DNA of 64,000 nt from a virus. Both the position numbers and the translations under genes were made by a program. Under the pieces are notes generated by a model. It was not told the origin of the DNA. It saw only the letters and a program-made list of their open reading frames with translations, and did not search any database. Location of the stretch: IMG/VR virus record IMGVR_UViG_3300047550_003635. One strand, written 5' to 3'. Each line of letters opens with the position of its first letter. The first letter of the stretch is position 1. Shown one piece after another: positions 1-64,000 of the stretch.

Positions 1-1
1 G

Positions 2-3000
2 AGATTATATGAAAATCAATCATTTACTTCTTCTCAATCACCAGCATTAACTTTACAATCAGGTGAATCATTAGTAAGTTCGACAACAACATCATCAAAG
101 GTTGAAAACTATCAAATTATTGTAACAACACAAGGAACAAGTCCATATGGTGTTGGTCAAACAGTTCCAGCAACAGCAATTACTACAGTTGATACTACAA
201 GTAAAAAAATAACAGTATTAAATGGTAACAATATGGTTGCAAATATTGTTGCAACTATTGATAGTTCTACACCAACAGCAAAAGTAAAAACATATGTAAC
301 ATGTAACCCATGTGTCCAAACATCTGCAAATGGTTCTGGTTCTGGTGCAAGCGGAAATCAAACCGCTAACGTTAATTCTGGTACCGCACTTGTTTATGGT
401 GCACAAGGACAAACAACTATTGCTAATACTGCTGTTGTAAAAACACCAGGAACAGCACAATCTCTATATGTAACTGATGTAACAGAGATTGTTCAAGTAT
501 TGGATTTTAATGGAAGTGCTGTTGCAAATACAGGTGGCACAGATATTACAAGCAAATATACATTGAATACAGGTCAAAAAGATTCTTATTATGACCATTC
601 ATCAATCGTATTGAAAGGTGGTGTAACTCCACCATCAGGTCCAATTGTTGTAAGATACAATCGCTATACATCATCAGGAACAGGTTTCTTTACAAATGCA
701 TCTTATATTCCAAATTACTCAATAATTCCAACATATACATCCCAATCTGGTGTAGAATATAGTCTAAGAGATTGTTTAGATTTCCGTCCAGTAAGAGCAG
801 ATGCTTCAGGTGCATATACTTCAGGAACTGTTTCGTTTAATATTACATCAAGTGCAATCGGAACAGAAATACCAGTTATAGGTTCCGATATTCGTGCAGA
901 TTATTCATATTATTTACCAAGAGTTGATAGAGTAATTGTTCGTAAAAATGGTAATTTTGAAGTCGTAACAGGACAGTCATCACTCAATGCTGTTGAACCA
1001 GCAAATCCAAATGATGCAATGACGATTTATCTGTTGCATAATCCACCATATGTTGCAAACACTTCAAACATTTCGGTTGAGTATGTTGAAAATAAGCGTT
1101 ATACAATGCGTGATATTGGTGTCATTGAAAAGCGTGTTGAGAATCTTGAATATTATACGACACTATCATTGCTTGAACAAGACACATTAAACAAGCAAGA
1201 TTTGTCAATATTAGACACGACTAATTTACCTAGATTTAAAAATGGTATCATAACAGATTCATTTAGAGGTCAATCTGTTATGGACTTTGAAAATGCTGAC
1301 TTTAAAGCATCGATTGATTCACAAAAACAAGAAATGCGCCCATCAATCGATGTAAGTCAATTTAATTTACAATATGACTCAAATACTTCAAACTCAATAA
1401 ATTGTTTAGATTCTGGACAATTCATAACAATTGCCGCAAATTCTGTTACATTTGCAGAACAGAATTTATCTTCAGGAACAATAAATGTAAATCCATTTAA
1501 TGTTGTTAAATTTTTGGGTAGAGTTAAATTAAACCCTGCATCAGATAATTGGATTGATGTAGATAGGGCTGCGGATGTTAATATTGATATTTCAGGTGAC
1601 ATGGAAGCATGGAAAAAGATAACAGATAGATTACCTGTTGATATAGTATATGGTGCTTGGAACGACCTTGTGAAAGGTATACCAACAACAAGCACATTTA
1701 GAGCCAATTGGGCACCTGGTGGTGAAACAACACAAACAACACAAACTGTAACACAACAGAGAATTGGTATAGTTACAACAGTAGTTCCTAAACAAGTAAC
1801 TGCTTCTTTGGGTGATAAAGTTGTAAATCTGTCGATTATACCTTATATTCGTTCAAATCAAGTTTATTTTTATGCAAGTGCATTTAAACCTCTATCGACA
1901 CTATATCCATTTTTTGATATTGGTAATCGTCCTATTGAAAAATATGTAGCACGTGCAAATAGATTTTTAATTGATAAAGGTGGTCTGTTATTCCATTGTG
2001 GATTAGGAACTCCTGAAAAAATAAATGTTGCTAATACCATTACAGGCACAACATTAAATGTAGTAAAAACTGCACAAAATTCAGGTAATTCTGTATTTAC
2101 CTTTAATACGATAGAAGTTCCTTCATCTTCATTTATAGGTAATACAAAAATTACTGGACAGCAATCAGGTCTGACAGCAAATGTTGTTGGATATGAACAT
2201 TTTTCTGGTAATGTTGTTAGTGCAACAGGTACCTCAATTGTGTTATCTATTGATGCTACTGGTGCTAATAATGAAACATGGTATGCAAATACAACAAATA
2301 GTAGCATAATTTTCATTGTTGCTGGAACAGGTGCAGGTCAACAAAGAACCATATCTTCATATAATGCTGCAACAAGAAATGTTGTAGTTTCAAGTGCATG
2401 GACAACAACACCAACTTCAAATTCGATATACTCAATTGGTAGATTGACTGCAACAAGAAATGGTGATATTTCGGGTATATTTTATATACCACCAGGTGAA
2501 TATAAGACAGGTGCAAAACCATTCTTATTAATGGACAATGCTGAAGGTGATATAATAAACTGCACTACTAGCGGTGATGCAAATTATTATGCACAAGGAT
2601 TACTAAGCACATTACAAAAAGAAACCATTACAACTATTGCGCCTACAATTGAAAGGACTGCTGTAACACAAACACAGACAGTATTGAATGTTTTAAGTAG
2701 TTTATTTAATCCAGATGCTCCACCTGGTGATTCTGGAGGACCACCAAGTGGCTGTGACCCATTAGCAGAAACTTTCTTTGTTTCTCCACAAACATACCCT
2801 GATGGTATCATGTTAGATAAAATTCGTTTATGTTTTGCTACAAAAGATGATGTAACACCTGTAACTGTTCAAATTCGTCCTGCTATAAATGGATATCCAT
2901 CAACATTTGTTGGATATACTTTTGCCGAAGTTACTTTGACACCAGATAAAGTAAATGCTATAGGTGAAAATGCGATACCTGATTTAGATGATTCAACAAA

Positions 3001-4255
3001 ATACACAGAATTTGTTCTTGATGCACCCGTATATTTGAAGCCAGGCGAGCATTCGTTTGTTGTTATGGCAAATTCTGACAAATATAAAGTATATTATGCA
3101 ACAGTAAGTTTAAATAATTTAGCAGATGGTGCAGAAATATCAAAACAGCCTTTTATTGGTTCAATGTTTAAATCACAAAATGCATCAACTTGGGAATCAG
3201 ACCAAAATTCTGATTTAATGTTTAGATTGTATAGAAAATCTTTCAATACAACACCAGCTTATGCATCATTTGCATTAAAAGAATTGCCATCATCAAATAC
3301 AGTTTTTGATACATTAAGTTTACAAACATCAGAAATTGTGGTAGCAAATACATCAGTGCTATATGAATTTGAATCATATAAATCGACAGGTGGTCTTGCT
3401 GGTTACAAACCAATATCAACATTATATGATTATGAATGCAATGATGATGCAGGACGTAGAGTATTGGATACAAACAAAGGTGCAAGAACATTTATTCTTC
3501 GTGCAACAATGAATTCTCTAAATGAAGCAGTTTCTCCTATTTTGGATGCTACTCGTTTTGGTGGAATATTCATTGAGAACATTATCAATAATTTGCCTCT
3601 TTCAAATACTGGTTTTGTAATTACATCCGCAGGCTCAAGCTATGCATCACCAACAGTTTTAATCACTGGTGGGGGTGGTTCTGGTGCAACTGCTTCTGCA
3701 ACAGTCAGTTCTGGTAAAATTACAGCAATCACTTTAACTGATGCTGGTTCAGGATATACAACATCACCAACTGTTACAATTACTGATGGTTCTGGTTCAA
3801 GTGCAGTTGTATCATATAATGGTGAAGATTCTAAATCTGGTGGTAATTCAAATGTTAGATATCTTGCACGTAAAGTAACATTAGCTGATGGATTTGAATC
3901 TGGTGATTTGAGAGTGTTTATTACAGCATATAAACCTTCAGAATCAAATATTTACGTTTATTACAAGATATTATCAAAATCAGATTCAGATACTTTTGAT
4001 AATAAATCATGGCAATTGATGGCACAACTAGGTAATGAAAATTTTGTATCAACATCATCAACTGATTATCGTGAATTAACTTTTGCACCAGGAACAAATG
4101 GAGCAGCAAATAATTCTGTTTCTTATATATCAGGTTCTTCAACATTTACAAAATTCAAGACATTTGCAATTAAGATAGTCTTGAGTGGCACTTCAACTGT
4201 TGACGTTCCAAAAGTTCGTGATTTCCGTGCAATTGCATTACCAGCAGGTGCTTAA
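2..4255 (+). CDS. Large virion structural protein (baseplate/tail-associated, DUF4815/VrlC-like), 5'-truncated by window edge
   Basis: Frame is open from position 2 (no stop before the ATG at 233). T/S/G/N-rich beta protein with motifs typical of large T4-like aquatic phage structural proteins ([14 protein letters not shown]-like, RFKNG..TDSF, DPLAETF, C-terminal KTFAIKIVL...[11 protein letters not shown]). Confidence 0.75.
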
Positions 4256-4476
4256 TGGATAAGATTAATATTCCAAATACTGCATATTTTCGTGATATTC
4301 ATTCAAAAGCGATTTTGAATACGGATAAAAGAGGTCGTGATAAATATCAAATGGAAAGAGAAATTGCTTTAAAAGAAAAAAACGAAAAAGAAGCAAACAA
4401 TCAAAGATTGAACAAGTTGGAACAAGATATGTCAGAGATTAAAAATCTATTAAATGAGATTATAAGGAAAGTATAA
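4255..4476 (+). CDS. Small coiled-coil hypothetical protein
   Basis: 73 aa, TAATG-coupled to both neighbours; RDxxSKAILNTD motif plus C-terminal heptads, typical after the large structural gene in T4-like aquatic phages. Confidence 0.7.
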   Translation: MDKINIPNTAYFRDIHSKAILNTDKRGRDKYQMEREIALKEKNEKEANNQRLNKLEQDMSEIKNLLNEIIRKV

Positions 4477-5477
4477 TGGCTGCAAATAATATCAATCAAA
4501 TTTCAACAGCCAATACTTTTGAACATTGGTTAATAGCAACACAAGGACTGATTACAACAGCCAATCTTTTAACGAATGGTAATGGTAGCACATTCTATGC
4601 AAATACCAAATTAGAAATTGGTGGTGTAAATTCTCTTTTAAATGTTACAACTTCTGCGACAATCAATGTATTAAACTCAAACACAATTACTGTTAATGTT
4701 ATAACTTCAAATACAATTACAGCAATTAACACAACAAGTAATTTAACAGCAACTAATGTAACAACCCAGTATATTCAATTTGCCGATGGCACTAAACAAT
4801 ATACTGCAAATGCTGCTAATAGTAGTCAGTCAACATCTATTTCTGCTGCGTTTGATAAAGCAAATTCTGCAAATATTCTTGCACAAGCAGCATTTGATAA
4901 AGCAAATACTGATAACACATTCATTTCAATAACAGCAGGAACATATGGAAATGCTTCTGCTATTCCACAAATTACAGTAGCAGCAAATGGTAGAATTTCT
5001 GCTGTAACTAATGTATCAATATCAATACCAACTGATACTTCAAATGCATCAAATATCACAACAGGAACATTACCATCGGGTAGATTGACTGGTGCATATA
5101 CAGGAGTTACTTCTGTAGGAACTTTAACTGGGTTATCAATAAGTGGTAAAATTAGTGAAGTAATGAATACTGTAACTGCTGTTGTTGGAACAACTACTTT
5201 AGACCTATCGACAAATAGCGTTTATAAAATTGTTATGGCAGCAAATACAACATTAGCATTTAGTAATCCACCAGCATCAGGAATTGAGCAGGGTTTTAAA
5301 CTATATGCCAATACAAATAATGGTAGCAACACAATAACTTGGCCCGCATCAGTAAAGTGGCAATATGGTGCAGCGCCAACACAAACCACAACTGCAAATA
5401 AAACAGATGTGTATGCATTTACAACTAATGATGGTGGTAGCACATATTTCGGTTACGTTTCAGGACTAAATTTCTAA
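4476..5477 (+). CDS. Tail fibre protein with C-terminal adaptor domain
   Basis: N-terminal NTFEHW fibre-anchor motif, AFDKAN repeats, AGTYGNA...GRI repeat; C-terminal ~107 aa domain duplicated at 13453-13773. Confidence 0.75.
   Translation: MAANNINQISTANTFEHWLIATQGLITTANLLTNGNGSTFYANTKLEIGGVNSLLNVTTSATINVLNSNTITVNVITSNTITAINTTSNLTATNVTTQYIQFADGTKQYTANAANSSQSTSISAAFDKANSANILAQAAFDKANTDNTFISITAGTYGNASAIPQITVAANGRISAVTNVSISIPTDTSNASNITTGTLPSGRLTGAYTGVTSVGTLTGLSISGKISEVMNTVTAVVGTTTLDLSTNSVYKIVMAANTTLAFSNPPASGIEQGFKLYANTNNGSNTITWPASVKWQYGAAPTQTTTANKTDVYAFTTNDGGSTYFGYVSGLNF
5157..5477 (+). repeat. 321-bp domain duplicated at 13453-13773
   Basis: Near-identical DNA and protein (EVMNTVTA...YFGYVSGLNF) at the 3' ends of two fibre genes. 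Confidence 0.9.
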
Positions 5478-5478
5478 T

Positions 5479-5991
5479 ATGCCATTCTCATCAACGTCGG
5501 GTGCACAAACTAAACGAAAAATATTTGTGACTGCAACAACTTCACAAAGTAGTTATAATTTATTATCAAATGTTTCATCCATAGGAACATTTACAGATTC
5601 TATAGATACTTTTTGGAAAAACAATTCAGGTGTAACTCTCAGTGGTGGAGTAACAACGGGAACAGGTTGGTCAAATGGTTCAAGAGTATATTTAAAAAAT
5701 GAAGGCACAATGAGTGGTTCTACAGGTTCTACAGGAAATCCTGGTTCTAATGGTTCTGGTGGTACAGGTAGTGCTGGTGGTGTTGGTAATAATACTTCAC
5801 CAGGTGGCGCTGGTGGTAATGGTTCTATTGGGGGGACAGGCGGAACCGGAGGAATAGCATTGACTGTAACGTTACCTACAATTGTTGATAATAGTTTAGG
5901 AACTATATCGGGTGGACCTGGTGGACCTGGTGGACCTGGCGGTTCTGGTGGTGGTGGAGGTGGTAGTGGTGGTACAGGATTTGTGCAATGA
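5479..5991 (+). CDS. Glycine-rich/collagen-like adhesin, N-terminal part (T-even gp38-like architecture)
   Basis: Follows a fibre gene; LKNEGTMSG and IVDNSLGTISGG motifs, G-X-Y triplets and polyglycine. Confidence 0.6.
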   Translation: MPFSSTSGAQTKRKIFVTATTSQSSYNLLSNVSSIGTFTDSIDTFWKNNSGVTLSGGVTTGTGWSNGSRVYLKNEGTMSGSTGSTGNPGSNGSGGTGSAGGVGNNTSPGGAGGNGSIGGTGGTGGIALTVTLPTIVDNSLGTISGGPGGPGGPGGSGGGGGGSGGTGFVQ

Positions 5992-6470
5992 GTAATTTGA
6001 TATATAAAACACATTTTGGAATGCATGATGAGGATGGATTTAAATCCAGTTCTAATATTCCTGGTGTTGGTAAAATTTTATTATATGTTAGTCCTACAGG
6101 TGTTGGAGTTGGCACACCAGCACAATCATACGGTGGCGGTGGTGGTGGTGGTGGTGCGGGTTCACCAGCAGGTTCTGGTGGTGCTGGCGGTATTGCCGAT
6201 TTTTCAGGTTCACCAGGAAATCCTGGCACTTCAACTACAGGTGGGGCAAGTAGTTCTGGTGGTGGTGGTGCTAATGGTGGTGCAGGAGGACCTTTAAATA
6301 CGCCAGGCACTTCAGGTATTCCATCTTTAGGATGGACTGCTGGTGCAGGTGGCGCAGCAGGAAGTTCTGGTGCAACTGGACCTAGTGGTTCTCAAGGACC
6401 TGCAACAAGTGGTTCTTCAACATATATAACTTGGATTGCAACCGGAACAAGAAATGGTCCTATAAATTAA
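5988..6470 (+). CDS. Glycine-rich adhesin, C-terminal part
   Basis: ATGA overlap with upstream ORF and AGGA SD 8 nt upstream; polyglycine and G-X-Y triplets; ends in TWIATGTRNGPIN, a gp38-like terminus. Confidence 0.6.
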   Translation: MSNLIYKTHFGMHDEDGFKSSSNIPGVGKILLYVSPTGVGVGTPAQSYGGGGGGGGAGSPAGSGGAGGIADFSGSPGNPGTSTTGGASSSGGGGANGGAGGPLNTPGTSGIPSLGWTAGAGGAAGSSGATGPSGSQGPATSGSSTYITWIATGTRNGPIN

Positions 6471-6484
6471 TCAGTAATTTTAAA

Positions 6485-7099
6485 ATGGAAATCGTAATGA
6501 GTGAGCATTATTATTCTTATCCCTTCAACAAAACAACTAAAGACCAAGGATACGCTTTTTGGAAAGATGGTTTTTCTAAAGAAGATATTAAAAAAATAAT
6601 TGAACTTGGTGAATCAAATGAAATTGTTGATGCAAAAGTTGGAAATAATATCGTGGATAGTGATATACGAGAATCTAAGATATCTTGGATTAATCCCTCA
6701 GAAAATTCAATTTGGTTATTTGATAAAATGTGTAACATAGCATCTTTATTAAATAATCAATATTTTGGATTTAATTTAAGTGGTATGTTAGCGTTTCAAT
6801 ATACAATATATAATGCAAATACTGAAACAAAAGGTTTTTATGATTGGCATATTGATAGAATGGGATTGGGTGATGGAAATAATTTACCAAGAAAATTGTC
6901 ACTGATTTTGCAATTGTCGGATCCAATGGATTATGAAGGTGGTGAGGTTTGGATTCACGGACTTTGTAGAGAATGTATGCCAAAAACAAAAGGTCTTGTC
7001 ATTGCATTTCCGGGAAACACATTACATCGTGTAACTCCAGTTACATCAGGCATCAGAAAATCATTAGTAGCTTGGATAGTAGGTCCAGATTTTATCTAA
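6485..7099 (+). CDS. 2OG-Fe(II) dioxygenase (prolyl-4-hydroxylase/PKHD-type)
   Basis: YDWHID (HxD), RKLS, DYEGGE, LHRVTPVTSGIRKSLVAW. Start moved to ATG 6485 (6497 also possible). Confidence 0.9.
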   Translation: MEIVMSEHYYSYPFNKTTKDQGYAFWKDGFSKEDIKKIIELGESNEIVDAKVGNNIVDSDIRESKISWINPSENSIWLFDKMCNIASLLNNQYFGFNLSGMLAFQYTIYNANTETKGFYDWHIDRMGLGDGNNLPRKLSLILQLSDPMDYEGGEVWIHGLCRECMPKTKGLVIAFPGNTLHRVTPVTSGIRKSLVAWIVGPDFI

Positions 7100-7100
7100 T

Positions 7101-7781
7101 ATGGAAACAATAAACCTATTTACAATACCCCTCTTTAAATTCAAATATGATAAGCATGATGAATTTAAACCAAAAGCGATAGAATATTTAACAGATGAAA
7201 AATGTGAATATCCAGTTTCACATAATGGATTGTTTATTAGTAAACCAAATTTACATAAGCATGAAAATTTTATTGATTTTAAAAATTTTACACAGATTTG
7301 TTTAGAACAATCAATGATAGCTTTAGGGTATTATCCAAAAATACAAATAACTGGGATATGGGCAACAAAACATGTTGATAGGGGAAGTCATCATAGACAC
7401 CAACATGGAAATACTTTTTTAATAGGTGTTTATTATTTGAGTGGTAATGAAAAAAGTTCAGGTACAACTTTTTATAATCCAAATAAAAATTTAATTAGTT
7501 ATATTATACCTAAAAAAATTCCAGAGAGTGAAAAAAGAAAGCGCATAATGAAACCTTCTGTAACTAATAAATTTGAAGAAGGAACTTTCATAGTTTTTCC
7601 ATCTTGGTTGGAACATTCAACAAACGTTAATGATTTCGAATTGACTCAATCAGATAGATATATTTTAGGTATAAATTCTATGCCGTTAGGTCCAACCAAC
7701 AATGATTTATATGATAGATTTAATTATCAAGATGTGATGAAAGTGGAGATGATTGAATCGACTAGAGATAGTGTTAAATAA
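7101..7781 (+). CDS. Putative 2OG-Fe(II) oxygenase (TIGR02466-like)
   Basis: LFTIPL N-terminus, HxH (HQH), GVYY, IVFPSWLEH, distal R (DRY). Confidence 0.85.
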   Translation: METINLFTIPLFKFKYDKHDEFKPKAIEYLTDEKCEYPVSHNGLFISKPNLHKHENFIDFKNFTQICLEQSMIALGYYPKIQITGIWATKHVDRGSHHRHQHGNTFLIGVYYLSGNEKSSGTTFYNPNKNLISYIIPKKIPESEKRKRIMKPSVTNKFEEGTFIVFPSWLEHSTNVNDFELTQSDRYILGINSMPLGPTNNDLYDRFNYQDVMKVEMIESTRDSVK

Positions 7782-7787
7782 TTTTTT

Positions 7788-8939
7788 TTATTGTAAAGGA
7801 TATAATTTAGAATTTTTTTTACGAATTTGTTTTGGATATAAATCATCATATAAAATATAATTTTCTATCCAAATTGGATATATATTTTTTTTAAATTTTT
7901 TTAAACAATTTAAATAATTTTTTGAAGATTGACTTGAACTTTGCCAAAACCATTCATCCCTAGTGCTTAAAAAAACTCCATTTGTTGATTTTGTATGTAA
8001 ATTTTTTTTATCGTCATACCAAAGATATATTAAGTTTTTAAAGTCTGTGTCACCCAAATTACCATATGGATTCTTCATCGTTATAAAAATTTCATCATAT
8101 TTTTTAGGTTTTGAATGATATTCCCTATTAATTTTATTTGATAGATATTTTTTTATGATATGTGATTGTTTTATTAAAATATTTGATGATTCAATAGTTG
8201 GTGACCAATAAAATAAATCATTATATACTAACTCATGGAATCCTGTTTTTTGGTCCTTTAGACACATTGTTCCATCTATTATATCAGTAAAATAAAAATA
8301 AAATCTATCTTCATTCACTGAGATTCTAGGTTTTTCACATCCCCATATGAGACATATTTTTTTATTCGAATCAATTATATCAGTCCATTCTGGAATATAT
8401 TCATATAATCTATGTTTTGCTAAACAACTAATTGCGCCAAAATTATTAATCCATTCATAATTATCATTTTCATCATTTAAAAATGTTTCAATGATTTTTT
8501 TGCTTATATCGAATACCCTATGTTTAATTTTTAAATTGTGTTTTTTATTAATATCAATTATTTTAGGACATGCTATTTGATAAATTTCTCTATTAGCAAA
8601 AGAATCTTTACTTCCGCTACCCTCTAAATTTACGAGACTACAAACCTCATCTAATGGAATATTAAAATTCACAAAAGTTTCTAATATATTGTCAGAATCA
8701 CTTCCAGAACTATACATTAGAATTATATAATCATAATTATTTCTTAATTGTTCTGCTTTATTTTTATAAAGTATTTCTAAAGATTCTTCAGGCTCTTTTG
8801 TCCAATCAAATTTCGAGAAAAAATCATCATTATAATACCATTTAACAGAATCGATATCATCAGTCAAGGTCATTATATCATATTTTCGATATGTCTTGAA
8901 GTCTTTATACACATAATAACCATAATTATCACTATCCAT
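7788..8939 (-). CDS. PP-loop (adenine nucleotide alpha-hydrolase-like) protein
   Basis: YDYIILMYSSGSDS resembles the SGGxDS PP-loop; also G.EKP and FYWSP motifs; 383 aa. Confidence 0.55.
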   Translation of the reverse strand: MDSDNYGYYVYKDFKTYRKYDIMTLTDDIDSVKWYYNDDFFSKFDWTKEPEESLEILYKNKAEQLRNNYDYIILMYSSGSDSDNILETFVNFNIPLDEVCSLVNLEGSGSKDSFANREIYQIACPKIIDINKKHNLKIKHRVFDISKKIIETFLNDENDNYEWINNFGAISCLAKHRLYEYIPEWTDIIDSNKKICLIWGCEKPRISVNEDRFYFYFTDIIDGTMCLKDQKTGFHELVYNDLFYWSPTIESSNILIKQSHIIKKYLSNKINREYHSKPKKYDEIFITMKNPYGNLGDTDFKNLIYLWYDDKKNLHTKSTNGVFLSTRDEWFWQSSSQSSKNYLNCLKKFKKNIYPIWIENYILYDDLYPKQIRKKNSKLYPLQ

Positions 8940-8945
8940 AAAAAT

Positions 8946-9233
8946 TTACATAATATCCCAATTATCAATTTCTGATTGTGACAATGTATATTTTTCACCT
9001 ATGTTTAATACAAATTTTAATTTTGTAGAATTTTCAGAAATCTGACTATATTCAGTGTCTAAATTGGGTGCACATCTAGCTATTTCTTTACGCAATGCTG
9101 CGATGGACATAGGTTCTCCGTCTTTAGAAATTGGTGGAATCAAATTAAGTGATTTGCTAATTCCTCTATCATCGTGATATTCTACAACAGTTCCGTGATA
9201 ACTAACTTCTTTTATTGTAAAACCTGTAATCAT
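8946..9233 (-). CDS. Hypothetical protein (possible fibre/adhesin accessory)
   Basis: 95 aa; AGGAG SD on the minus strand upstream and a minus-strand late-promoter-like CATAAATA at 9264-9271. Confidence 0.65.
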   Translation of the reverse strand: MITGFTIKEVSYHGTVVEYHDDRGISKSLNLIPPISKDGEPMSIAALRKEIARCAPNLDTEYSQISENSTKLKFVLNIGEKYTLSQSEIDNWDIM

Positions 9234-9263
9234 TTTTTAATCTCCTAAAATCAAATATATACA

Positions 9264-9302
9264 TATTTATGTGAATTTATACTTTTGCATTTGACTAAAT
9301 AG
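9264..9302. promoter_or_regulatory. Divergent T4-type late promoters (CATAAATA on minus, GACTAAATAG on plus)
   Basis: Match to the gp55-type TATAAATA core; TTGACTAAATAGTAA recurs exactly upstream of gp13. Confidence 0.6.
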
Positions 9303-9329
9303 TAAAATAATAACAAAATAGGTCAATAA

Positions 9330-9662
9330 ATGGCTGGATACGTCGAACTTACAATAGAACAGGGTGCTGATTTTTCAACATCGGTTACTGTTTATGATGC
9401 CACGGGTGCTGCACAAAATCTGACTTCATATACAGCAGCATCGCAACTTAGAAAGTCGTATTATTCATCAAGTGCAAATAATATGAGTGCTTCTATAAGC
9501 AGTCCCGCTAATGGTGTAATCACAATATCAATGACAGCAGCTAATACTGCAAATTTGACGCCAGGTAGAATGTTACATGATTTACTAATAACAAGTCCAG
9601 CCGGAATCAAAACAAGGGTTATTGAAGGTATTGCTGTGATAATGCCTTCAGTAACAAGATAA
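9330..9662 (+). CDS. Virion structural protein (Ig-like/BppU-like fibre adaptor)
   Basis: LTIEQGADF...QLRKSYYS...TRVIEG.....P.VTR pattern typical of T4-like aquatic phage fibre adaptors. Confidence 0.65.
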   Translation: MAGYVELTIEQGADFSTSVTVYDATGAAQNLTSYTAASQLRKSYYSSSANNMSASISSPANGVITISMTAANTANLTPGRMLHDLLITSPAGIKTRVIEGIAVIMPSVTR

Positions 9663-9911
9663 ATGCCAACAAAAGTAACAGTTACGACACCCAGTGCAAC
9701 AATAGTAAAATTACAGCCAGCAAACAGAACATATCCAGTTGTTTCTGGTTTAGCATCATCAAATGTTTCATTGGGTCAATTATCAGATGTTGATATATCT
9801 GGAATTACAAATAATCAAACAATTGTTTATAATGCGACAGCACATAAATTTTATGCTAATACAGTATTGACAGCGGATTACGTTTCAACTATAAACGGCG
9901 GAAGTTTCTAA
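9663..9911 (+). CDS. Small fibre-associated protein ending NGGSF
   Basis: LGQLSDVD and IVYNA..KF motifs; C-terminal NGGSF. Confidence 0.6.
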   Translation: MPTKVTVTTPSATIVKLQPANRTYPVVSGLASSNVSLGQLSDVDISGITNNQTIVYNATAHKFYANTVLTADYVSTINGGSF

Positions 9912-9938
9912 AAAAACAATAATAAAAAGAGATAAAAA

Positions 9939-11585
9939 ATGGCTAATACAGTAATTCAATTAAAATGGTCTGAAGTAACCTCAACACCAGTAACATTAAA
10001 TGTTGCTGAACCTGCTTATTCAAATACTTCTGGTAAATTGTTCATTGGTCGCACAAATGGTGGACCAATTGCCGTCGGTGGTTCATACTATACTGCTTTG
10101 ATTGATGCTGCTACTGATGCAAATACTGCATCTGCAATCGTCAAAAGAGATGCCTCGGGTATTTTTTCGGCAACTGCTGTCAAAGCGAGTTTATATGGAA
10201 ATGCAAACACAGCATCAGCATGGGCAACAGCAAGAACTATAGGTGTTTCAGGTGATGCAAACGGAACTGTTTCTATTGATGGTTCAGCAAATGCAAATAT
10301 TCCATTAACACTCGGTAACTCTGGTGTTGTTGCAGGAACATATGGTGGCGCAACAAATGTTTCATCATTTACCGTTGACAGCAAAGGTAGAATCACTTCT
10401 GCTGCAAATGTCCCAGTTACAATTTCATCAACACTATCATTTGCCGGTGATACAGGTTCAGGTTCTCTTGCACTCGCAACAGATACGTTGACGATTAATG
10501 GTGGAGAAGGAATTGATACGACAGGATTTGACGCAAATAATACGCTTCGTATTGATGTTGACAATACTGTTATTCGTTCAACAGGTAATCAAACAATTAC
10601 TGGTAATGTTTCGATTGTTGGTAATCTAACAATTTCTGGAACATCATCACAGATTAATGTATCGTCATTAAATGTAACAGACCCAATGATTTATTTGGCT
10701 GGTAATAACTATACATCAGATATAGTTGATATCGGTTTTGCTGGTAATTATTATGATGGCGCAACACAAAGACACGCTGGTTGGATAAGAAAATATAATA
10801 CTGGCAATTTCTATGCTTTCTATAACTATACACCAGAACCAGATAATAACGTCATTGATATTACCGATGCAAGTTATAGAAAAGCAAATATTATTGCAAA
10901 CTTTACAGGTGGTAATGTTTCTGGTCTGCTTACTGCAATTGGAGTAAGTGATGGTGGTACAGGTGCAACAACATTTACGTCAGGACAAATTGTTGTTGGA
11001 AATGGAACAGGTGCATTACAATCAATTGCAAACGTAGGAACAGCAGGAACTTATGCGAATGCTGCATATGTTCCAGTTATTACAACAGATGCATATGGGC
11101 GTGTTTCAGGTATAACAAATACAGCAATTGCACTTGCAGCATCAGCAATTACAAGTGGAACATTACCAATTGCGCGTGGTGGTACCAATCAGACATCATT
11201 CACAACTGGTCAAAGAGTAATATTTGATGGAACAAGTCTTGCATCACTTGCAAATACAACGACAACTGTAACTGGTGGATTGTCAGTAGCAAACACAATA
11301 ACATCGTTGACCGTAAACAGTTATGGTGATATTACTGCATATACAGGTGCAGCTATCGCAATTGATACATCACAAATTACTTCTGGAACATTGGGTGTGA
11401 CAAGAGGTGGCACAGGTGCTGCAACATTTACAACAAATGGAATGATTTTTGGTAATGGAACTGGTGCATTACAAGTTACTGCTGCTGCTGGAACATCAGA
11501 CCAAACATGGTCAGCACAATTACTAACAGTAAATGGTTCAGGAACACCTGTTTGGACAACAACATTGAATGGCGGAACATTCTAA
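9939..11585 (+). CDS. Tail fibre protein
   Basis: MANTVIQLK N-terminal domain, GGTG repeats, AGTY...GRV repeats; C-terminal NGGTF. Confidence 0.8.
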   Translation: MANTVIQLKWSEVTSTPVTLNVAEPAYSNTSGKLFIGRTNGGPIAVGGSYYTALIDAATDANTASAIVKRDASGIFSATAVKASLYGNANTASAWATARTIGVSGDANGTVSIDGSANANIPLTLGNSGVVAGTYGGATNVSSFTVDSKGRITSAANVPVTISSTLSFAGDTGSGSLALATDTLTINGGEGIDTTGFDANNTLRIDVDNTVIRSTGNQTITGNVSIVGNLTISGTSSQINVSSLNVTDPMIYLAGNNYTSDIVDIGFAGNYYDGATQRHAGWIRKYNTGNFYAFYNYTPEPDNNVIDITDASYRKANIIANFTGGNVSGLLTAIGVSDGGTGATTFTSGQIVVGNGTGALQSIANVGTAGTYANAAYVPVITTDAYGRVSGITNTAIALAASAITSGTLPIARGGTNQTSFTTGQRVIFDGTSLASLANTTTTVTGGLSVANTITSLTVNSYGDITAYTGAAIAIDTSQITSGTLGVTRGGTGAATFTTNGMIFGNGTGALQVTAAAGTSDQTWSAQLLTVNGSGTPVWTTTLNGGTF

Positions 11586-11604
11586 TTTATGAAAGGGTTT
11601 TATT

Positions 11605-12096
11605 ATGAACGATATCAATTTTATACAATCTTTTGGTGAGATTGCACAAGAAAATTTTATTAGTGTTGTAAAGCAAAATTTATTATTCCAAACACAGATA
11701 AAATTACTTGATGAACAGGTAAAAAAGATACCTGATTTATTGGAAAAGATTGATGATTTGGAAAAAGTAAAAGAAGAATTTCAAACCATTGTTGAAGAAA
11801 ATAATGATTTGAAAAATCAACTCAATAATAAAAATGATATTATTGAGAAAAGCAATAAAGAAGATGCAGAAAAACATAGAATGCAAACTGCTCTAAATAA
11901 TGAAATGAAAAAGAATAGTTTGAATATTGACCTTATTGATTCGCAAAAAATAATAATTGATAATCAGAAAGAATATATACAGCAGCTTGAGAATATGTTA
12001 CCAATTTCAAAAAGAAAAAAATTAGGTTTATCTGTTGATGTTCCAGAAAACAAAGACAATGTTCTTCTGATAAATCAAAACGGTGGAACATTCTAA
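11605..12096 (+). CDS. Coiled-coil protein ending NGGTF (fibre chaperone or connector?)
   Basis: K/E/N/Q-rich heptads; shares the C-terminal motif of the neighbouring fibre proteins. Confidence 0.6.
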   Translation: MNDINFIQSFGEIAQENFISVVKQNLLFQTQIKLLDEQVKKIPDLLEKIDDLEKVKEEFQTIVEENNDLKNQLNNKNDIIEKSNKEDAEKHRMQTALNNEMKKNSLNIDLIDSQKIIIDNQKEYIQQLENMLPISKRKKLGLSVDVPENKDNVLLINQNGGTF

Positions 12097-12099
12097 TAA

Positions 12100-13773
12100 A
12101 TGGCAAATACAGTAATTGCTGTTCGTAGTTCAGGTTCAACAGGAAATACACCATCTCTTGGTGTAATCGCTAATGGTGAATTATCGCTTAACTATGCTGA
12201 TGGTATTTTATACTACAAATCATCATCAAATACATTAGGACAAATCAAAACAACACAAGTTTCTGGATTGAATCAACAAGTTCAATTCAATGACTCTGGT
12301 TCTTTTGGTGGTAATTCTAGTTTAACATTTGATAAATCTACAGGCACTCTTTCAACAAATTTACTTAGAGTTACTCAATCTTCTGGTGATGAAGGTGGTC
12401 AAATTGATTTGGCATTAGCCGCGGCAGCTAATACATCTCTAAATGGAACTGTCGCAATTGATATTTACCAAAATAAATTGAGATTTTTTGAAACAGGTGG
12501 AACAAATCGTGGTGCATACATTGATTTAACTGCTGCAAGCACTGGAGTAGGTAGTAATTTATTATCGGGTGGCGGTGGTGGTTCAGTCACATCTGTTGGT
12601 GGGCAAACTGGTGCAATATCAAACACACAGTTAGTTAGTTTCGTAACAACACCCACATTACCAACAACAGGTAATTTAATTGTATATAATGGAACATCTT
12701 TTACATCACTTGCAAATACTGGAATAGCAGGAACATATGCGAATGCTGCTTATGTTCCAGTAATTACTACGGATGCGTATGGTCGTGTTTCAGGTATAAC
12801 AAATACTGCAATTTCAATCCCAACAACTGCTGTTACTGGTGTATTTGGATTTAGTTCTGGCGGAACAAACGCAACTTCATACACAACTGGTGCATTACTC
12901 ACAAGTAACGGCACAGCAATTGTATCATTGGCAAATACTGGAACAGCAGGAACTTATGGTAATGCAACTTATGTTCCAGTAATTACAACAGATGCATATG
13001 GTCGTGTTACATCAATTGTCAATACTGCAATTTCTGCGAGTGGTTCTTCTGGAAATACATTTAACATTTATAATGTAAATACCCAAATATTTCAAGCAAC
13101 TGCAAATGGAGCACAAACAAGTTTTGAATTAGGATTTACTCCATTCGCATCAAATAATGTTATAGTTACTGCAAATGGTGTTGTTCAATATGATTATACT
13201 GTTGCAGGTTCAACATTAACTTTAAATTTTACTCCACCAAATAATACTCTAATAAGAGCGCAAGCGATAGGTATATCTTCACCTAATGTATTAACTCCTG
13301 TTTTTACAACAGGCAATTTAATAACATCGAATGGCAATACATTAATTTCATCAATTGTCAGTGAATCAAGTGGTAATATAGGAATTGGTATAAGTTTACC
13401 GAGTGTAAAATTAGATGTTGCAGGTAGTTTTAAAATAAGTGGTTCAATAAACGAGGTAATGAATACTGTAACTGCTACAGTTGGAACAACTACATTAGAT
13501 TTATCAACAAATAGCGTTTATAAAATTGTTATGGCAGCAAATACTACTCTCGCATTTAGTAATCCACCAGCATCTGGTATTGAGAGAAATTTTAAATTAT
13601 ATGCCAATACAAATAATGGCAGTAATACTATTACATGGCCTGCTGCGGTTAAGTGGCAATATGGTGCAGCACCAACACAAACTACAACTGCAAATAAAAC
13701 AGACATATATGCTTTTAGCACCAATGATGGTGGTACCACATATTTTGGTTATGTCTCAGGATTAAATTTTTAG
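12100..13773 (+). CDS. Tail fibre protein
   Basis: MANTVIAVR...GELSLNYADG N-terminal domain, QVQFNDSGSFGG, VTSVGGQTGA, GNIGIG...LDVAG; duplicated C-terminal adaptor domain. Confidence 0.8.
   Translation: MANTVIAVRSSGSTGNTPSLGVIANGELSLNYADGILYYKSSSNTLGQIKTTQVSGLNQQVQFNDSGSFGGNSSLTFDKSTGTLSTNLLRVTQSSGDEGGQIDLALAAAANTSLNGTVAIDIYQNKLRFFETGGTNRGAYIDLTAASTGVGSNLLSGGGGGSVTSVGGQTGAISNTQLVSFVTTPTLPTTGNLIVYNGTSFTSLANTGIAGTYANAAYVPVITTDAYGRVSGITNTAISIPTTAVTGVFGFSSGGTNATSYTTGALLTSNGTAIVSLANTGTAGTYGNATYVPVITTDAYGRVTSIVNTAISASGSSGNTFNIYNVNTQIFQATANGAQTSFELGFTPFASNNVIVTANGVVQYDYTVAGSTLTLNFTPPNNTLIRAQAIGISSPNVLTPVFTTGNLITSNGNTLISSIVSESSGNIGIGISLPSVKLDVAGSFKISGSINEVMNTVTATVGTTTLDLSTNSVYKIVMAANTTLAFSNPPASGIERNFKLYANTNNGSNTITWPAAVKWQYGAAPTQTTTANKTDIYAFSTNDGGTTYFGYVSGLNF
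13453..13773 (+). repeat. Second copy of the 321-bp fibre C-terminal domain
   Basis: Aligns without gaps to 5157-5477. Confidence 0.9.
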
Positions 13774-13783
13774 ATAAGTAAAA

Positions 13784-14311
13784 ATGGCACAACAATTAAT
13801 AACATCAAATGAACTATATGCAACTGGCGTAACAGCAGGAACATATGCAAATGCTGCTTATGTTCCGATAATCACCATTGATACTGCTGGACGTGTTTCA
13901 TCTGTAACTAATACTGCAATAACTCTAACACAATTAAATGCAGATTTAAATGCAGCATCAAAAATTATATCATATCCTGTTTTTAAAGATTATGCATTAA
14001 AAATAAATGCTTTGGGAAATATAACAGGTGCAACAACAATCGATTTAACTTTAGGTAATTATATTACTGCTACTGTGACAGGAACAGTAACATGGACATT
14101 TAGTAATCCACCATCAGCAAATGCAGCAGGTTTTATTTTGAAACTTGTGAATGGTGGTTCACAGACACAAAATTGGCCAACTTCGGTAACAAAATGGCCA
14201 GGTGGTTCGGCACCTTCTTTAACAGCGTCAGGAACAGACATATTGGTTTTTATGACTGATGATACGGGTTCTACATGGCGTGGTGTTGCTTCGATGTTGG
14301 ATAGTAAATAA
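13784..14311 (+). CDS. Short fibre/adaptor protein
   Basis: AGTYANAAYVP repeat plus a diverged third copy of the adaptor domain (TFSNPP...WP..KWPGG.APSLT.SGTDIL). Confidence 0.7.
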   Translation: MAQQLITSNELYATGVTAGTYANAAYVPIITIDTAGRVSSVTNTAITLTQLNADLNAASKIISYPVFKDYALKINALGNITGATTIDLTLGNYITATVTGTVTWTFSNPPSANAAGFILKLVNGGSQTQNWPTSVTKWPGGSAPSLTASGTDILVFMTDDTGSTWRGVASMLDSK

Positions 14312-14320
14312 GGAACAAAT

Positions 14321-14818
14321 ATGGCAGAATATTGTTATATTGAAAATAATGAAATTAAAGAATATCATAGTGATTTACCATCTTCATGGAGAAACATTAG
14401 TGGGTTAAATCTATCAAAGTCTAATACAGATTTTTTACTATCTATTGGTTGGTATCCTGTTGAAAAACAAAATGTTTCTTACGATGATAAAACACACAAA
14501 TTGGCAGGATATAATTATACAATACAATCAGATAAAGTTATTGAAATTCCTATAATAGAATCGCTTTCTCCACAAGAAATTTCAGATAGAATTGCAACCG
14601 AACAATTCAATTTTTATCAAACTTTGAGAGATGTTAGAAATAATCTATTGAAAGATTCTGATTGGACCCAATGTGCAGATATCCAATCAAAAAATTCTAT
14701 CGAATGGATTGATGCTTGGAAAAATTATAGACAACAATTGAGAGATTTGCCAGAATCTTATGTTGAAATTGATAATTATGACATTAACACAATTCGTTGG
14801 CCAATAAAACCAAATTGA
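14321..14818 (+). CDS. Tail fibre assembly chaperone-like protein
   Basis: RxxRNxLLxxSDWTQ..D...W..YRQQLRDLP motif of phage tail assembly chaperones. Confidence 0.8.
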   Translation: MAEYCYIENNEIKEYHSDLPSSWRNISGLNLSKSNTDFLLSIGWYPVEKQNVSYDDKTHKLAGYNYTIQSDKVIEIPIIESLSPQEISDRIATEQFNFYQTLRDVRNNLLKDSDWTQCADIQSKNSIEWIDAWKNYRQQLRDLPESYVEIDNYDINTIRWPIKPN

Positions 14819-14824
14819 TTAATT

Positions 14825-16942
14825 ATGTTGGCTGAAGCGTTATTAACTATAAATCCCGCATCAGGTCAATTATTGTATGCATGGGGAAATGATACAGCTG
14901 GACAATTGGGTGATAATTACTCAAATTTTGGTCCACAAGTTGTTGGCGGTTCAAGAGCGCCAGGAATTTCTTCCGTCATTCAAAGTTGGTCAATTGTTTC
15001 GACAGGAGGTTCTCATACAGTAGCAATTCGCTCGGATGGTTTATTATTTGCATGGGGTTTAGGAACAGCAGGACAATTAGGCGATGGAACAACAACAAAC
15101 AAGTCAAGTCCTGTTCAAATAGGTTCTAGTTCTTGGACTGCTGTGTTTGCTGGTGTTGCACACACAATAGCAATTAGGTCAGGTGGAACATTATTTACAT
15201 GGGGTTTAGGAACATCAGGACAATTAGGCGATGGAACAACAACAAACAAGTCAAGTCCTGTTCAAATAGGTTCAAGTTCTTGGACTGCTGTTTCTGCTGG
15301 TAATGCACACACAGCAGCAATCAGGTCTGGTGGAACATTATTTACATGGGGTTATAATGCTAATGGTCGTTTGGGTGATGGAACTACTGTGTCGAAGTCA
15401 AGCCCTGTTCAAATAGGTTCCAGTTCTTGGACTGCTGTATCTGCTGGTATCACGCACACAGTAGCAATCAGGTCAGGTGGAACATTATTTACATGGGGTT
15501 ATAATGCTAATGGTCAATTAGGAGATGGAACTATTTTAGCAAAATCAAGTCCTGTTCAAATAGGTTCAAGTTCTTGGACTGCTGTTTCTGCTGGTGGTGC
15601 ACACACAGCAGCAATCAGGTCTGATGGAGCATTGTTTACATGGGGTCAAGGAGCATCAGGCCAATTAGGTAATGGAAATTCAAGTTTCAATTCACCTGTT
15701 CAAATAGGTTCCAGTTCTTGGACTGCTGTTTCTGCTGGATTATTAAATACAACTTGTATTAGGTCAGATAATACTCTTTGGTCATTTGGTCAAGGTAGCT
15801 TTGGTAGAAATGGTGATATGACTACAATTAATAGGGCATCACCTGTTCAAATAGGAACAACAACAACTTGGAATAAATTATCTATTAGTGGTGGAAATCA
15901 TTCTTTAGCTATCGACACAAATTCAATTCTCTATGCTTGGGGTTTGAATAATGTAGGACAATTAGGTTTTCAAGATAATTTAAGTTCACCGGTTCAAATA
16001 GGAATAAAAAAATGGACTGCTGTTTCTGCTGGTGGTTCACACACAGCAGCAATTAGGTCTGATGGTTTATTATTTGGTTGGGGTAATAATAATAATGGAC
16101 AATTAGGTGATGGAACTCAAATATTTAAATCATCACCTGTTCAAATAGGTTCAAGTTCTTGGACTGCTGTTTCTGTTGGTACCACGCATACAGTAGCAAT
16201 CAGGTCTGGTGGAACACTGTTTGCTTGGGGTTTGAATAACGCAGGTCAATTAGGTGATGGAACTGCTGTATCAAAATCAAGTCCTGTTCAAATAGGCTCC
16301 AGTTCTTGGACTGCTGTTTCTGCTGGTAGTGCACACACAGCAGCAATCAGGTCTGGTGGAACATTATTTACTTGGGGACAAGGAAATGCTGGTCGTTTGG
16401 GTGATGGAACTGCTGTGTCGAAGTCGAGTCCTGTCCAAATAGGTTCAAGTTCTTGGACTGCTGTTTCTGCTGGTGGTTCACACACAGCAGCAATTAGGTC
16501 TGATGGAACATTATTTACATGGGGATATGGAACATATGGAATATTAGGTGATGGAACTCTTGTGACAAAATCAAGTCCTGTTCAAATAGGTTCAAGTTCT
16601 TGGACTGCTGTTTCTGCTGGTAATTTACATACAGCAGCAATCAGGTCTGGTGGAACATTATTTACATGGGGTTTGAATATTAATGGTCAATTAGGTGATG
16701 GAACTGCTGTATCAAAATCAAGTCCTGTTCAAATAGGCTCCAGTTCTTGGACTGCTGTTGCTGCTGGTGCACACACAGCAGCAATTCGTTCAGATAATTT
16801 ATTATTTACATGGTCATTAGGAACATCAGGTCAATTAGGTGATGGAACTGTTGTTACAAAATCATCTCCTGTTCAAATAGGTTCAAGTTCTTGGACCATA
16901 ATATCTACTGGACTAAATCACACAGCAGCAATATCGAAATAA
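14825..16942 (+). CDS. RCC1/BLIP-II repeat protein (about 14 blades, likely receptor-binding tip)
   Basis: 13 PVQIG-containing ~50-aa repeats (SAG..HT.AIRS.G.LF.WG....GQLGDG) plus a degenerate first repeat. Confidence 0.9.
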   Translation: MLAEALLTINPASGQLLYAWGNDTAGQLGDNYSNFGPQVVGGSRAPGISSVIQSWSIVSTGGSHTVAIRSDGLLFAWGLGTAGQLGDGTTTNKSSPVQIGSSSWTAVFAGVAHTIAIRSGGTLFTWGLGTSGQLGDGTTTNKSSPVQIGSSSWTAVSAGNAHTAAIRSGGTLFTWGYNANGRLGDGTTVSKSSPVQIGSSSWTAVSAGITHTVAIRSGGTLFTWGYNANGQLGDGTILAKSSPVQIGSSSWTAVSAGGAHTAAIRSDGALFTWGQGASGQLGNGNSSFNSPVQIGSSSWTAVSAGLLNTTCIRSDNTLWSFGQGSFGRNGDMTTINRASPVQIGTTTTWNKLSISGGNHSLAIDTNSILYAWGLNNVGQLGFQDNLSSPVQIGIKKWTAVSAGGSHTAAIRSDGLLFGWGNNNNGQLGDGTQIFKSSPVQIGSSSWTAVSVGTTHTVAIRSGGTLFAWGLNNAGQLGDGTAVSKSSPVQIGSSSWTAVSAGSAHTAAIRSGGTLFTWGQGNAGRLGDGTAVSKSSPVQIGSSSWTAVSAGGSHTAAIRSDGTLFTWGYGTYGILGDGTLVTKSSPVQIGSSSWTAVSAGNLHTAAIRSGGTLFTWGLNINGQLGDGTAVSKSSPVQIGSSSWTAVAAGAHTAAIRSDNLLFTWSLGTSGQLGDGTVVTKSSPVQIGSSSWTIISTGLNHTAAISK
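14975..16930 (+). repeat. ~150-bp tandem coding repeats (RCC1 blades)
   Basis: Repeated CCTGTTCAAATAGGTTC(A/C/T)AGTTCTTGGACTGCTGT core. Confidence 0.9.
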
Positions 16943-16968
16943 ATAAATAAAATTATTATGGATTTTTT

Positions 16969-18003
16969 ATGCATAAAATTGACCAACAACTTGATTTAAT
17001 GATTCGTGGTAGATTCGAAGAAGGATGGAATCTCAGTCAGCAGATGGAACAAGAACATCCTGATGATTTGAGACATAAATTTAATCGTGCATGGTTTCTA
17101 ATCAATCAGGGCGATTTACAAACAGGATTTCAATTTTTAGAAGCAGGTAGATTTCTAAAAGTTTATGGTTCGCCTAAAATTCCTACAAATAAACCCATCT
17201 GGAATCAAACAGATGATTTAACAAACAAAATAGTAATATTAAATATGGAATGTGGTTTTGGTGACCAGATAATATCAGCAAGATTCGCTACTGAAGTTGC
17301 TAAGAGAGGCGGCAAAGCAATTCTGTGTTGTGAAGCTAGTTTACATCCTATTTTTTCAAGAATACCTGGAGTTCATCAATGTATTCAATTAAAAGATGTT
17401 CAATCAACAAAACATGATTATTGGATTCCTGGATTCAGTTGCAGTTGGATTTTTGGACACACATTTGATAATTTACCTAATTCTCCATACATATCAGCAA
17501 ATCCATTAAGTGTCGATGTTTGGAAAAATATAATTAAAAGTGATAAAATAAAAGTTGGTATTCGTTGGTCTGGTAGCCCATTATTTGAACATCAACAGTT
17601 TAGAATTTTTCCACCAGAACCGTTAATTGATTTGCATAAATATAAAGAAGTTCAATTTTATAGTTTACAGAGAGATACAGACACAAGAGAATTACCCAAT
17701 GAAATAATTGATTTGCAACATCTAATTATTTCATGGGAAGATACTGCTGCTGCAATTCATAATATGGATTTAGTGATTACATCATGCACAAGTATAGCAC
17801 ATTTATCTTCAGCGATGGGTAAACCAACATGGGTAATTGTTCCATTATTACCATATCATATTTGGGCTTATGGTGATAGACATTCTCCATGGTATCAAAA
17901 AACAACAAAAGTTTTTCGTCAAAAAGAATTTGGTAATTGGAATGCAACATTTGAATTATTAGAAAAAGAATTTGTCGAACATTTTAATTTGAAAAAGGAA
18001 TAA
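16969..18003 (+). CDS. Glycosyltransferase, TPR-associated GT9-like
   Basis: ECGFGDQI, KVGIRWSG, WEDTAAAI.NMDLVIT.CTSIAHL..AMGKPTW, WY....FRQ. Confidence 0.85.
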   Translation: MHKIDQQLDLMIRGRFEEGWNLSQQMEQEHPDDLRHKFNRAWFLINQGDLQTGFQFLEAGRFLKVYGSPKIPTNKPIWNQTDDLTNKIVILNMECGFGDQIISARFATEVAKRGGKAILCCEASLHPIFSRIPGVHQCIQLKDVQSTKHDYWIPGFSCSWIFGHTFDNLPNSPYISANPLSVDVWKNIIKSDKIKVGIRWSGSPLFEHQQFRIFPPEPLIDLHKYKEVQFYSLQRDTDTRELPNEIIDLQHLIISWEDTAAAIHNMDLVITSCTSIAHLSSAMGKPTWVIVPLLPYHIWAYGDRHSPWYQKTTKVFRQKEFGNWNATFELLEKEFVEHFNLKKE

Positions 18004-18006
18004 TTT

Positions 18007-18801
18007 ATGAGTGAATTATATTATGTTGCTGGACTCCCAAGGTCTGGTGCAACAATGATGATTAATATATTAAAACAAAATCCACAAATTCATGGCGAAG
18101 CAGTAAGTTCATTGAGTTCTATTTTTAGTTCTGTTTTTTTTAATTGGGACAAAATAGAATTTAGTATTGAATATAATAATGAAAAAGCCAAGATAAATGT
18201 TCTCAAAAGTATTTTAAATAGTTATCACTCACATCACCAAAAACAATTTATTTTTGATAAAGATAGAATGTGGATAACAAGAATTGGTATTCTAGAAGCA
18301 CTATTTGAGAAGAAAGTCAAGATTTTATGCCCGGTAAGAAATCCAGCAGAGATACTCGCATCATTTGAAAAGATAAGAAAAAATAATCCTCTGCAATTAA
18401 CGATGACGGATGAGATATTGGCAGAATCATCATCCATCGCATCTAGAGCATTTCATTACGCTGGTCCAAATGGTGCTTTAGGATTAGCACATGCAGGAAC
18501 ACGTGATGCTGTTACGATGGGATATTTGGACAGATTGTTGTTTATTGACTATAATAGATTTTGTAATAGTCCAAAAAGTCAGTTAAAACGAATATATGAT
18601 TTTTTTGAATTACCTTCTTTTGAGCATGATTTACAAAACATTGAGCAAACAGAAATTTACAATGATTTAGCATCAAAACTTCCTAATTTACATAAAATAA
18701 AACCTAAACTTGACAAAACAACTGTAAATTGTGTTGAATATTTGGGATTAGATTTATATCAACAATACAATCGTGAAATATTTTGGGATGCTTGGATATA
18801 A
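18007..18801 (+). CDS. Sulfotransferase
   Basis: 5'-PSB motif GLPRSGAT and 3'-PB motif RNP....ASF. Confidence 0.85.
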   Translation: MSELYYVAGLPRSGATMMINILKQNPQIHGEAVSSLSSIFSSVFFNWDKIEFSIEYNNEKAKINVLKSILNSYHSHHQKQFIFDKDRMWITRIGILEALFEKKVKILCPVRNPAEILASFEKIRKNNPLQLTMTDEILAESSSIASRAFHYAGPNGALGLAHAGTRDAVTMGYLDRLLFIDYNRFCNSPKSQLKRIYDFFELPSFEHDLQNIEQTEIYNDLASKLPNLHKIKPKLDKTTVNCVEYLGLDLYQQYNREIFWDAWI

Positions 18802-19536
18802 ATGTTTTTTATAGATAATCGTGTTCGTAGAAATGTTTTAGTTTCTACTGACCACGGAATGATGCTTGTAAACAGATTTGATTGTAATCATGAACAAGTT
18901 GGTCATGGTCAATGGCTATTAGACCATGGTAGCGCATCATCAGTTGAAGCGCAAGAGACTGTTTCATGTTTACAAAATATTTCAAGTCCTGTAATATTTG
19001 ATGTGGGTTCAAATATAGGAACATATTCAACATGGCTTACAAAAATATTACCGCAAAGCAAAATATATTGTTTTGAACCACAACGAATAGTTTTTCAAAT
19101 GTTATGTGCAAATATGATGTTAAATAATTTCGATAATTGTTTTGCACATAACATAGCAATTGGAAATAAAGATGATTTTATCGTTATTGACGAACCTGAT
19201 TATGAAAAGCCAGAAGATTTTGGTATTTTTAGTTTGGTTGAAGATAAAATTTTTAATAAATCAAATAAAAAAACAGTAATACCTATAATGAAAATTGATA
19301 CGTTTATTGAAACATATCATATTGAAAAATTAAATTTTATAAAAATAGATGTTGAAGGTATGGATATGGATGTTTTAAAAGGCGCACAAAAAACAATTCA
19401 AAAATATAATCCATTTATATTCATTGAACACTCAGACAATAGAAAATCAATATTAAATGAAATAACTGATTATTTGAGTTTAACTAAGTATGAATTTAAA
19501 GTAATTGGGAATAACGTTTTAGCAAAACCTAAATGA
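18802..19536 (+). CDS. FkbM-family methyltransferase
   Basis: FDVGSNIG, FEPQ, IKIDVEG. Confidence 0.9.
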   Translation: MFFIDNRVRRNVLVSTDHGMMLVNRFDCNHEQVGHGQWLLDHGSASSVEAQETVSCLQNISSPVIFDVGSNIGTYSTWLTKILPQSKIYCFEPQRIVFQMLCANMMLNNFDNCFAHNIAIGNKDDFIVIDEPDYEKPEDFGIFSLVEDKIFNKSNKKTVIPIMKIDTFIETYHIEKLNFIKIDVEGMDMDVLKGAQKTIQKYNPFIFIEHSDNRKSILNEITDYLSLTKYEFKVIGNNVLAKPK

Positions 19537-19546
19537 TGGAGATATA

Positions 19547-20155
19547 ATGATACCAGAACACACAAAATTAAATCTTGGTTGTGGATTTAAAAAATTAAAT
19601 GACCATTGGAATGTTGATGTTGAATCGAAATGTAATCCAGATGAAGTTGTTGATTTAGAAGTGACACCATGGCCATGGGCAGATAATTTTTTCGACAAAA
19701 TAAATGCTGATAATATTCTTGAGCATTTAGGGCAAAATCCAAAAGTATTTACTAATATAATGAAAGAAATGTATCGTATTAGTAAAGATGGTGCAACATG
19801 GTTTATAAATGTTCCTCATCATCGTTGTGATTTATACTGGGATGATTATACTCATGTAAGAATTTTGACACCAAAAACATTTAAAATGTTTGACCAAAAA
19901 ACAAATGTCGAATCGATTAAAAAGAAATTAAGTGATAGCGTTTTTGGTCTTGTTCATGATATTGATATTGAAGTTACTGATGTTTCATATAACATCGTAA
20001 ATTATTGGTTAAATCAGCAAGAAGATGGTATGCTTGCACCAAAACAATTAGACATAAATTTAAATACGCTGGCAAACGTTGCTGAATCTGTAAATATTTT
20101 TATTACTGTTCACAAACCAGGTAGACATTCTTCATTTTTACAGACTGGAAATTAA
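19547..20155 (+). CDS. Class I SAM-dependent methyltransferase-like protein
   Basis: KLNLGCG, DLEVTPWPW, ILEHL, D.TH. Confidence 0.8.
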   Translation: MIPEHTKLNLGCGFKKLNDHWNVDVESKCNPDEVVDLEVTPWPWADNFFDKINADNILEHLGQNPKVFTNIMKEMYRISKDGATWFINVPHHRCDLYWDDYTHVRILTPKTFKMFDQKTNVESIKKKLSDSVFGLVHDIDIEVTDVSYNIVNYWLNQQEDGMLAPKQLDINLNTLANVAESVNIFITVHKPGRHSSFLQTGN

Positions 20156-20156
20156 T

Positions 20157-21014
20157 ATGGCTATAAAAATTTTAATTATGGGTTTGCCTGGTTCAGGTAA
20201 AACAATCATGGCACAAGCATTAAAAAAGTATATTGAGAATAATCTATCATTCACAAATATGCCTGCTAATAAGTTACTGTCATTATCAGAATCATTTCCA
20301 TTAGAATATAAACCTAAAGTTAAATGGTTCAACGCAGATGATATTCGTAAAGAATATAATGATTGGGATTTTAGTAAAGAGGGAAGAATCAGACAAAGTT
20401 TAAGAATGGCAAAATTTGCTATAGAAAGTCTAGCAGATTATGCAATATGTGATTTTGTTGCGCCTTTAGGAGAAATGCGTAATAATTTTAAAGCGGACTG
20501 GACTATTTGGATGGATACCATTGATGAAGGACGATTTGAGGATACTAATAAAATGTTTGTTCCACCCACTGTTTATGATTTTCGTATAACCGAAAAAAAT
20601 GCTGATTTTTGGGCAAAATATGTTGGTGATAGAATCATTGCAGAAAAAAGACGACCTATATTTAATTGGCAAAAAGAAACTGTCCAAATGTTAGGTAGAT
20701 GGCAACCATGGCATAAAGGTCATCGTGCATTATTTGAGCGAGCAGTTGCTAAAACAGGTCAAGTTGTGATACAGATTCGTGATTGTCAAGGATGGAATAA
20801 ATCAAATCCATTTTCAATTGAACATGTAAAAAACATTATTAGAAAAGATTTGGACCCATTATATCAAGGACAATATGAAATTCAAATTGTTCCTAACATA
20901 GTCAATATAACTTATGGACGTGATGTTGGATATAAAATTGAGCAAGAAGTTTTTGATGAAGAAATACACAGTATATCAGCAACGCAAATTCGGAAAGAGA
21001 TGGGATTATCGTGA
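20157..21014 (+). CDS. APS kinase (CysC)-like P-loop domain fused to an HxGH nucleotidyltransferase domain
   Basis: GLPGSGKT, NADDIR, FS.EGR.RQ, CDFVAP; C-terminal GRWQPWHKGH and ISATQIR. Confidence 0.75.
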   Translation: MAIKILIMGLPGSGKTIMAQALKKYIENNLSFTNMPANKLLSLSESFPLEYKPKVKWFNADDIRKEYNDWDFSKEGRIRQSLRMAKFAIESLADYAICDFVAPLGEMRNNFKADWTIWMDTIDEGRFEDTNKMFVPPTVYDFRITEKNADFWAKYVGDRIIAEKRRPIFNWQKETVQMLGRWQPWHKGHRALFERAVAKTGQVVIQIRDCQGWNKSNPFSIEHVKNIIRKDLDPLYQGQYEIQIVPNIVNITYGRDVGYKIEQEVFDEEIHSISATQIRKEMGLS

Positions 21015-21024
21015 TTTTTCTTTT

Positions 21025-21034
21025 GACTAAATAG
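21025..21034 (+). promoter_or_regulatory. T4-type late promoter
   Basis: GACTAAATAG upstream of gp13. Confidence 0.65.
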
Positions 21035-21063
21035 TAAGATTACTAATAAGTCAAGAGGTTTTG

Positions 21064-22020
21064 ATGGCTATCCCAACCACAAGAAAAGAATTCAAAGACT
21101 ACTGTTTGCGTCGTTTAGGTCATCCAGTTGTTCAAATCAACGTTGATGATGACCAAGTAGAAGATAGAATTGACGATGCTTTAGCATTTTTTCATGACTA
21201 TCATTTTGATGGTTGCGAAAAAATCTATATGAAGCATAAATTTACGCAAGCGGATATTGATAGACGTTGGATTTATGTGCCAGACCCAGTAATTTTTGTT
21301 ACTGGTGTTTTACCTTTTGACGATTCTAATTCATCAATCAATATGTTTGACTTGCGTTATCAGTTGCGTTTACATGATTTGTATGACTTTACATCAGTTT
21401 CATATGTTTCTTATGAAATCACGATGCAACACATTCGCACATTAAATTTATTATTTTCAGGTACACCACAATTCAGATTTAATCGTCATCAAAATAAACT
21501 ATTTCTTGATATTGATTGGAGTAGAGACCCAGAATCAAATCGTTATGTTATAGTTGAATGTTATCGTAAACTAAATCCTGATGTTATAGATTTAACTGGT
21601 ACCATAACTTCAAACACTTCATCAAATACTGCAACTGGAACTGGAACTAAATTTGACCAAGAATTAGTAGAAAATGATTTTATTACTCTATCCGACGGTC
21701 AAAATGTTCAAGTTAGATACATCAATTCACCTACAGAAATAGTTTTTTCAAATGCTGTTTCGGCAAATGTCTCAAACGTTACTATGCAAAAAGCTGGCGT
21801 TTCTGATGTTTGGAATGATAGATTTTTGAAACAATATGCAACAGCAAAGATTAAAAAACAATGGGGTGAAAATCTTAAAAAGTTTGGTAATATTCAAATG
21901 CCCGGTGGCGTTGTATTGAATGGTAAAGAGATTTGGGACGAAGCTGATGCTGAAATACAAAAAGTTGAAGAAGAAATGCAGAGTATGAACGTTTTACCCG
22001 GTGAATTTTACATGGGTTGA
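21064..22020 (+). CDS. gp13: Neck protein gp13
   Basis: YCLRRLG.PV.QINVDDDQ.EDRID; QWG.NL.KF..I.MPGGV.LNG. Confidence 0.93.
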   Translation: MAIPTTRKEFKDYCLRRLGHPVVQINVDDDQVEDRIDDALAFFHDYHFDGCEKIYMKHKFTQADIDRRWIYVPDPVIFVTGVLPFDDSNSSINMFDLRYQLRLHDLYDFTSVSYVSYEITMQHIRTLNLLFSGTPQFRFNRHQNKLFLDIDWSRDPESNRYVIVECYRKLNPDVIDLTGTITSNTSSNTATGTGTKFDQELVENDFITLSDGQNVQVRYINSPTEIVFSNAVSANVSNVTMQKAGVSDVWNDRFLKQYATAKIKKQWGENLKKFGNIQMPGGVVLNGKEIWDEADAEIQKVEEEMQSMNVLPGEFYMG

Positions 22021-22024
22021 TTAA

Positions 22025-22936
22025 ATGCCAACAAATTTATACATAAACAATTTTCCCGCAAATCAAATAACAAATGAACAACTTTTAGTTGAAGATTTGG
22101 TTATTGAAGCGATGCAATTTTACGGCATGGATGTTTTTTATTTACCAAGGGAAAGTCGTGACCAAATAGATTACATATACGGTGAAGATACTCTAAAAAC
22201 ATATACAAAAGCATACCCAATAGAAATGTATCTTGAAGATGTTACTGGCATGGAAGGTGAGGGAGATTTTGTATCTAAATTTGGTCTAGAAATTCGTGAT
22301 GAAATGACACTTCTAGTATCTCGTCGTAGATTTAAATATGCAACATCTGCTTCAAATCTTTTAAGACCACGTGAGGGTGATTTAATTTATATACCTCTGA
22401 TTCAAAACTTTTTAGAAATAACATTTGTCGAGCATGAAAATAATCAAGCAATGTTTTATACATTAGGTCGAGGCAGAGATGCAAATGTATATGTGTATGC
22501 TTTGAAATTAAAACAATATGTATTTTCGGAAGAAATTATTTCTACTGGTATCTCTGAAATCGATGACCAAATTCGTGACGAATACAAGAGAACACAAATA
22601 ATAATGGATTCTGGAACAGGCAATTATGCTAATGATGAAATAGTATTCCAAAGCGCAGATTTAACTTTAGCAAATGCATCAGCACGAGGTTATGTTTATT
22701 CTTGGACACCATCAACGAAAAATCTTACAATTTATTCGGTGCAAGGAACTTTTGCAAATGCAACTAACATATATGGCAATACAAGTAATGCTGTTTATTC
22801 GGTAGATGGTGGTGGAATAGATGATACTGCAAATGATAATAATGCATTTGAAGATATTGTCGATAATACAAGAATTCAAAGTGAAGCTAATTCTATACTA
22901 GACTTTACAGAAATAAATCCTTTCGGTGAACCTTAA
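22025..22936 (+). CDS. gp14: Neck/head-completion protein gp14
   Basis: EQLLVEDLVIE...YG.D..YLPR; SKFGLEIRD; RPREGDLIY; ends NPFGEP. Confidence 0.93.
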   Translation: MPTNLYINNFPANQITNEQLLVEDLVIEAMQFYGMDVFYLPRESRDQIDYIYGEDTLKTYTKAYPIEMYLEDVTGMEGEGDFVSKFGLEIRDEMTLLVSRRRFKYATSASNLLRPREGDLIYIPLIQNFLEITFVEHENNQAMFYTLGRGRDANVYVYALKLKQYVFSEEIISTGISEIDDQIRDEYKRTQIIMDSGTGNYANDEIVFQSADLTLANASARGYVYSWTPSTKNLTIYSVQGTFANATNIYGNTSNAVYSVDGGGIDDTANDNNAFEDIVDNTRIQSEANSILDFTEINPFGEP

Positions 22937-23931
22937 TGTTAAAAAAAACGCATTTTTATAATAGAACGATTAGAAAAGTTGTTGTTGCATTTGGAACAAT
23001 TTTTAATGATATCTATTTGGTAAGATATACTAATGATGGATTAACTGCTAAAGAAAAATTTAAAGTTCCTTTGGCATATGGTGCAAAAGAAAAATGGTTA
23101 ACAAGAATTACTTCAGACCCAACATTAACTAAATCAGTTGCAACAACAGTTCCCAGAATATCATTTGAATTGACATCGTTGGCATATGACCCAAACAGAA
23201 AACAGCAATCAACGATGCAAAATTTTGCGATTTCATCGAACACTTTTAAAAAACAATACGTTCCAACACCATATAATTTTGATTTTTCGCTTTCGATTTA
23301 TGTTAGAAATACTGAAGATGGCACACAAATTTTAGAACAAATATTACCATTTTTCACACCAGATTTTAATGTGACGGTTGATTTTATACCGACAATGGAC
23401 CAAAAATATGATTTACCCATAATTTTAAATTCAGTAAATAGTCAGATTGAATATGAGGGTGATTTTATGAATACCCGACTGATTATTTGGAATTTAGATT
23501 TTACAGTCAAAGGATATATTTGGCCCGCTGTTGTCGATGCTGATATTATTACTCAAGCAAATACAAATTTATATATTGATACGCAAACAAAAACATTACA
23601 AAAAGTTTTTGTCGATTATGCAAATGGAAATGGAACATTTGCTCAATCAGAAACAATTCGCGTTGATGATAGGAATGTAACCGGGTCATTATATTATTTT
23701 AGTAATAATAATTTGGGTATTTTAATTGCCGAAGATTTGAACAAATTATTAGCTGTAGGTGACATAATTACAGGTGATGCAACAAACTCAAAATATACAG
23801 TTACGTCTTTAGATGTATCACCCGTAAAATCTGTTGCGATTGTTACAACACCAGACCCATCAAATTCATTACCTGACGATGAATATGGTTTTTCAGAAAA
23901 TATAACAGAGTATCCAAATACATTAACATGA
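22936..23931 (+). CDS. gp15: Tail sheath stabiliser/terminator gp15
   Basis: HFYNRTIRK.VVAFGT.FN, KVPLAYG.KEK, QILEQILPFF.P. Confidence 0.93.
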   Translation: MLKKTHFYNRTIRKVVVAFGTIFNDIYLVRYTNDGLTAKEKFKVPLAYGAKEKWLTRITSDPTLTKSVATTVPRISFELTSLAYDPNRKQQSTMQNFAISSNTFKKQYVPTPYNFDFSLSIYVRNTEDGTQILEQILPFFTPDFNVTVDFIPTMDQKYDLPIILNSVNSQIEYEGDFMNTRLIIWNLDFTVKGYIWPAVVDADIITQANTNLYIDTQTKTLQKVFVDYANGNGTFAQSETIRVDDRNVTGSLYYFSNNNLGILIAEDLNKLLAVGDIITGDATNSKYTVTSLDVSPVKSVAIVTTPDPSNSLPDDEYGFSENITEYPNTLT

Positions 23932-24335
23932 GTAAATTAAATGACAATTTATCTGATATATTAGATGTTGAACCTATATCAGAATCAGAAATTATTGATG
24001 ATGAAAAAAATTTGCCAATAGAAGTGTCGTCAAGTGTTATTGAAGATGATACTAATTTTGCCAGAACAAATATTAAAGCAATAATTGAAAAAAGCAATAC
24101 TGCACTTGATGATATTTTAAAAGTTGCTAAAGAGTCTGAACACCCAAGAGCATATGAAGTAGCTGCTAATTTTTTAAAAACTGTTTCAGACATGAATAAA
24201 GATTTGCTTGAATTGCAAAAAACGAAAAAAAGTCTTGAACCAAAAAGTGAATCCACAAAAAATATTAATGTAGATAAAGCAGTTTTTATTGGTTCAACAG
24301 CCGAATTGTTAAAACAAATAAGAGAGAGTAAATAA
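23928..24335 (+). CDS. gp16: Terminase small subunit gp16
   Basis: SEHPRAYEV and FIGSTAELLK motifs. Confidence 0.92.
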   Translation: MSKLNDNLSDILDVEPISESEIIDDEKNLPIEVSSSVIEDDTNFARTNIKAIIEKSNTALDDILKVAKESEHPRAYEVAANFLKTVSDMNKDLLELQKTKKSLEPKSESTKNINVDKAVFIGSTAELLKQIRESK

Positions 24336-24773
24336 ATGGAAACATTAATTCAACAGATGAAAGTTATTTTAGCAACAAATTTTGGTCTATATTTGAAATC
24401 ACACAATTATCATTGGAACATTGAGGGTTCTAATTTTCCACAATTTCATGATTTTTTAAATACATTTTATAGTGCTGTATGGGCACAAACAGATTTAATC
24501 GCTGAACATATTAGAATGTTAGATTCATATGCACCGGGTTCATTTACAAGATTTTCAGAACTTTCAGACGTTCAAGAAGAATTGAATGTTCCAAATGCAT
24601 TGACAATGATGAGAAATTTAAAACAAGATAATGATACATTTATTATTCATCTTCGTGCTGGTATTGTTGCTGCTGAAAATGCTGATGAACCAGCAGTTTC
24701 AAATTTTCTTCAAGACCTTTTAGGTGCTCATCAAAAACAAGCATGGATGCTTCGTAGTATTATAAAAGAGTAA
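24336..24773 (+). CDS. dps: Dps/ferritin-like DNA-protection protein
   Basis: KSHNYHWNIEG..F...H; D.IAEHIR; H.K.AWML. Confidence 0.92.
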   Translation: METLIQQMKVILATNFGLYLKSHNYHWNIEGSNFPQFHDFLNTFYSAVWAQTDLIAEHIRMLDSYAPGSFTRFSELSDVQEELNVPNALTMMRNLKQDNDTFIIHLRAGIVAAENADEPAVSNFLQDLLGAHQKQAWMLRSIIKE

Positions 24774-24775
24774 TA

Positions 24776-26410
24776 ATGGAAATTGATGGTTACATGGGGA
24801 ATGCGCGGTTAAAACGCGCAGGTGTTGAGTTATCATTTACCGAAGAACAGACCAAAGAATTCATCAAATGTTCTTTAGACCCAGTTTATTTTATTAAGAC
24901 ATATGTAAAGATTGTCAATGTTGACTTGGGTCTTGTGCCTTTTGATATGTGGCCATTTCAAGAAAAAATGGTTCAAGATTTCCATGCAAATCGTTTCTGT
25001 ATATCAAAAATGCCACGCCAAGTTGGTAAAACAACTACAACAGTTGGCTATATGTTATGGTGTGCATTATTCATTGAAGAATACTCAATAGCCATTCTTG
25101 CCAATAAAGGTTCACTTGCACGTGAGATATTGAGCAGACTTCAAAAAGCATATGAATATTTACCATTATGGCTGCAACAAGGTATCATAACATGGAACAA
25201 AGGTAATATTGAACTTGAAAATGGTTCAAAAGTATTTGCTTATTCAACATCAGCAGCAGGTGTTCGTGGAGGAACTTATAATCTGATATTTATGGATGAG
25301 TTTGCATTCGTTCCACAAAATATTGCTGCTGACTTTTTTCAATCAACATATCCAGTTATATCATCTGGTAAAACATCAAAGGTTATCATTGTTTCAACAC
25401 CAAATGGATTGAATCAGTTTTATAAAATGTGGACTGACGCTATCGAAAAACGCTCAACATATGTACCTATTGAAGTTCATTGGTCAATGGTTCCTGGTCG
25501 TGATGAGAAATGGAAAGAAGAAACGATTCGTAACACAAGTGAAGAACAGTTCCGTGTCGAGTTTGAAACAGAATTTATTGGTTCATCTGCAACACTTATC
25601 TCGGGTGCAAAACTTCGTGCATTAGCATTCCATAATCCAATATCTTCTGTTGAAGGTTTTGATGTCTATGAAGAACCAATCAAAGGGCATAGTTATGTTG
25701 CATCTGTTGATTGTTCAGAGGGTGTTGGACACGATTATTCAACTGTTAATGTTATTGATGTTACACAATTACCGTATCGACAGGTTGCAAAATATCGCAG
25801 CAATAAAGTCGCATTGATGATTTTTCCAACGATTATTTACTCAATATGCGTAAAATACAATCATGCATTCGCGCTGGTCGAAATCAATAATGTCGGTCAA
25901 CAAGTTGTAGATATTCTCCATTTTGATTTGGAGTATGAAAACGTATTTAAGATTGAGATGAATCGTGTCAAAGGGCAAACAATTTCTGGTGGTTTCAAAA
26001 AAGCAGCAAAATTTGGTGTCAGAACAACTAAGTCAGTTAAAAAAATTGGTTGTGCTAACTTAAAAACATTAGTTGAAAATGATAAATTGATTATTAATGA
26101 TTTTGATACTATTGCTGAAATGAACACTTTTGCAAGGGTTCGTGATTCATATGCAGCCGAAGAAGGTAATAATGATGATTTAGTGATGGGGTTAGTTCTA
26201 TTTTCGTGGTTATCAGCACAGACATATTTCCGTGATTCTACAAATATGGACATACGAAAATTGCTTGTGCAAGAGCAAGAAACATGGAATGAAGAAAATT
26301 TGATGCCCGTGGGTATTGTTGATGATGGTCTTAAAGAAGAAGTAACTGTTGATTCACAGAATAATGATATTTGGACTGAGCGTGGCTATACAAATTCTTC
26401 AACTTTCTAA
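24776..26410 (+). CDS. gp17: Terminase large subunit gp17
   Basis: PRQVGKT, FMDEFAF, STPNG.N.FY, nuclease DDLVM. Confidence 0.97.
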   Translation: MEIDGYMGNARLKRAGVELSFTEEQTKEFIKCSLDPVYFIKTYVKIVNVDLGLVPFDMWPFQEKMVQDFHANRFCISKMPRQVGKTTTTVGYMLWCALFIEEYSIAILANKGSLAREILSRLQKAYEYLPLWLQQGIITWNKGNIELENGSKVFAYSTSAAGVRGGTYNLIFMDEFAFVPQNIAADFFQSTYPVISSGKTSKVIIVSTPNGLNQFYKMWTDAIEKRSTYVPIEVHWSMVPGRDEKWKEETIRNTSEEQFRVEFETEFIGSSATLISGAKLRALAFHNPISSVEGFDVYEEPIKGHSYVASVDCSEGVGHDYSTVNVIDVTQLPYRQVAKYRSNKVALMIFPTIIYSICVKYNHAFALVEINNVGQQVVDILHFDLEYENVFKIEMNRVKGQTISGGFKKAAKFGVRTTKSVKKIGCANLKTLVENDKLIINDFDTIAEMNTFARVRDSYAAEEGNNDDLVMGLVLFSWLSAQTYFRDSTNMDIRKLLVQEQETWNEENLMPVGIVDDGLKEEVTVDSQNNDIWTERGYTNSSTF

Positions 26411-26413
26411 AAA

Positions 26414-26422
26414 ACTAAATAG
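26414..26422 (+). promoter_or_regulatory. T4-type late promoter
   Basis: ACTAAATAG upstream of gp18. Confidence 0.6.
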
Positions 26423-26463
26423 ATAATAATTCAAATGAATCCTATAATAATAAGGAGAAATCC

Positions 26464-28146
26464 ATGGCATTTCAGTTATCACCTGGGGTAAATGTATCAG
26501 AAATTGACCTGACTACAGTAGTCCCTTCAGTTGCCACATCTATTGGCGCATTTGCTGGTCCATTTGTTTGGGGACCAGCGGAACAAATTACTACCATTTC
26601 AGACGAAGTTTTGTTAGCTTCTACGTTTGGAAAACCAGATTCAACAAATTATGAATATTGGTTTTCAGCAGCAAACTTCCTATCATATACAAATAATCTT
26701 AAAGTAGTTCGTTCAGTTAATATAGCTTCAACTTTTACTGCAACAGCAAACGGTGCACCAAATGTCTTAATAAAAAATGATAATGATTGGGCAGAAAATT
26801 TTAGTGGTGGTGCAAATACATATGGAACATTTGCTGCTCGTTATCCTGGTGCTATTGGTAACTCATTAAAAGTTTCAGTAGCAGATGCAAATACTTACGG
26901 TAATTGGTCTTTTTCAACATCTTTCACTTCAGCACCAGGAACATCAACCTATGTATCAAATAAAGGTGGTGCAAATGATGAAATTCACATCGTTGTTATT
27001 GATGAAGATGGTTTATTTACTGGTACCAGAAATACTGTCCTTGAAAAATTTGGGTTTGTTTCAAAAGCATCTGATGCAAAAGATGATTCTGGAAACAGTA
27101 ATTATTACAAAAACGTTATTGCATCTAAATCAAAATACATAAATTGGATGTCACATCCGGAAACAGTTTCAGGAAATATCGCATGGGGTTCAGCAGCTAC
27201 AGCAAATACATTTAAGCTATTGACTGCAAATGTTACTGTATCTTTAAGTGCTGGTGCAGATGGAACAGTATCCACAGCAAACGTAGTAACTTCTTATGAT
27301 TCGTTTGACCCCGCAGAATCAGTTGACATTTCATTAGTTGTTTCTGGACCAGCAAATCAAACAGTTGCAGATAGTTTGATTTCAATGTGTGAAACACGTA
27401 AAGATTGCGTTGTGTTCTTATCTCCAGAAAAAGCTGACGTTGTTGATAATGGTGGCTCAGAAGTTACCGATACAAGAGCATATCGTGATACACTAACAAG
27501 TTCATCATACGCAGTATTGGATAGTAATTGGAAATATCAATATGACAAATATAACGATGTTTATCGTTGGGTTCCACTAAATGGTGATATAGCAGGTCTA
27601 TGTGCAAGAACAGATTTGGAACGTGACCCATGGTATTCACCAGGTGGATTAAATCGCGGTATTATCAAAAATGTAATTAAATTGGCATATAATCCAACAA
27701 AAACAAATCGTGATGATTTGTATGTAAAAGGTATTAATCCTGTTGTTGCTTTCCCAGGCGAAGGAACTATATTGTTCGGTGATAAAACAATGCAATCTAA
27801 ACCTAGTGCATTTGACCGTATCAATGTTCGTCGTTTGTTTATTGTTCTTGAAAAAGCAATTGCACGTGCTGCACGTTACTCATTGTTTGAATTCAATGAC
27901 CAATTTACAAGAGCGCAGTTTGTATCATTAGTTGAACCATTCTTGCGCGATGTTCAAGGTCGTCGTGGAATTACTGATTATCGTGTTGTTTGTGATGAGA
28001 CAAACAATACTGGTGAAGTAATTGACCGCAATGAATTTGTTGGCGATATTTACATTAAACCTGCTCGTTCAATTAACTTTATCCAACTTAACTTCGTTGC
28101 AGTTCGCACAGGTGTAAGTTTCGATGAAGTTGTTGGGAAATTTTAA
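26464..28146 (+). CDS. gp18: Tail sheath protein gp18
   Basis: FQLSPGV..SEIDLT; FDRINVRRLF; IKPARSINFI.LNF. Confidence 0.97.
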   Translation: MAFQLSPGVNVSEIDLTTVVPSVATSIGAFAGPFVWGPAEQITTISDEVLLASTFGKPDSTNYEYWFSAANFLSYTNNLKVVRSVNIASTFTATANGAPNVLIKNDNDWAENFSGGANTYGTFAARYPGAIGNSLKVSVADANTYGNWSFSTSFTSAPGTSTYVSNKGGANDEIHIVVIDEDGLFTGTRNTVLEKFGFVSKASDAKDDSGNSNYYKNVIASKSKYINWMSHPETVSGNIAWGSAATANTFKLLTANVTVSLSAGADGTVSTANVVTSYDSFDPAESVDISLVVSGPANQTVADSLISMCETRKDCVVFLSPEKADVVDNGGSEVTDTRAYRDTLTSSSYAVLDSNWKYQYDKYNDVYRWVPLNGDIAGLCARTDLERDPWYSPGGLNRGIIKNVIKLAYNPTKTNRDDLYVKGINPVVAFPGEGTILFGDKTMQSKPSAFDRINVRRLFIVLEKAIARAARYSLFEFNDQFTRAQFVSLVEPFLRDVQGRRGITDYRVVCDETNNTGEVIDRNEFVGDIYIKPARSINFIQLNFVAVRTGVSFDEVVGKF

Positions 28147-28173
28147 TAAATAGAGAAAACAGGAGAATATTCA

Positions 28174-28719
28174 ATGGCATTTTCAGTAAACGAGTTTAGA
28201 AGTCAATTAACTGGAGACGGTGCACGTCCCAATTTATTTGAAGTTTCTCTGCCTTTCCCTGCGTTCTCAGCACCAGGAAATGCTCAAACTAAATTTACAT
28301 TCATGTGTAAGACAGCACAATTGCCAGGTTCTACTCTTGGAGTAGTTCCTGTGCAGTATTTTGGTCGTGAACTAAAGTTTGTTGGCAATAGAACTTTTGC
28401 CGATTGGACAGTAACAATAATCAACGATGAAGATTTCGTTATCCGCAATGCTTTTGAGCGTTGGATGAACGGTATCAATAGTCATAATCTTAATGTTCGT
28501 AATCCAGCAGCATTAGCACCTTTGGGTTACACAGTTGACGGTGATGTTACTCAATTTGGTAAAAATGGTAACACTTTGAAAAAATATAAATTTGTTGGTT
28601 TATTCCCAACAGACATTACTCCAATTGATGTTGATTGGGGTTCAAATGATACAATTGAAGAATTTTCTGTTAGCCTATCTTACCAATGGTGGGAATCGGT
28701 AGCAGATGGTGTGGTCTAA
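28174..28719 (+). CDS. gp19: Tail tube protein gp19
   Basis: GARPNLFEV; GRELKF.G.RTF.DW; IEEF.V...YQWW. Confidence 0.96.
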   Translation: MAFSVNEFRSQLTGDGARPNLFEVSLPFPAFSAPGNAQTKFTFMCKTAQLPGSTLGVVPVQYFGRELKFVGNRTFADWTVTIINDEDFVIRNAFERWMNGINSHNLNVRNPAALAPLGYTVDGDVTQFGKNGNTLKKYKFVGLFPTDITPIDVDWGSNDTIEEFSVSLSYQWWESVADGVV

Positions 28720-28750
28720 GAAAGGGGACTTCGGTCCTCTTTCAAAATTT
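28720..28750 (+). terminator. Hairpin terminator with UUCG loop
   Basis: GAAAGGGGAC-TTCG-GTCCTCTTTC immediately after gp19. Confidence 0.75.
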
Positions 28751-28769
28751 TTTATAGGATGATTTATTA

Positions 28770-30437
28770 ATGGCAATTAAACTTTTCGGCTTCACGCTCG
28801 GAAAACCAGACGTAACTCAGGTTCAAAACCCTGACCAAAGGTCTTTTGTTCCTCCAACAAGCACGATTGATGATGGTGCTGTTACCATTACTCAAAATGC
28901 GTATTATGGAACATATGTTGACCTTGAAGGTGCAGTTAGAAATGAAATAGAACTCATTACACGATATCGTGAAATGGCTAATCACCCAGAATTGGAAATG
29001 GCTATTGATGATATCGTTAATGAAGCTATTTCTCACGATGATACTGGTCGAACAGTAAATCTAGTTCTTGACAAACTAAAACAACCAGAATCAATTAAAA
29101 AGAAAATATTAGAAGAATTTGAAAACATTCTAAAAATGCTGAATTTCAGTAATTTGGCAGATGACCTTTTCAAACGTTGGTATATTGATGGACGAATTTA
29201 TTATCATGTTCTTGTTGATGAATCAAATCCAAAATTAGGAATTCAAGAACTTCGTTTTATTGACCCAAGAAAGATTCGTAAAGTTCGTGAAATAAAGAAA
29301 ATGCGCGACCCTAAAACTGGCGCTAATATTATTGAATCGATGGCAGAATACTATGTTTACAATGATAAGGGTCAACCAACACAAACATATACCAGTAATA
29401 TCAATGCTGGTTTAAGAATTGCACCAGAATCCATCATCAATGTCAATTCAGGATTGATGGACGCTAAAAACACTTTTGTAATTTCATATCTTCATAAAGC
29501 AATTAAGCCACTCAATCAACTTCGTATGATTGAAGATGCTGTTGTTATTTACCGTTTATCACGCGCACCAGAACGTCGTATATTTTATATTGACGTAGGT
29601 AATTTACCAAAAGGTAAAGCTGAACAATACTTGCGTGATATCATGATTAAGTATAAAAATAAAATGGTTTATGATGCAAATACTGGTGAATTACGCGATG
29701 ACCGTAAACATATGTCAATGCTTGAGGATTTTTGGTTGCCTCGTCGTGAAGGTGGTAAAGGAACTGAAATTACTACTTTACCCGCAGGTCAAAATCTTGG
29801 TGAAATGGAAGATGTCAAATATTTCCGTCAAAAACTTTTAAATTCATTGAACGTTCCAATTTCACGTTTGGAACAACAACAAGGTGGTATGATTGGTGTT
29901 GGTAGAACTGCCGAAGTTACCCGTGATGAAGTTAAATTTACCAAATTCATTATGAGATTGCGTAATAAATTCTCACAAATTTTCGACAATGCATTACGAA
30001 TACAACTCGTATTGAAAGGTATTTGCACCTCAGAAGAATGGGATGAATTTAAAGAAAGTATTTACTATGATTATATTCGTGATAATCACTTTACAGAATT
30101 AAGAGATACTGAATTATTACGCGAAAGAATCTCAACACTAAATGTAGTTGACCCATATATTGGAAGATTCTATTCTGCAAATTGGGTTAAAAGAAATGTT
30201 CTAAGATTCTCAACAGAAGAAATAGAACAGATGCAAAAAGAAAACGAAGAAGAAGAAAAACAAGGTATTGGTGGACCAACTCAAATGATGCTTCAACAGC
30301 AACAAGAAAATCAACAAATGCAACAACAATATCCACCAGAAGATAATACTCAAGATGATAGTGATTCACAAGAAACAAAAACGCCACAGTTAGATGCACA
30401 AGTAATTAACTACTCTAACAGACTAAATAGAAAATAA
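28770..30437 (+). CDS. gp20: Portal protein gp20
   Basis: RWYIDGR, RAPERRIFYIDVGNLPK.KAEQY, EDFWLPRREGGKGTEITTLP. Confidence 0.98.
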   Translation: MAIKLFGFTLGKPDVTQVQNPDQRSFVPPTSTIDDGAVTITQNAYYGTYVDLEGAVRNEIELITRYREMANHPELEMAIDDIVNEAISHDDTGRTVNLVLDKLKQPESIKKKILEEFENILKMLNFSNLADDLFKRWYIDGRIYYHVLVDESNPKLGIQELRFIDPRKIRKVREIKKMRDPKTGANIIESMAEYYVYNDKGQPTQTYTSNINAGLRIAPESIINVNSGLMDAKNTFVISYLHKAIKPLNQLRMIEDAVVIYRLSRAPERRIFYIDVGNLPKGKAEQYLRDIMIKYKNKMVYDANTGELRDDRKHMSMLEDFWLPRREGGKGTEITTLPAGQNLGEMEDVKYFRQKLLNSLNVPISRLEQQQGGMIGVGRTAEVTRDEVKFTKFIMRLRNKFSQIFDNALRIQLVLKGICTSEEWDEFKESIYYDYIRDNHFTELRDTELLRERISTLNVVDPYIGRFYSANWVKRNVLRFSTEEIEQMQKENEEEEKQGIGGPTQMMLQQQQENQQMQQQYPPEDNTQDDSDSQETKTPQLDAQVINYSNRLNRK

Positions 30438-30448
30438 TTGGAGATAAT

Positions 30449-30652
30449 ATGGATATTGGTCAATTTTTAAATAATGTTGCAGCAGGAAATGCAAACGATG
30501 CTAAAGAAAATATAAATGATATTCTTTCTGCAAAAGCATTTGAAGCATTAGATGCACAGAAAGAAGAATTAGCAAAAACAATGTTCAATCATAATGAACA
30601 AGAATTGGAAAATACTAACGAAGTTGAAACGGAATCAGATACAGAACAATAA
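30449..30652 (+). CDS. gp67: Prohead core protein, gp67-like
   Basis: Position after portal, helical N-terminus with acidic tail; late promoter GACTAAATAG at 30421. Confidence 0.6.
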   Translation: MDIGQFLNNVAAGNANDAKENINDILSAKAFEALDAQKEELAKTMFNHNEQELENTNEVETESDTEQ

Positions 30653-31293
30653 TGAAACTATTAAAAGAATTTAAAAATTCAAATAAATTAGAAGAAAAAG
30701 TTGTTGATATAACAACATCTGATTTTAAAATTGAACCATCGGGAAGAAAAGCTAGAGCCCATAGATTTAAAGTTGGTGAAAAGCCATCTATTAATGCTAA
30801 TGTAGCAAATACTATGGCAACAACGGCTACTTCTCCTAATATGTCAAATTTCAATCAAAGTTATCCTATCACTGAAGTTTTGGCTAATGCTGAACCTGAC
30901 CCGCCTTATGTTTTATTGTTGAAAAGAACAGCAATTAGACTTTATCCAAATGAGATGAGAGTTGCTTTATATTACAATAAACAATTAGATAAACATTTTT
31001 CTGTTCCTTATGGTTTAAAAGGTTCAGCGGGTGTTATACAAGCAGAAGAAATTGAGCCGATTGAAGAATCTGTGATGGACCAATTACATAAAATTGTCGA
31101 TAACAAGTCAGCACAAAGAGTTAAATTTGCATCAGGAGAAACGAGAAAAGTTGACCATTTTACGGCTTCGGCTATTACTCAAGTTCACAAAGCACTGAAT
31201 GATGAAAATAAAAAGAAATTTTCAGATATGGTGCACAAATCTCCACAACATTTAATGAAAGCTGCCGATTTTGCTTTTAAACATGTCAAATGA
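30652..31293 (+). CDS. Hypothetical head-associated protein
   Basis: MKLLKEF N-terminus and several (L/I)xE putative gp21 cleavage sites; lies in the prohead core cluster. Confidence 0.6.
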   Translation: MKLLKEFKNSNKLEEKVVDITTSDFKIEPSGRKARAHRFKVGEKPSINANVANTMATTATSPNMSNFNQSYPITEVLANAEPDPPYVLLLKRTAIRLYPNEMRVALYYNKQLDKHFSVPYGLKGSAGVIQAEEIEPIEESVMDQLHKIVDNKSAQRVKFASGETRKVDHFTASAITQVHKALNDENKKKFSDMVHKSPQHLMKAADFAFKHVK

Positions 31294-31724
31294 ACTTTTT
31301 AAAATTAATAACAGAAAATAAACTTGATGAAGCAAAGCAAAAATTATTTGAAAAGTTGGAACTTAAAATTGTTGAGAAGTTGATTGAATTAAAAAAAGAT
31401 ATTGTTGACATGACATATAATTTGGACGAAGCAGTTAAACGAAATCCAAATATAGTGAAGATGGGAAGAATCACAAGAATTAGAAGAAGAATTAGAAGAA
31501 ATGCTAAGGGTCAAATTGTTATTCAAAGAAACAGAAAAAGAAGTAATATAAAAGGATATAGAATACAAGGTTCTTCGATAAGACGAATATCAGCAGTTGA
31601 TAGATTGCATAAAGCAAGATTGCTCAAACGTTCTTGGAGAACAACTAGAAAAGGTAAACTTCGCCGTTCATTGATGAGAAGAACCATGTCAATGCGTAGG
31701 CGTCAATCAATGGGAATAAGATAA
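31290..31724 (+). CDS. gp68: Prohead core protein, gp68-like (Arg-rich)
   Basis: Very basic C-terminal half ending RRRQSMGIR, like the T4 gp68 terminus; syntenic. Confidence 0.6.
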   Translation: MNFLKLITENKLDEAKQKLFEKLELKIVEKLIELKKDIVDMTYNLDEAVKRNPNIVKMGRITRIRRRIRRNAKGQIVIQRNRKRSNIKGYRIQGSSIRRISAVDRLHKARLLKRSWRTTRKGKLRRSLMRRTMSMRRRQSMGIR

Positions 31725-31725
31725 A

Positions 31726-32073
31726 ATGTCATTCGAAATTATAAACTCAGTTAGAACACCTTCGATTATTAATATCGTTAATCCTGGAACAACAACGATT
31801 TTCTTGGCTAATCTTTCAGCTAATGCTAATGAAACCGTTAATTATGCCAATATCAGAAAATTAAATTGGTCAACAAACGGTAATATTACTATTACAAGAA
31901 ATTCAGTTCCAATCATTACGCTTCACAATGCTGGTGAATTGCGTTGTGATGATTTTGGATTTAGTTTTGCAAATAATAATACTCAAAGTATTGTCGTAAC
32001 AATCAATACAGGTGGTTCTTTGGTCATGGAAGTAACAAAAGATTGTAACTATGCAACTGCTCTTATAGGATAA
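31726..32073 (+). CDS. Hypothetical beta-rich protein
   Basis: 115-aa ORF tightly packed in the head operon. Confidence 0.6.
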   Translation: MSFEIINSVRTPSIINIVNPGTTTIFLANLSANANETVNYANIRKLNWSTNGNITITRNSVPIITLHNAGELRCDDFGFSFANNNTQSIVVTINTGGSLVMEVTKDCNYATALIG

Positions 32074-32077
32074 TTCC

Positions 32078-32728
32078 ATGAAATTAATACGAGAACATAT
32101 TGAATCAGTAAAACATATTACCGAAGCGACAGAAAACGGTAAAAAACACATGTATATTGAAGGAACTTTTCTTGTTGGAGATAGAGTAAACAAGAATAAT
32201 CGCATGTATCGTATGGATACTTTGCGTAATGAAGTCACTCGGTATACAAAAGAATTGATTGAAACAAATCGTGCTTTAGGTGAATTGGGTCATCCAGACA
32301 CACCTAGTATTAATTTGGACCGCGCATGTATTAGAATTGTTTCTCTCAAAGAAAATGACAATACTTTTACAGGTAAAGCACTGATTCTTGATACTCCAAA
32401 CGGTAATATTGTTAAAAATTTACTTGATGGCGGTGTTAATTTGGGTGTTTCATCAAGAGCATTAGGTTCTGTTTCTATGACCAAAGAAGGATATAATTTG
32501 GTACAAGATGACCTAAGACTTGCAACTGCCGCTGATGTTGTTGCTGACCCGTCTGCACCAGGCGCATTTGTAAACGGAATAATGGAAAACAAAGAGTGGA
32601 TGATGATTGATGGTAAATTTGTCGAAGAAGATTTTGATAATTATAAAAGAATTATTAAGAGTGCGCCTAAATCACAAATCGAACAAACAGCATTAAAACT
32701 CTTTGAAAACTATTTACGAAAACTTTGA
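32078..32728 (+). CDS. gp21: Prohead protease gp21
   Basis: RALGELGHP, GVSSRALGS, D.VADPSAP.AFV.GIME. Confidence 0.96.
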   Translation: MKLIREHIESVKHITEATENGKKHMYIEGTFLVGDRVNKNNRMYRMDTLRNEVTRYTKELIETNRALGELGHPDTPSINLDRACIRIVSLKENDNTFTGKALILDTPNGNIVKNLLDGGVNLGVSSRALGSVSMTKEGYNLVQDDLRLATAADVVADPSAPGAFVNGIMENKEWMMIDGKFVEEDFDNYKRIIKSAPKSQIEQTALKLFENYLRKL

Positions 32729-32732
32729 AATT

Positions 32733-32740
32733 TATAAATA
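32733..32740 (+). promoter_or_regulatory. T4 late promoter TATAAATA
   Basis: Exact consensus upstream of gp22. Confidence 0.8.
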
Positions 32741-32762
32741 AGAAATCATAAGGAGAAATCTA

Positions 32763-33851
32763 ATGGCAACAAATAAACTTATGGAAGCTGCGGCAGATAT
32801 TCTTTCTCAAAGCAAGAAAGCTGCTCCTGCTATGCCCATGCAAAAACCCGAAGATTCTACTTCAGTAGATTTGGGTGGTCCAAAACAAGATGTAGGTTCA
32901 AATAAAGTTGCAACATCGATTGATGATATCTACAATCATTATAAGATGGATGCAGCAAAAGCAGCTAAAAGTGCTACTGCACCAACAACCAAACCATCAA
33001 ATGCTTCACCTGATAAACAAGATACTTTGAAAAAAGTATCAGAAGAAGAAGAAATTGATGATGAAGTAATTGCAGAAGAAGAAGTTTCAGAAGAACAAGA
33101 AAATATTGTTGAAGCATGGAAAAAGAAAATGAAAGAAGATGTTGATGCATTGTTCTCAGATGATTCAACAATTTCTGAAGATTTCAAATCCAAAGCAGCA
33201 ACAATTTTTGAAGCACGTGTTACAGACCGTGTTCAACAAATCGAAGAAGAAATTGATGCCAAATATGCTGAAATGTTAGAAGAAGCTGTTGGTGCAATTC
33301 AAGCAGATTTAACTGAAAAAGTTGACGATTATCTTAACTACGTTGTTGAACAATGGATGGAAGAAAATCAAATTGCAATCGAATCATCACTACGCTCAGA
33401 ATTGACCGAAGAATTTATTGGTGGATTACGTGACTTATTTGTTGAACATTATATCGATGTTCCAGAAGATAAAGTTGATTTGGTTGACGAATTGGCTGGT
33501 CAAGTTGAAGAACTAGAAACCAAGTTGAATGAAGAAATTGAACGTGGTATCGAAATTAGAAAACAACTAATTGAATCAGTCAAAACAGAAATTACTTATG
33601 AAGTTTGCGATGGTTTAACCGATACTCAAGTTGAAAAAATCAAATCACTTGCAGAAAGTGTTGAATTCTCCACAGAGGACGAATACAGAACAAAACTTGA
33701 AACTATCCGTGAAAACTATTTCCCATCAGGTGTTAAAAAAGCTGATGAACAACAACTTCATGAGGAAATTGAAACCGACGAGAAAGTAGTTGCAACCGAC
33801 GCTTTCGTTGCCGCTGTTTCAAAAGCAATAACAAGAACAACAGTAAAATAA
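32763..33851 (+). CDS. gp22: Prohead scaffolding protein gp22
   Basis: FKSKAATIFEA, KVDDYLNYVVEQW, acidic coiled coil. Confidence 0.95.
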   Translation: MATNKLMEAAADILSQSKKAAPAMPMQKPEDSTSVDLGGPKQDVGSNKVATSIDDIYNHYKMDAAKAAKSATAPTTKPSNASPDKQDTLKKVSEEEEIDDEVIAEEEVSEEQENIVEAWKKKMKEDVDALFSDDSTISEDFKSKAATIFEARVTDRVQQIEEEIDAKYAEMLEEAVGAIQADLTEKVDDYLNYVVEQWMEENQIAIESSLRSELTEEFIGGLRDLFVEHYIDVPEDKVDLVDELAGQVEELETKLNEEIERGIEIRKQLIESVKTEITYEVCDGLTDTQVEKIKSLAESVEFSTEDEYRTKLETIRENYFPSGVKKADEQQLHEEIETDEKVVATDAFVAAVSKAITRTTVK

Positions 33852-33871
33852 TAATTTAGGAGAAAATAAAC

Positions 33872-35194
33872 ATGTATTTGTCCGAATCACTACAAAAAAA
33901 ATGGGAATCAGTTCTAGACCATCCAGAACTCCCAAAAATTTCTGACCCATATCGTAAAGCAGTTACAGCAGTTGTATTGGAAAACCAAGCTGCTGAAATG
34001 ATTAAATCAGGTCAGATGTTGCAAGAAGCTACTCCAGCAAACGCTGCCGGCACAGGTGGTTTTGGTGGTGGTGCAGCAGCAGGCGGTCCAGTTGCTGGTT
34101 TTGACCCAATTCTAATCAGCTTGGTTCGTCGTTCATTGCCAAATCTTATCGCTTATGACATCTGCGGCGTTCAGCCAATGACTGGTCCTACCGGTTTGAT
34201 TTTTGCAATGCGTTCAACCTATGGCACAGCAAACGTAACTGCTGGCGCAGCAGAAACATTCTACAACGAAGTTAATACTGGCTTTGGTGGTATTGCTGGT
34301 GCACAACAAGCATTGACTGTTGGTTCTGCCGCAGCTAACACTTTCGTTGCTAACGCAGCAGCTTGCACAGCAATGACAACTGCAACAGCAGAAAACTTGA
34401 CTTTCAACGAAATGGCATTCAGCATTGAGAAAGTTACTGTAACTGCTGGTACACGTGCATTGAAAGCTGAATACTCAATCGAACTTGCACAAGACTTGAA
34501 AGCAGTTCATGGTCTTGACGCAGAAACCGAATTGGCAAACATTCTTTCAGCAGAAATTCTTTCTGAAATTAACCGTGAAGTTGTTCGCACAATTTACGGT
34601 ACCGCAGTAACTGGTTGCCAAACTGGTACAACAACTGCTGGTAAGTTTGACTTGGATACCGATTCAAACGGTCGTTGGATGGTTGAGAAAATCAAAGGTC
34701 TTGCATTCCAACTAGAACGTGAAGCTAATGCAATTGCAAAAACCACTCGTCGTGGTAAAGGTAACATTGTAATTTGCTCAAGCGATGTTGCTTCTGCATT
34801 TGCAATGGCTGGATTGCTTGACTATAATTCAGCATTGAAAGACCAAGTTAACCTAACCGTTGACGATACTGGTAACACTTTTGCTGGTACCATGTTCGGT
34901 CGTATCAAAGTTTATATCGACCCATTTTCAACCACAAATGCATCGCAAGAATTTGCAGTTGTTGGTTACAAAGGAACAAACGCTTATGACGCAGGTCTTT
35001 TCTACTGCCCATACGTTCCTCTACAAATGGTTCGTGCAGTTGATACAACCAACTTCCAACCAAAGATTGGCTTCAAGACTCGTTACGGTCTAGTTGCAAA
35101 TCCATTCGCTCAAGGTACCACAGCAGGTCTTGGTGCATTGAACGTATTGAGCAATTACTACTATCGCGCATTCAAAATTGCGAATATTATGTAA
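33872..35194 (+). CDS. gp23: Major capsid protein gp23
   Basis: ICGVQPMTGPTGLIFAMR, ELAQDLKAVHGLDAETEL, FQPKIGFKTRYG. Confidence 0.99.
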   Translation: MYLSESLQKKWESVLDHPELPKISDPYRKAVTAVVLENQAAEMIKSGQMLQEATPANAAGTGGFGGGAAAGGPVAGFDPILISLVRRSLPNLIAYDICGVQPMTGPTGLIFAMRSTYGTANVTAGAAETFYNEVNTGFGGIAGAQQALTVGSAAANTFVANAAACTAMTTATAENLTFNEMAFSIEKVTVTAGTRALKAEYSIELAQDLKAVHGLDAETELANILSAEILSEINREVVRTIYGTAVTGCQTGTTTAGKFDLDTDSNGRWMVEKIKGLAFQLEREANAIAKTTRRGKGNIVICSSDVASAFAMAGLLDYNSALKDQVNLTVDDTGNTFAGTMFGRIKVYIDPFSTTNASQEFAVVGYKGTNAYDAGLFYCPYVPLQMVRAVDTTNFQPKIGFKTRYGLVANPFAQGTTAGLGALNVLSNYYYRAFKIANIM

Positions 35195-35223
35195 TATAAA
35201 ACCACCATCAAGAGTGGTCTTAG

Positions 35224-35253
35224 AAAGGGGAGTAGAAATACTCCCCTTTTTTT
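35224..35253 (+). terminator. Rho-independent terminator
   Basis: AAAGGGGAGTA-GAAA-TACTCCCCTTT plus T-run after gp23. Confidence 0.9.
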
Positions 35254-35258
35254 ATGCT

Positions 35259-35266
35259 TATAAATA
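35259..35266 (+). promoter_or_regulatory. T4 late promoter TATAAATA
   Basis: Exact consensus upstream of gp3. Confidence 0.8.
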
Positions 35267-35292
35267 GTAGATAAACAACAGATTGTAAATCT

Positions 35293-35832
35293 ATGACAGC
35301 TATCTCAAGAAATCCTTCAAATCCAAATCTATTACAAGTTAATAAGTATGTGTTGACATTTGCCAGATGTCCGAATATGCAATATTTTTGTCAATCGGTA
35401 AATGTTCCTGGTGTATCTAAAGTAGAAATACAACAAACAACACCATTTGTTGATAGATATGTTCCAGGTGAAAAAGCGATTTATGATTTACTAAACGTAA
35501 CATTTATGGTAGATGAAGAATTGACTGCTTGGTTAGAAATTCACGATTGGATTCGCGCAATGACATTCCCAGAAAATTTTCAAGAATATCGTGATTTGTC
35601 AAAATTAACAAAATTCACGGGTGCTTTATCATCAATGGGACCTCAATATACTGATGGCTCTTTATTACTATTATCATCATCAAATAAACCATATTATAAA
35701 TTTAAATTTTATGATATGTTTCCCACAAGTATTTCTTCTTTTATAATGAATTCTTCTGATAGCCCCGAAAATATTATAACCGCCGATGCTTCTTTTAGAT
35801 ATTCTTATTTCGATGTAGAAAAGTTGTTTTGA
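35293..35832 (+). CDS. gp3: Tail tube terminator gp3
   Basis: YFCQSVNVPG, F.VDE.L..W.EIHDW, F.DMFPTS, ASFRY. Confidence 0.9.
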   Translation: MTAISRNPSNPNLLQVNKYVLTFARCPNMQYFCQSVNVPGVSKVEIQQTTPFVDRYVPGEKAIYDLLNVTFMVDEELTAWLEIHDWIRAMTFPENFQEYRDLSKLTKFTGALSSMGPQYTDGSLLLLSSSNKPYYKFKFYDMFPTSISSFIMNSSDSPENIITADASFRYSYFDVEKLF

Positions 35833-35872
35833 TGTTTTTTTTGTGATATAATAATATATTATGGAGATTAAT

Positions 35873-36307
35873 ATGTTAGTTTTAGATGAACTATTAGAAA
35901 TGTGGAATAAAGATTCGGTAATTGATAGAACTGAACCTGGCAATGCATTAATTGATATACCAAAACTGCACAGTAAATATTTAAACATTCTATCAAAACA
36001 TAGACTGTTTTCTAAAGAAGCTGAGTTCAAGTATAATCAATTACGCAGAGTTAAATGGGAATATTATACTGGAAAATTGGATGAGACAACTCTAAAACAA
36101 AGAGGATGGGAACCATTTCCTTATGTTTTAAAATCGGAAGTTAATTCGTATATTGAAAGTGATGAAGATTTAAACAAATTATTGGCAAGAAAAATAATGC
36201 ATGATGAAATTGTTGATGTTTGCACTTCAATTCTCAAAGAACTAAATTCCAGAACTTTTCAGTTGAGAGACTTTATAGCATGGGAAAGGTTTATACAGGG
36301 TGCCTGA
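35873..36307 (+). CDS. uvsY: Recombination mediator UvsY
   Basis: W.KDS.ID, IPKLHSKYL, EYYTGK. Start at the ATG after the GGAG SD; extended -10 TGaTATAAT at 35844-35852. Confidence 0.9.
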   Translation: MLVLDELLEMWNKDSVIDRTEPGNALIDIPKLHSKYLNILSKHRLFSKEAEFKYNQLRRVKWEYYTGKLDETTLKQRGWEPFPYVLKSEVNSYIESDEDLNKLLARKIMHDEIVDVCTSILKELNSRTFQLRDFIAWERFIQGA

Positions 36308-37766
36308 TTTAGTTCTACATAAAAAAAACGAAGCATTTATTTCAATTGAATGTGAAGAATCGATAGCCCGCGAGTTATCAGATTTTTTCACTTTTTTTGT
36401 CCCCGGTTATAGATTCATGCCAGCCTATAAAAATAGATTATGGGATGGCAAAATTCGATTACTCAATTTAAAAAATAATACCATATATCACGGATTATTA
36501 CCTCATATTCAAAAATTCTGTATCGATAGAAACTATACTATTATTGTATCACCAGCAATCAATTCTACACGAAATTTCTCGGTAATAGAAGCAAAAGATT
36601 TCATTTCTACTCTTAGTTTGCCATTTGAACCTCGTGATTACCAAATAAATTCTTTTGTTCGTGCTATTCGTGATAAAAGAATTCTTATTCTATCGCCGAC
36701 AGCATCGGGTAAATCATTAATCATATATCTTATACTGAGATATTTACAAAGTTTAGATTTCAAAAGAGGTCTTTTGATTGTTCCAACAACTTCTCTTGTT
36801 GAGCAAATGTTCACTGATTTCAAATCTTATGGTTATGATTCGGACAAGTATTGCCATCGGCAGTATTCAGGAAAAGAAAAACATACTAATAATCTTTTGA
36901 CTATCACAACATGGCAATCAATTTATAAGAATCCAAATAGTTATTTTGAACAATTTGATTTTGTTATGGGTGATGAAGCACATCAATTCAAAGCAAAATC
37001 ATTAACAACAATATTATCAGGTTGCACGAATGCATCTTATCGTATTGGCACAACAGGAACACTTGATGGAACTTTAACACATAAGCTAGTCCTCGAAGGT
37101 TTATTTGGTCCAGAATATAAAGCAACAACAACAAAAGAATTGATGGACAAAAAACAGTTAGCAGACTTGAAAATCAAATGTTTGATATTAAAATATCCCG
37201 AAGAAGTTTGCAAGTTATCCAGAAAATGGACATATGATTTAGAAAAAGAATACATAGTTAGTAACAGGGCAAGAAACATATTTGTGAGAAATCTTACGTT
37301 ATCATTAGAAGGTAATACATTGGTTCTTTTTCAATTAGTGGAAAAACACGGAAAAGATTTATATTCATTCATAAAAGAAAAAGCTGTTAATAGAAAAGTT
37401 TTTTTCGTGCATGGTGGAACTGATGCTGAATTTCGTGAATCTGTTCGTGAAATTACAGAAAAAGAATCAAATGCCGTCATTGTTGCCAGTTATGGAACTT
37501 TCTCAACAGGAATTAATATTAGAAATCTACATAATGTAATTTTTGCATCGCCATCAAAATCCAAAGTTAGAAATTTACAATCAATTGGTCGTGGATTGCG
37601 ATTGAGCGAAACCAAATCAGATGCTACATTATTTGATATAGCAGATGATTTCAGAACAGGTAAACATGTCAATTTTACATTAAATCATTTTATTGAAAGA
37701 GTAAAAATTTATGATGGAGAAAAATTCAACTACAAGTTCTATAACATCGACCTTAAAGATGAATGA
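36300..37766 (+). CDS. uvsW: SF2 DNA helicase UvsW
   Basis: SPTASGKS, DEAH, GTTGT, STGINI, QSIGRGLR; GTG start. Confidence 0.96.
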   Translation: MPDLVLHKKNEAFISIECEESIARELSDFFTFFVPGYRFMPAYKNRLWDGKIRLLNLKNNTIYHGLLPHIQKFCIDRNYTIIVSPAINSTRNFSVIEAKDFISTLSLPFEPRDYQINSFVRAIRDKRILILSPTASGKSLIIYLILRYLQSLDFKRGLLIVPTTSLVEQMFTDFKSYGYDSDKYCHRQYSGKEKHTNNLLTITTWQSIYKNPNSYFEQFDFVMGDEAHQFKAKSLTTILSGCTNASYRIGTTGTLDGTLTHKLVLEGLFGPEYKATTTKELMDKKQLADLKIKCLILKYPEEVCKLSRKWTYDLEKEYIVSNRARNIFVRNLTLSLEGNTLVLFQLVEKHGKDLYSFIKEKAVNRKVFFVHGGTDAEFRESVREITEKESNAVIVASYGTFSTGINIRNLHNVIFASPSKSKVRNLQSIGRGLRLSETKSDATLFDIADDFRTGKHVNFTLNHFIERVKIYDGEKFNYKFYNIDLKDE

Positions 37767-38148
37767 TATAAAAATTGTTCGGTTAAACAGCGGTGAAGAT
37801 ATCATTGCTGAATATACACTTGATAAAAAAGGTAAAAATGTATTATTGAACAATCCTATGCATATCATTTTCAAAAGAACACCTTCAGGAAGTATTATGA
37901 TGATTCTTCCTTGGTTGCCTGTTGAATTATTAAAAGAAAATGTTGCCCTTATTGAAGCTAAAAATATATTGACTATTGCTGAACCTAAAGATGATTTGAT
38001 TACTTATTATCATAAACTATTGGAACAAGCAAAAGAAACATTACTCAATCAACCAGATATTCTAAGTCAGTTTGAAGAAATAGAAGAAGATGATGATTAT
38101 GAAACAGAACCAGAAATTGTTGATAAGAAAGTTAATACAATTCATTAG
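37759..38148 (+). CDS. Hypothetical protein (Sm-like, conserved between uvsW and gp55)
   Basis: KIVRL.SGEDII motif, acidic tail ending IH. Confidence 0.7.
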   Translation: MNDIKIVRLNSGEDIIAEYTLDKKGKNVLLNNPMHIIFKRTPSGSIMMILPWLPVELLKENVALIEAKNILTIAEPKDDLITYYHKLLEQAKETLLNQPDILSQFEEIEEDDDYETEPEIVDKKVNTIH

Positions 38149-38181
38149 AATAGTATTGTAATCTTCATTCTGGACACAGTC

Positions 38182-38210
38182 ATTGTAGCAGTTGTCAAGT
38201 GGTTTGTAAA
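38182..38210 (-). promoter_or_regulatory. Antisense sigma70-type promoter
   Basis: Minus strand reads TTTACA-17 nt-TACAAT with an extended TGn before the -10. Confidence 0.55.
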
Positions 38211-38235
38211 GAAAATAATGATGGAGAAACGGAAA

Positions 38236-38766
38236 ATGAGTGAAAAAAAAGAGAAGCACTATGTAAACAACGAGGATTTTCTAAAAGCATTAATTCAGTA
38301 TAAGAAAGAATGCAAAAAAGCAGAAAAAGAAAATCTTCCTGAACCAAAGATACCGAATTATATCGGCGAATGTTTTCTGAAAATAGCTGACCATTTATCA
38401 AGAAAACCAAATTTCGTGTCATATTCATTTCGTGATGAGATGATATCAGATGGAATAGAAAACTGTTTAATGTATTTTCGAAATTTTGACCCTAAAAAGT
38501 CAAAAAATCCATTTGCATATTTCACACAAATAATCTACTATGCATTTTTGAGAAGAATTACCCGTGAGAAAAAACAGTTATATGTAAAATATAAAGCAAC
38601 CGAGCAAATTGGTTTATTGGATGAATTTGAGATGTTTGTTGATGAAAACGGTAATGTTCGTCAATTTGAATTGTATGACAACATATCGGAATTTATCCAG
38701 AATTTTGAAAACAGTAAAAAAGAGAAAAAGAAAAAATCAAAAAACTTAGACAAGTTTATCGAATAA
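38236..38766 (+). CDS. gp55: Late sigma factor gp55
   Basis: HYVNN, YIGECFLKIA, EMISDGIENC, NPFAYFTQI. Confidence 0.96.
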   Translation: MSEKKEKHYVNNEDFLKALIQYKKECKKAEKENLPEPKIPNYIGECFLKIADHLSRKPNFVSYSFRDEMISDGIENCLMYFRNFDPKKSKNPFAYFTQIIYYAFLRRITREKKQLYVKYKATEQIGLLDEFEMFVDENGNVRQFELYDNISEFIQNFENSKKEKKKKSKNLDKFIE

Positions 38767-38770
38767 CTTG

Positions 38771-38799
38771 TTGACACCCTTTATTTTGTAGTATATAAT
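38771..38799 (+). promoter_or_regulatory. sigma70 consensus promoter
   Basis: TTGACA-17-TATAAT ending 6 nt before the gp47 ATG. Confidence 0.85.
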
Positions 38800-38805
38800 T
38801 ATCTA

Positions 38806-39882
38806 ATGAAAATTTGTATATTAGGCGACACGCACTTTGGAATGCGTGGTGATTCTCTTGAATTTCACCAGTATTGTTCCAAATTTTACACGAACGTATT
38901 TTTTCCGTATATATTGGAAAACAATATTGATACTGTTTTTCAATTGGGAGATTTGTTTGACCGCAGAAAATTCATAAATTTCCAGTCACTTTATTTGTGC
39001 CGTGAATATTTTTTTGATAAGTTGCGCGATAACAATATTAAATTCCATACGCTATTAGGCAATCATGATATTGCTTTTAAGAATACGTTGAAAGTAAATT
39101 CAACCAGTTTATTGTTGCAGGATTATAAGAACATTATCATTCATAATTCATTTGGCACTTTAGAATTTGATGATGTTCCTATTGATATTATTCCTTGGAT
39201 TTGTTCTGAAAACGAAGAATCAATTCTTGCTTCTATAAATCAATATAGTTCACCTGCACAGATTTGTTTTGGTCATTTTGAACTTGATGGATTTGAAATG
39301 GACCGTGGAAATATTTGTGTCGGTGGTATGAGTAAAAATATTCTAAAAAGATATGATGTAGTTCTGTCAGGTCATTTTCATCATAAATCAACGAATGATA
39401 ATATTCATTATGTTGGAACACCCAATGAAATGACATGGGCTGATTATAATGACCCTCGCGGATTTCATATCTTTGATACTGCAACAAGAGAATTAGAATT
39501 CATAGAAAATCCATATAGAATGTTTCATAAACTGTTTTATGATGATGGAAAAACAGATTTTGAATATTGGAAAAAGTTTAATTATGGGCAATTCAAAGAT
39601 ACTTATTTGAAAGTTATTGTAGTATCAAAACAAAATCCCTATTTGTTTGATAACATGCTGGATAATTTATATAAAGCCGGTGTAACAGATATCTCTATTG
39701 TTGAAGATTATTCTGATATTAATGTTGATATTGATGATGATATGGTAAATCAGGCTGAAGATACTATAACTGTTCTTTCAAACTATATCGATAATCTTCC
39801 CCTAGATGTAAATGGTGAAAAATTAAAATCATTAATGCGCGAACTATATGTTGAAGCGTCAAATATGGAAAGAGTTGAATGA
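38806..39882 (+). CDS. gp47: Recombination endonuclease subunit gp47 (Mre11-like)
   Basis: DTHFG, GDLFD, GNHD, GHFE, SGHFH. Confidence 0.96.
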   Translation: MKICILGDTHFGMRGDSLEFHQYCSKFYTNVFFPYILENNIDTVFQLGDLFDRRKFINFQSLYLCREYFFDKLRDNNIKFHTLLGNHDIAFKNTLKVNSTSLLLQDYKNIIIHNSFGTLEFDDVPIDIIPWICSENEESILASINQYSSPAQICFGHFELDGFEMDRGNICVGGMSKNILKRYDVVLSGHFHHKSTNDNIHYVGTPNEMTWADYNDPRGFHIFDTATRELEFIENPYRMFHKLFYDDGKTDFEYWKKFNYGQFKDTYLKVIVVSKQNPYLFDNMLDNLYKAGVTDISIVEDYSDINVDIDDDMVNQAEDTITVLSNYIDNLPLDVNGEKLKSLMRELYVEASNMERVE

Positions 39883-41591
39883 TTGTTTTTAGGACTATAC
39901 GCTGGAAAAATCTATTAAGCACTGGTAATACATTTACAGAGATTAAATTAGATTCTGCTGCAAATACACTTGTTGTTGGTAAAAATGGTTCAGGTAAAAG
40001 CACGATGCTTGATGCATTATGTTTTGGATTATTTGGCAAAGCATTTAGAAATGTGAATAAACCAAATCTACTGAATTCAATAAACGATAAAGATTGCCTT
40101 GTTGAAATTGAATTTGACAGCGAAGGTAAATCATATAAGGTTGTTCGTGGTATAAAACCTAATCTGTTTGAAATTTACTGTAATAAAAAACTATTGAATC
40201 AGGAAGCATCATCAAGAGATTATCAAGATTATTTTGAAAGATTCATTCTAAAGCTAAACTATAAATCTTTCACACAGATTGTTATTCTTGGTTCTGCTTC
40301 ATTTACTCCTTTTATGCAATTATCTGCTGCCGATAGGAGAGCAATTATTGAAGATTTGTTGGATATACAAATATTTTCAGTAATGAATAATCTTGTTAAA
40401 GACAGACTTTCAAACAATAAAGATTCTATCAGTTCAAAGAAATATGAAATAGAACTTGCACAACAGAAATATGATATTCATGAAAATCATATAAAAGAAA
40501 AGCAGCAAAATGTTGATGAAAGGATAAAACAGTATGATAGTGAGATATCAATCAGCCTCAATCTTATACAAGAAACACATGCCAAAAATTCCGACATCAC
40601 TGAAAAAACAAACGAAAAATTACAATCCATCAGTGATAAGGATGCAATATCGTCTAAACTCAAGAAGATTACAAAACTTGAATCGCAAATTGAAAGCAAC
40701 TTATCCAAATATAGAAAAGATATCAGTTTTTTTCAACATAATGACAATTGTCCAACCTGTAAGCAAGAAATTGCCTTGGGGTTTAAAGAACAAGAATTGC
40801 ATTCCTTATCAGAAAAGGTGGGAGAGTGTGAAAAAGGATTAAAAGAACTTGGTGAAAAAGTTTTAGATGAACAGAATAAACTGAATAATATTTCTGAAAT
40901 TCAAAAAGAAATACAAAAATTACAGATAGAATTAGCTACAAATCAAACATTGATTTCAGAAAATGAAAAATATATTGCCAAAGTTAAAAAGCAAATCGAT
41001 GAATTAAAAAATACCAACATTGCTTCCGAAAAAGATAAACAAGAATTAGTAAAAATGAAAGAGATTTTGACTAATCTTGAAAATGAATCCAAGAAATTGA
41101 TAGAAGAAAAGCAATATTATGAAGTAGCAACAACTTTACTGAAAGATACTGGCATTAAAACCAAAATCATCAAACAGTATCTTCCAATTATCAATAAACT
41201 TGTCAACAAATACTTGACTTCGCTCGATTTCTTTGTTAATATAAACTTAGATGAATCGTTTAAAGAGTCTATTAAATCACGACACAGGGATGAATTCTCT
41301 TATAACAATTTTTCTGAAGGTGAAAAACAGAGAATTGACATGGCTCTGATGTTGACATGGAGAGCAGTCGCAAAGTTAAAGAATTCTGCCAATACAAATT
41401 TGTTGATATTGGATGAAATATTTGATGCATCATTAGACGCAACAGGAACAGAAGAATTGATGAAGATTCTTCAATTGCTTGAGGGTGTAAATTTGTTTGT
41501 TATATCACATCGCGGTGATATTCTACAAGATAAATTTGCGAATGTAATTAAATTTGAAAAAATTAGAAACTTTTCAAGGATAGTAAAATGA
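39879..41591 (+). CDS. gp46: Recombination ATPase subunit gp46 (Rad50-like)
   Basis: GKNGSGKS, CPTC zinc hook, FSEGEK, LDEIFD, ISH. Confidence 0.97.
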   Translation: MIVFRTIRWKNLLSTGNTFTEIKLDSAANTLVVGKNGSGKSTMLDALCFGLFGKAFRNVNKPNLLNSINDKDCLVEIEFDSEGKSYKVVRGIKPNLFEIYCNKKLLNQEASSRDYQDYFERFILKLNYKSFTQIVILGSASFTPFMQLSAADRRAIIEDLLDIQIFSVMNNLVKDRLSNNKDSISSKKYEIELAQQKYDIHENHIKEKQQNVDERIKQYDSEISISLNLIQETHAKNSDITEKTNEKLQSISDKDAISSKLKKITKLESQIESNLSKYRKDISFFQHNDNCPTCKQEIALGFKEQELHSLSEKVGECEKGLKELGEKVLDEQNKLNNISEIQKEIQKLQIELATNQTLISENEKYIAKVKKQIDELKNTNIASEKDKQELVKMKEILTNLENESKKLIEEKQYYEVATTLLKDTGIKTKIIKQYLPIINKLVNKYLTSLDFFVNINLDESFKESIKSRHRDEFSYNNFSEGEKQRIDMALMLTWRAVAKLKNSANTNLLILDEIFDASLDATGTEELMKILQLLEGVNLFVISHRGDILQDKFANVIKFEKIRNFSRIVK

Positions 41592-42181
41592 GTGAAATTT
41601 TAACAATTAATACAGAAGCGGGTATTAAAACAGAAGAACAATATAAACCATTGCCATTGTATGATGAAACATTACCTATGTTGGAATCTGAAATTCCAAT
41701 GTATAATCTTCGTTTGCCAAATCCACAGATGACCAAACTCGTCAGTGAAATGAAAATGACGATGAAACAATTTGGTGGGATTGGTCTTTCAGCAAATCAA
41801 TGTGGTGTATATGAACGTGTTTTTGTTATTGGGACAGACCAGTTTCAGATTGCATGTATTAATCCAAAGATTATTGAATCATCTGATAACAAAATCAAAG
41901 CAGAAGAAGGTTGTCTTTCATATCCAGGTTTGTATTTAAAGATTGAACGCCCTGAATGGATTGTTGCAGAATTTACAGATGAAAATGGTGAAACGAAACA
42001 GATGCGATTTGATGGTGTTACTGCAAGATGTTATCAGCACGAATTGGACCATATGAATGGTAAAAAGTTTGTTGATTATGCAGGACCAGTAGCACTCCAT
42101 ATGGCAAGAAAGAAACAAAAGAAAATAGTCAAGAAAGTTTCGAGAAATAGTAAGAAAAATCTAGGAGCAATTTATGGCTGA
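41588..42181 (+). CDS. def: Peptide deformylase
   Basis: GIGLSANQ, EGCLS, QHELDH. Confidence 0.95.
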   Translation: MSEILTINTEAGIKTEEQYKPLPLYDETLPMLESEIPMYNLRLPNPQMTKLVSEMKMTMKQFGGIGLSANQCGVYERVFVIGTDQFQIACINPKIIESSDNKIKAEEGCLSYPGLYLKIERPEWIVAEFTDENGETKQMRFDGVTARCYQHELDHMNGKKFVDYAGPVALHMARKKQKKIVKKVSRNSKKNLGAIYG

Positions 42182-42473
42182 AAAAAATAAAGAAAAAAAT
42201 ATGATTTTTGATTTTATGGATTTAAACGATGAAGAACGTGATTTATTAATTAATGATGATAATGATTGGGAAAATCATTGGATTTCAATGCCTGAATTTG
42301 TTCAGGAAGATAATCCACCATTTAAAAAAATATTTGTGAGTTTTAGAAGTGAGAGTGATTATAATGAATTTGCTAAATTAATTGGACAAAATTTATCTGA
42401 AAAAACAAAATCTATTTGGTATCCAGTTTTAGACCGCGAAGCTAATTCATTATTGCGTTGGATTGAAGAATGA
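42174..42473 (+). CDS. Small acidic protein associated with GREB1/TAGT-like glycosyltransferases
   Basis: W..MPEF.QE...F....D...F...IGQ....KTKSIWYP pattern; overlaps both neighbours. Confidence 0.6.
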   Translation: MAEKNKEKNMIFDFMDLNDEERDLLINDDNDWENHWISMPEFVQEDNPPFKKIFVSFRSESDYNEFAKLIGQNLSEKTKSIWYPVLDREANSLLRWIEE

Positions 42474-43522
42474 TAGAACCAAAAATAATAATGCCTTTCT
42501 TATCACACCATCAAAATTATGGATTAATCAGTAATCAAATATTTGGGGGTATTGAACGATTTAAAAAACTTGTTTATGAACATATTCCAAATGTTTTACC
42601 TGTAGAAATAACAAAAGAACAAAGAAAGAAAAGAATTGGTAAAAGCATATTTCATTTTGAATATTGGCAATATCAGCCTGATATTATTTTTGTTAATGAT
42701 GCGTCAAAAGTTTTTAGTTCTGGATTGATTGATTATAATGTTCCTGTTGTATGGGTTTGTCATGAACCTTTAGAGAGAACTATCCAAAATATTGAAATGA
42801 TGAAAAGATTCAATCCATTTATTGATAGAGGTGGACATTTATATTTCGTATCTCAAATTCAGCATGAATTTTTTGACAATATGAGTAAAAGAATACTTGG
42901 ATATCCAATTAAAAATATAATGGGATATGTAAATCCATCATGTTGTTTAGGAACTGAACAGGTATATACAGGCAACAGAGAATATGATGCTGTAACTATA
43001 GGAAGAACAATACGAAGTAAAGACCCTTTTTGGTTGCATAGAAAACTGGAAAATACTAATTTGAAATCCGCAGTAATTACGGGAAAAATAAATTTACTCA
43101 AAAATGATAAAGAACATGAATATTTTAATTTTAATTACAAATGGGTAGAACCGAGATACACTTTTAGAGGATTATCACATGAAGAAACATTATATGAAAT
43201 GTCCAAAGGTGGCGTATTTGTTTCTACATGGGCATCTGAAAGTTGGGGGATTACTGCTTTAGAAGCATTAAGTTATGGTTTACCTCTATTACTAATTACA
43301 TCATCAATGAATAAACATGCTAGTCAATATATAGCAGGAAATGAAAATCATTTTAGGCATATAAAAAAAGGAATAAAATCAGAAAATTTATTGGATATAA
43401 TTAAAGAAATGAATACTATAAGTTTAGATGATAGAATGGAAATCGCTAAAATAACGCAAGAAAATCATAGCTTACAAAATTTTAAGAATATGATGAATTC
43501 AATTTTTAGAAAAGCATTATGA
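42470..43522 (+). CDS. GT-B glycosyltransferase (GT4-like)
   Basis: GGIERF, ESWGITALEALSYGLP (E-x7-E). Confidence 0.8.
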   Translation: MIEPKIIMPFLSHHQNYGLISNQIFGGIERFKKLVYEHIPNVLPVEITKEQRKKRIGKSIFHFEYWQYQPDIIFVNDASKVFSSGLIDYNVPVVWVCHEPLERTIQNIEMMKRFNPFIDRGGHLYFVSQIQHEFFDNMSKRILGYPIKNIMGYVNPSCCLGTEQVYTGNREYDAVTIGRTIRSKDPFWLHRKLENTNLKSAVITGKINLLKNDKEHEYFNFNYKWVEPRYTFRGLSHEETLYEMSKGGVFVSTWASESWGITALEALSYGLPLLLITSSMNKHASQYIAGNENHFRHIKKGIKSENLLDIIKEMNTISLDDRMEIAKITQENHSLQNFKNMMNSIFRKAL

Positions 43523-44403
43523 CAAATCCAATATATCCAATTTATATTCCTTCTAAAGGTCGTTATGAATCAATGATTACTTCAAAATCGTTGACTCGTA
43601 TGAAAGTTCCACATAATATTGTTGTAGAACCACAAGAGTTTGATGATTATAAAAAAGCCGTCAAAATTTTTAATTTGGAAAATTATGCAACAGTTTTAGA
43701 ATTACCTTTTAGTAATTTGGGTTTAGGTTCATATCCAGCCAGAAATTGGGCATGGGACCATTCTAAATCAATAGGTGCAAAAAAACATTGGTGCATAGAT
43801 GACAACATTTCAGATTTTTATAGGTTAAATAAAAATTTTAGAATTCGCGTAGAATCTGGTATTATTTTTAAAATAGCTGAAGATTTTGTTGATAGATATG
43901 ATAATGTTCCTGTATCTGGATTCAACTATAGATTTTTTATTGCACCAAATACAAAATATCCCCCATATTATTTAAATACGAAAGTTTACTCAACCATTTT
44001 AATTCAGAATGATTGTCCATATCGTTGGAGATTAAAATATAATGAAGATGTTGATTTGTGTTTACAAGTTTTAAAAGCTGGGTATTGCACAATTCAATTT
44101 AATGCGTTTCTTGCTGGTAAATGCGCGACACAGACAGTTGATGGTGGAAATACTGGAGAATTATATGGTAAAAAAGGAAATGTAAAAGACCCTAAAGGAA
44201 CACTACAAAAATCACAAATGTTAGTTGATTATCATCCTGATGTCGCTAAAGTCGTTTGGAAATACAATAGAGTTCATCATTATGTTGATTATCGTCCGTT
44301 TAAAAAAAATAAATTAAAATATAAAGATGATTTTATAAAACCTAAAAATATTATTAATAATTATGGAATGAAATTAATAACAAATTTTAAAAATACTATT
44401 TAA
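43519..44403 (+). CDS. GREB1/TET-associated (TAGT)-like GT-A glycosyltransferase
   Basis: [49 protein letters not shown]. Confidence 0.75.
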
Positions 44404-44424
44404 TTTATAGAGGAATATTTTATT

Positions 44425-45363
44425 ATGAAAAAAATATTAGTAACTGGTGGTTCGGGATTTTTAGGCAGCCATTTGTGTGAACGTTTATTAACAGAAGGAC
44501 ATCATATTTTATGTGTGGACAATTATTTTACAGGTTCAAGGACAAATATAAGTCATTTGTTAAATTATAAAAATTTTGAAATTATGAGACATGACATTTG
44601 TTTTCCTTTATATGTCGAAGTTGATGAAATTTATAATTTGGCATGTCCCGCAAGTCCAATCCACTATCAGTTGGATCCAATTCAAACTATGAAAACTAGT
44701 ATTTTAGGTGCATATAATTTATTAGGACTCGCTAAACGCACAAAAGCAAAAATTTTACAAACAAGCACTTCAGAAATTTATGGCAATCCTATAGAACATC
44801 CTCAATCAGAAGAATATTGGGGTAATGTTAACCCTATAGGAATTCGTAGTTGTTATGATGAGGGAAAACGTGCTGCCGAAACATTATTTATGGATTATAA
44901 TCGTATGCACAAAGTTGATATAAGAATAGCGAGGATTTTTAATACATACGGTCCAAAGATGTCAAAAAATGATGGTCGCGTTATTAGTAATTTTATTATA
45001 CAAGCATTAAATAATGAAAATATTACATTATATGGAAACGGTAATCAAACAAGGTCTTTTTGTTATGTTGATGATATGATTACAGCACTTATAACTCTTA
45101 TGAATACTAATATGCAATATGTTGGTCCTATTAATTTAGGTAATCCAGAAGAATTTACAATTTTAGAATTAGCTGAAAAAATCATCAAAATGACTAATTC
45201 CAAAAGTCAAATACAACAAAAAGAATTACCTAAAGATGACCCACAACAACGAAAACCTAATATAGAAAAAGCCAATAAAATTTTAAACTGGAATCCAAAA
45301 ATTGGATTAAACGAAGGTCTATTTAAAACAATAGAATATTTTAATAAAATCAACAACTTATAG
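44425..45363 (+). CDS. UDP-glucuronate decarboxylase (UDP-xylose synthase)
   Basis: [68 protein letters not shown]. Confidence 0.92.
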
Positions 45364-45367
45364 ACGC

Positions 45368-45396
45368 TTGACATTTATTCAACGGTTTGCTATAAT
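45368..45396 (+). promoter_or_regulatory. sigma70 consensus (early) promoter
   Basis: TTGACA-17-TATAAT. Confidence 0.88.
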
Positions 45397-45424
45397 ATAG
45401 TTTCTTTCATAGATAATCTATATT

Positions 45425-47818
45425 ATGTTTACCGTTGAATCCAAATCGCAACTAGCCAAGCTGATGGCTACTGAAAATCTGATTATTCAGCACCAAAAAC
45501 TTCGCACAGCAAAATTTGACCCAGTTAATCGTATTTTGTATTTGCCCATTTGGCAAAACATGACTGGATTTGTTTATGACCTGCTTTGTGGTCATGAAGT
45601 CGGTCATGCACTTTATACTCCGCCACAAGGTTGGCATGATGCTGTTGTTGATAAATCTAAACCTAAATCATATAAACATTTTCTAAATGTTGTTGAGGAT
45701 GCTCGGATTGAAAAGAAAATCCAACGACGTTATCCTGGACTTCGGTCATGTTTTAAACAAGCATATGAAAAATTCTTTGATGAAGATTTTTTCGGTGTTG
45801 CTGGTCGCAATATTAACAATCTTCCTTTTATTGACCGTTTGAATCTTTTTACAAAAAGTCAATATACCAAAAATATTACGTTCAATGATGTTGAATTGGA
45901 TTTTATCAGTGAAGTTAAAAATGCTGAATCATGGGAAAACGTTGTTGATATTACTGATAGAATTTTTCAGTATTCTAAAAATGAACAATATGAATTAGAA
46001 CATCAAAACGATTTTTCTTTTTCGGATAATCAAACTTATGATGAATCTGGTGATGGTGACCCAGATGAATGTGATTTTGATGAAATTGAAGATGAAACTG
46101 AAAATTCAAGTGGCAAATCTAAAAAAGTTTCAAAACAGTCACAAGAAAAATCGGATGATGGTGATGAATCAGAAGAATCTGAAACACAATCTGGTAAATC
46201 CGACAAAGAATCTGATTCCGACAAATCTGAAGAAAAATCGGATGATAAGGAAAATGATAATAAATCAGATGATAAGAAAGAACATGATGATGAAAAATCG
46301 AATAGCATCAATCGTGATAAAGAATCTAATGAATCAGACCGTGACCAATTTGTTCCGAATTGTCAAACTGATGAAACATATCGTCAAAAAGAAAATCTTT
46401 TGCTTGATGTAAAATCAAAAGATTATCATTATATTAATATTCCAAAACCTATTCTTGAAGATATTGTGACCCCGTGGAAACGTGTGCAAGAACAGATGAC
46501 CGAACATTGGAATAAAGTTTTTGATATTAAAAATTATGATACTCAAGCTAAAAGATATTATTATCCAAAAGTTAATCCCACTGAATTGGTAAACAGTTTT
46601 AAACTGAAGAACGAGAAATATATCACACTTTTGGCTAAAGAATTTGAAATGCGAAAAGCTGCAAAATCTTATGCTAAAAATAAAATCTCAACAACGGGTG
46701 ATTTGAACATCAACAAACTCGCACAATACAAGGTTGATGATAATATCTTTCGGAAAATCATGACTGTTCCTAAAGGTAAAAAACATGGTCTAATATTGCT
46801 TCTGGATTATTCTGGTTCAATGAGTGATAAAATGGACGGCTCAATTGAACAGATTCTTGTTCTTGCGATGTTTTGTCGTAAAGTAAATATTCCTTTCCGT
46901 GTGTATGCTTTTGGTGATTCGGTAAAAGTATATTCTTTGGATAGAAATATTGTTAATAATCCGTTAGCAGCAAAAACATCCCGTCCTAATTGCAGTTGTT
47001 TCACTACAAATGCAGATGAATTGGCATTAAAAACTGTTCAATTGCGTGAATATTTGAACAACGAAATGACAAACTCTGAATTTACCAAAAGTGTTCGTAA
47101 TATGATTTTGTTGAAACAATCTTTTGATAGAAATAGCTATGGTGTTAATCAATTAGAAAAACCTAATAGTGAAGAATTGACTAATACCCCATTGATTCAA
47201 GGTATTTTTGCAATGACTGAAGTTATGAAACAATTTAAAAAAGTAAATAATTTGGATTTTACCAGTTTGATTATTGTGCATGATGGTGATGCTGATGCAA
47301 ATCCAAACTATTATGATGGACGTTATCATAATTCACAAACATATTTTAATGAAATCAAAGATAATGTAATTATTACTAATAAAAAGAGTAAATTCCAATA
47401 TCTTTTGAGGTCAGAAAAAACAAACAATAATCCATCATTGTTGACTGCTGCTTTGCGCTATTTCAGACATGAAACTAAATCTAAAATTTTTGGTTTCTTT
47501 ATTCTTGAAAATCGTTCATATGCTATAAAAAATAGTCTGTTTAGACGTTATCTGGATAAAAATGGTAATTCTGTCGATTATGATGCTATTAAAGACAAAA
47601 TAAAAGAACTTCGGTCAGAAAAATATTTGCAATCGAATATCGTCGGCTATGATGATTTCTATATGTTGTCGAATGACATTATTATTGATGATGAAGAATT
47701 GGAAATTGCTGAAACAGCATCACAGAAAACAATCATCAAAGCGTTCATCAAATTTAATAAAAAACGCCAAGTAAATCGTGTTCTCGTCAACAAGTTTATC
47801 CAAGGTATTGCTGCATAA
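45425..47818 (+). CDS. HExxH peptidase-like plus VWA protein ('CobT-like', MoxR partner)
   Basis: HEVGHAL, NVVEDARIE, acidic linker, MIDAS DYSGSM, TPL, HDGD. Confidence 0.85.
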   Translation: MFTVESKSQLAKLMATENLIIQHQKLRTAKFDPVNRILYLPIWQNMTGFVYDLLCGHEVGHALYTPPQGWHDAVVDKSKPKSYKHFLNVVEDARIEKKIQRRYPGLRSCFKQAYEKFFDEDFFGVAGRNINNLPFIDRLNLFTKSQYTKNITFNDVELDFISEVKNAESWENVVDITDRIFQYSKNEQYELEHQNDFSFSDNQTYDESGDGDPDECDFDEIEDETENSSGKSKKVSKQSQEKSDDGDESEESETQSGKSDKESDSDKSEEKSDDKENDNKSDDKKEHDDEKSNSINRDKESNESDRDQFVPNCQTDETYRQKENLLLDVKSKDYHYINIPKPILEDIVTPWKRVQEQMTEHWNKVFDIKNYDTQAKRYYYPKVNPTELVNSFKLKNEKYITLLAKEFEMRKAAKSYAKNKISTTGDLNINKLAQYKVDDNIFRKIMTVPKGKKHGLILLLDYSGSMSDKMDGSIEQILVLAMFCRKVNIPFRVYAFGDSVKVYSLDRNIVNNPLAAKTSRPNCSCFTTNADELALKTVQLREYLNNEMTNSEFTKSVRNMILLKQSFDRNSYGVNQLEKPNSEELTNTPLIQGIFAMTEVMKQFKKVNNLDFTSLIIVHDGDADANPNYYDGRYHNSQTYFNEIKDNVIITNKKSKFQYLLRSEKTNNNPSLLTAALRYFRHETKSKIFGFFILENRSYAIKNSLFRRYLDKNGNSVDYDAIKDKIKELRSEKYLQSNIVGYDDFYMLSNDIIIDDEELEIAETASQKTIIKAFIKFNKKRQVNRVLVNKFIQGIAA

Positions 47819-47832
47819 AGGGTTTTTATCGC

Positions 47833-47861
47833 TTGACATTTGGTGTATTTGGTAGTATAAT
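47833..47861 (+). promoter_or_regulatory. sigma70 consensus (early) promoter
   Basis: TTGACA-17-TATAAT. Confidence 0.88.
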
Positions 47862-47894
47862 ATTATTATATTGTGAATAAGGAGTTTTTATATT

Positions 47895-49082
47895 ATGAGT
47901 AGTCGTTCTGAAAAACGTGCTGATTTTTTCAAACATCTTGAATCAATTGGTAAGTCTACCGTTACAAAACAAGAAATTAATGAAATTTGTAAAAAGGTCG
48001 GCATTTCTTGTGCGCCATGGTTCACAAATGACCCAACGAATCGCGTATCACATGGAATTTATTGGGTGCCGTCAAATAAATCCGCTGAAACAATCAACAT
48101 GGAAGCACAGGTTATTCCTATTGAGAATAAAAAATTGACAGACAAAAAAATCAAAAATGTATCGACCGATTTGGAAGATGCAGACCTTGTTCCTAAAACA
48201 TATAAGAATTATGTGCCTTTTGGTAATTTTGATGATATTCTGTCAATCATCAAATCAAATCGGTTCTTTCCGACTTTTATTACGGGTCATTCTGGTAATG
48301 GTAAAACGATGTCAATTGAACAGGCTTGTGCAAAAGCAAAGCGCAAGTTTGTCTGTATTTCAATGACACCCGAAACTGATGAATCTGATTTGCTTGGTAA
48401 TTACGTTCTAATTGATGGTAATATGGAATGGCGTGATGGTCCTGTTACTATTGCTGCTCGTCAGGGTGCTGTTTTGTGTATTGACGAAATCGATTATGGT
48501 GCACAAAATCTTTCATGTCTCCAACGTGTCCTTGAAGGTAAACCGTTCATGCTGAAGAAAAAAGCTGAATTGGTTGTTCCCGCTGAAGGTTTTACAATCT
48601 TCGCTACTGCTAATACTAAAGGTAAAGGTAGTGAAGATGGTCGTTATATGTTTACCAACGTTTTGAATGAAGCGTTCCTTGAACGTTTTCGGAATACATA
48701 TGAACAAGATTGGCCGTCTAATACCGTTGAAAAGAAAATCATCAAGAAAGAATTGGAATCTGTTGGTCGTTCTGATGATGAATTTGCAGAAAATCTTGTC
48801 AATTGGGCAGATGCTATTCGTAAAACGTTTGCAGATGGTGGATGCGATGAATTGATTTCTACTCGCCGTCTTGTTCATATTGTCGAAACGCATGGTATTT
48901 TTAATAATAGAATGAAAGCGATTGGTCTATGTTTGAATCGGTTTGATGCTGATACCAAAATGTCGTTTCTTGATTTGTATACCAAGATTGATGTTAAAAC
49001 TAAAATGGACTCAGATTTAAATACAGTGACTACCGCTACTGATTCAAATATGAGTAATGTTTCTAATGAAGTGCCTTTTTAA
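47895..49082 (+). CDS. cobS: MoxR-type AAA+ ATPase ('CobS-like')
   Basis: GHSGNGKT, IDEID, ATANTKG, NEAFLERF, ISTRRL. Confidence 0.9.
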   Translation: MSSRSEKRADFFKHLESIGKSTVTKQEINEICKKVGISCAPWFTNDPTNRVSHGIYWVPSNKSAETINMEAQVIPIENKKLTDKKIKNVSTDLEDADLVPKTYKNYVPFGNFDDILSIIKSNRFFPTFITGHSGNGKTMSIEQACAKAKRKFVCISMTPETDESDLLGNYVLIDGNMEWRDGPVTIAARQGAVLCIDEIDYGAQNLSCLQRVLEGKPFMLKKKAELVVPAEGFTIFATANTKGKGSEDGRYMFTNVLNEAFLERFRNTYEQDWPSNTVEKKIIKKELESVGRSDDEFAENLVNWADAIRKTFADGGCDELISTRRLVHIVETHGIFNNRMKAIGLCLNRFDADTKMSFLDLYTKIDVKTKMDSDLNTVTTATDSNMSNVSNEVPF

Positions 49083-49104
49083 TGCACATTTACCAATAAA
49101 AGTA

Positions 49105-49133
49105 TTGACATGCATATCATAATAAGTCATAAT
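49105..49133 (+). promoter_or_regulatory. sigma70-type promoter
   Basis: TTGACA-17-CATAAT. Confidence 0.75.
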
Positions 49134-49146
49134 GGTATGTGTGTCT

Positions 49147-49182
49147 GAGAGAAGAATCACCTCTCTGAAATAAGAGTGATTC
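49147..49182 (+). promoter_or_regulatory. Putative H-type pseudoknot in 5' leader
   Basis: GAGAG(49147-51)/CTCTC(49161-65) and GAATCAC(49154-60)/GTGATTC(49176-82) are interleaved stems. Confidence 0.6.
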
Positions 49183-49204
49183 AAATTTATGGAGTTTTTA
49201 TATA

Positions 49205-49480
49205 ATGAAGTCAGCTAAACAAAAGATGTTAAATTTTCTTAGCAAAGATGGCAAATACAATACCTTTACCGTAGCACAGGCTCGCGCACGTTGGGGAATC
49301 AGCAATGTTACCGCCCGTGTTAATGAACTACGTGATGAAGGTCATGCAATTTATACCAATCGTAAGACTCTTACCGATGGTCGTAAAATTACATTTTATC
49401 GTTTGGGCACTCCTACCAAGCAAGTTATTGCTGCTGGTATCGCTGCTCTCCGTGAGCAGGGTGTTCGCGCTTTTGCCTAA
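49205..49480 (+). CDS. Small winged-helix nucleic-acid-binding protein
   Basis: FTVAQAR.RWGI.NV.ARV.ELR.EG..IY...YRLG; own promoter and terminator. Confidence 0.75.
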   Translation: MKSAKQKMLNFLSKDGKYNTFTVAQARARWGISNVTARVNELRDEGHAIYTNRKTLTDGRKITFYRLGTPTKQVIAAGIAALREQGVRAFA

Positions 49481-49500
49481 TATTCATTAGGTAAACGCAT

Positions 49501-49538
49501 AGAGGAGTGATATATAATAGTATCACTCCTCTTTTTTT
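49501..49538 (+). terminator. Rho-independent terminator
   Basis: AGAGGAGTGATA-loop-TATCACTCCTCT plus T-run. Confidence 0.85.
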
Positions 49539-49554
49539 ATAGAATGGAAATATT

Positions 49555-50370
49555 ATGGAAATACAAGTCAAAGTTGAAGAATTGAGAAAGAATAAAGTTT
49601 TCGTTGCTACACCCATGTATGGTGGAATGGCCCATGGTCTTTATGTAAAATCATGTCTTGACCTTCAGGGAACAATGAGCAAATATGGTGTTGATACCAA
49701 GTTCTCATTTCTTTTCAATGAATCTTTAATTACTCGCGCAAGAAATTATCTTGTTGACGAGTTCCTACGCACAGATTACACACACTTACTTTTTATTGAT
49801 TCTGATATTCATTATAATCCACAAGATGTTGTTGCATTACTTGCCTTGGATAAAGATGTTATCGGTGGACCTTATCCAAAAAAATCTATTAATTGGAATA
49901 ATGTTGCGATGGCAGCGAGAAGTCATCCCAAACTTGAACCAAAAGAATTGGAAACATTGGTTGGTGAATATGTTTTCAATATCGTAAAGGGAACACAATC
50001 ATTTCAAGTTACCGAACCTCTTGAAGTTATGGAAATTGGTACGGGATATATGTTGATTAAACGACATGTATTTGAAAAGATGGCAGAATCATATCCAAAT
50101 ATCAAATATAAACCTGACCATGTTGGGCAACAGCATTTTGATGGGTCACGTTATATTCATGCATATTTTGATACTGTTATTGATACCAAAGATTCAATGA
50201 CTGGTGGTGGTTCAGAACGTTATTTGTCTGAAGATTATATGTTCTGTCAGATGTGGCGCAAGATTGGTGGAAAAATCTTTTTGTGTCCATGGATGAAAAC
50301 ACAACATATCGGAACATATGCATTTACTGGTAATATGCCAGCAGTTGCAAACTATACAGGTAAGCTATGA
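49555..50370 (+). CDS. GT-A fold glycosyltransferase-like protein
   Basis: VATPMYGG, ESLITRARN, FIDSD (DxD), SEDYMFC, HIG. Confidence 0.7.
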   Translation: MEIQVKVEELRKNKVFVATPMYGGMAHGLYVKSCLDLQGTMSKYGVDTKFSFLFNESLITRARNYLVDEFLRTDYTHLLFIDSDIHYNPQDVVALLALDKDVIGGPYPKKSINWNNVAMAARSHPKLEPKELETLVGEYVFNIVKGTQSFQVTEPLEVMEIGTGYMLIKRHVFEKMAESYPNIKYKPDHVGQQHFDGSRYIHAYFDTVIDTKDSMTGGGSERYLSEDYMFCQMWRKIGGKIFLCPWMKTQHIGTYAFTGNMPAVANYTGKL

Positions 50371-50978
50371 TTATTGGTCTCGTTGGTTTTATCGGCTCCG
50401 GCAAAGGAACTGTTGGTGATATCCTTGAACAAAAAGGATTCAACAAAGATTCTTTTGCCAAGCCCTTAAAAGATGCAGTATCAATTATCTTTGGATGGCC
50501 CAGAGAATTACTTGAAGGTGATACAGAAGTTTCCAGAAAATGGCGTGAACAAGTAGATTCTTTTTGGACTGAGAAATTTCAAAAAGAATTTTCGCCTAGA
50601 ATGGCTTTACAATTAATGGGAACAGAAGCTGGTCGTGATGTGTTTGATAAAGATATTTGGGTTATTTCTTTATTGAATCGCGCAAATGGTAAGAATGTTG
50701 TTGTTACTGATGTAAGATTTCAAAACGAAATTAAATACATTCAACAAAATAACGGTATTATTATTCGCGTTAAACGTGGTCCTGAACCTGAATGGTATGA
50801 AATGTTGAAAACCATTACCGATTTTCGTTTGAGAAAAACGACCATGTCATTTTGGAATATACATCAATCAGAATGGGATTGGGTAGGTTGTAATTTTGAT
50901 TATGAAATTGATAATAACGGTAGCCTTCAAGATTTGAGTAATAAAGTAGAAGAAGTATTGCAACAGATTCAAAAGTAG
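50367..50978 (+). CDS. Deoxynucleoside monophosphate kinase (T4 gp1-like)
   Basis: GFIGSGKGT, SFA.PLKD, PR.ALQ..GTE, DVRF.NE, H.SE. Confidence 0.9.
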   Translation: MIIGLVGFIGSGKGTVGDILEQKGFNKDSFAKPLKDAVSIIFGWPRELLEGDTEVSRKWREQVDSFWTEKFQKEFSPRMALQLMGTEAGRDVFDKDIWVISLLNRANGKNVVVTDVRFQNEIKYIQQNNGIIIRVKRGPEPEWYEMLKTITDFRLRKTTMSFWNIHQSEWDWVGCNFDYEIDNNGSLQDLSNKVEEVLQQIQK

Positions 50979-50986
50979 TGTATAAT
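50958..50986 (+). promoter_or_regulatory. sigma70-type promoter
   Basis: TTGCAA-17-TATAAT upstream of gp45. Confidence 0.7.
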
Positions 50987-51011
50987 TATATTATTATTTG
51001 TGAGGTAATTT

Positions 51012-51692
51012 ATGAAACTTTCTAGTGAAACACTTTCGATTCTAAAAAACTTTGGTGCAATCAATCAAGGAATTCTTTTCAAAAAAGGTAAGAAACTCAG
51101 GACTGTTTCTTCGCAGAGAAACATTCTTGCAGAAGTTGATTTGAATGAAGAAATTCCTGCTGAGTTTGGTGTATATGATTTGAATAATTTTCTTTCTATT
51201 CTTTCATTGCACAAAGATGACCCATCGTTTGAATTTGGTGAAACTCAAATGACAATCGTTGGTAACAATGGTCGTAGTAAAATGAAGTATCGCTATTGTG
51301 CATCAAACATGATTGTAACACCACCTGAAAAACCAATTACGATGCCTGACCCAGAAATTTCTTTTGAATTGACATCAGAAGATTTTGAATGGATTCTTCG
51401 TTTCGCTTCTGTTCTTGGTTCACCAGATATCGCTATTGAATCTGATGGTGACACAGTGAATATTGTAACATTGGATGTTACAAACGATTCCGCAAGCACT
51501 GAATCACTTCAAGTTTGTAATGGAACAGGTATGAAGTATCGTATTTTGTTCAAGACAGAAAATATTACAAAGATGCTTAATGGTTCTTATGATGTAAAAA
51601 TTTCTTCAAAAGGAATTGCTTACTTCAAACATAAGACAATCAATCTTCAGTATTGGATTAGCACTGAAACTGGTTCGAACGTTAGCAAGTAA
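51012..51692 (+). CDS. gp45: Sliding clamp gp45
   Basis: MKLS.ETL.ILKNF..IN, FG.YDLN.FL, Y.V.IS. Confidence 0.95.
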   Translation: MKLSSETLSILKNFGAINQGILFKKGKKLRTVSSQRNILAEVDLNEEIPAEFGVYDLNNFLSILSLHKDDPSFEFGETQMTIVGNNGRSKMKYRYCASNMIVTPPEKPITMPDPEISFELTSEDFEWILRFASVLGSPDIAIESDGDTVNIVTLDVTNDSASTESLQVCNGTGMKYRILFKTENITKMLNGSYDVKISSKGIAYFKHKTINLQYWISTETGSNVSK

Positions 51693-51721
51693 TTATTTTC
51701 TTTTTATTATGGAGTTTGTGA

Positions 51722-52651
51722 ATGGAACATTTATTGTGGGTAGAGAAGTATCGGCCACAAAAGGTAGCTGATTGTATTCTTCCTGAAAGGCTTAAAACAC
51801 CTTTTCAAGAATATGTCAATCAAAATCATATCCCCAATCTTTTGCTTAGTGGTTCTGCTGGTGTTGGTAAAACGACAGTAGCAAAAGCACTTTGCAAAGA
51901 GATTGGTTGTGATTATATGGTTCTCAACGGTTCTGATGAGAATGGTGTCGATACGATTCGGACTAAAATCAAGTCCTATGCATCATCAATGTCTTTTTCT
52001 GGTGGTCGTAAAGTAATCATTCTTGATGAAGCTGATTATCTGACACCAAACGCACAAGCAATTCTGCGAAATGCGATTGAAGAATTTGAAACGAATTGTT
52101 CATTTATTTTTACTTGTAATTTCAAAGCAAAGATTATGGACGCGCTTCATTCTCGGTGTGCTGTAATTGATTTTACTTTGAAGAATGAAGAAAAAGAAGA
52201 AATGGCAGCATCGTTCTTCAAGAGAATCATTGGTATTCTTCAAACAGAAAAGATTGAATATGAACAAAAAGTAGTTGCAGAAATCGTCAAGAAACATTTT
52301 CCTGATTTTCGTAGAACGATTAATGAACTACAACGATTCTCTCAATTCGGTAAAATTGATATTGGTGTTCTTGCCCAAGTTACTGATGTTTCTCTTTCTG
52401 ATGTTACAAAATTTCTCAAAGAAAAAGATTTCAAAAACATCAGGAAGTGGGTTGCAAGTAATCAAATTGATTCGCAGACTATTTTCAGAAAATTATATGA
52501 TAGTCTGTATGATATTTTGGTACCGCAAAGCGTCCCTCAAGCAGTAATTATTCTTGCCGATTATCAGTATAAAGCTGCTTTTGTTGCTGATGCTGAAATT
52601 AATATTGTTGCTTGTCTGACAGAATTGATGGTAAATTTGGAATTTAAATGA
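51722..52651 (+). CDS. gp44: Clamp loader large subunit gp44
   Basis: LWVEKYRP, GVGKTT, DEADY, SRC, FPDFRR. Confidence 0.97.
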   Translation: MEHLLWVEKYRPQKVADCILPERLKTPFQEYVNQNHIPNLLLSGSAGVGKTTVAKALCKEIGCDYMVLNGSDENGVDTIRTKIKSYASSMSFSGGRKVIILDEADYLTPNAQAILRNAIEEFETNCSFIFTCNFKAKIMDALHSRCAVIDFTLKNEEKEEMAASFFKRIIGILQTEKIEYEQKVVAEIVKKHFPDFRRTINELQRFSQFGKIDIGVLAQVTDVSLSDVTKFLKEKDFKNIRKWVASNQIDSQTIFRKLYDSLYDILVPQSVPQAVIILADYQYKAAFVADAEINIVACLTELMVNLEFK

Positions 52652-52911
52652 TTGAATGGATAGTCGATGACTATAGAACTAATCGCATACGTTTCATTGG
52701 TGAGTTTATCGCTTGGTTACTTAGTATATCGTGTAGTCTTATTATGGCATTCACTGTGCCACAACCGCCCTTACTATTATTATATCCTTTATGGATTAGC
52801 GGGTGTATCTTGTTTGGCTGTGCTGCATATAGTAGGCGTTCTTTTGGTCTCATGGCTAACTACATTCTCCTGAGTAGTATTGATTTGATAGCATTGATTA
52901 GATTATTATGA
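52648..52911 (+). CDS. Small membrane protein
   Basis: About three hydrophobic helices; ATGA overlaps with both gp44 and gp62. Confidence 0.7.
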   Translation: MIEWIVDDYRTNRIRFIGEFIAWLLSISCSLIMAFTVPQPPLLLLYPLWISGCILFGCAAYSRRSFGLMANYILLSSIDLIALIRLL

Positions 52912-53315
52912 GCAATCCATTTGATTATGTAAACGAGATTCTTCAGGGTAAAAAGAATATTATTGTTGATGAACAGACAGAGAAAGAATATCTGCCGTTT
53001 ATAACAAATCGTAGTCTTTCTTACCAGCAAGATTGTGTATATTTTGCTAATGAAATGAATATCAGGCATCATCTTGATAAAAAGTTACAATTTGATTTTT
53101 TAATAAATACTATACGGTCTAAGAAAAGACCTTTTGCAAAGTGGGTAAAAGCTGAAAAAAGTGAAGATTTGGAATGTATTAAAAAGGTCTATGGCTATTC
53201 CAACTCAAAAGCTGAAGAAGTTTACCGATTACTGAGCAAAGACCAAATCCAACAATTAAAAGAACAAACCGATATCGGTGGATTGAAAGGACCAAAAAAT
53301 GGTAGACTTGACTAA
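52908..53315 (+). CDS. gp62: Clamp loader small subunit gp62
   Basis: Y.PFI.NRSLS, ANEMN, QFDFL.N.IR..KR..KW, YGYS..KA. Confidence 0.93.
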   Translation: MSNPFDYVNEILQGKKNIIVDEQTEKEYLPFITNRSLSYQQDCVYFANEMNIRHHLDKKLQFDFLINTIRSKKRPFAKWVKAEKSEDLECIKKVYGYSNSKAEEVYRLLSKDQIQQLKEQTDIGGLKGPKNGRLD

Positions 53316-53700
53316 ATTTATTGAAATAAAATTAAACGAGCAGGATGATTTTTTAAAAGTTAGAGAAACGCTTACACGCATCGGAGTTTCATCACGTAAA
53401 GACAAGATTCTTTATCAATCTTGTCACATTTTACATAAACAAGGGCATTATTATCTTGTGCATTTTAAAGAATTATTTGCACTGGATGGCAAACCCTCAA
53501 ACATTTCCGATAATGATATTCAGCGTAGGAATGCAATTGCCAAATTATTATCTGAATGGGGCTTGATTACTGTCTTAAATCCTGCTATAATGAAAGATAA
53601 CATTGCACCACTTCATCAAATTAAAATCATTTCATTTAAAGAAAAGGATGATTGGGATTTGGTTGCAAAGTATAATATCGGTAAAAAAATTAACAGGTAA
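53299..53700 (+). CDS. regA: Translational repressor RegA
   Basis: DDFLKVRETLTRIG, LYQSCHILHKQG.YY.VHFKELF.LDG. Confidence 0.97.
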   Translation: MVDLTKFIEIKLNEQDDFLKVRETLTRIGVSSRKDKILYQSCHILHKQGHYYLVHFKELFALDGKPSNISDNDIQRRNAIAKLLSEWGLITVLNPAIMKDNIAPLHQIKIISFKEKDDWDLVAKYNIGKKINR

Positions 53701-53714
53701 GCATCAAATATATT

Positions 53715-53894
53715 ATGAAAAATTTGAAAGTAAAAAAGCTGAAAAATAGATACACAAACGAAGTTGTTTATACTAAAAATATAAATGAAACGGTTGTGAA
53801 TGGGGAAACTACCTTCATAAAAGTATATCGTGAAGGTATGCCTCATAGAGAATTTCTGGTTAACAAGGACTCATTTGAAATCCTTGCTAAATAG
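53715..53894 (+). CDS. Small hypothetical protein (59 aa, below ORF-track cutoff)
   Basis: Read manually as MKNLKVKKLKNRYTNEVVY...FEILAK*; fills the regA-hsp20 gap. Confidence 0.55.
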   Translation: MKNLKVKKLKNRYTNEVVYTKNINETVVNGETTFIKVYREGMPHREFLVNKDSFEILAK

Positions 53895-53897
53895 GAA

Positions 53898-53943
53898 TGT
53901 GATGCCTTCGGGGTCACAATTTTATAAACTCGCTTAATAGGAG
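53898..53943 (+). promoter_or_regulatory. Structured hsp20 leader (UUCG hairpin plus ROSE-like SD-sequestering hairpin)
   Basis: TGTGATGCC-TTCG-GGGTCACA hairpin, then CTCGCT-TAAT-AGGAG pairing over the SD with a bulged G. Confidence 0.6.
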
Positions 53944-53949
53944 AACTAT

Positions 53950-54441
53950 ATGACACAGATAGGTCGTATTTCATTTGCACCACTTACCCATTCAACACTA
54001 GGTTTTGACCGTTTTTTTCAAGATGTCGAACGCCTACTTGAAATGGATGCATCAAAAACCATATCTAATTTTCCTCCACATAACATTCTTAAACTAGCAG
54101 ATAATCTCTATGTTGTTGAGATGGCTATTGCTGGATTTTCAAAAGATGAAATTCAAATCACTGTTGAAGATGGTGAATTGATTATTCAGGGTGAGAAGAA
54201 AGAAAAGGAAGTTGGTACATATCTACACAAAGGTATTGGTACCCGTTCTTTTACTAAAACACTTCACATCGCTGAAACTGTTGAAGTTCGTGGAGCAGAA
54301 TTTAAAGATGGTATTTTGAAAATCGGTTTGGAAAATGTTATTCCAGAACATAAAAAACCTCGTAAGATTGAGATTGGTTCTGAATTGACATTGCCTAAAT
54401 CAGAAACACAACTTCTCAATGAAACCAAAAAAGTAGCCTAA
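53950..54441 (+). CDS. hsp20: Small heat-shock protein Hsp20 (IbpA-like)
   Basis: LGFDRFF, FPPHNI, E.AIAGF, YLHKGI..RSF, DGIL.I.L, P..KKPRKIEI. Confidence 0.95.
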   Translation: MTQIGRISFAPLTHSTLGFDRFFQDVERLLEMDASKTISNFPPHNILKLADNLYVVEMAIAGFSKDEIQITVEDGELIIQGEKKEKEVGTYLHKGIGTRSFTKTLHIAETVEVRGAEFKDGILKIGLENVIPEHKKPRKIEIGSELTLPKSETQLLNETKKVA

Positions 54442-54450
54442 TACTTTTTA

Positions 54451-54477
54451 GGAAGGGCGCAATGCCCTTCCTTTTTT
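54451..54477 (+). terminator. Rho-independent terminator
   Basis: GGAAGGGC-GCAAT-GCCCTTCC-TTTTTT. Confidence 0.88.
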
Positions 54478-54496
54478 AGCAAATTATGGAGTTATT

Positions 54497-54673
54497 ATGA
54501 AAAGAGACAAGAGTTTTAGATTGAAACAAAGTGTGAAAAGAATGTTGACTAATCTAGAAGGTGAAGAACGAACATTCTATAAGAATATTATGATTGAAGC
54601 ACAATTAATTGCAGCACGTCCAGCACCACGTGATAAACAAGCGAAAAATAATGACTCAGATGCAGCAGAATAA
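54497..54673 (+). CDS. Small hypothetical protein (58 aa)
   Basis: Read manually as MKRDKSFRLKQSVKRML...DAAE*; GGAG SD upstream. Confidence 0.6.
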   Translation: MKRDKSFRLKQSVKRMLTNLEGEERTFYKNIMIEAQLIAARPAPRDKQAKNNDSDAAE

Positions 54674-55088
54674 ATGGCATTCAAGATTTGTTGATTTAGC
54701 AAAACATATTTCTGAATGGAGTAAAGACCCTAGCACAAAAGTCGGTGCAGTTATTGTTGATGAAAAACGCAGAATTATTAGCACTGGCTATAATGGGTTT
54801 TCTATTGGCGTTGAAGATACTGATGATAGATTATTTAATCGTGATATAAAATATGAAATGATTGTTCATGGTGAAATCAATGCGATTGTTTTTGCTAGAC
54901 AAGATTTGACAAACACAACACTTTATACATATCCATTTATGCCATGTAGTCGTTGTGCTTCCATTGTAATTCAGAGTGGAATCAAAACTGTCGTTGCACC
55001 AGAAAATCATAATCCTCGTTGGGCAGAAAGTTTTGCTCTTTCAACTAAGTTGTTTAATGAATCTAACGTAAAGTTAATTTTATTATGA
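54651..55088 (+). CDS. cd: dCMP deaminase
   Basis: SKDPST.VGA, TGYNG, HGEINA, PCSRC. Start moved to ATG 54651. Confidence 0.92.
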   Translation: MTQMQQNKWHSRFVDLAKHISEWSKDPSTKVGAVIVDEKRRIISTGYNGFSIGVEDTDDRLFNRDIKYEMIVHGEINAIVFARQDLTNTTLYTYPFMPCSRCASIVIQSGIKTVVAPENHNPRWAESFALSTKLFNESNVKLILL

Positions 55089-55261
55089 AAAAAGTATATA
55101 CATCAGAAGTTTTGGAAATACTTGAAAATGGTGATGCTGTCATAGGTTTACCAGAAGATTTATTGAAGGAAGTTTGCTGGTATACAGGTGACCTTTTAGA
55201 ATTTACCGAAAAAGATGGCTCTGTTTTTATTCATAATTTAACAAAAGAGAAGGATAGATAA
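55085..55261 (+). CDS. AbrB/MazE-like small protein (58 aa)
   Basis: Read manually as MKKVYTSEVLEILENGDAVIGLPEDLLKEVCWYTGDLLEFTEKDGSVFIHNLTKEKDR; LP..L...W..GD.L pattern. Confidence 0.65.
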   Translation: MKKVYTSEVLEILENGDAVIGLPEDLLKEVCWYTGDLLEFTEKDGSVFIHNLTKEKDR

Positions 55262-55737
55262 TGCTAGTATTACCTGATGAAATGGTTGGAAAGCCAATTG
55301 GATTTACATGTTCAACATTTGATTTACTTCATGCAGGACATATTCTTATGTTAGCTGAAGCAAAATCTATTTGTGATTATCTTATTGTTGCACTTCAAAG
55401 CGACCCGACAATTGATAGACCTAAAACGAAGAATAGACCCGTTCAATCAATTGTTGAAAGACATGTTCAGCTTGAGGCAGTAAAATTTGTCGATGAAATT
55501 ATTGTATATAATACCGAAAAAGATTTGGAAGATTTGTTAATGTTTCTTCCAATTACTATTAGAATTATCGGTGAAGAATATCGTGATAAAGATTTTACAG
55601 GTAAAACAATATGTGAAGAACGCGGTATAAAGATTTTTTATAACTCGCGTAAGCACCGCTTCAGTTCTACCGAATTGCGTAAGAGAACTTACCAATCAGA
55701 ATTGGAAAAGAATGCTGTTGCTATTGAAATTGGTTGA
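55261..55737 (+). CDS. Cytidylyltransferase (TagD/glycerol-3-phosphate cytidylyltransferase-like)
   Basis: TFDLLHAGH, RPVQSI.ER, R.HRFSST.LR. Confidence 0.85.
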   Translation: MLVLPDEMVGKPIGFTCSTFDLLHAGHILMLAEAKSICDYLIVALQSDPTIDRPKTKNRPVQSIVERHVQLEAVKFVDEIIVYNTEKDLEDLLMFLPITIRIIGEEYRDKDFTGKTICEERGIKIFYNSRKHRFSSTELRKRTYQSELEKNAVAIEIG

Positions 55738-55779
55738 TTTTTCTGTTATAATATATTTTTAAACTCAAAAAGGAAACAA

Positions 55780-56001
55780 ATGAACATTACTGAACTTGCT
55801 AAAAAAATCGCTATCGAAAACAAACTTCCTAAGGCTGAGAAGTATGATATGGAACTTAGGCATGATGATATGATAGAACTTATTGGGCTTGTTCCTGACC
55901 CGACTTTGGATATGAATGAATTCCGAGGTCGAGAAATGTTGTTCCCTAAACGCTGGCTAACACTAGAAGTTCTTGCACCCGAAACTGAAGTGAATGTATA
56001 A
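55780..56001 (+). CDS. Hypothetical protein
   Basis: 73 aa; AAGGA SD; promoter TTGAAA-17-TATAAT at 55724-55752; coupled to gp43. Confidence 0.65.
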   Translation: MNITELAKKIAIENKLPKAEKYDMELRHDDMIELIGLVPDPTLDMNEFRGREMLFPKRWLTLEVLAPETEVNV

Positions 56002-58541
56002 TGTCGCGTTATTATACCAATGTCGTTTGCTTTGGTAATAAAATTCTTTATCGAGGTGTAAATAATCGTCAACGTGTAAAGAATAAAATTGATTATTCAC
56101 CAACAATGTTTGTTCCGTCAAAAAAGAAATCGGAATATAAATCATTGTTTGGTGAAAATCTTGAACCTATTGAAATGGGTGATATTCGTGAAGGTCGTGA
56201 CTTTCTTAAAAAATACAGTGACGTTGAAAACTTCAAGATTTACGGTAATGAAAAGTTTGAATACTCTTTTATTGCTGACCATTTCAAAGGTATGATTGAT
56301 TGGGCAATTGATGAAATTTCAATTGCTATTATTGATATTGAGGTTGGTTCTGAAAATGGTTTTCCTGACCCATATATTGCATCAGAACCAATCACGGCAA
56401 TCGGTATAAAAAGACTTGGTCAAAATACTATTGTATATGCTTGCGGTGATTACAATAATCATCGTGAAGATGTAACATATATCAAATGTCGTGACGAATA
56501 TACTTTATGTAAAAGATTTCTTGAAGATTGGAGTGATGACCATCCTGATATAGTTTCTGGTTGGAACGTCAAGTTTTTTGATATTCCATATATCGTCAAT
56601 AGATTTACTAGAATTCTTGGTGAAAGCGAAGTTAAAAAACTTTCACCATGGAATTATATTGGTAATCGTAAAACTAATGTCATGATGAAAGAATTGATAG
56701 TTTATGATTTTTTGGGTATAACAACACTAGATTATCTTGAAGCATATAAGTGGTTTGCTCCTTCGGGTAAATCACAAGAAAGTTATCGTCTTGATAATAT
56801 TGCACAAGTTGAATTGGGTGAGGGTAAGTTATCATATGATGAATATGAAAATCTTCATGAATTGTATAAATTAGATTTTCAAAAATTTATTGATTATAAT
56901 ATCAAAGACGTTGAACTAATTTTAAAGTTAGAAGATAAACTTAAACTTTTTGATTTGTGTTTGACACTTGCCTATGATACTAAATGTAATTTCGGTGATG
57001 TGTTTACTCAAACGAGAATGTGGGATGCTCTAATCTATAATTATCTTTTGGAAAGAAAAATAATAGTTCCACCAAAAGAAATGAAATTCAAAGATGGTGC
57101 TTTTGAAGGTGCATATGTCAAAGAACCTCAATTGGGTATTCAAGCATTCGTAGCCAGTTTTGACTTGAATAGCATGTATCCACATTTGATGATGCAGTAT
57201 AATCTAAGTCCTGAAACACTTGTTGACCCAAAAGATTATACAGATGAAATGCGTGAAATTTTAAATCAGAATGTGACGATTGAAAAGTTACTTGAGCAGA
57301 AAATTGATTTGTCTAAACTTGATAAGAGATTTACGATAACTCCGAATGGTGAATTTTTTCGCACAGACATTCAGGGTTTTCTTCCCAAGATGTTGGAAGA
57401 AATGTATGAAGATAGAAGTAAATTCAAGAAAATGATGATTGATGCGAAAAAGAAATATGAAGTTGAAACAGATAAGCAATTAAAGTATGACCTTGAAAAG
57501 AAAATTTCTCGGTATAATAATCTACAACTAGCAAAGAAAGTGTCGTTGAATTCAGCATATGGTGCATTAGGTTCTAAATATTTCAGATTTTATGATTTAA
57601 GAATTGCACTTGCTGTAACTCTTTCTGGTAAACTTTCCATTCGTTGGATTGAAAATCATATAAATCAATATATGAATCATATTTTGAAAACAAATGGAAA
57701 AGATTATGTTATTGCATCGGATACAGATTCGATTTATTTGCGTCTTGGTGACCTTGTTAATAAAGTGTATTCGGAAAAGACAGGCACTGAACATGTCATT
57801 GCCTTCATGGACCGCGTGTGTGAACAGAAAATACAACCATTTATTGATGAAAGTTATCAGAAACTTGCTGCATATGTCAATGCCTATGCACAGAAAATGC
57901 AAATGAAGCGTGAAAGCCTTGCTGATAAGGGCATCTGGACTGCAAAGAAAAGATATATCATGAATGTCTATAACAATGAGGGTGTTCAATATAAGACGCC
58001 AAAGATGAAAGTTATGGGTCTTGAAATGGTAAAATCTTCAACACCTGCGGCAATTCGTGAGAAAATGAAACAGTCTATTGAATTAATTTTGCGTGGTAAT
58101 GAAGATGAAGTTCAAAAATTTATCAATGACTTTAAAGAACAGTTCTTCAAATTGCCAGCAGAAGAAATCTCATTTCCGCGTGGTGTAAATGGTCTTGCTG
58201 AATATTCTGATTCATCAACACTGTATAAAAAAGGCACACCCATTCATGTCAAGGGTGCAATTCTGTATAATCACAATCTCAAGAAATTGAAATTGGAAAA
58301 GAAATATCCCATGATTCAAGAGGGTGAAAAGTTGAAGTTTACTTATTTGAAAAAGCCAAATCCTTTTATGGATACTGTTATATCGTATCCTAATAGATTG
58401 CCTAAAGAATTTGGACTTCAAGATTATATAGATTATGAAACACAGTTTGAGAAAGCATTTTTGGACCCGATTCGTATCATTCTTGATAGTATCGGTTGGT
58501 CAACAGAAAAGAAAAGCACATTAGATAGTTTTTTTGGATAA
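56001..58541 (+). CDS. gp43: Family B DNA polymerase gp43
   Basis: DIEV exonuclease motif, SFDLNSMYP, K..LNSAYG, SDTDS, KKRY; C-terminal clamp-binding LDSFF. Confidence 0.98.
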   Translation: MSRYYTNVVCFGNKILYRGVNNRQRVKNKIDYSPTMFVPSKKKSEYKSLFGENLEPIEMGDIREGRDFLKKYSDVENFKIYGNEKFEYSFIADHFKGMIDWAIDEISIAIIDIEVGSENGFPDPYIASEPITAIGIKRLGQNTIVYACGDYNNHREDVTYIKCRDEYTLCKRFLEDWSDDHPDIVSGWNVKFFDIPYIVNRFTRILGESEVKKLSPWNYIGNRKTNVMMKELIVYDFLGITTLDYLEAYKWFAPSGKSQESYRLDNIAQVELGEGKLSYDEYENLHELYKLDFQKFIDYNIKDVELILKLEDKLKLFDLCLTLAYDTKCNFGDVFTQTRMWDALIYNYLLERKIIVPPKEMKFKDGAFEGAYVKEPQLGIQAFVASFDLNSMYPHLMMQYNLSPETLVDPKDYTDEMREILNQNVTIEKLLEQKIDLSKLDKRFTITPNGEFFRTDIQGFLPKMLEEMYEDRSKFKKMMIDAKKKYEVETDKQLKYDLEKKISRYNNLQLAKKVSLNSAYGALGSKYFRFYDLRIALAVTLSGKLSIRWIENHINQYMNHILKTNGKDYVIASDTDSIYLRLGDLVNKVYSEKTGTEHVIAFMDRVCEQKIQPFIDESYQKLAAYVNAYAQKMQMKRESLADKGIWTAKKRYIMNVYNNEGVQYKTPKMKVMGLEMVKSSTPAAIREKMKQSIELILRGNEDEVQKFINDFKEQFFKLPAEEISFPRGVNGLAEYSDSSTLYKKGTPIHVKGAILYNHNLKKLKLEKKYPMIQEGEKLKFTYLKKPNPFMDTVISYPNRLPKEFGLQDYIDYETQFEKAFLDPIRIILDSIGWSTEKKSTLDSFFG

Positions 58542-58552
58542 TTGGAGAATAT

Positions 58553-59611
58553 ATGTCATTACTTGAAAAATTGAAAAAGAACAGCACTATTAAAGATACA
58601 GCAATATTGGAAAAATCAGTTTTCTTCACTGAAAAAGATGTTATTCCAACTTCTGTTCCTATGTTGAACGTGGCACTATCAGCAAAACTTGATGGCGGTT
58701 TTATTCCTGGACTTACAATGTTTGCAGGTCCATCAAAGCACTTTAAAACTTTGTTCAGTTTGATTCTTGCAAAATCTTATATGGACAAATATAAAGATGC
58801 TATTCTATTGTTCTATGATTCAGAATTTGGAACTCCTATCAAATATTTTGAGACACTTGAAATTGATAAAGAGCGTGTTTTACACACACCAATTACTGAT
58901 GTAGAACAATTAAAGTTTGATATCATGAAACAATTAAATGATATTCAGCGTGGTGATAAATTGATTATTATTCTTGATTCGATTGGTAATCTGGCATCAA
59001 AGAAAGAAGTTGAAGATGCGCTTGACCAAAAATCTGTTGCAGATATGTCACGTGCAAAACAATTAAAGTCATTGTTCCGTATGGTAACCCCACATTTGAC
59101 GATGAAAGATATTCCTTTGATTGTTGTTAATCACACTTACAAAGAAATTGGTCTGTTTCCAAAAGATATCGTCGGTGGTGGCACTGGTTCTTACTATTCT
59201 TCTGACAACATTTTTATCATTGGTCGTCAACAAGAAAAAGATGGAACAGAAATCACTGGTTATAACTTCATCATCAATGTTGAGAAGTCACGTTATGTTC
59301 GTGAAAAATCAAAGATACCGATTTCTGTGACATTTGAAGGTGGTATTGAAAAGTATTCTGGATTGATGGATGTTGCTCTTGAAGGCAATTTCGTATCTAA
59401 GCCAAAGAATGGTTGGTATGCAACTGTTGACCGTAAGACTGGAGAATTTGGTAAGAATATGAGATTGGCAGAAACGATGAATGCTCAATTTTGGAATCCT
59501 ATTCTAAATGATTCAGAATTTAAAACCTATATTGAAAGTAAATATGGAATTGCATATGGAAACATTATGGAAAAAACTCCAGTTTTGGAAGAAGAAGCCG
59601 ATGAATCCTGA
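58553..59611 (+). CDS. uvsX: RecA-like recombinase UvsX
   Basis: GPSKHFKT, YDSEFG, DSIGNLAS, VNHTY, GGGTG. Confidence 0.96.
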   Translation: MSLLEKLKKNSTIKDTAILEKSVFFTEKDVIPTSVPMLNVALSAKLDGGFIPGLTMFAGPSKHFKTLFSLILAKSYMDKYKDAILLFYDSEFGTPIKYFETLEIDKERVLHTPITDVEQLKFDIMKQLNDIQRGDKLIIILDSIGNLASKKEVEDALDQKSVADMSRAKQLKSLFRMVTPHLTMKDIPLIVVNHTYKEIGLFPKDIVGGGTGSYYSSDNIFIIGRQQEKDGTEITGYNFIINVEKSRYVREKSKIPISVTFEGGIEKYSGLMDVALEGNFVSKPKNGWYATVDRKTGEFGKNMRLAETMNAQFWNPILNDSEFKTYIESKYGIAYGNIMEKTPVLEEEADES

Positions 59612-59924
59612 AGATTATATCGAAGGTAAACATTTCCGTTTCGTTGATTCTGATGATGGTAAATTTACGGGAATACATTTACTTTTAGATAATTATGTGG
59701 ATGTCCTCTATCACTATTATGGTGCGCGAGTGGTAGAGGACAACGGCATAGCAAAGTTACAATTTGCATATAACATTGTCAGTCCCGGCAAACATGACAT
59801 AGATGACTTGTCAAAAGACGAGGAATTTAGTAAAATAATGGGTGACATACTTTCAAAAATCTTGATGGAGAAACAACAATATGAAGCGACTAGAGAATAT
59901 AATCCTGAGGAACTTGATTCATAA
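59601..59924 (+). CDS. Hypothetical protein (gp40 position)
   Basis: Lies between uvsX and gp41; ends GDIL..IL. Start moved to ATG 59601. Confidence 0.55.
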   Translation: MNPEDYIEGKHFRFVDSDDGKFTGIHLLLDNYVDVLYHYYGARVVEDNGIAKLQFAYNIVSPGKHDIDDLSKDEEFSKIMGDILSKILMEKQQYEATREYNPEELDS

Positions 59925-61284
59925 TGACGAATATACACGAAAAGTTCTTCCGTTCATCAAACCGGATTATTTTTCTACCAACTCCGAAAAGACACTTTTC
60001 AAAGAAATCTTCGGTTTCATTGATGAATATAAAAATCTTCCGACACACGAAGCACTTACTATCAATATCACGGAAAAAAGAAATCTAAATGAAGAAGTAG
60101 TAAAAGATGTTGTTGAAATTCTGAATGATATTGAAACTGAAAAGAATGAACCTGTTGAAACACCGTGGTTAATTGACCAGACTGAAAAATTCTGTCAAGA
60201 TAAGGCGTTGTTTAATGCCATAACAGAATCAGTAACAATTCTTGAGGGTCAGAGTAAATCAAAGACCAAAGGTGAAATACCTAAATTATTGAGTGATGCG
60301 CTTGGGGTATCATTTGATAATAATGTCGGTCATGATTATATGAACGATACTGAAAATCGATATGAAGCATATCATCGTGTAGAATCTCGCATCAAATTTG
60401 ACCTGGACATTTTCAACAAGATTACTAAAGGCGGTTTGCCAATCAAGACGTTGAATGTTGCATTGGCTGGCACTGGTGTTGGTAAATCTTTGTTCATGTG
60501 TCATGTTGCTGCTGGTTGTTTATCGCAGGGTTTGAATGTTCTTTATATTACCATGGAAATGGCAGAAGAAAAGATTGCCGAGCGTATTGATGCAAATCTT
60601 TTGAACATGAATATCAATGAACTTCATACACTTTCAAAAGATGATTATTTGAGAAAGTTTTCATCATTGCGAAATAAGACACAAGGTAAACTGATTATCA
60701 AAGAATATCCAACGGCATCTGCTTCAACATTGCATTTTCGTGCTTTGTTAAATGACCTTGCATTAAAAAAGACATTTCGACCAGATATCATTTTTGTTGA
60801 TTATCTGAATATTTGTTGTTCGGCTAGATTAAAACCAGGTGCAAATGTCAATAGTTACATGTATATTAAATCTATTGCTGAAGAACTTCGTGGTCTTGCT
60901 GTTGAATTCTGTTTGCCAATCGTGACTGCGACACAGACGAACAGGACAGGTTTTACTAACAGTGACCCCGGTTTGGAAGATACCAGTGAATCGTTTGGTT
61001 TGCCAGCGACAGCAGACTTCATGTTTGCTCTGGTAACAAATGAACAGTTAGAAGGTCTAAATCAGATTCTTGTAAAACAGTTGAAAAATCGGTATTCTGA
61101 CCCAAATCACTATAAAAGATTCGTTTTGGGTATTGACAAAGCCAAGATGAGACTGTATGATGTTGAACAATCAGCACAGAAAGACATTATAGATTCTGGA
61201 CAAGATGAGGATAAGCCTATTAACACATTTGGAATGAGGGAGAGGCGTGATATTGGTAATAAATTTGACAAAATAAAGGTATAA
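59881..61284 (+). CDS. gp41: Replicative helicase gp41
   Basis: AGTGVGKS, EMAEE.IAERID, DYLNIC, ATQTNR, SESFGLPATAD, KQLKNRY. Confidence 0.97.
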   Translation: MKRLENIILRNLIHNDEYTRKVLPFIKPDYFSTNSEKTLFKEIFGFIDEYKNLPTHEALTINITEKRNLNEEVVKDVVEILNDIETEKNEPVETPWLIDQTEKFCQDKALFNAITESVTILEGQSKSKTKGEIPKLLSDALGVSFDNNVGHDYMNDTENRYEAYHRVESRIKFDLDIFNKITKGGLPIKTLNVALAGTGVGKSLFMCHVAAGCLSQGLNVLYITMEMAEEKIAERIDANLLNMNINELHTLSKDDYLRKFSSLRNKTQGKLIIKEYPTASASTLHFRALLNDLALKKTFRPDIIFVDYLNICCSARLKPGANVNSYMYIKSIAEELRGLAVEFCLPIVTATQTNRTGFTNSDPGLEDTSESFGLPATADFMFALVTNEQLEGLNQILVKQLKNRYSDPNHYKRFVLGIDKAKMRLYDVEQSAQKDIIDSGQDEDKPINTFGMRERRDIGNKFDKIKV

Positions 61285-61290
61285 TATTAT

Positions 61291-61298
61291 TATAAATA
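61291..61298 (+). promoter_or_regulatory. T4 late promoter TATAAATA
   Basis: Exact consensus ahead of the terminal operon. Confidence 0.75.
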
Positions 61299-61320
61299 CT
61301 CTAAAAACAGGAGTATTTAA

Positions 61321-62103
61321 ATGGCAGGTTCAGCCAAAGTGCATGGTCTTCTTTATAAATTTAAAAGTTTAGATAATTCATATGTGTTAAATTTACCAAC
61401 TCCAACAGAACGCGGTGAATTGGCTGTTCTTCAGCAGATAAATGGATACATTTCTAAGATTGGTTCACCTATAACCATAGTGACAGGAAAACACACATTC
61501 AAAGAAATTTATGGTGCAAACAAAGTTGAAGGTACTCCAAAAGCAGATATTGCATTAGTAACTTATGATGGCAAGTTAAAAAAATTTGTAGATGTATGTT
61601 TTATTTCACATAAGATGGGAAAAGATGCTGGTGCTTTTCAACAGTATAGTGGTATAACAGACAAAGCGGATGGAAGAAAACCAGGTTCAATATCAAAAGA
61701 TAAAACTGTAATAGAGTTTCTTAGAGCAATTTCAAAAATACAAAAAATTATTGTTGAAAAGAAAGAAAGATTTTATAGAATCATAAAAGATAAAAAACTT
61801 ATTGGTAAGGCTATTTATGGTCCGGAATTTGGAACATCTCAATATAACATTGATAATATACATGTTATAGGACAAGGTGATGCTAAACTCACAAAAAACG
61901 GAAATAAACATATTCTGGATTTTACTACACATGCTAGTTACAATCCAGATGTTTCGGAATTTATGGAAAGAGATTATACTGCAATAATTGCTGCTAGATA
62001 TACAGCGGGTAGAAATTATCAAGTGGATGGAAAAACATATAGCGGAGCTAGAATACTAATACTGCCTAGAAAAGTTATTGGCGGAAAAGCAAAAGAAATA
62101 TAA
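61321..62103 (+). CDS. Putative PD-(D/E)xK nuclease-like protein
   Basis: E (GELAV)...PKADI...ISHK arrangement; no close family recognised. Confidence 0.45.
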   Translation: MAGSAKVHGLLYKFKSLDNSYVLNLPTPTERGELAVLQQINGYISKIGSPITIVTGKHTFKEIYGANKVEGTPKADIALVTYDGKLKKFVDVCFISHKMGKDAGAFQQYSGITDKADGRKPGSISKDKTVIEFLRAISKIQKIIVEKKERFYRIIKDKKLIGKAIYGPEFGTSQYNIDNIHVIGQGDAKLTKNGNKHILDFTTHASYNPDVSEFMERDYTAIIAARYTAGRNYQVDGKTYSGARILILPRKVIGGKAKEI

Positions 62104-62130
62104 AAATGAACTTTAAAAAAGAAAAAAACT

Positions 62131-62571
62131 ATGATAAACTTTAAAACATTTCTAATAGAATCAGAAGAAGATGATGGTAAACTCAAGCATATCACACATG
62201 CTGAGGACCATCCTTTAATTGATGGTCATAAGGGATTTGAACATGCTTATGGTGCATTGATGAAAACACATCAGCACATGGTTGAAAAAAAGAAAAACAG
62301 TAATCTAACGATGAAATATGATGGTTCACCTTCTGTAGTATTTGGTCATCATCCAAAAACTGGTAAATTTTTTGTCGCATCAAAATCTGCTTTCAACAAG
62401 AATCCCAAGATAAATTATTCAGATAAAGATATTGACGCTAATCATGGTCATTCTCCGGGACTAGCACATAAACTAAAAGCTGCGCTTAAACATTTTCCTA
62501 AAGTTACACCAAAGAAAGGTGTATATCAGGGAGATATGATGTATACCCACGAGGATTTAAAACATGAGTAA
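62131..62571 (+). CDS. RNA-ligase-like nucleotidyltransferase (DUF6267-like), N-terminal part
   Basis: Motif I TMKYDGS, FFVASKS, motif III-like YQGD; His-rich; MINFKTFLIE N-terminus. Confidence 0.65.
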   Translation: MINFKTFLIESEEDDGKLKHITHAEDHPLIDGHKGFEHAYGALMKTHQHMVEKKKNSNLTMKYDGSPSVVFGHHPKTGKFFVASKSAFNKNPKINYSDKDIDANHGHSPGLAHKLKAALKHFPKVTPKKGVYQGDMMYTHEDLKHE

Positions 62572-63313
62572 AGTATCTTTCACTCCAAATACAATCACTT
62601 ATACTGCTCATGGCAAACAAGCAGATAAAATAAAGAAATCAAAAGTTGGTGTTGTCGTTCATCAACAATATCATGGTGACGATTTATCAACAATGAAAGC
62701 ATCACCACATACAGACCATGCTACTGCATTCAAAGAGCATCCAGATGTTTATCATCATTCTGCTGAACATGATACAAGCAAAGTAGATTATTCACATCAT
62801 GCACAGCAAGATTTTCAAAAACATATGGCAGCAGCAAAACATATCCATGATACATATGGGCATAAGATGTATGCTGCTACAGCAAAACATCAAGGTGATG
62901 GTGGACATCTAACGACATATATCAATCATACTGTCAGAACAGGTGAAGCACCAACATCTGAAGGTCTAAAAAAACACGTTAAAGAAAAATATGGTAAATT
63001 GATTGATAAAGCAAAATCAGAAAAAGGTAAAAAAGCAAAAGAAGCTGAATCAGAAGAACATGTCAATCATATTGAGAAACATAAAGAACATTACGACCAT
63101 TTACTAACAATGCATCATCATCTTCAGCAAGCAAAAGATACACTTGTAAAACATCTTGAACATCATGAAGGTGGTTATGAACACCATATTGATGATACAA
63201 AATCAAAGCCCGAAGGTTTTGTCGTAAGTCATGAAGATAAACCAACTAAACTTGTAAATCGTAAAGAATTTGCACGTGCTAATCTTCTGAAAGTAAAAGC
63301 ATGGAAAAAGTAA
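62564..63313 (+). CDS. RNA-ligase-like nucleotidyltransferase, C-terminal part
   Basis: FTPNTITY, motif IV PEGFVV, motif V TKLVNR; about 13% His by hand count. Confidence 0.65.
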   Translation: MSKVSFTPNTITYTAHGKQADKIKKSKVGVVVHQQYHGDDLSTMKASPHTDHATAFKEHPDVYHHSAEHDTSKVDYSHHAQQDFQKHMAAAKHIHDTYGHKMYAATAKHQGDGGHLTTYINHTVRTGEAPTSEGLKKHVKEKYGKLIDKAKSEKGKKAKEAESEEHVNHIEKHKEHYDHLLTMHHHLQQAKDTLVKHLEHHEGGYEHHIDDTKSKPEGFVVSHEDKPTKLVNRKEFARANLLKVKAWKK

Positions 63314-63951
63314 ATGTTTTAGATTTTCTTATCGAAGATATGGACCGTAAAGACCCAAAGTCTAAAACGCTCCATGCCTTCGATATGGACGATACTCTAT
63401 TTCATTACAAAAAGAAGAATGAAGCAAAAATTCACGTTGTCAATAAGTCTGGTAAAAGAGTGCAATCATTGACAAACCGCGAATATAATACGCACAAATT
63501 ACCTGCTGGTCACAAATACGATTTTAGTGATTTCAGGTCAACAAAAGTATTTAAAAAATCTGCACAACCAATACACAAAATGGTTCGCAAGATGAAAGCT
63601 ATTCATCACAATAATAAGAACGTTGAAATTTTGACAGCACGTTCTAATATGGATAGCAAAAAGAATTTCACAAAAGCGATGCGTGGACATGGAATTGATA
63701 TCAATAAAATACATTTTCGTCGTGCAGGAGAAACTGGAGAAGAAACACCTGCAAAAGCAAAGCATAAAGTTATTGATGGATTAATTCGTAAACATGGATA
63801 CACAAAAGTCCATCTGTATGACGATTCACATGCAAATCTTGAACATTTCAAAAAGTTAAAAGAAAAACATCCAAACGTGGAGTTTCATGCACATCACGTC
63901 CATCATGATGAAAAAACAGGTAAAGTAACAGTAACGACTACGAAAGCATAA
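63301..63951 (+). CDS. HAD-superfamily phosphatase (RNA-repair-type HAD-like)
   Basis: FDMDDTLF, ILTAR, K, LYDDS..NL. Confidence 0.8.
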   Translation: MEKVNVLDFLIEDMDRKDPKSKTLHAFDMDDTLFHYKKKNEAKIHVVNKSGKRVQSLTNREYNTHKLPAGHKYDFSDFRSTKVFKKSAQPIHKMVRKMKAIHHNNKNVEILTARSNMDSKKNFTKAMRGHGIDINKIHFRRAGETGEETPAKAKHKVIDGLIRKHGYTKVHLYDDSHANLEHFKKLKEKHPNVEFHAHHVHHDEKTGKVTVTTTKA

Positions 63952-63952
63952 A

Positions 63953-64000
63953 ATGTTAAAATTAAAAGAACATATTATAAAAAATATAAGTGAAGAAAAA
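63953..64000 (+). CDS. Start of next ORF, truncated by window edge
   Basis: ATG at 63953; MLKLKEHIIKNISEEK open to the window end. Confidence 0.5.
   Translation, partial: MLKLKEHIIKNISEEK

Follow-up and report, generated by a model that had tools for sequence, protein, structure and literature searches.

The DNA analysed here is a 64,000-nucleotide stretch of viral sequence (referred to as the window), which belongs to the 133-kb record of a T4-like myophage. At 20157-21014 on the plus strand it carries an open, ATG-started reading frame of 285 aa, across which the reverse strand is stop-rich. The gene follows a cassette on the same strand that opens with a 344-aa ORF (16969-18003), for which the only similarity is a faint one to heptosyltransferases (GT9, E 0.0085). 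Next comes a sulfotransferase gene (18007-18801; PF00685, 4e-13; PF13469, 6e-13), which a profile search of the record identified as the single sulfotransferase of the virus and which is the presumed consumer of PAPS. The original prediction, a reading of this stretch as the gene for a minimal PAPS synthase, had described this sulfotransferase as a neighbor. It does exist, but it is not adjacent, since the genes for an FkbM-type methyltransferase (18802-19536) and a second methyltransferase (19547-20155) lie between it and the 285-aa gene. Upstream of the cassette are tail-fibre genes and an RCC1-repeat gene, and directly 3′ of the 285-aa gene are gp14, gp15, the small and large terminase genes and the sheath gene. 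The RCC1-repeat protein has 705 aa (14825-16942) and comes immediately after two tail-fibre-like genes; RCC1 proteins are also encoded near the gene in 16 related phage loci. As a separate observation, a Dps/ferritin-like gene (24336-24773; PF00210, 1e-21) sits amid the terminase genes, between a small-terminase-like gene (23928-24335) and a large-terminase-sized ORF (24776-26410), which is an unusual site for an iron-storage or DNA-protection protein. The phage collection that we searched contained no near-identical DNA to the window.

The 285-aa protein is a fusion of two domains, and its AF2 model has a pLDDT of 91.7. Residues 1-165 (20157-20651) form a P-loop kinase domain of the APS kinase family that lacks a lid, as assigned by PF01583, profile and Foldseek matches, and residues 166-285 (20652-21011) form a mini HxGH nucleotidyltransferase (NT) domain of the NadM/NMNAT lineage, the proposed ATP sulfurylase. 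Within the kinase domain are the P-loop GLPGSGKT (residues 9-16, 20181-20204), with an invariant K15, and the motif NADDIR (residues 59-64, 20331-20348), which aligns with LDGDNxR of CysC and in which D61 and R64 are conserved. Between them, after the first helix, lies a 24-aa insertion (residues 30-53, 20244-20315) that is confined to close marine-phage relatives and is modeled with a pLDDT of about 70. The NT domain contains the HxGH motif GRWQPWHKGH (residues 180-189, 20694-20723), in which G, R, Q, H and H are invariant, a family-specific YGRDVGY (residues 253-259, 20913-20933) with an invariant Gly-Arg, and ISATQIR (residues 273-279, 20973-20993), which is the ISxTxxR motif of the superfamily. 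The ORF and the four motifs on which the prediction was built (GLPGSGKT, NADDIR, GRWQPWHKGH and ISATQIR) are thus confirmed in the translation, and they are conserved among homologues, so they are not chance occurrences.

The protein belongs to a large family: it matches more than 7,900 clusters built at 90% identity, and 853 representatives at E ≤ 1e-10. The only label returned by the protein atlas was "putative cytidyltransferase". Among 50 homologues with 32-82% identity, K15, R64, G180, R181, Q183, H186, H189, G254, R255, G258 and R279 are invariant, and GRxQPxHxGH, YGRxVGY and the Arg of ISATxIR are constant down to 32% identity. HxGH, ISxTxxR and the Gly-Arg pair are also invariant in NT domains that occur as stand-alone proteins of 110-140 aa. 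Two family members have other architectures: a 395-aa protein (P0148) has a DUF4118 membrane domain ahead of the kinase-NT unit, and in a 389-aa protein (P0266; L011:2133-3302) the kinase is fused to a PF00483 sugar-phosphate nucleotidyltransferase, with a CTP_transf_3 gene adjoining.

By both profile and fold, the N-terminal 165 residues belong to the APS kinase family. The match of the window's protein to PF01583 is modest (24.7 bits against a cut-off of 21.1) and covers only profile positions 32-94 of 152, and its relatives score 34-61 bits. When a profile of the kinase domain was compared with PDB sequences, each of the top 26 was either an APS kinase or a bifunctional enzyme with an APS-kinase(-like) domain (E 2e-14 to 1e-6), and other P-loop kinases ranked only below these; the alignment spans positions 2-92 of the 136 in the profile. 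No sugar kinase was matched by this profile. Foldseek with the whole model likewise returned APS kinases as nearly all of the top matches (4rfv, 7yq1 and 1m7g; TM to target 0.56-0.72), and the predicted CysC-like character of this domain is upheld. D61 and R64 align on DGDxxR, and F72 and R77 on GFSxxDR, of CysC and PAPSS1, and DFVxP (P103) aligns on FISP of CysC; all five residues are invariant or nearly so. From structures of the Penicillium chrysogenum enzyme and PAPSS1, we take the Asp of DGDxxR to be catalytic and the aligned Arg, Phe and Arg to be contacts to APS. The profile alignments end before the position of the lid, and the lid segment itself (RDPKGLYKKAR in the CysC part of the viral protein P0243, described below) is absent, with about 5 residues between WMDTI and RFEDTN in its place.

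Sequence comparison places the origin of the C-terminal 120 residues within the HxGH superfamily, in its NadM/archaeal NMNAT branch. These enzymes are the best sequence relatives of the domain (E 9e-5 in a single-sequence search, and 5e-11 when a profile was used), and their GRFQPFHxGH, NPF and SxTxxR motifs are present in it. The scores against TIGR01527/NF002243 are 27-30 bits, against cut-offs of 127-181, and the match covers only the first ~70 model positions. An alignment with MJ0541 runs through strands 1-3 and resumes only with the GY strand and SxTxxR, and the profile alignment to 1f9a skips chain residues ~70-107. The roughly 25-30 residues that separate strand 3 from the GY strand in NMNAT are therefore missing, and this is the case in all family members. 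Archaeal NMNAT structures presumably place the helix that holds the nicotinamide of NMN within the missing stretch, and its loss would leave room for a small acceptor only. No family-level homology to Sat was found: PF01747 had no match in the virus record at E 0.1, and when the NT profile was aligned with the catalytic domains of five Sat proteins, hhalign reported a probability of 17%. There was also no homology of the NT domain to CysD. Sat sequences carry QxRNPxHxxH, VGRDHAG and ISGTxxR, and the NT domain carries HxGH and ISATxIR. The caveat attached to the original prediction, that the HxGH motif is closer to that of NMN adenylyltransferase than to Sat, therefore stands.

Folded separately, the NT domain was modeled with a pLDDT of 93, although with three DSSP strands only. 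VIA-align gave Z scores of 9.5 for PPAT, 9.4 for NadM, 9.2 for NMNAT, 8.7 for NadR and 8.3 for Thermus Sat (1v47, 113 of 120 residues aligned), and Foldseek with this domain returned only weak matches over ~78 residues. The comparison of a predicted structure with Sat and NadM had been proposed as a check; with all comparators at Z 8.3-9.5, the fold of this domain does not separate the hypotheses. YGRDVGY resembles the GRD loop of Sat, a likeness that we do not count as evidence, because the Asp varies (D, G, K or E) and hhalign, at its 17% probability, puts the Sat GRD elsewhere. The invariant Gly-Arg of YGRxVGY is instead a candidate anion site, possibly for sulfate.

In phage genomes, the fusion gene always ends a variable island of glycosyl-, methyl-, carbamoyl- and sulfotransferases. 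Sulfotransferases are the commonest neighbor family in the 84 phage loci, with 25 loci by clustering and 32 by iterative HMM. A nearby sulfotransferase is seen in ~30-35% of the phage loci. Where at least 5 kb of upstream flank was available, 17 of 57 phage loci had a sulfotransferase within 5 kb, and conversely 10 of the 21 loci with close relatives of the window's sulfotransferase carry the fusion gene. Putative GT-sulfotransferase fusions related to the ORF at 16969-18003 are present in other loci. The iterative sulfotransferase profile also picked up that GT-like ORF itself, and it matched phage ORFs of 590-615 aa (in L029, L030, L032, L039, L044, L062 and L090) that may be fusions of the same type of GT-like module with a sulfotransferase domain. 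Nine phage loci have a separate, ordinary cytidylyltransferase gene beside the fusion gene; in one of them it lies immediately 3′ (L090:9371-9805; PF01467, 71 bits, 144 aa), and the other eight are arranged likewise. The Stenotrophomonas phages DLP_6 and Bhz60 and a 236-kb relative had no match to PF13469 or PF00685. In the Sano-like phage Bhz60 (L002:5565-6741) the fusion gene adjoins a NADAR-domain gene, and in Sano-like siphoviruses, Bhz60 included, a DNA methyltransferase gene is also beside it and the genome has no recognizable sulfotransferase.

The NT domain also pairs with canonical CysC. In the protein P0243, found on 4 independent contigs, an NT domain with 46% identity is followed by a full-length canonical CysC (PF01583, 212 bits). 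Further cases were reached by starting from sulfotransferases instead of from the NT domain. On L229 and L244, both of them viral contigs, the NT domain has a gene of its own immediately beside a CysC gene of 214-215 bits, and the pair lies 1.3-1.4 kb from a sulfotransferase gene. In L229 the stop and start codons of the two genes overlap, a translationally coupled arrangement. At a third locus (L202) the gene order is NT, short CysC, sulfotransferase. On L229, which is a 464-kb contig, a GIY-YIG/NUMOD homing-endonuclease gene (11290-12174) is located between the sulfotransferase and the NT-cysC pair.

Bacterial homologues are found in similar company. In Bradyrhizobium two TPR-sulfotransferases are directly upstream of the gene, in Inquilinus a sulfotransferase lies at a distance of 2.6 kb, and a sulfotransferase accompanies the gene in seven loci from soil alphaproteobacteria. 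Two of the bacterial neighbor clusters (1 and 10) were discarded as spurious, because they consisted of ORFs that overlie the gene out of frame or in antisense, in genomes of high GC content. In two SAR11 genomes (L096 and L097) the gene is part of a same-strand string upstream of a gene for an AprM-like protein of 263 aa. In L097 this is directly followed by aprB-aprA, and L096 ends inside the AprM-like gene. In another alphaproteobacterium, the place just before the AprM-like gene and aprB is taken by a canonical Sat. The arrangement of the two domains also varies: they are fused in phages and some bacteria, and in SAR86 and most SAR11 genomes each has its own gene, with an overlap of a few bases between the two (136 aa and 124 aa; L154:8004-8781 in the complete SAR86 genome). 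The upstream gene at that SAR86 locus (7055-7954) is YeiH-like, from a family of putative sulfate export transporters, at 108 bits, which is below the cut-off.

The distribution of the NT domain was compared across genomes, many of which are MAGs. At least 10 SAR86 genomes have a sulfotransferase directly upstream of the kinase and NT genes. In 61 genomes of the SAR86 order, 26 had both NT and a sulfotransferase, 2 had NT only, 6 had a sulfotransferase only and 27 had neither (Fisher p 2.6e-9, uncorrected for phylogeny). Sat was present in 1 of the 61, as was a strong PAPS_reduct (CysD-type) gene, and the genome with the latter is without NT. The complete SAR86 chromosome encodes two strong sulfotransferases, and no Sat, CysD/CysH-type gene or AprA was detected on it, nor any APS kinase beyond the kinase and NT pair. 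In the Pelagibacterales the presence of NT was not correlated with that of a PF13469 sulfotransferase (34 genomes with both, 13 with NT only, 9 with the sulfotransferase only and 5 with neither; p 0.74). Strong CysD-type genes in this order are, however, confined to genomes that lack NT, occurring in 5 of the 9 genomes with a sulfotransferase and no NT, as opposed to 0 of the 34 with both (p 1.3e-4, uncorrected for phylogeny).

Together, these comparisons suggest that the fusion gene probably encodes a PAPS synthase with a new sulfurylase module. The CysC fusions and operons, the sulfotransferase neighborhoods and the sulfotransferase-bearing genomes without a known ATP sulfurylase all support the sulfate-activation function that was originally put forward. 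These comparisons establish what the two domains are, which motifs are conserved, and the links to CysC, sulfotransferases and aprBA in gene context and distribution; that both domains are catalytic, that sulfate is the acceptor and what becomes sulfated are inferred from them. We propose that the NT domain would move AMP from ATP onto sulfate, yielding APS and PPi, with HxGH stabilizing the transition state and ISxTxxR gripping the leaving pyrophosphate. Sulfate could be held by some of the invariant residues R181, Q183, R208, N217 and R255, which are candidates for the anion site, and so small an acceptor is consistent with the loss of the acceptor helices of NMNAT. The lid-less kinase domain would then phosphorylate the 3′-OH of APS to give PAPS, pulling the unfavorable sulfurylase step forward. 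Finally, PAPS would be passed to the sulfotransferase of the glycosyl-, sulfo- and methyl-transfer cassette between the tail-fibre and neck genes.

We also lean, with somewhat less assurance, towards a broader proposal: that the 110-aa NadM-derived domain is a third, previously unrecognized and smallest class of ATP sulfurylase, that with the lid-less APS kinase it provides the only sulfate activation of SAR86 and much of SAR11, and that T4-like marine phages carry it as an auxiliary gene to sulfate glycans during infection. To our knowledge, SAR86 and SAR11 have been thought to lack sulfate activation.

Other explanations were kept under consideration because of the phage loci poor in sulfotransferases, the NADAR neighbor, the fusion in P0266 and the 13 SAR11 genomes that have NT without PF13469. 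It is unlikely, although conceivable, that the protein serves the glycan cassette with some other substrate, either as a HldE/TagD-like pairing of a sugar or polyol kinase with a nucleotidyltransferase that makes an ADP- or CDP-linked donor, or by forming a 3′-phosphorylated adenylyl compound in the manner of CoA synthase. Its position at the end of a variable glycosyl/methyl/carbamoyl/sulfotransferase island would fit such a role, as would the many loci without a sulfotransferase, the joining of the kinase to a sugar-phosphate nucleotidyltransferase in P0266 and the rank of PPAT as the top VIA-align match (Z 9.5). However, the kinase has retained the residues at the positions of the APS contacts in CysC, its profile matches no sugar kinase, canonical CysC is a partner of the NT domain, and the bacterial contexts are sulfotransferases, aprBA and the absence of Sat and CysD as opposed to glycan genes. 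The separate, ordinary cytidylyltransferase in nine loci also indicates that the role of making a nucleotide donor is already filled there.

We regard it as rather improbable that only the kinase half is catalytic, acting as an APS kinase on APS supplied by oxidative AprBA or another enzyme, with the NT domain being a remnant that binds nucleotide, regulates or scaffolds. The modeled NT domain is cut down to three DSSP strands, a reduction that casts doubt on its catalytic competence; the SAR11 gene has aprBA nearby, whose product can turn sulfite into APS; and fungal ATP sulfurylases, in which an APS-kinase-like domain is purely regulatory, provide a precedent. Against this, HxGH, ISxTxxR and the Gly-Arg are invariant down to ~30% identity and in the stand-alone forms as well, which is the pattern expected of a working active site, and no AprA, Sat or CysD that could supply APS is encoded in the complete SAR86 genome. 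Least probable, and in our view very unlikely, is a function in NAD+ salvage or reconstitution that follows the logic of NadR in swapped order (nicotinamide riboside to NMN to NAD+), possibly to counter an NAD-depleting defence. In its favor, the NT domain is closest to NadM/NMNAT by sequence and nearly so by fold, and the Sano-like phages have their NADAR-domain neighbor and no sulfotransferase. Every member of the family, however, has lost the ~25-30 NMNAT residues that presumably include the nicotinamide-binding helix, the NMNAT model scores fall far below their cut-offs (27-30 bits against 127-181), the kinase resembles APS kinase and not the ribosylnicotinamide kinase type, and NAD metabolism offers no reason for the domain to be paired with canonical CysC. 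None of these alternatives accounts for the pairing with canonical CysC or for the SAR86 pattern.

If the protein is indeed a PAPS synthase, its NT domain would represent a new family of enzymes that form APS from ATP and sulfate, which is a central step in sulfur metabolism, and would explain how streamlined ocean bacteria without Sat or CysDN use PAPS-dependent sulfotransferases. Abundant marine myophages would bring their own supply of sulfate donor, along with sulfo-, glycosyl- and methyltransferases, in a host-recognition island, and a PAPS synthase in a single chain of 285 aa would be a practical tool for enzymatic sulfation. Our literature searches returned no paper describing the kinase-NT fusion. 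A paper on pelagimyophages describes the island, and it contains no word starting with "sulf".

The known systems closest to the proposed enzyme are the bifunctional PAPS synthases, with which it would share the logic of coupling the sulfurylase step to phosphorylation of APS. Metazoan PAPSS1/2 have the same order, with an N-terminal APS kinase followed by an HxGH domain, and the kinase domain is homologous to those of PAPSS and of the Aquifex and fungal Sat-APSK fusions (1x6v, 2ofw and 2gks are among the matches). The fusion protein is, however, 285 aa long as compared to ~620 aa for PAPSS, its kinase is without a lid, and its sulfurylase module has no PUA-like domain, QxRNPxHxxH motif or PF01747 match. 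With CysC (PF01583) the kinase half has in common the P-loop, the D-x-x-R, F...R and F-x-x-P motifs and the fold, and it differs in the missing lid and, in the marine-phage subgroup, in the 24-aa insertion after the first helix. NadM/archaeal NMNAT (TIGR01527; 2qjt, 1f9a) is the closest sequence relative of the NT domain, with Z scores of 9.2-9.4. In contrast to NadM, the domain lacks helix C, part of strand 4, helix D and the C-terminal helical tail, has the invariant YGRxVGY in place of the lost segments, and has CysC and sulfotransferases, not NAD genes, as its genomic partners. Sat-type ATP sulfurylase is a member of the same HxGH superfamily, and the reaction that we propose for the NT domain is the same. 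Sat or CysDN and the NT domain also occupy the same genomic places, by CysC, by sulfotransferases and upstream of aprBA. Whereas Sat has an N-terminal PUA-like domain and a catalytic domain of ~200 aa, the NT domain has 110-120 aa, about half of that, and is sometimes encoded as a stand-alone protein.

Follow-up and report, generated by a model that had tools for sequence, protein, structure and literature searches.

The genes considered here lie in a 133,148-bp linear IMG/VR record from a T4-like phage, a freshwater virus of bacteria; the record is estimated to be 76% complete. The window, the 64,000-nucleotide stretch of DNA that was analyzed, contains a cassette of four plus-strand ORFs, SM, GT-B, TAGT, and UXS, at the coordinates given by an initial annotation made from the sequence alone. 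In order, the locus comprises:

38806..42181, plus strand: genes 47, 46, and peptide deformylase (def), upstream, overlap-coupled to the cassette
42174..42473, plus strand: SM, small acidic partner (99 aa, pI 4.45)
42470..43522, plus strand: GT-B, GT4-like, in the variable slot between SM and TAGT (350 aa, E257-x7-E265)
43519..44403, plus strand: TAGT, a GT-A enzyme of an orphan clade (294 aa, pI 9.42)
44425..45363, plus strand: UXS, predicted UDP-glucuronate decarboxylase / UDP-xylose synthase (312 aa)
45368..45396, plus strand: sigma70-type promoter match TTGACA-17-TATAAT (12/12), just 3' of the UXS stop

Start and stop codons overlap along def, SM, GT-B, and TAGT. The TAGT stop and the UXS start are separated by 21 nt, with an AGAGGA ribosome site ahead of UXS and no standout promoter or terminator match between the two genes. 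The cassette closes the 47-46-def unit, of which UXS is probably the final gene because a perfect promoter match lies 3' of its stop; this match probably starts the next unit, vWA-AAA. Genes 47, 46, and def are context only, outside the proposed pathway. GC3 of the four cassette genes is 0.15-0.17, versus 0.22-0.29 in the flanks. The identical gene order is present on six further contigs (five Logan runs and one JGI sample), and the TAGT-UXS and UXS-vWA junctions are each bridged by contigs from other studies. Freshwater, reservoir, estuary, and sediment metagenomes also contain near-identical sequence, with no RNA dataset among those listed; the one possible RNA run for the locus is probably DNA. 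Further GT clusters lie elsewhere in the same genome.

All four gene identities in the initial annotation hold: a PF20691 enzyme (TAGT), a UXS1-type UXS, a GT4-like GT-B, and a small partner. The profile and structure check that it recommended for 43519-44403 returned PF20691 (E 6.1e-43; 147.6 bits versus a cut-off of 27.5), phrog_842 (1.5e-43), and a GT-A fold. The AF2 model (pLDDT 87.8) finds GT-A folds at Z 12-14, the best of which are generic GT-A enzymes, along with TAGT matches in BFVD. The TAGT motifs are R15, DDN (94-96), and NEDxD (175-179), and DDN plus NED[T/V]D occur in nearly all of 150 clade members. The 5hmC-acting GT-As and JGT carry R...DDD...ED[Y/F]; TAGT keeps R15 but not the remainder of this motif. 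As a family, TAGTs are basic (median pI 8.78, versus 5.8-6.2 for other phage GTs). As a post hoc lead, Val156 is present in all four UXS-adjacent TAGTs and in 16 of 150 overall.

SM matches no Pfam family, yet a profile search recovers it from 3,325 clusters formed at 50% identity. It is the constant companion of the orphan TAGT clade, and is fused N-terminally to TAGT in Aeh1, phage 65, PTm1, GD1, and Kuja; the window TAGT is ~50% identical to the Aeh1 SM-TAGT fusion. In many prophages, SM stands behind ParB_N in ParB_N-SM fusions. SM and TAGT are the conserved core. The predicted SM-TAGT complex scores 0.88, against 0.16 for the best control, where the mark used is passed by 58 of 80 solved pairs and 2 of 110 mismatched pairs; prediction runs have at least 72% of contacts in common, with a partner pLDDT of at least 71. 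Natural fusion outweighs the predicted complex as evidence, because fusion halves tend to pass. Together, the fusions and the modeled interface show SM and TAGT as a predicted single, two-chain glycosyltransferase.

This unit is what stays constant over ~300 loci. The usual T4-like layout is 46-def-SM-[slot]-TAGT-[slot]-vWA-AAA, and the slots contain GT-B, a second GT-A, class I or FkbM methyltransferases, CTP-transferase, epimerases, UDP-glucose dehydrogenase (UGD), or UXS. In T4-like phages the module falls between genes 46 and 45; in 33-37 kb phages it forms part of the replication region. Of 80 cellular loci, 27 have ParB-SM plus TAGT, and in the two inspected the pair immediately precedes terminase. 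Other settings include the space between portal and head genes in Vibrio phage 1.076.O and, in a Pantoea prophage, a position after other glycan-like genes. The module is accessory, since eight primase-selected relatives, one of them complete, are without TAGT. A search of nine SM-TAGT genomes for a hidden common gene found only SM/TAGT itself and terminase.

The window GT-B matches PF00534 weakly (1.1e-4, below the cut-off) and phrog_4356 at 1.5e-7, and E257-x7-E265 is invariant across 48 homologues. Its AF2 model (pLDDT 94.6) has a GT4-like GT-B fold, against which generic GT4 enzymes score best (Z 28); the HY126 phage GT ranks 18 (Z 25.6, rmsd 3.3, 321 aligned). The initial annotation likened this enzyme to T4 alpha-glucosyltransferase. 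The window enzyme has the GT-B fold too, shows no detectable sequence match to it (0.4 bits; beta-GT, -2.2 bits), and is encoded after 46/def rather than between 47 and 55. Neither T4 enzyme is among the top 50 listed fold matches, which excludes nothing. Among cultured phages, no match to GT-B was found. TAGT is nearby in 47 of 82 GT-B family loci; family members are overall not basic (median pI 6.59), and one, in another lineage, has as its neighbor a gp42-like gene (52-54% identity to T4 gp42).

UXS aligns full-length with human UXS1 at E 7.5e-120, 80 orders of magnitude stronger than the next family (7.5e-40), and its GxxGxxG, TSTSE, and YxxxK motifs are intact. On these grounds 44425-45363 is a predicted UDP-glucuronate decarboxylase / UDP-xylose synthase. 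UXS lies no more than two genes from TAGT in four loci: the window, L053, L289, and L300. In L053 (SM-SM-TAGT-GT-B-UXS-UGD-TAGT), UXS and UGD stand between GT-B and a second TAGT, which is 71% identical to the window TAGT and sister to its clade (support 0.98). L289 and L300 are unrelated phages; UXS and TAGT overlap in the former, and UGD is also nearby in the latter. A UXS tree, biased by the choice of hits, at most suggests that UXS was recruited separately. Elsewhere the two genes seldom share a genome: among 99 TAGT/GT-B records searched whole (5.4 Mb), a true UXS occurs in L053 only, and 29 UXS records (3.35 Mb) contain no TAGT. Every one of the four viral-type loci with both genes therefore has them within two genes of each other, for which the rough chance is 4e-4, the loci not being fully independent; L502, a bacterial MAG with UXS on the opposite strand and four genes away, was left out of this count. 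Because UXS lies within two genes of TAGT in four loci and is otherwise rarely co-resident with it, it probably feeds the cassette glycosyltransferases.

Of the first proposal that the phage makes its own pentose donor, it is supported that UXS probably supplies the transferases; the preceding enzyme was not found. Same-phage contigs (overlaps of 99.0% and 99.9%) added 9.3 kb and 8.2 kb to the record, giving ~151 kb of a genome that is not closed. A PF00984 search of the record found no UGD, nor do these extensions contain one, and UDP-glucuronate would therefore come from the host, or from an enzyme encoded in the genome gap.

A glycosyltransferase requires a nucleophile, and no acceptor-making gene is known for the cassette. 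The initial annotation postulated a hydroxymethylpyrimidine, correctly observed that the window encodes neither a hydroxymethylase nor a TET, and advised a search for these genes and for UGD elsewhere in the genome. None turned up: PF00303 and PF12851 profile searches of the phage's own record detected no hydroxymethylase and no TET, and the extensions, which carry genes for primase, ThyX, a PF13759 2OG oxygenase, NrdA/B, and small ORFs, contain no hydroxymethylase, TET, or UGD (~151 kb in all, with a gap left). The phage uses ThyX. The 2OG oxygenase gene lies between thyX and nrdA; neither G042 nor any of 79 primase relatives has a homologue of it beside thyX.

Other genomes tell the same story. 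Neither PF00303 nor PF12851 is present in the complete core-bearing genomes of G042 (149.6 kb, with terminal repeats and the same layout) and the 33-37 kb phages G054, G088, G089, G091, and G092. In G032, Aeh1, phage 65, and GD1, which are complete as well, the core is accompanied only by a canonical-type thymidylate synthase; PTm1 is the exception, with a second, divergent synthase. (A weak PF00303 match in Aeh1 is gene 47, not a synthase.) The TET positive control, P12024L, was detected at 2.8e-29, and the TAGT loci as a whole yielded one TET match, L512, although divergent dioxygenases could escape the profile. A gp42- or TET-made hydroxymethylpyrimidine, as a genome-wide base replacement, thus fails as the acceptor. 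Absence of any pathway to a hydroxylated base had been named beforehand as counting against the proposal, and it is largely what was found.

Restriction-site frequencies bear on the same point. GATC occurs 5 times in 133 kb versus ~450 expected (observed/expected 0.01; one of the five sites is inside the UXS gene), and GTAC has a ratio of 0.16. Observed versus expected counts are 0/43 for CTGCAG, 0/33 for TGCGCA, and 2/50 for AAGCTT, and CAGCTG and GAAGAC also are near zero. Among T4-like loci, a 4-bp palindrome falls below 0.2 in 71% of 58 with TAGT, 0 of 10 with a gp42-like gene, and 12% of 26 with UXS only, a comparison confounded by host and kinship among loci that are not independent. Relatives bearing gp42 avoid little: one of 16 loci has a site below 0.25. 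The T4 sample has a minimum of 0.35, versus 0.71-0.79 for G017 and G027; that T4 itself has GATC at 0.35 qualifies the comparison. Even so, the window phage has the site pattern expected when type II restriction enzymes can reach the DNA. With its sites purged in this way, genome-wide anti-restriction armour, the function first suggested for the cassette, is unlikely.

We tentatively favor sparse DNA xylosylation by the cassette, directed to an acceptor other than a base made by gp42 or TET. UXS would convert UDP-glucuronate, presumably from the host, to UDP-xylose. TAGT would then add the first sugar and GT-B the second, an order suggested by the constancy of TAGT and the variability of GT-B; xylose could be either the first or the second. 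The acceptor would be DNA, modified post-replicatively at a minority of sites. Candidate acceptors include a nitrogen or oxygen of a canonical base; a DNA end or phosphate; and a base oxidized by an unrecognized enzyme. Genes in the variable slots would diversify the glycan from phage to phage, and the modification may serve in packaging, regulation, or evasion of a non-type-II nuclease.

As the initial annotation supposed, DNA is the most likely target class: this reading draws on the enzyme family, the replication context, the ParB-SM fusions, the basic TAGT, and the GT-B relative beside a gp42-like gene. The TAGT/PF20691-type enzymes characterized so far have DNA sugars or 5hmC as substrates (PMC13216743; bioRxiv 2023.12.21.572611); in Pyle subclass II clusters, DNA glycosylation depended on donor enzymes encoded beside a GT (bioRxiv 2023.12.21.572611); and ParB partners activate phage DNA-modifying dioxygenases (PMC13229309). 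Counting against this reading are the generic GT-A and GT4 fold matches, the non-basic GT-B family, and a TAGT motif that departs from that of 5hmC-acting GT-As. The wider claim, that the very large partner-domain family glycosylates DNA without a hydroxymethyl or hydroxy precursor, such as straight onto a canonical base or at DNA ends, and that this phage makes the first xylose-bearing DNA from UDP-xylose of its own, appears doubtful, with the odds against it.

An acceptor that is a protein (of the virion, the packaging machinery, the host enzymes, or a defence system) or some other non-DNA molecule is the main rival, though somewhat less likely; this explanation retains weight because the case for DNA is contextual and because GREB1, a human family member, is reported to glycosylate a protein (PMC7968844). 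It would also accommodate a purge of restriction sites from DNA that behaves as unprotected, complete genomes devoid of a hydroxylated-base pathway, the portal/head setting in Vibrio phage 1.076.O, and the glycan-like neighbors in the Pantoea prophage. It fits poorly with the ParB fusions, the position in replication modules of unrelated phage groups, the basic TAGT, and the presence of GT-B in gp42-type clusters. LPS conversion in particular is disfavored, as the slots showed neither a flippase nor any other membrane partner. A quite different objection is that UXS is a passenger in an insertion-prone slot and serves other glycans, with SM-TAGT and GT-B drawing on UDP-glucose or another donor from the host. 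UXS does not adjoin TAGT in the closest TAGT relatives, L001 (84%), L222 (78%), and L002, and the genome holds other GT clusters that UXS might serve. Moreover, freshwater phages often carry UXS in other, unrelated glycan settings (none of the best 80 of 185 matches is near TAGT), and the window UXS is 70-75% identical to glycan-island UXSs versus 67% to that of L053, a comparison biased by the choice of hits. Against this stand the close spacing of UXS and TAGT in all four viral-type loci with both; the low GC3 common to the four cassette genes; the TAGT-UXS junction, free of standout promoter or terminator matches; and L053, whose sister TAGT is accompanied by UXS plus UGD. We judge the passenger explanation improbable.

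Least probable by far is the scheme closest to the original proposal, in which a gene in the genome gap provides hydroxymethyl-C or hydroxymethyl-U genome-wide, and xylose added to this base serves as anti-restriction armour. T2 and T6 do combine GT-B and TAGT on hmC, the gap is of uncertain size, and a PF13759 2OG oxygenase gene lies between thyX and nrdA. However, the use of ThyX, the lack of PF00303 and PF12851 genes in ~151 kb and in the complete core-bearing genomes, the purged sites (in relatives with gp42, avoidance is slight), and the lack of thyX-adjacent 2OG homologues in G042 or the 79 primase relatives all weigh against it.

To our knowledge, a hydroxylated pyrimidine is required in all characterized phage DNA glycosylation. 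The T-even (T2/T6) hmC system resembles the cassette in pairing GT-B with TAGT near 46/47 of a T4-like phage, and in the Pfam and PHROG assignment of the GT-A. It differs in that the window phage has no gp42, a GT4-like GT-B not detectably related to alpha-GT, a constant TAGT that needs a small partner, its own pentose donor, and purged restriction sites. The Pyle subclass I/II 5mYOX/TET clusters likewise contain two GTs, an adjacent SDR-type nucleotide-sugar enzyme, variable tailoring genes, and the GT-A fold; the present cassette lacks their TET and C5-methyltransferase and has DDN/NED[TV]D in place of DDD/ED[YF], and neither a pentose nor a decarboxylase is mentioned by Pyle et al. (bioRxiv 2023.12.21.572611). 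Because the acceptor-making genes of these systems are not found here, the cassette is grouped with neither.

The arabinosyl-5-hydroxycytosine systems (RB69, DLP3, HY126, Thanatos; PMC13326640, PMC12838424) share a phage-made pentose donor and GT-B transferases near 46/47, and the HY126 GT is among the GT-B fold matches. They depend on a hydroxylase of the thymidylate-synthase type and on an isomerase/kinase/nucleotidyltransferase route, whereas no PF00303 gene is found here. Pentosyl DNA is known, with arabinose as the sugar (PMC13326640). The Thanatos sugar was termed "putatively xylose", but UDP-xylose transfer was not seen, and PMC13326640 gives the DNA as arabinosylated. A UXS route for RB69 is speculation only. 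Our literature search found no confirmed xylosyl-DNA, nor xylose in phage DNA hypermodification.

Instead, the cassette belongs with the solitary (orphan) TAGTs, which were counted in 288 of 753 GT-encoding phages (PMC13216743). The Aeh1 fusion, for example, has the same clade and partner domain and no TET or gp42. (The Aeh1 glucosyltransferase ORF087c, listed with an "unknown base" in PMC8056088, may or may not be the SM-TAGT gene.) Unlike the Aeh1 fusion, the window cassette has its core split in two genes, with GT-B and UXS added, and thereby names a likely donor.

Orphan TAGTs are already a puzzle in the literature, and recent papers ask what their substrate is. What is new is the xylose route. 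The locus names a likely donor, UDP-xylose, whose +132 Da is easily traced, and identifies the partner subunit needed for reconstitution, while the cultured phages Aeh1 and 65 share the core. With donor, partner, and cultured carriers named, the question is directly testable. Whether the answer proves to be a DNA chemistry or a system for protein glycosylation, it would be new.

At TAGT residue 156 (window 43984-43986), valine replaces isoleucine in all four TAGTs adjacent to a UDP-xylose synthase gene, and in 16 of 150 overall. Singled out post hoc, Val156 is a lead for donor specificity.

Further features of this phage lie downstream of the cassette, elsewhere in its genome, and on two contigs extending past the record's ends (L517 and L609):
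Window 45425-49082: vWA-type protein (797 aa) and MoxR-like AAA ATPase, with a perfect sigma70 promoter match upstream.
Window 49555-50370: conserved GT-A (phrog_1574; weak Anp1 match).
Genome 111127-112811: GT2 and GalE-like pair.
L517 7147-7851: PF13759 2OG oxygenase, between thyX and nrdA.
L517 9668-10660: PstS-like phosphate-binding protein, flanked by nrdA and nrdB.
L609 2100-8150: several short repeat tracts among small ORFs.

A close homologue of the PF13759 oxygenase is absent from 79 primase relatives. Most relatives also have the conserved GT-A, placed ahead of dNMP kinase and gp45. Translated in one direction, the repeat tracts read as (RP)n; the opposite strand gives (SWSG)n. Separate clusters (window 16969-21014; genome beyond window position 64000) comprise, on the one hand, sulfotransferase/methyltransferase-like genes and, on the other, GT, radical SAM, and methyltransferase-like genes, all named by eye.

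Two features belong to other loci:
L106 7404-16254: gp42-type gene cluster (same kind also in L091, L101, L108, L110, and L116).
L477 5340-6864: ParB-SM and TAGT, in a prophage of cultured Pantoea stewartii.

The L106 cluster combines gp42-like, dCMP deaminase, and N6-methyltransferase genes and one further methyltransferase gene with sugar genes (UGD-like, the window's GT-B family, beta-GT-like), a phosphatase, an aGPT-Pplase-like gene, and, assigned by eye, an inositol-1-phosphate-synthase-like gene (431 aa). Clusters of this type possibly direct novel DNA hypermodification.

Many type II restriction sites are extremely depleted across the whole record (GATC, GTAC, CTGCAG, TGCGCA, AAGCTT, CAGCTG, GAAGAC, and CTCTTC); this avoidance pattern could be a clue to the phage's host. 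In the Pantoea prophage, terminase directly follows ParB-SM and TAGT. Phages Aeh1 and 65 provide cultured sources of the SM-TAGT core, usable to test it.
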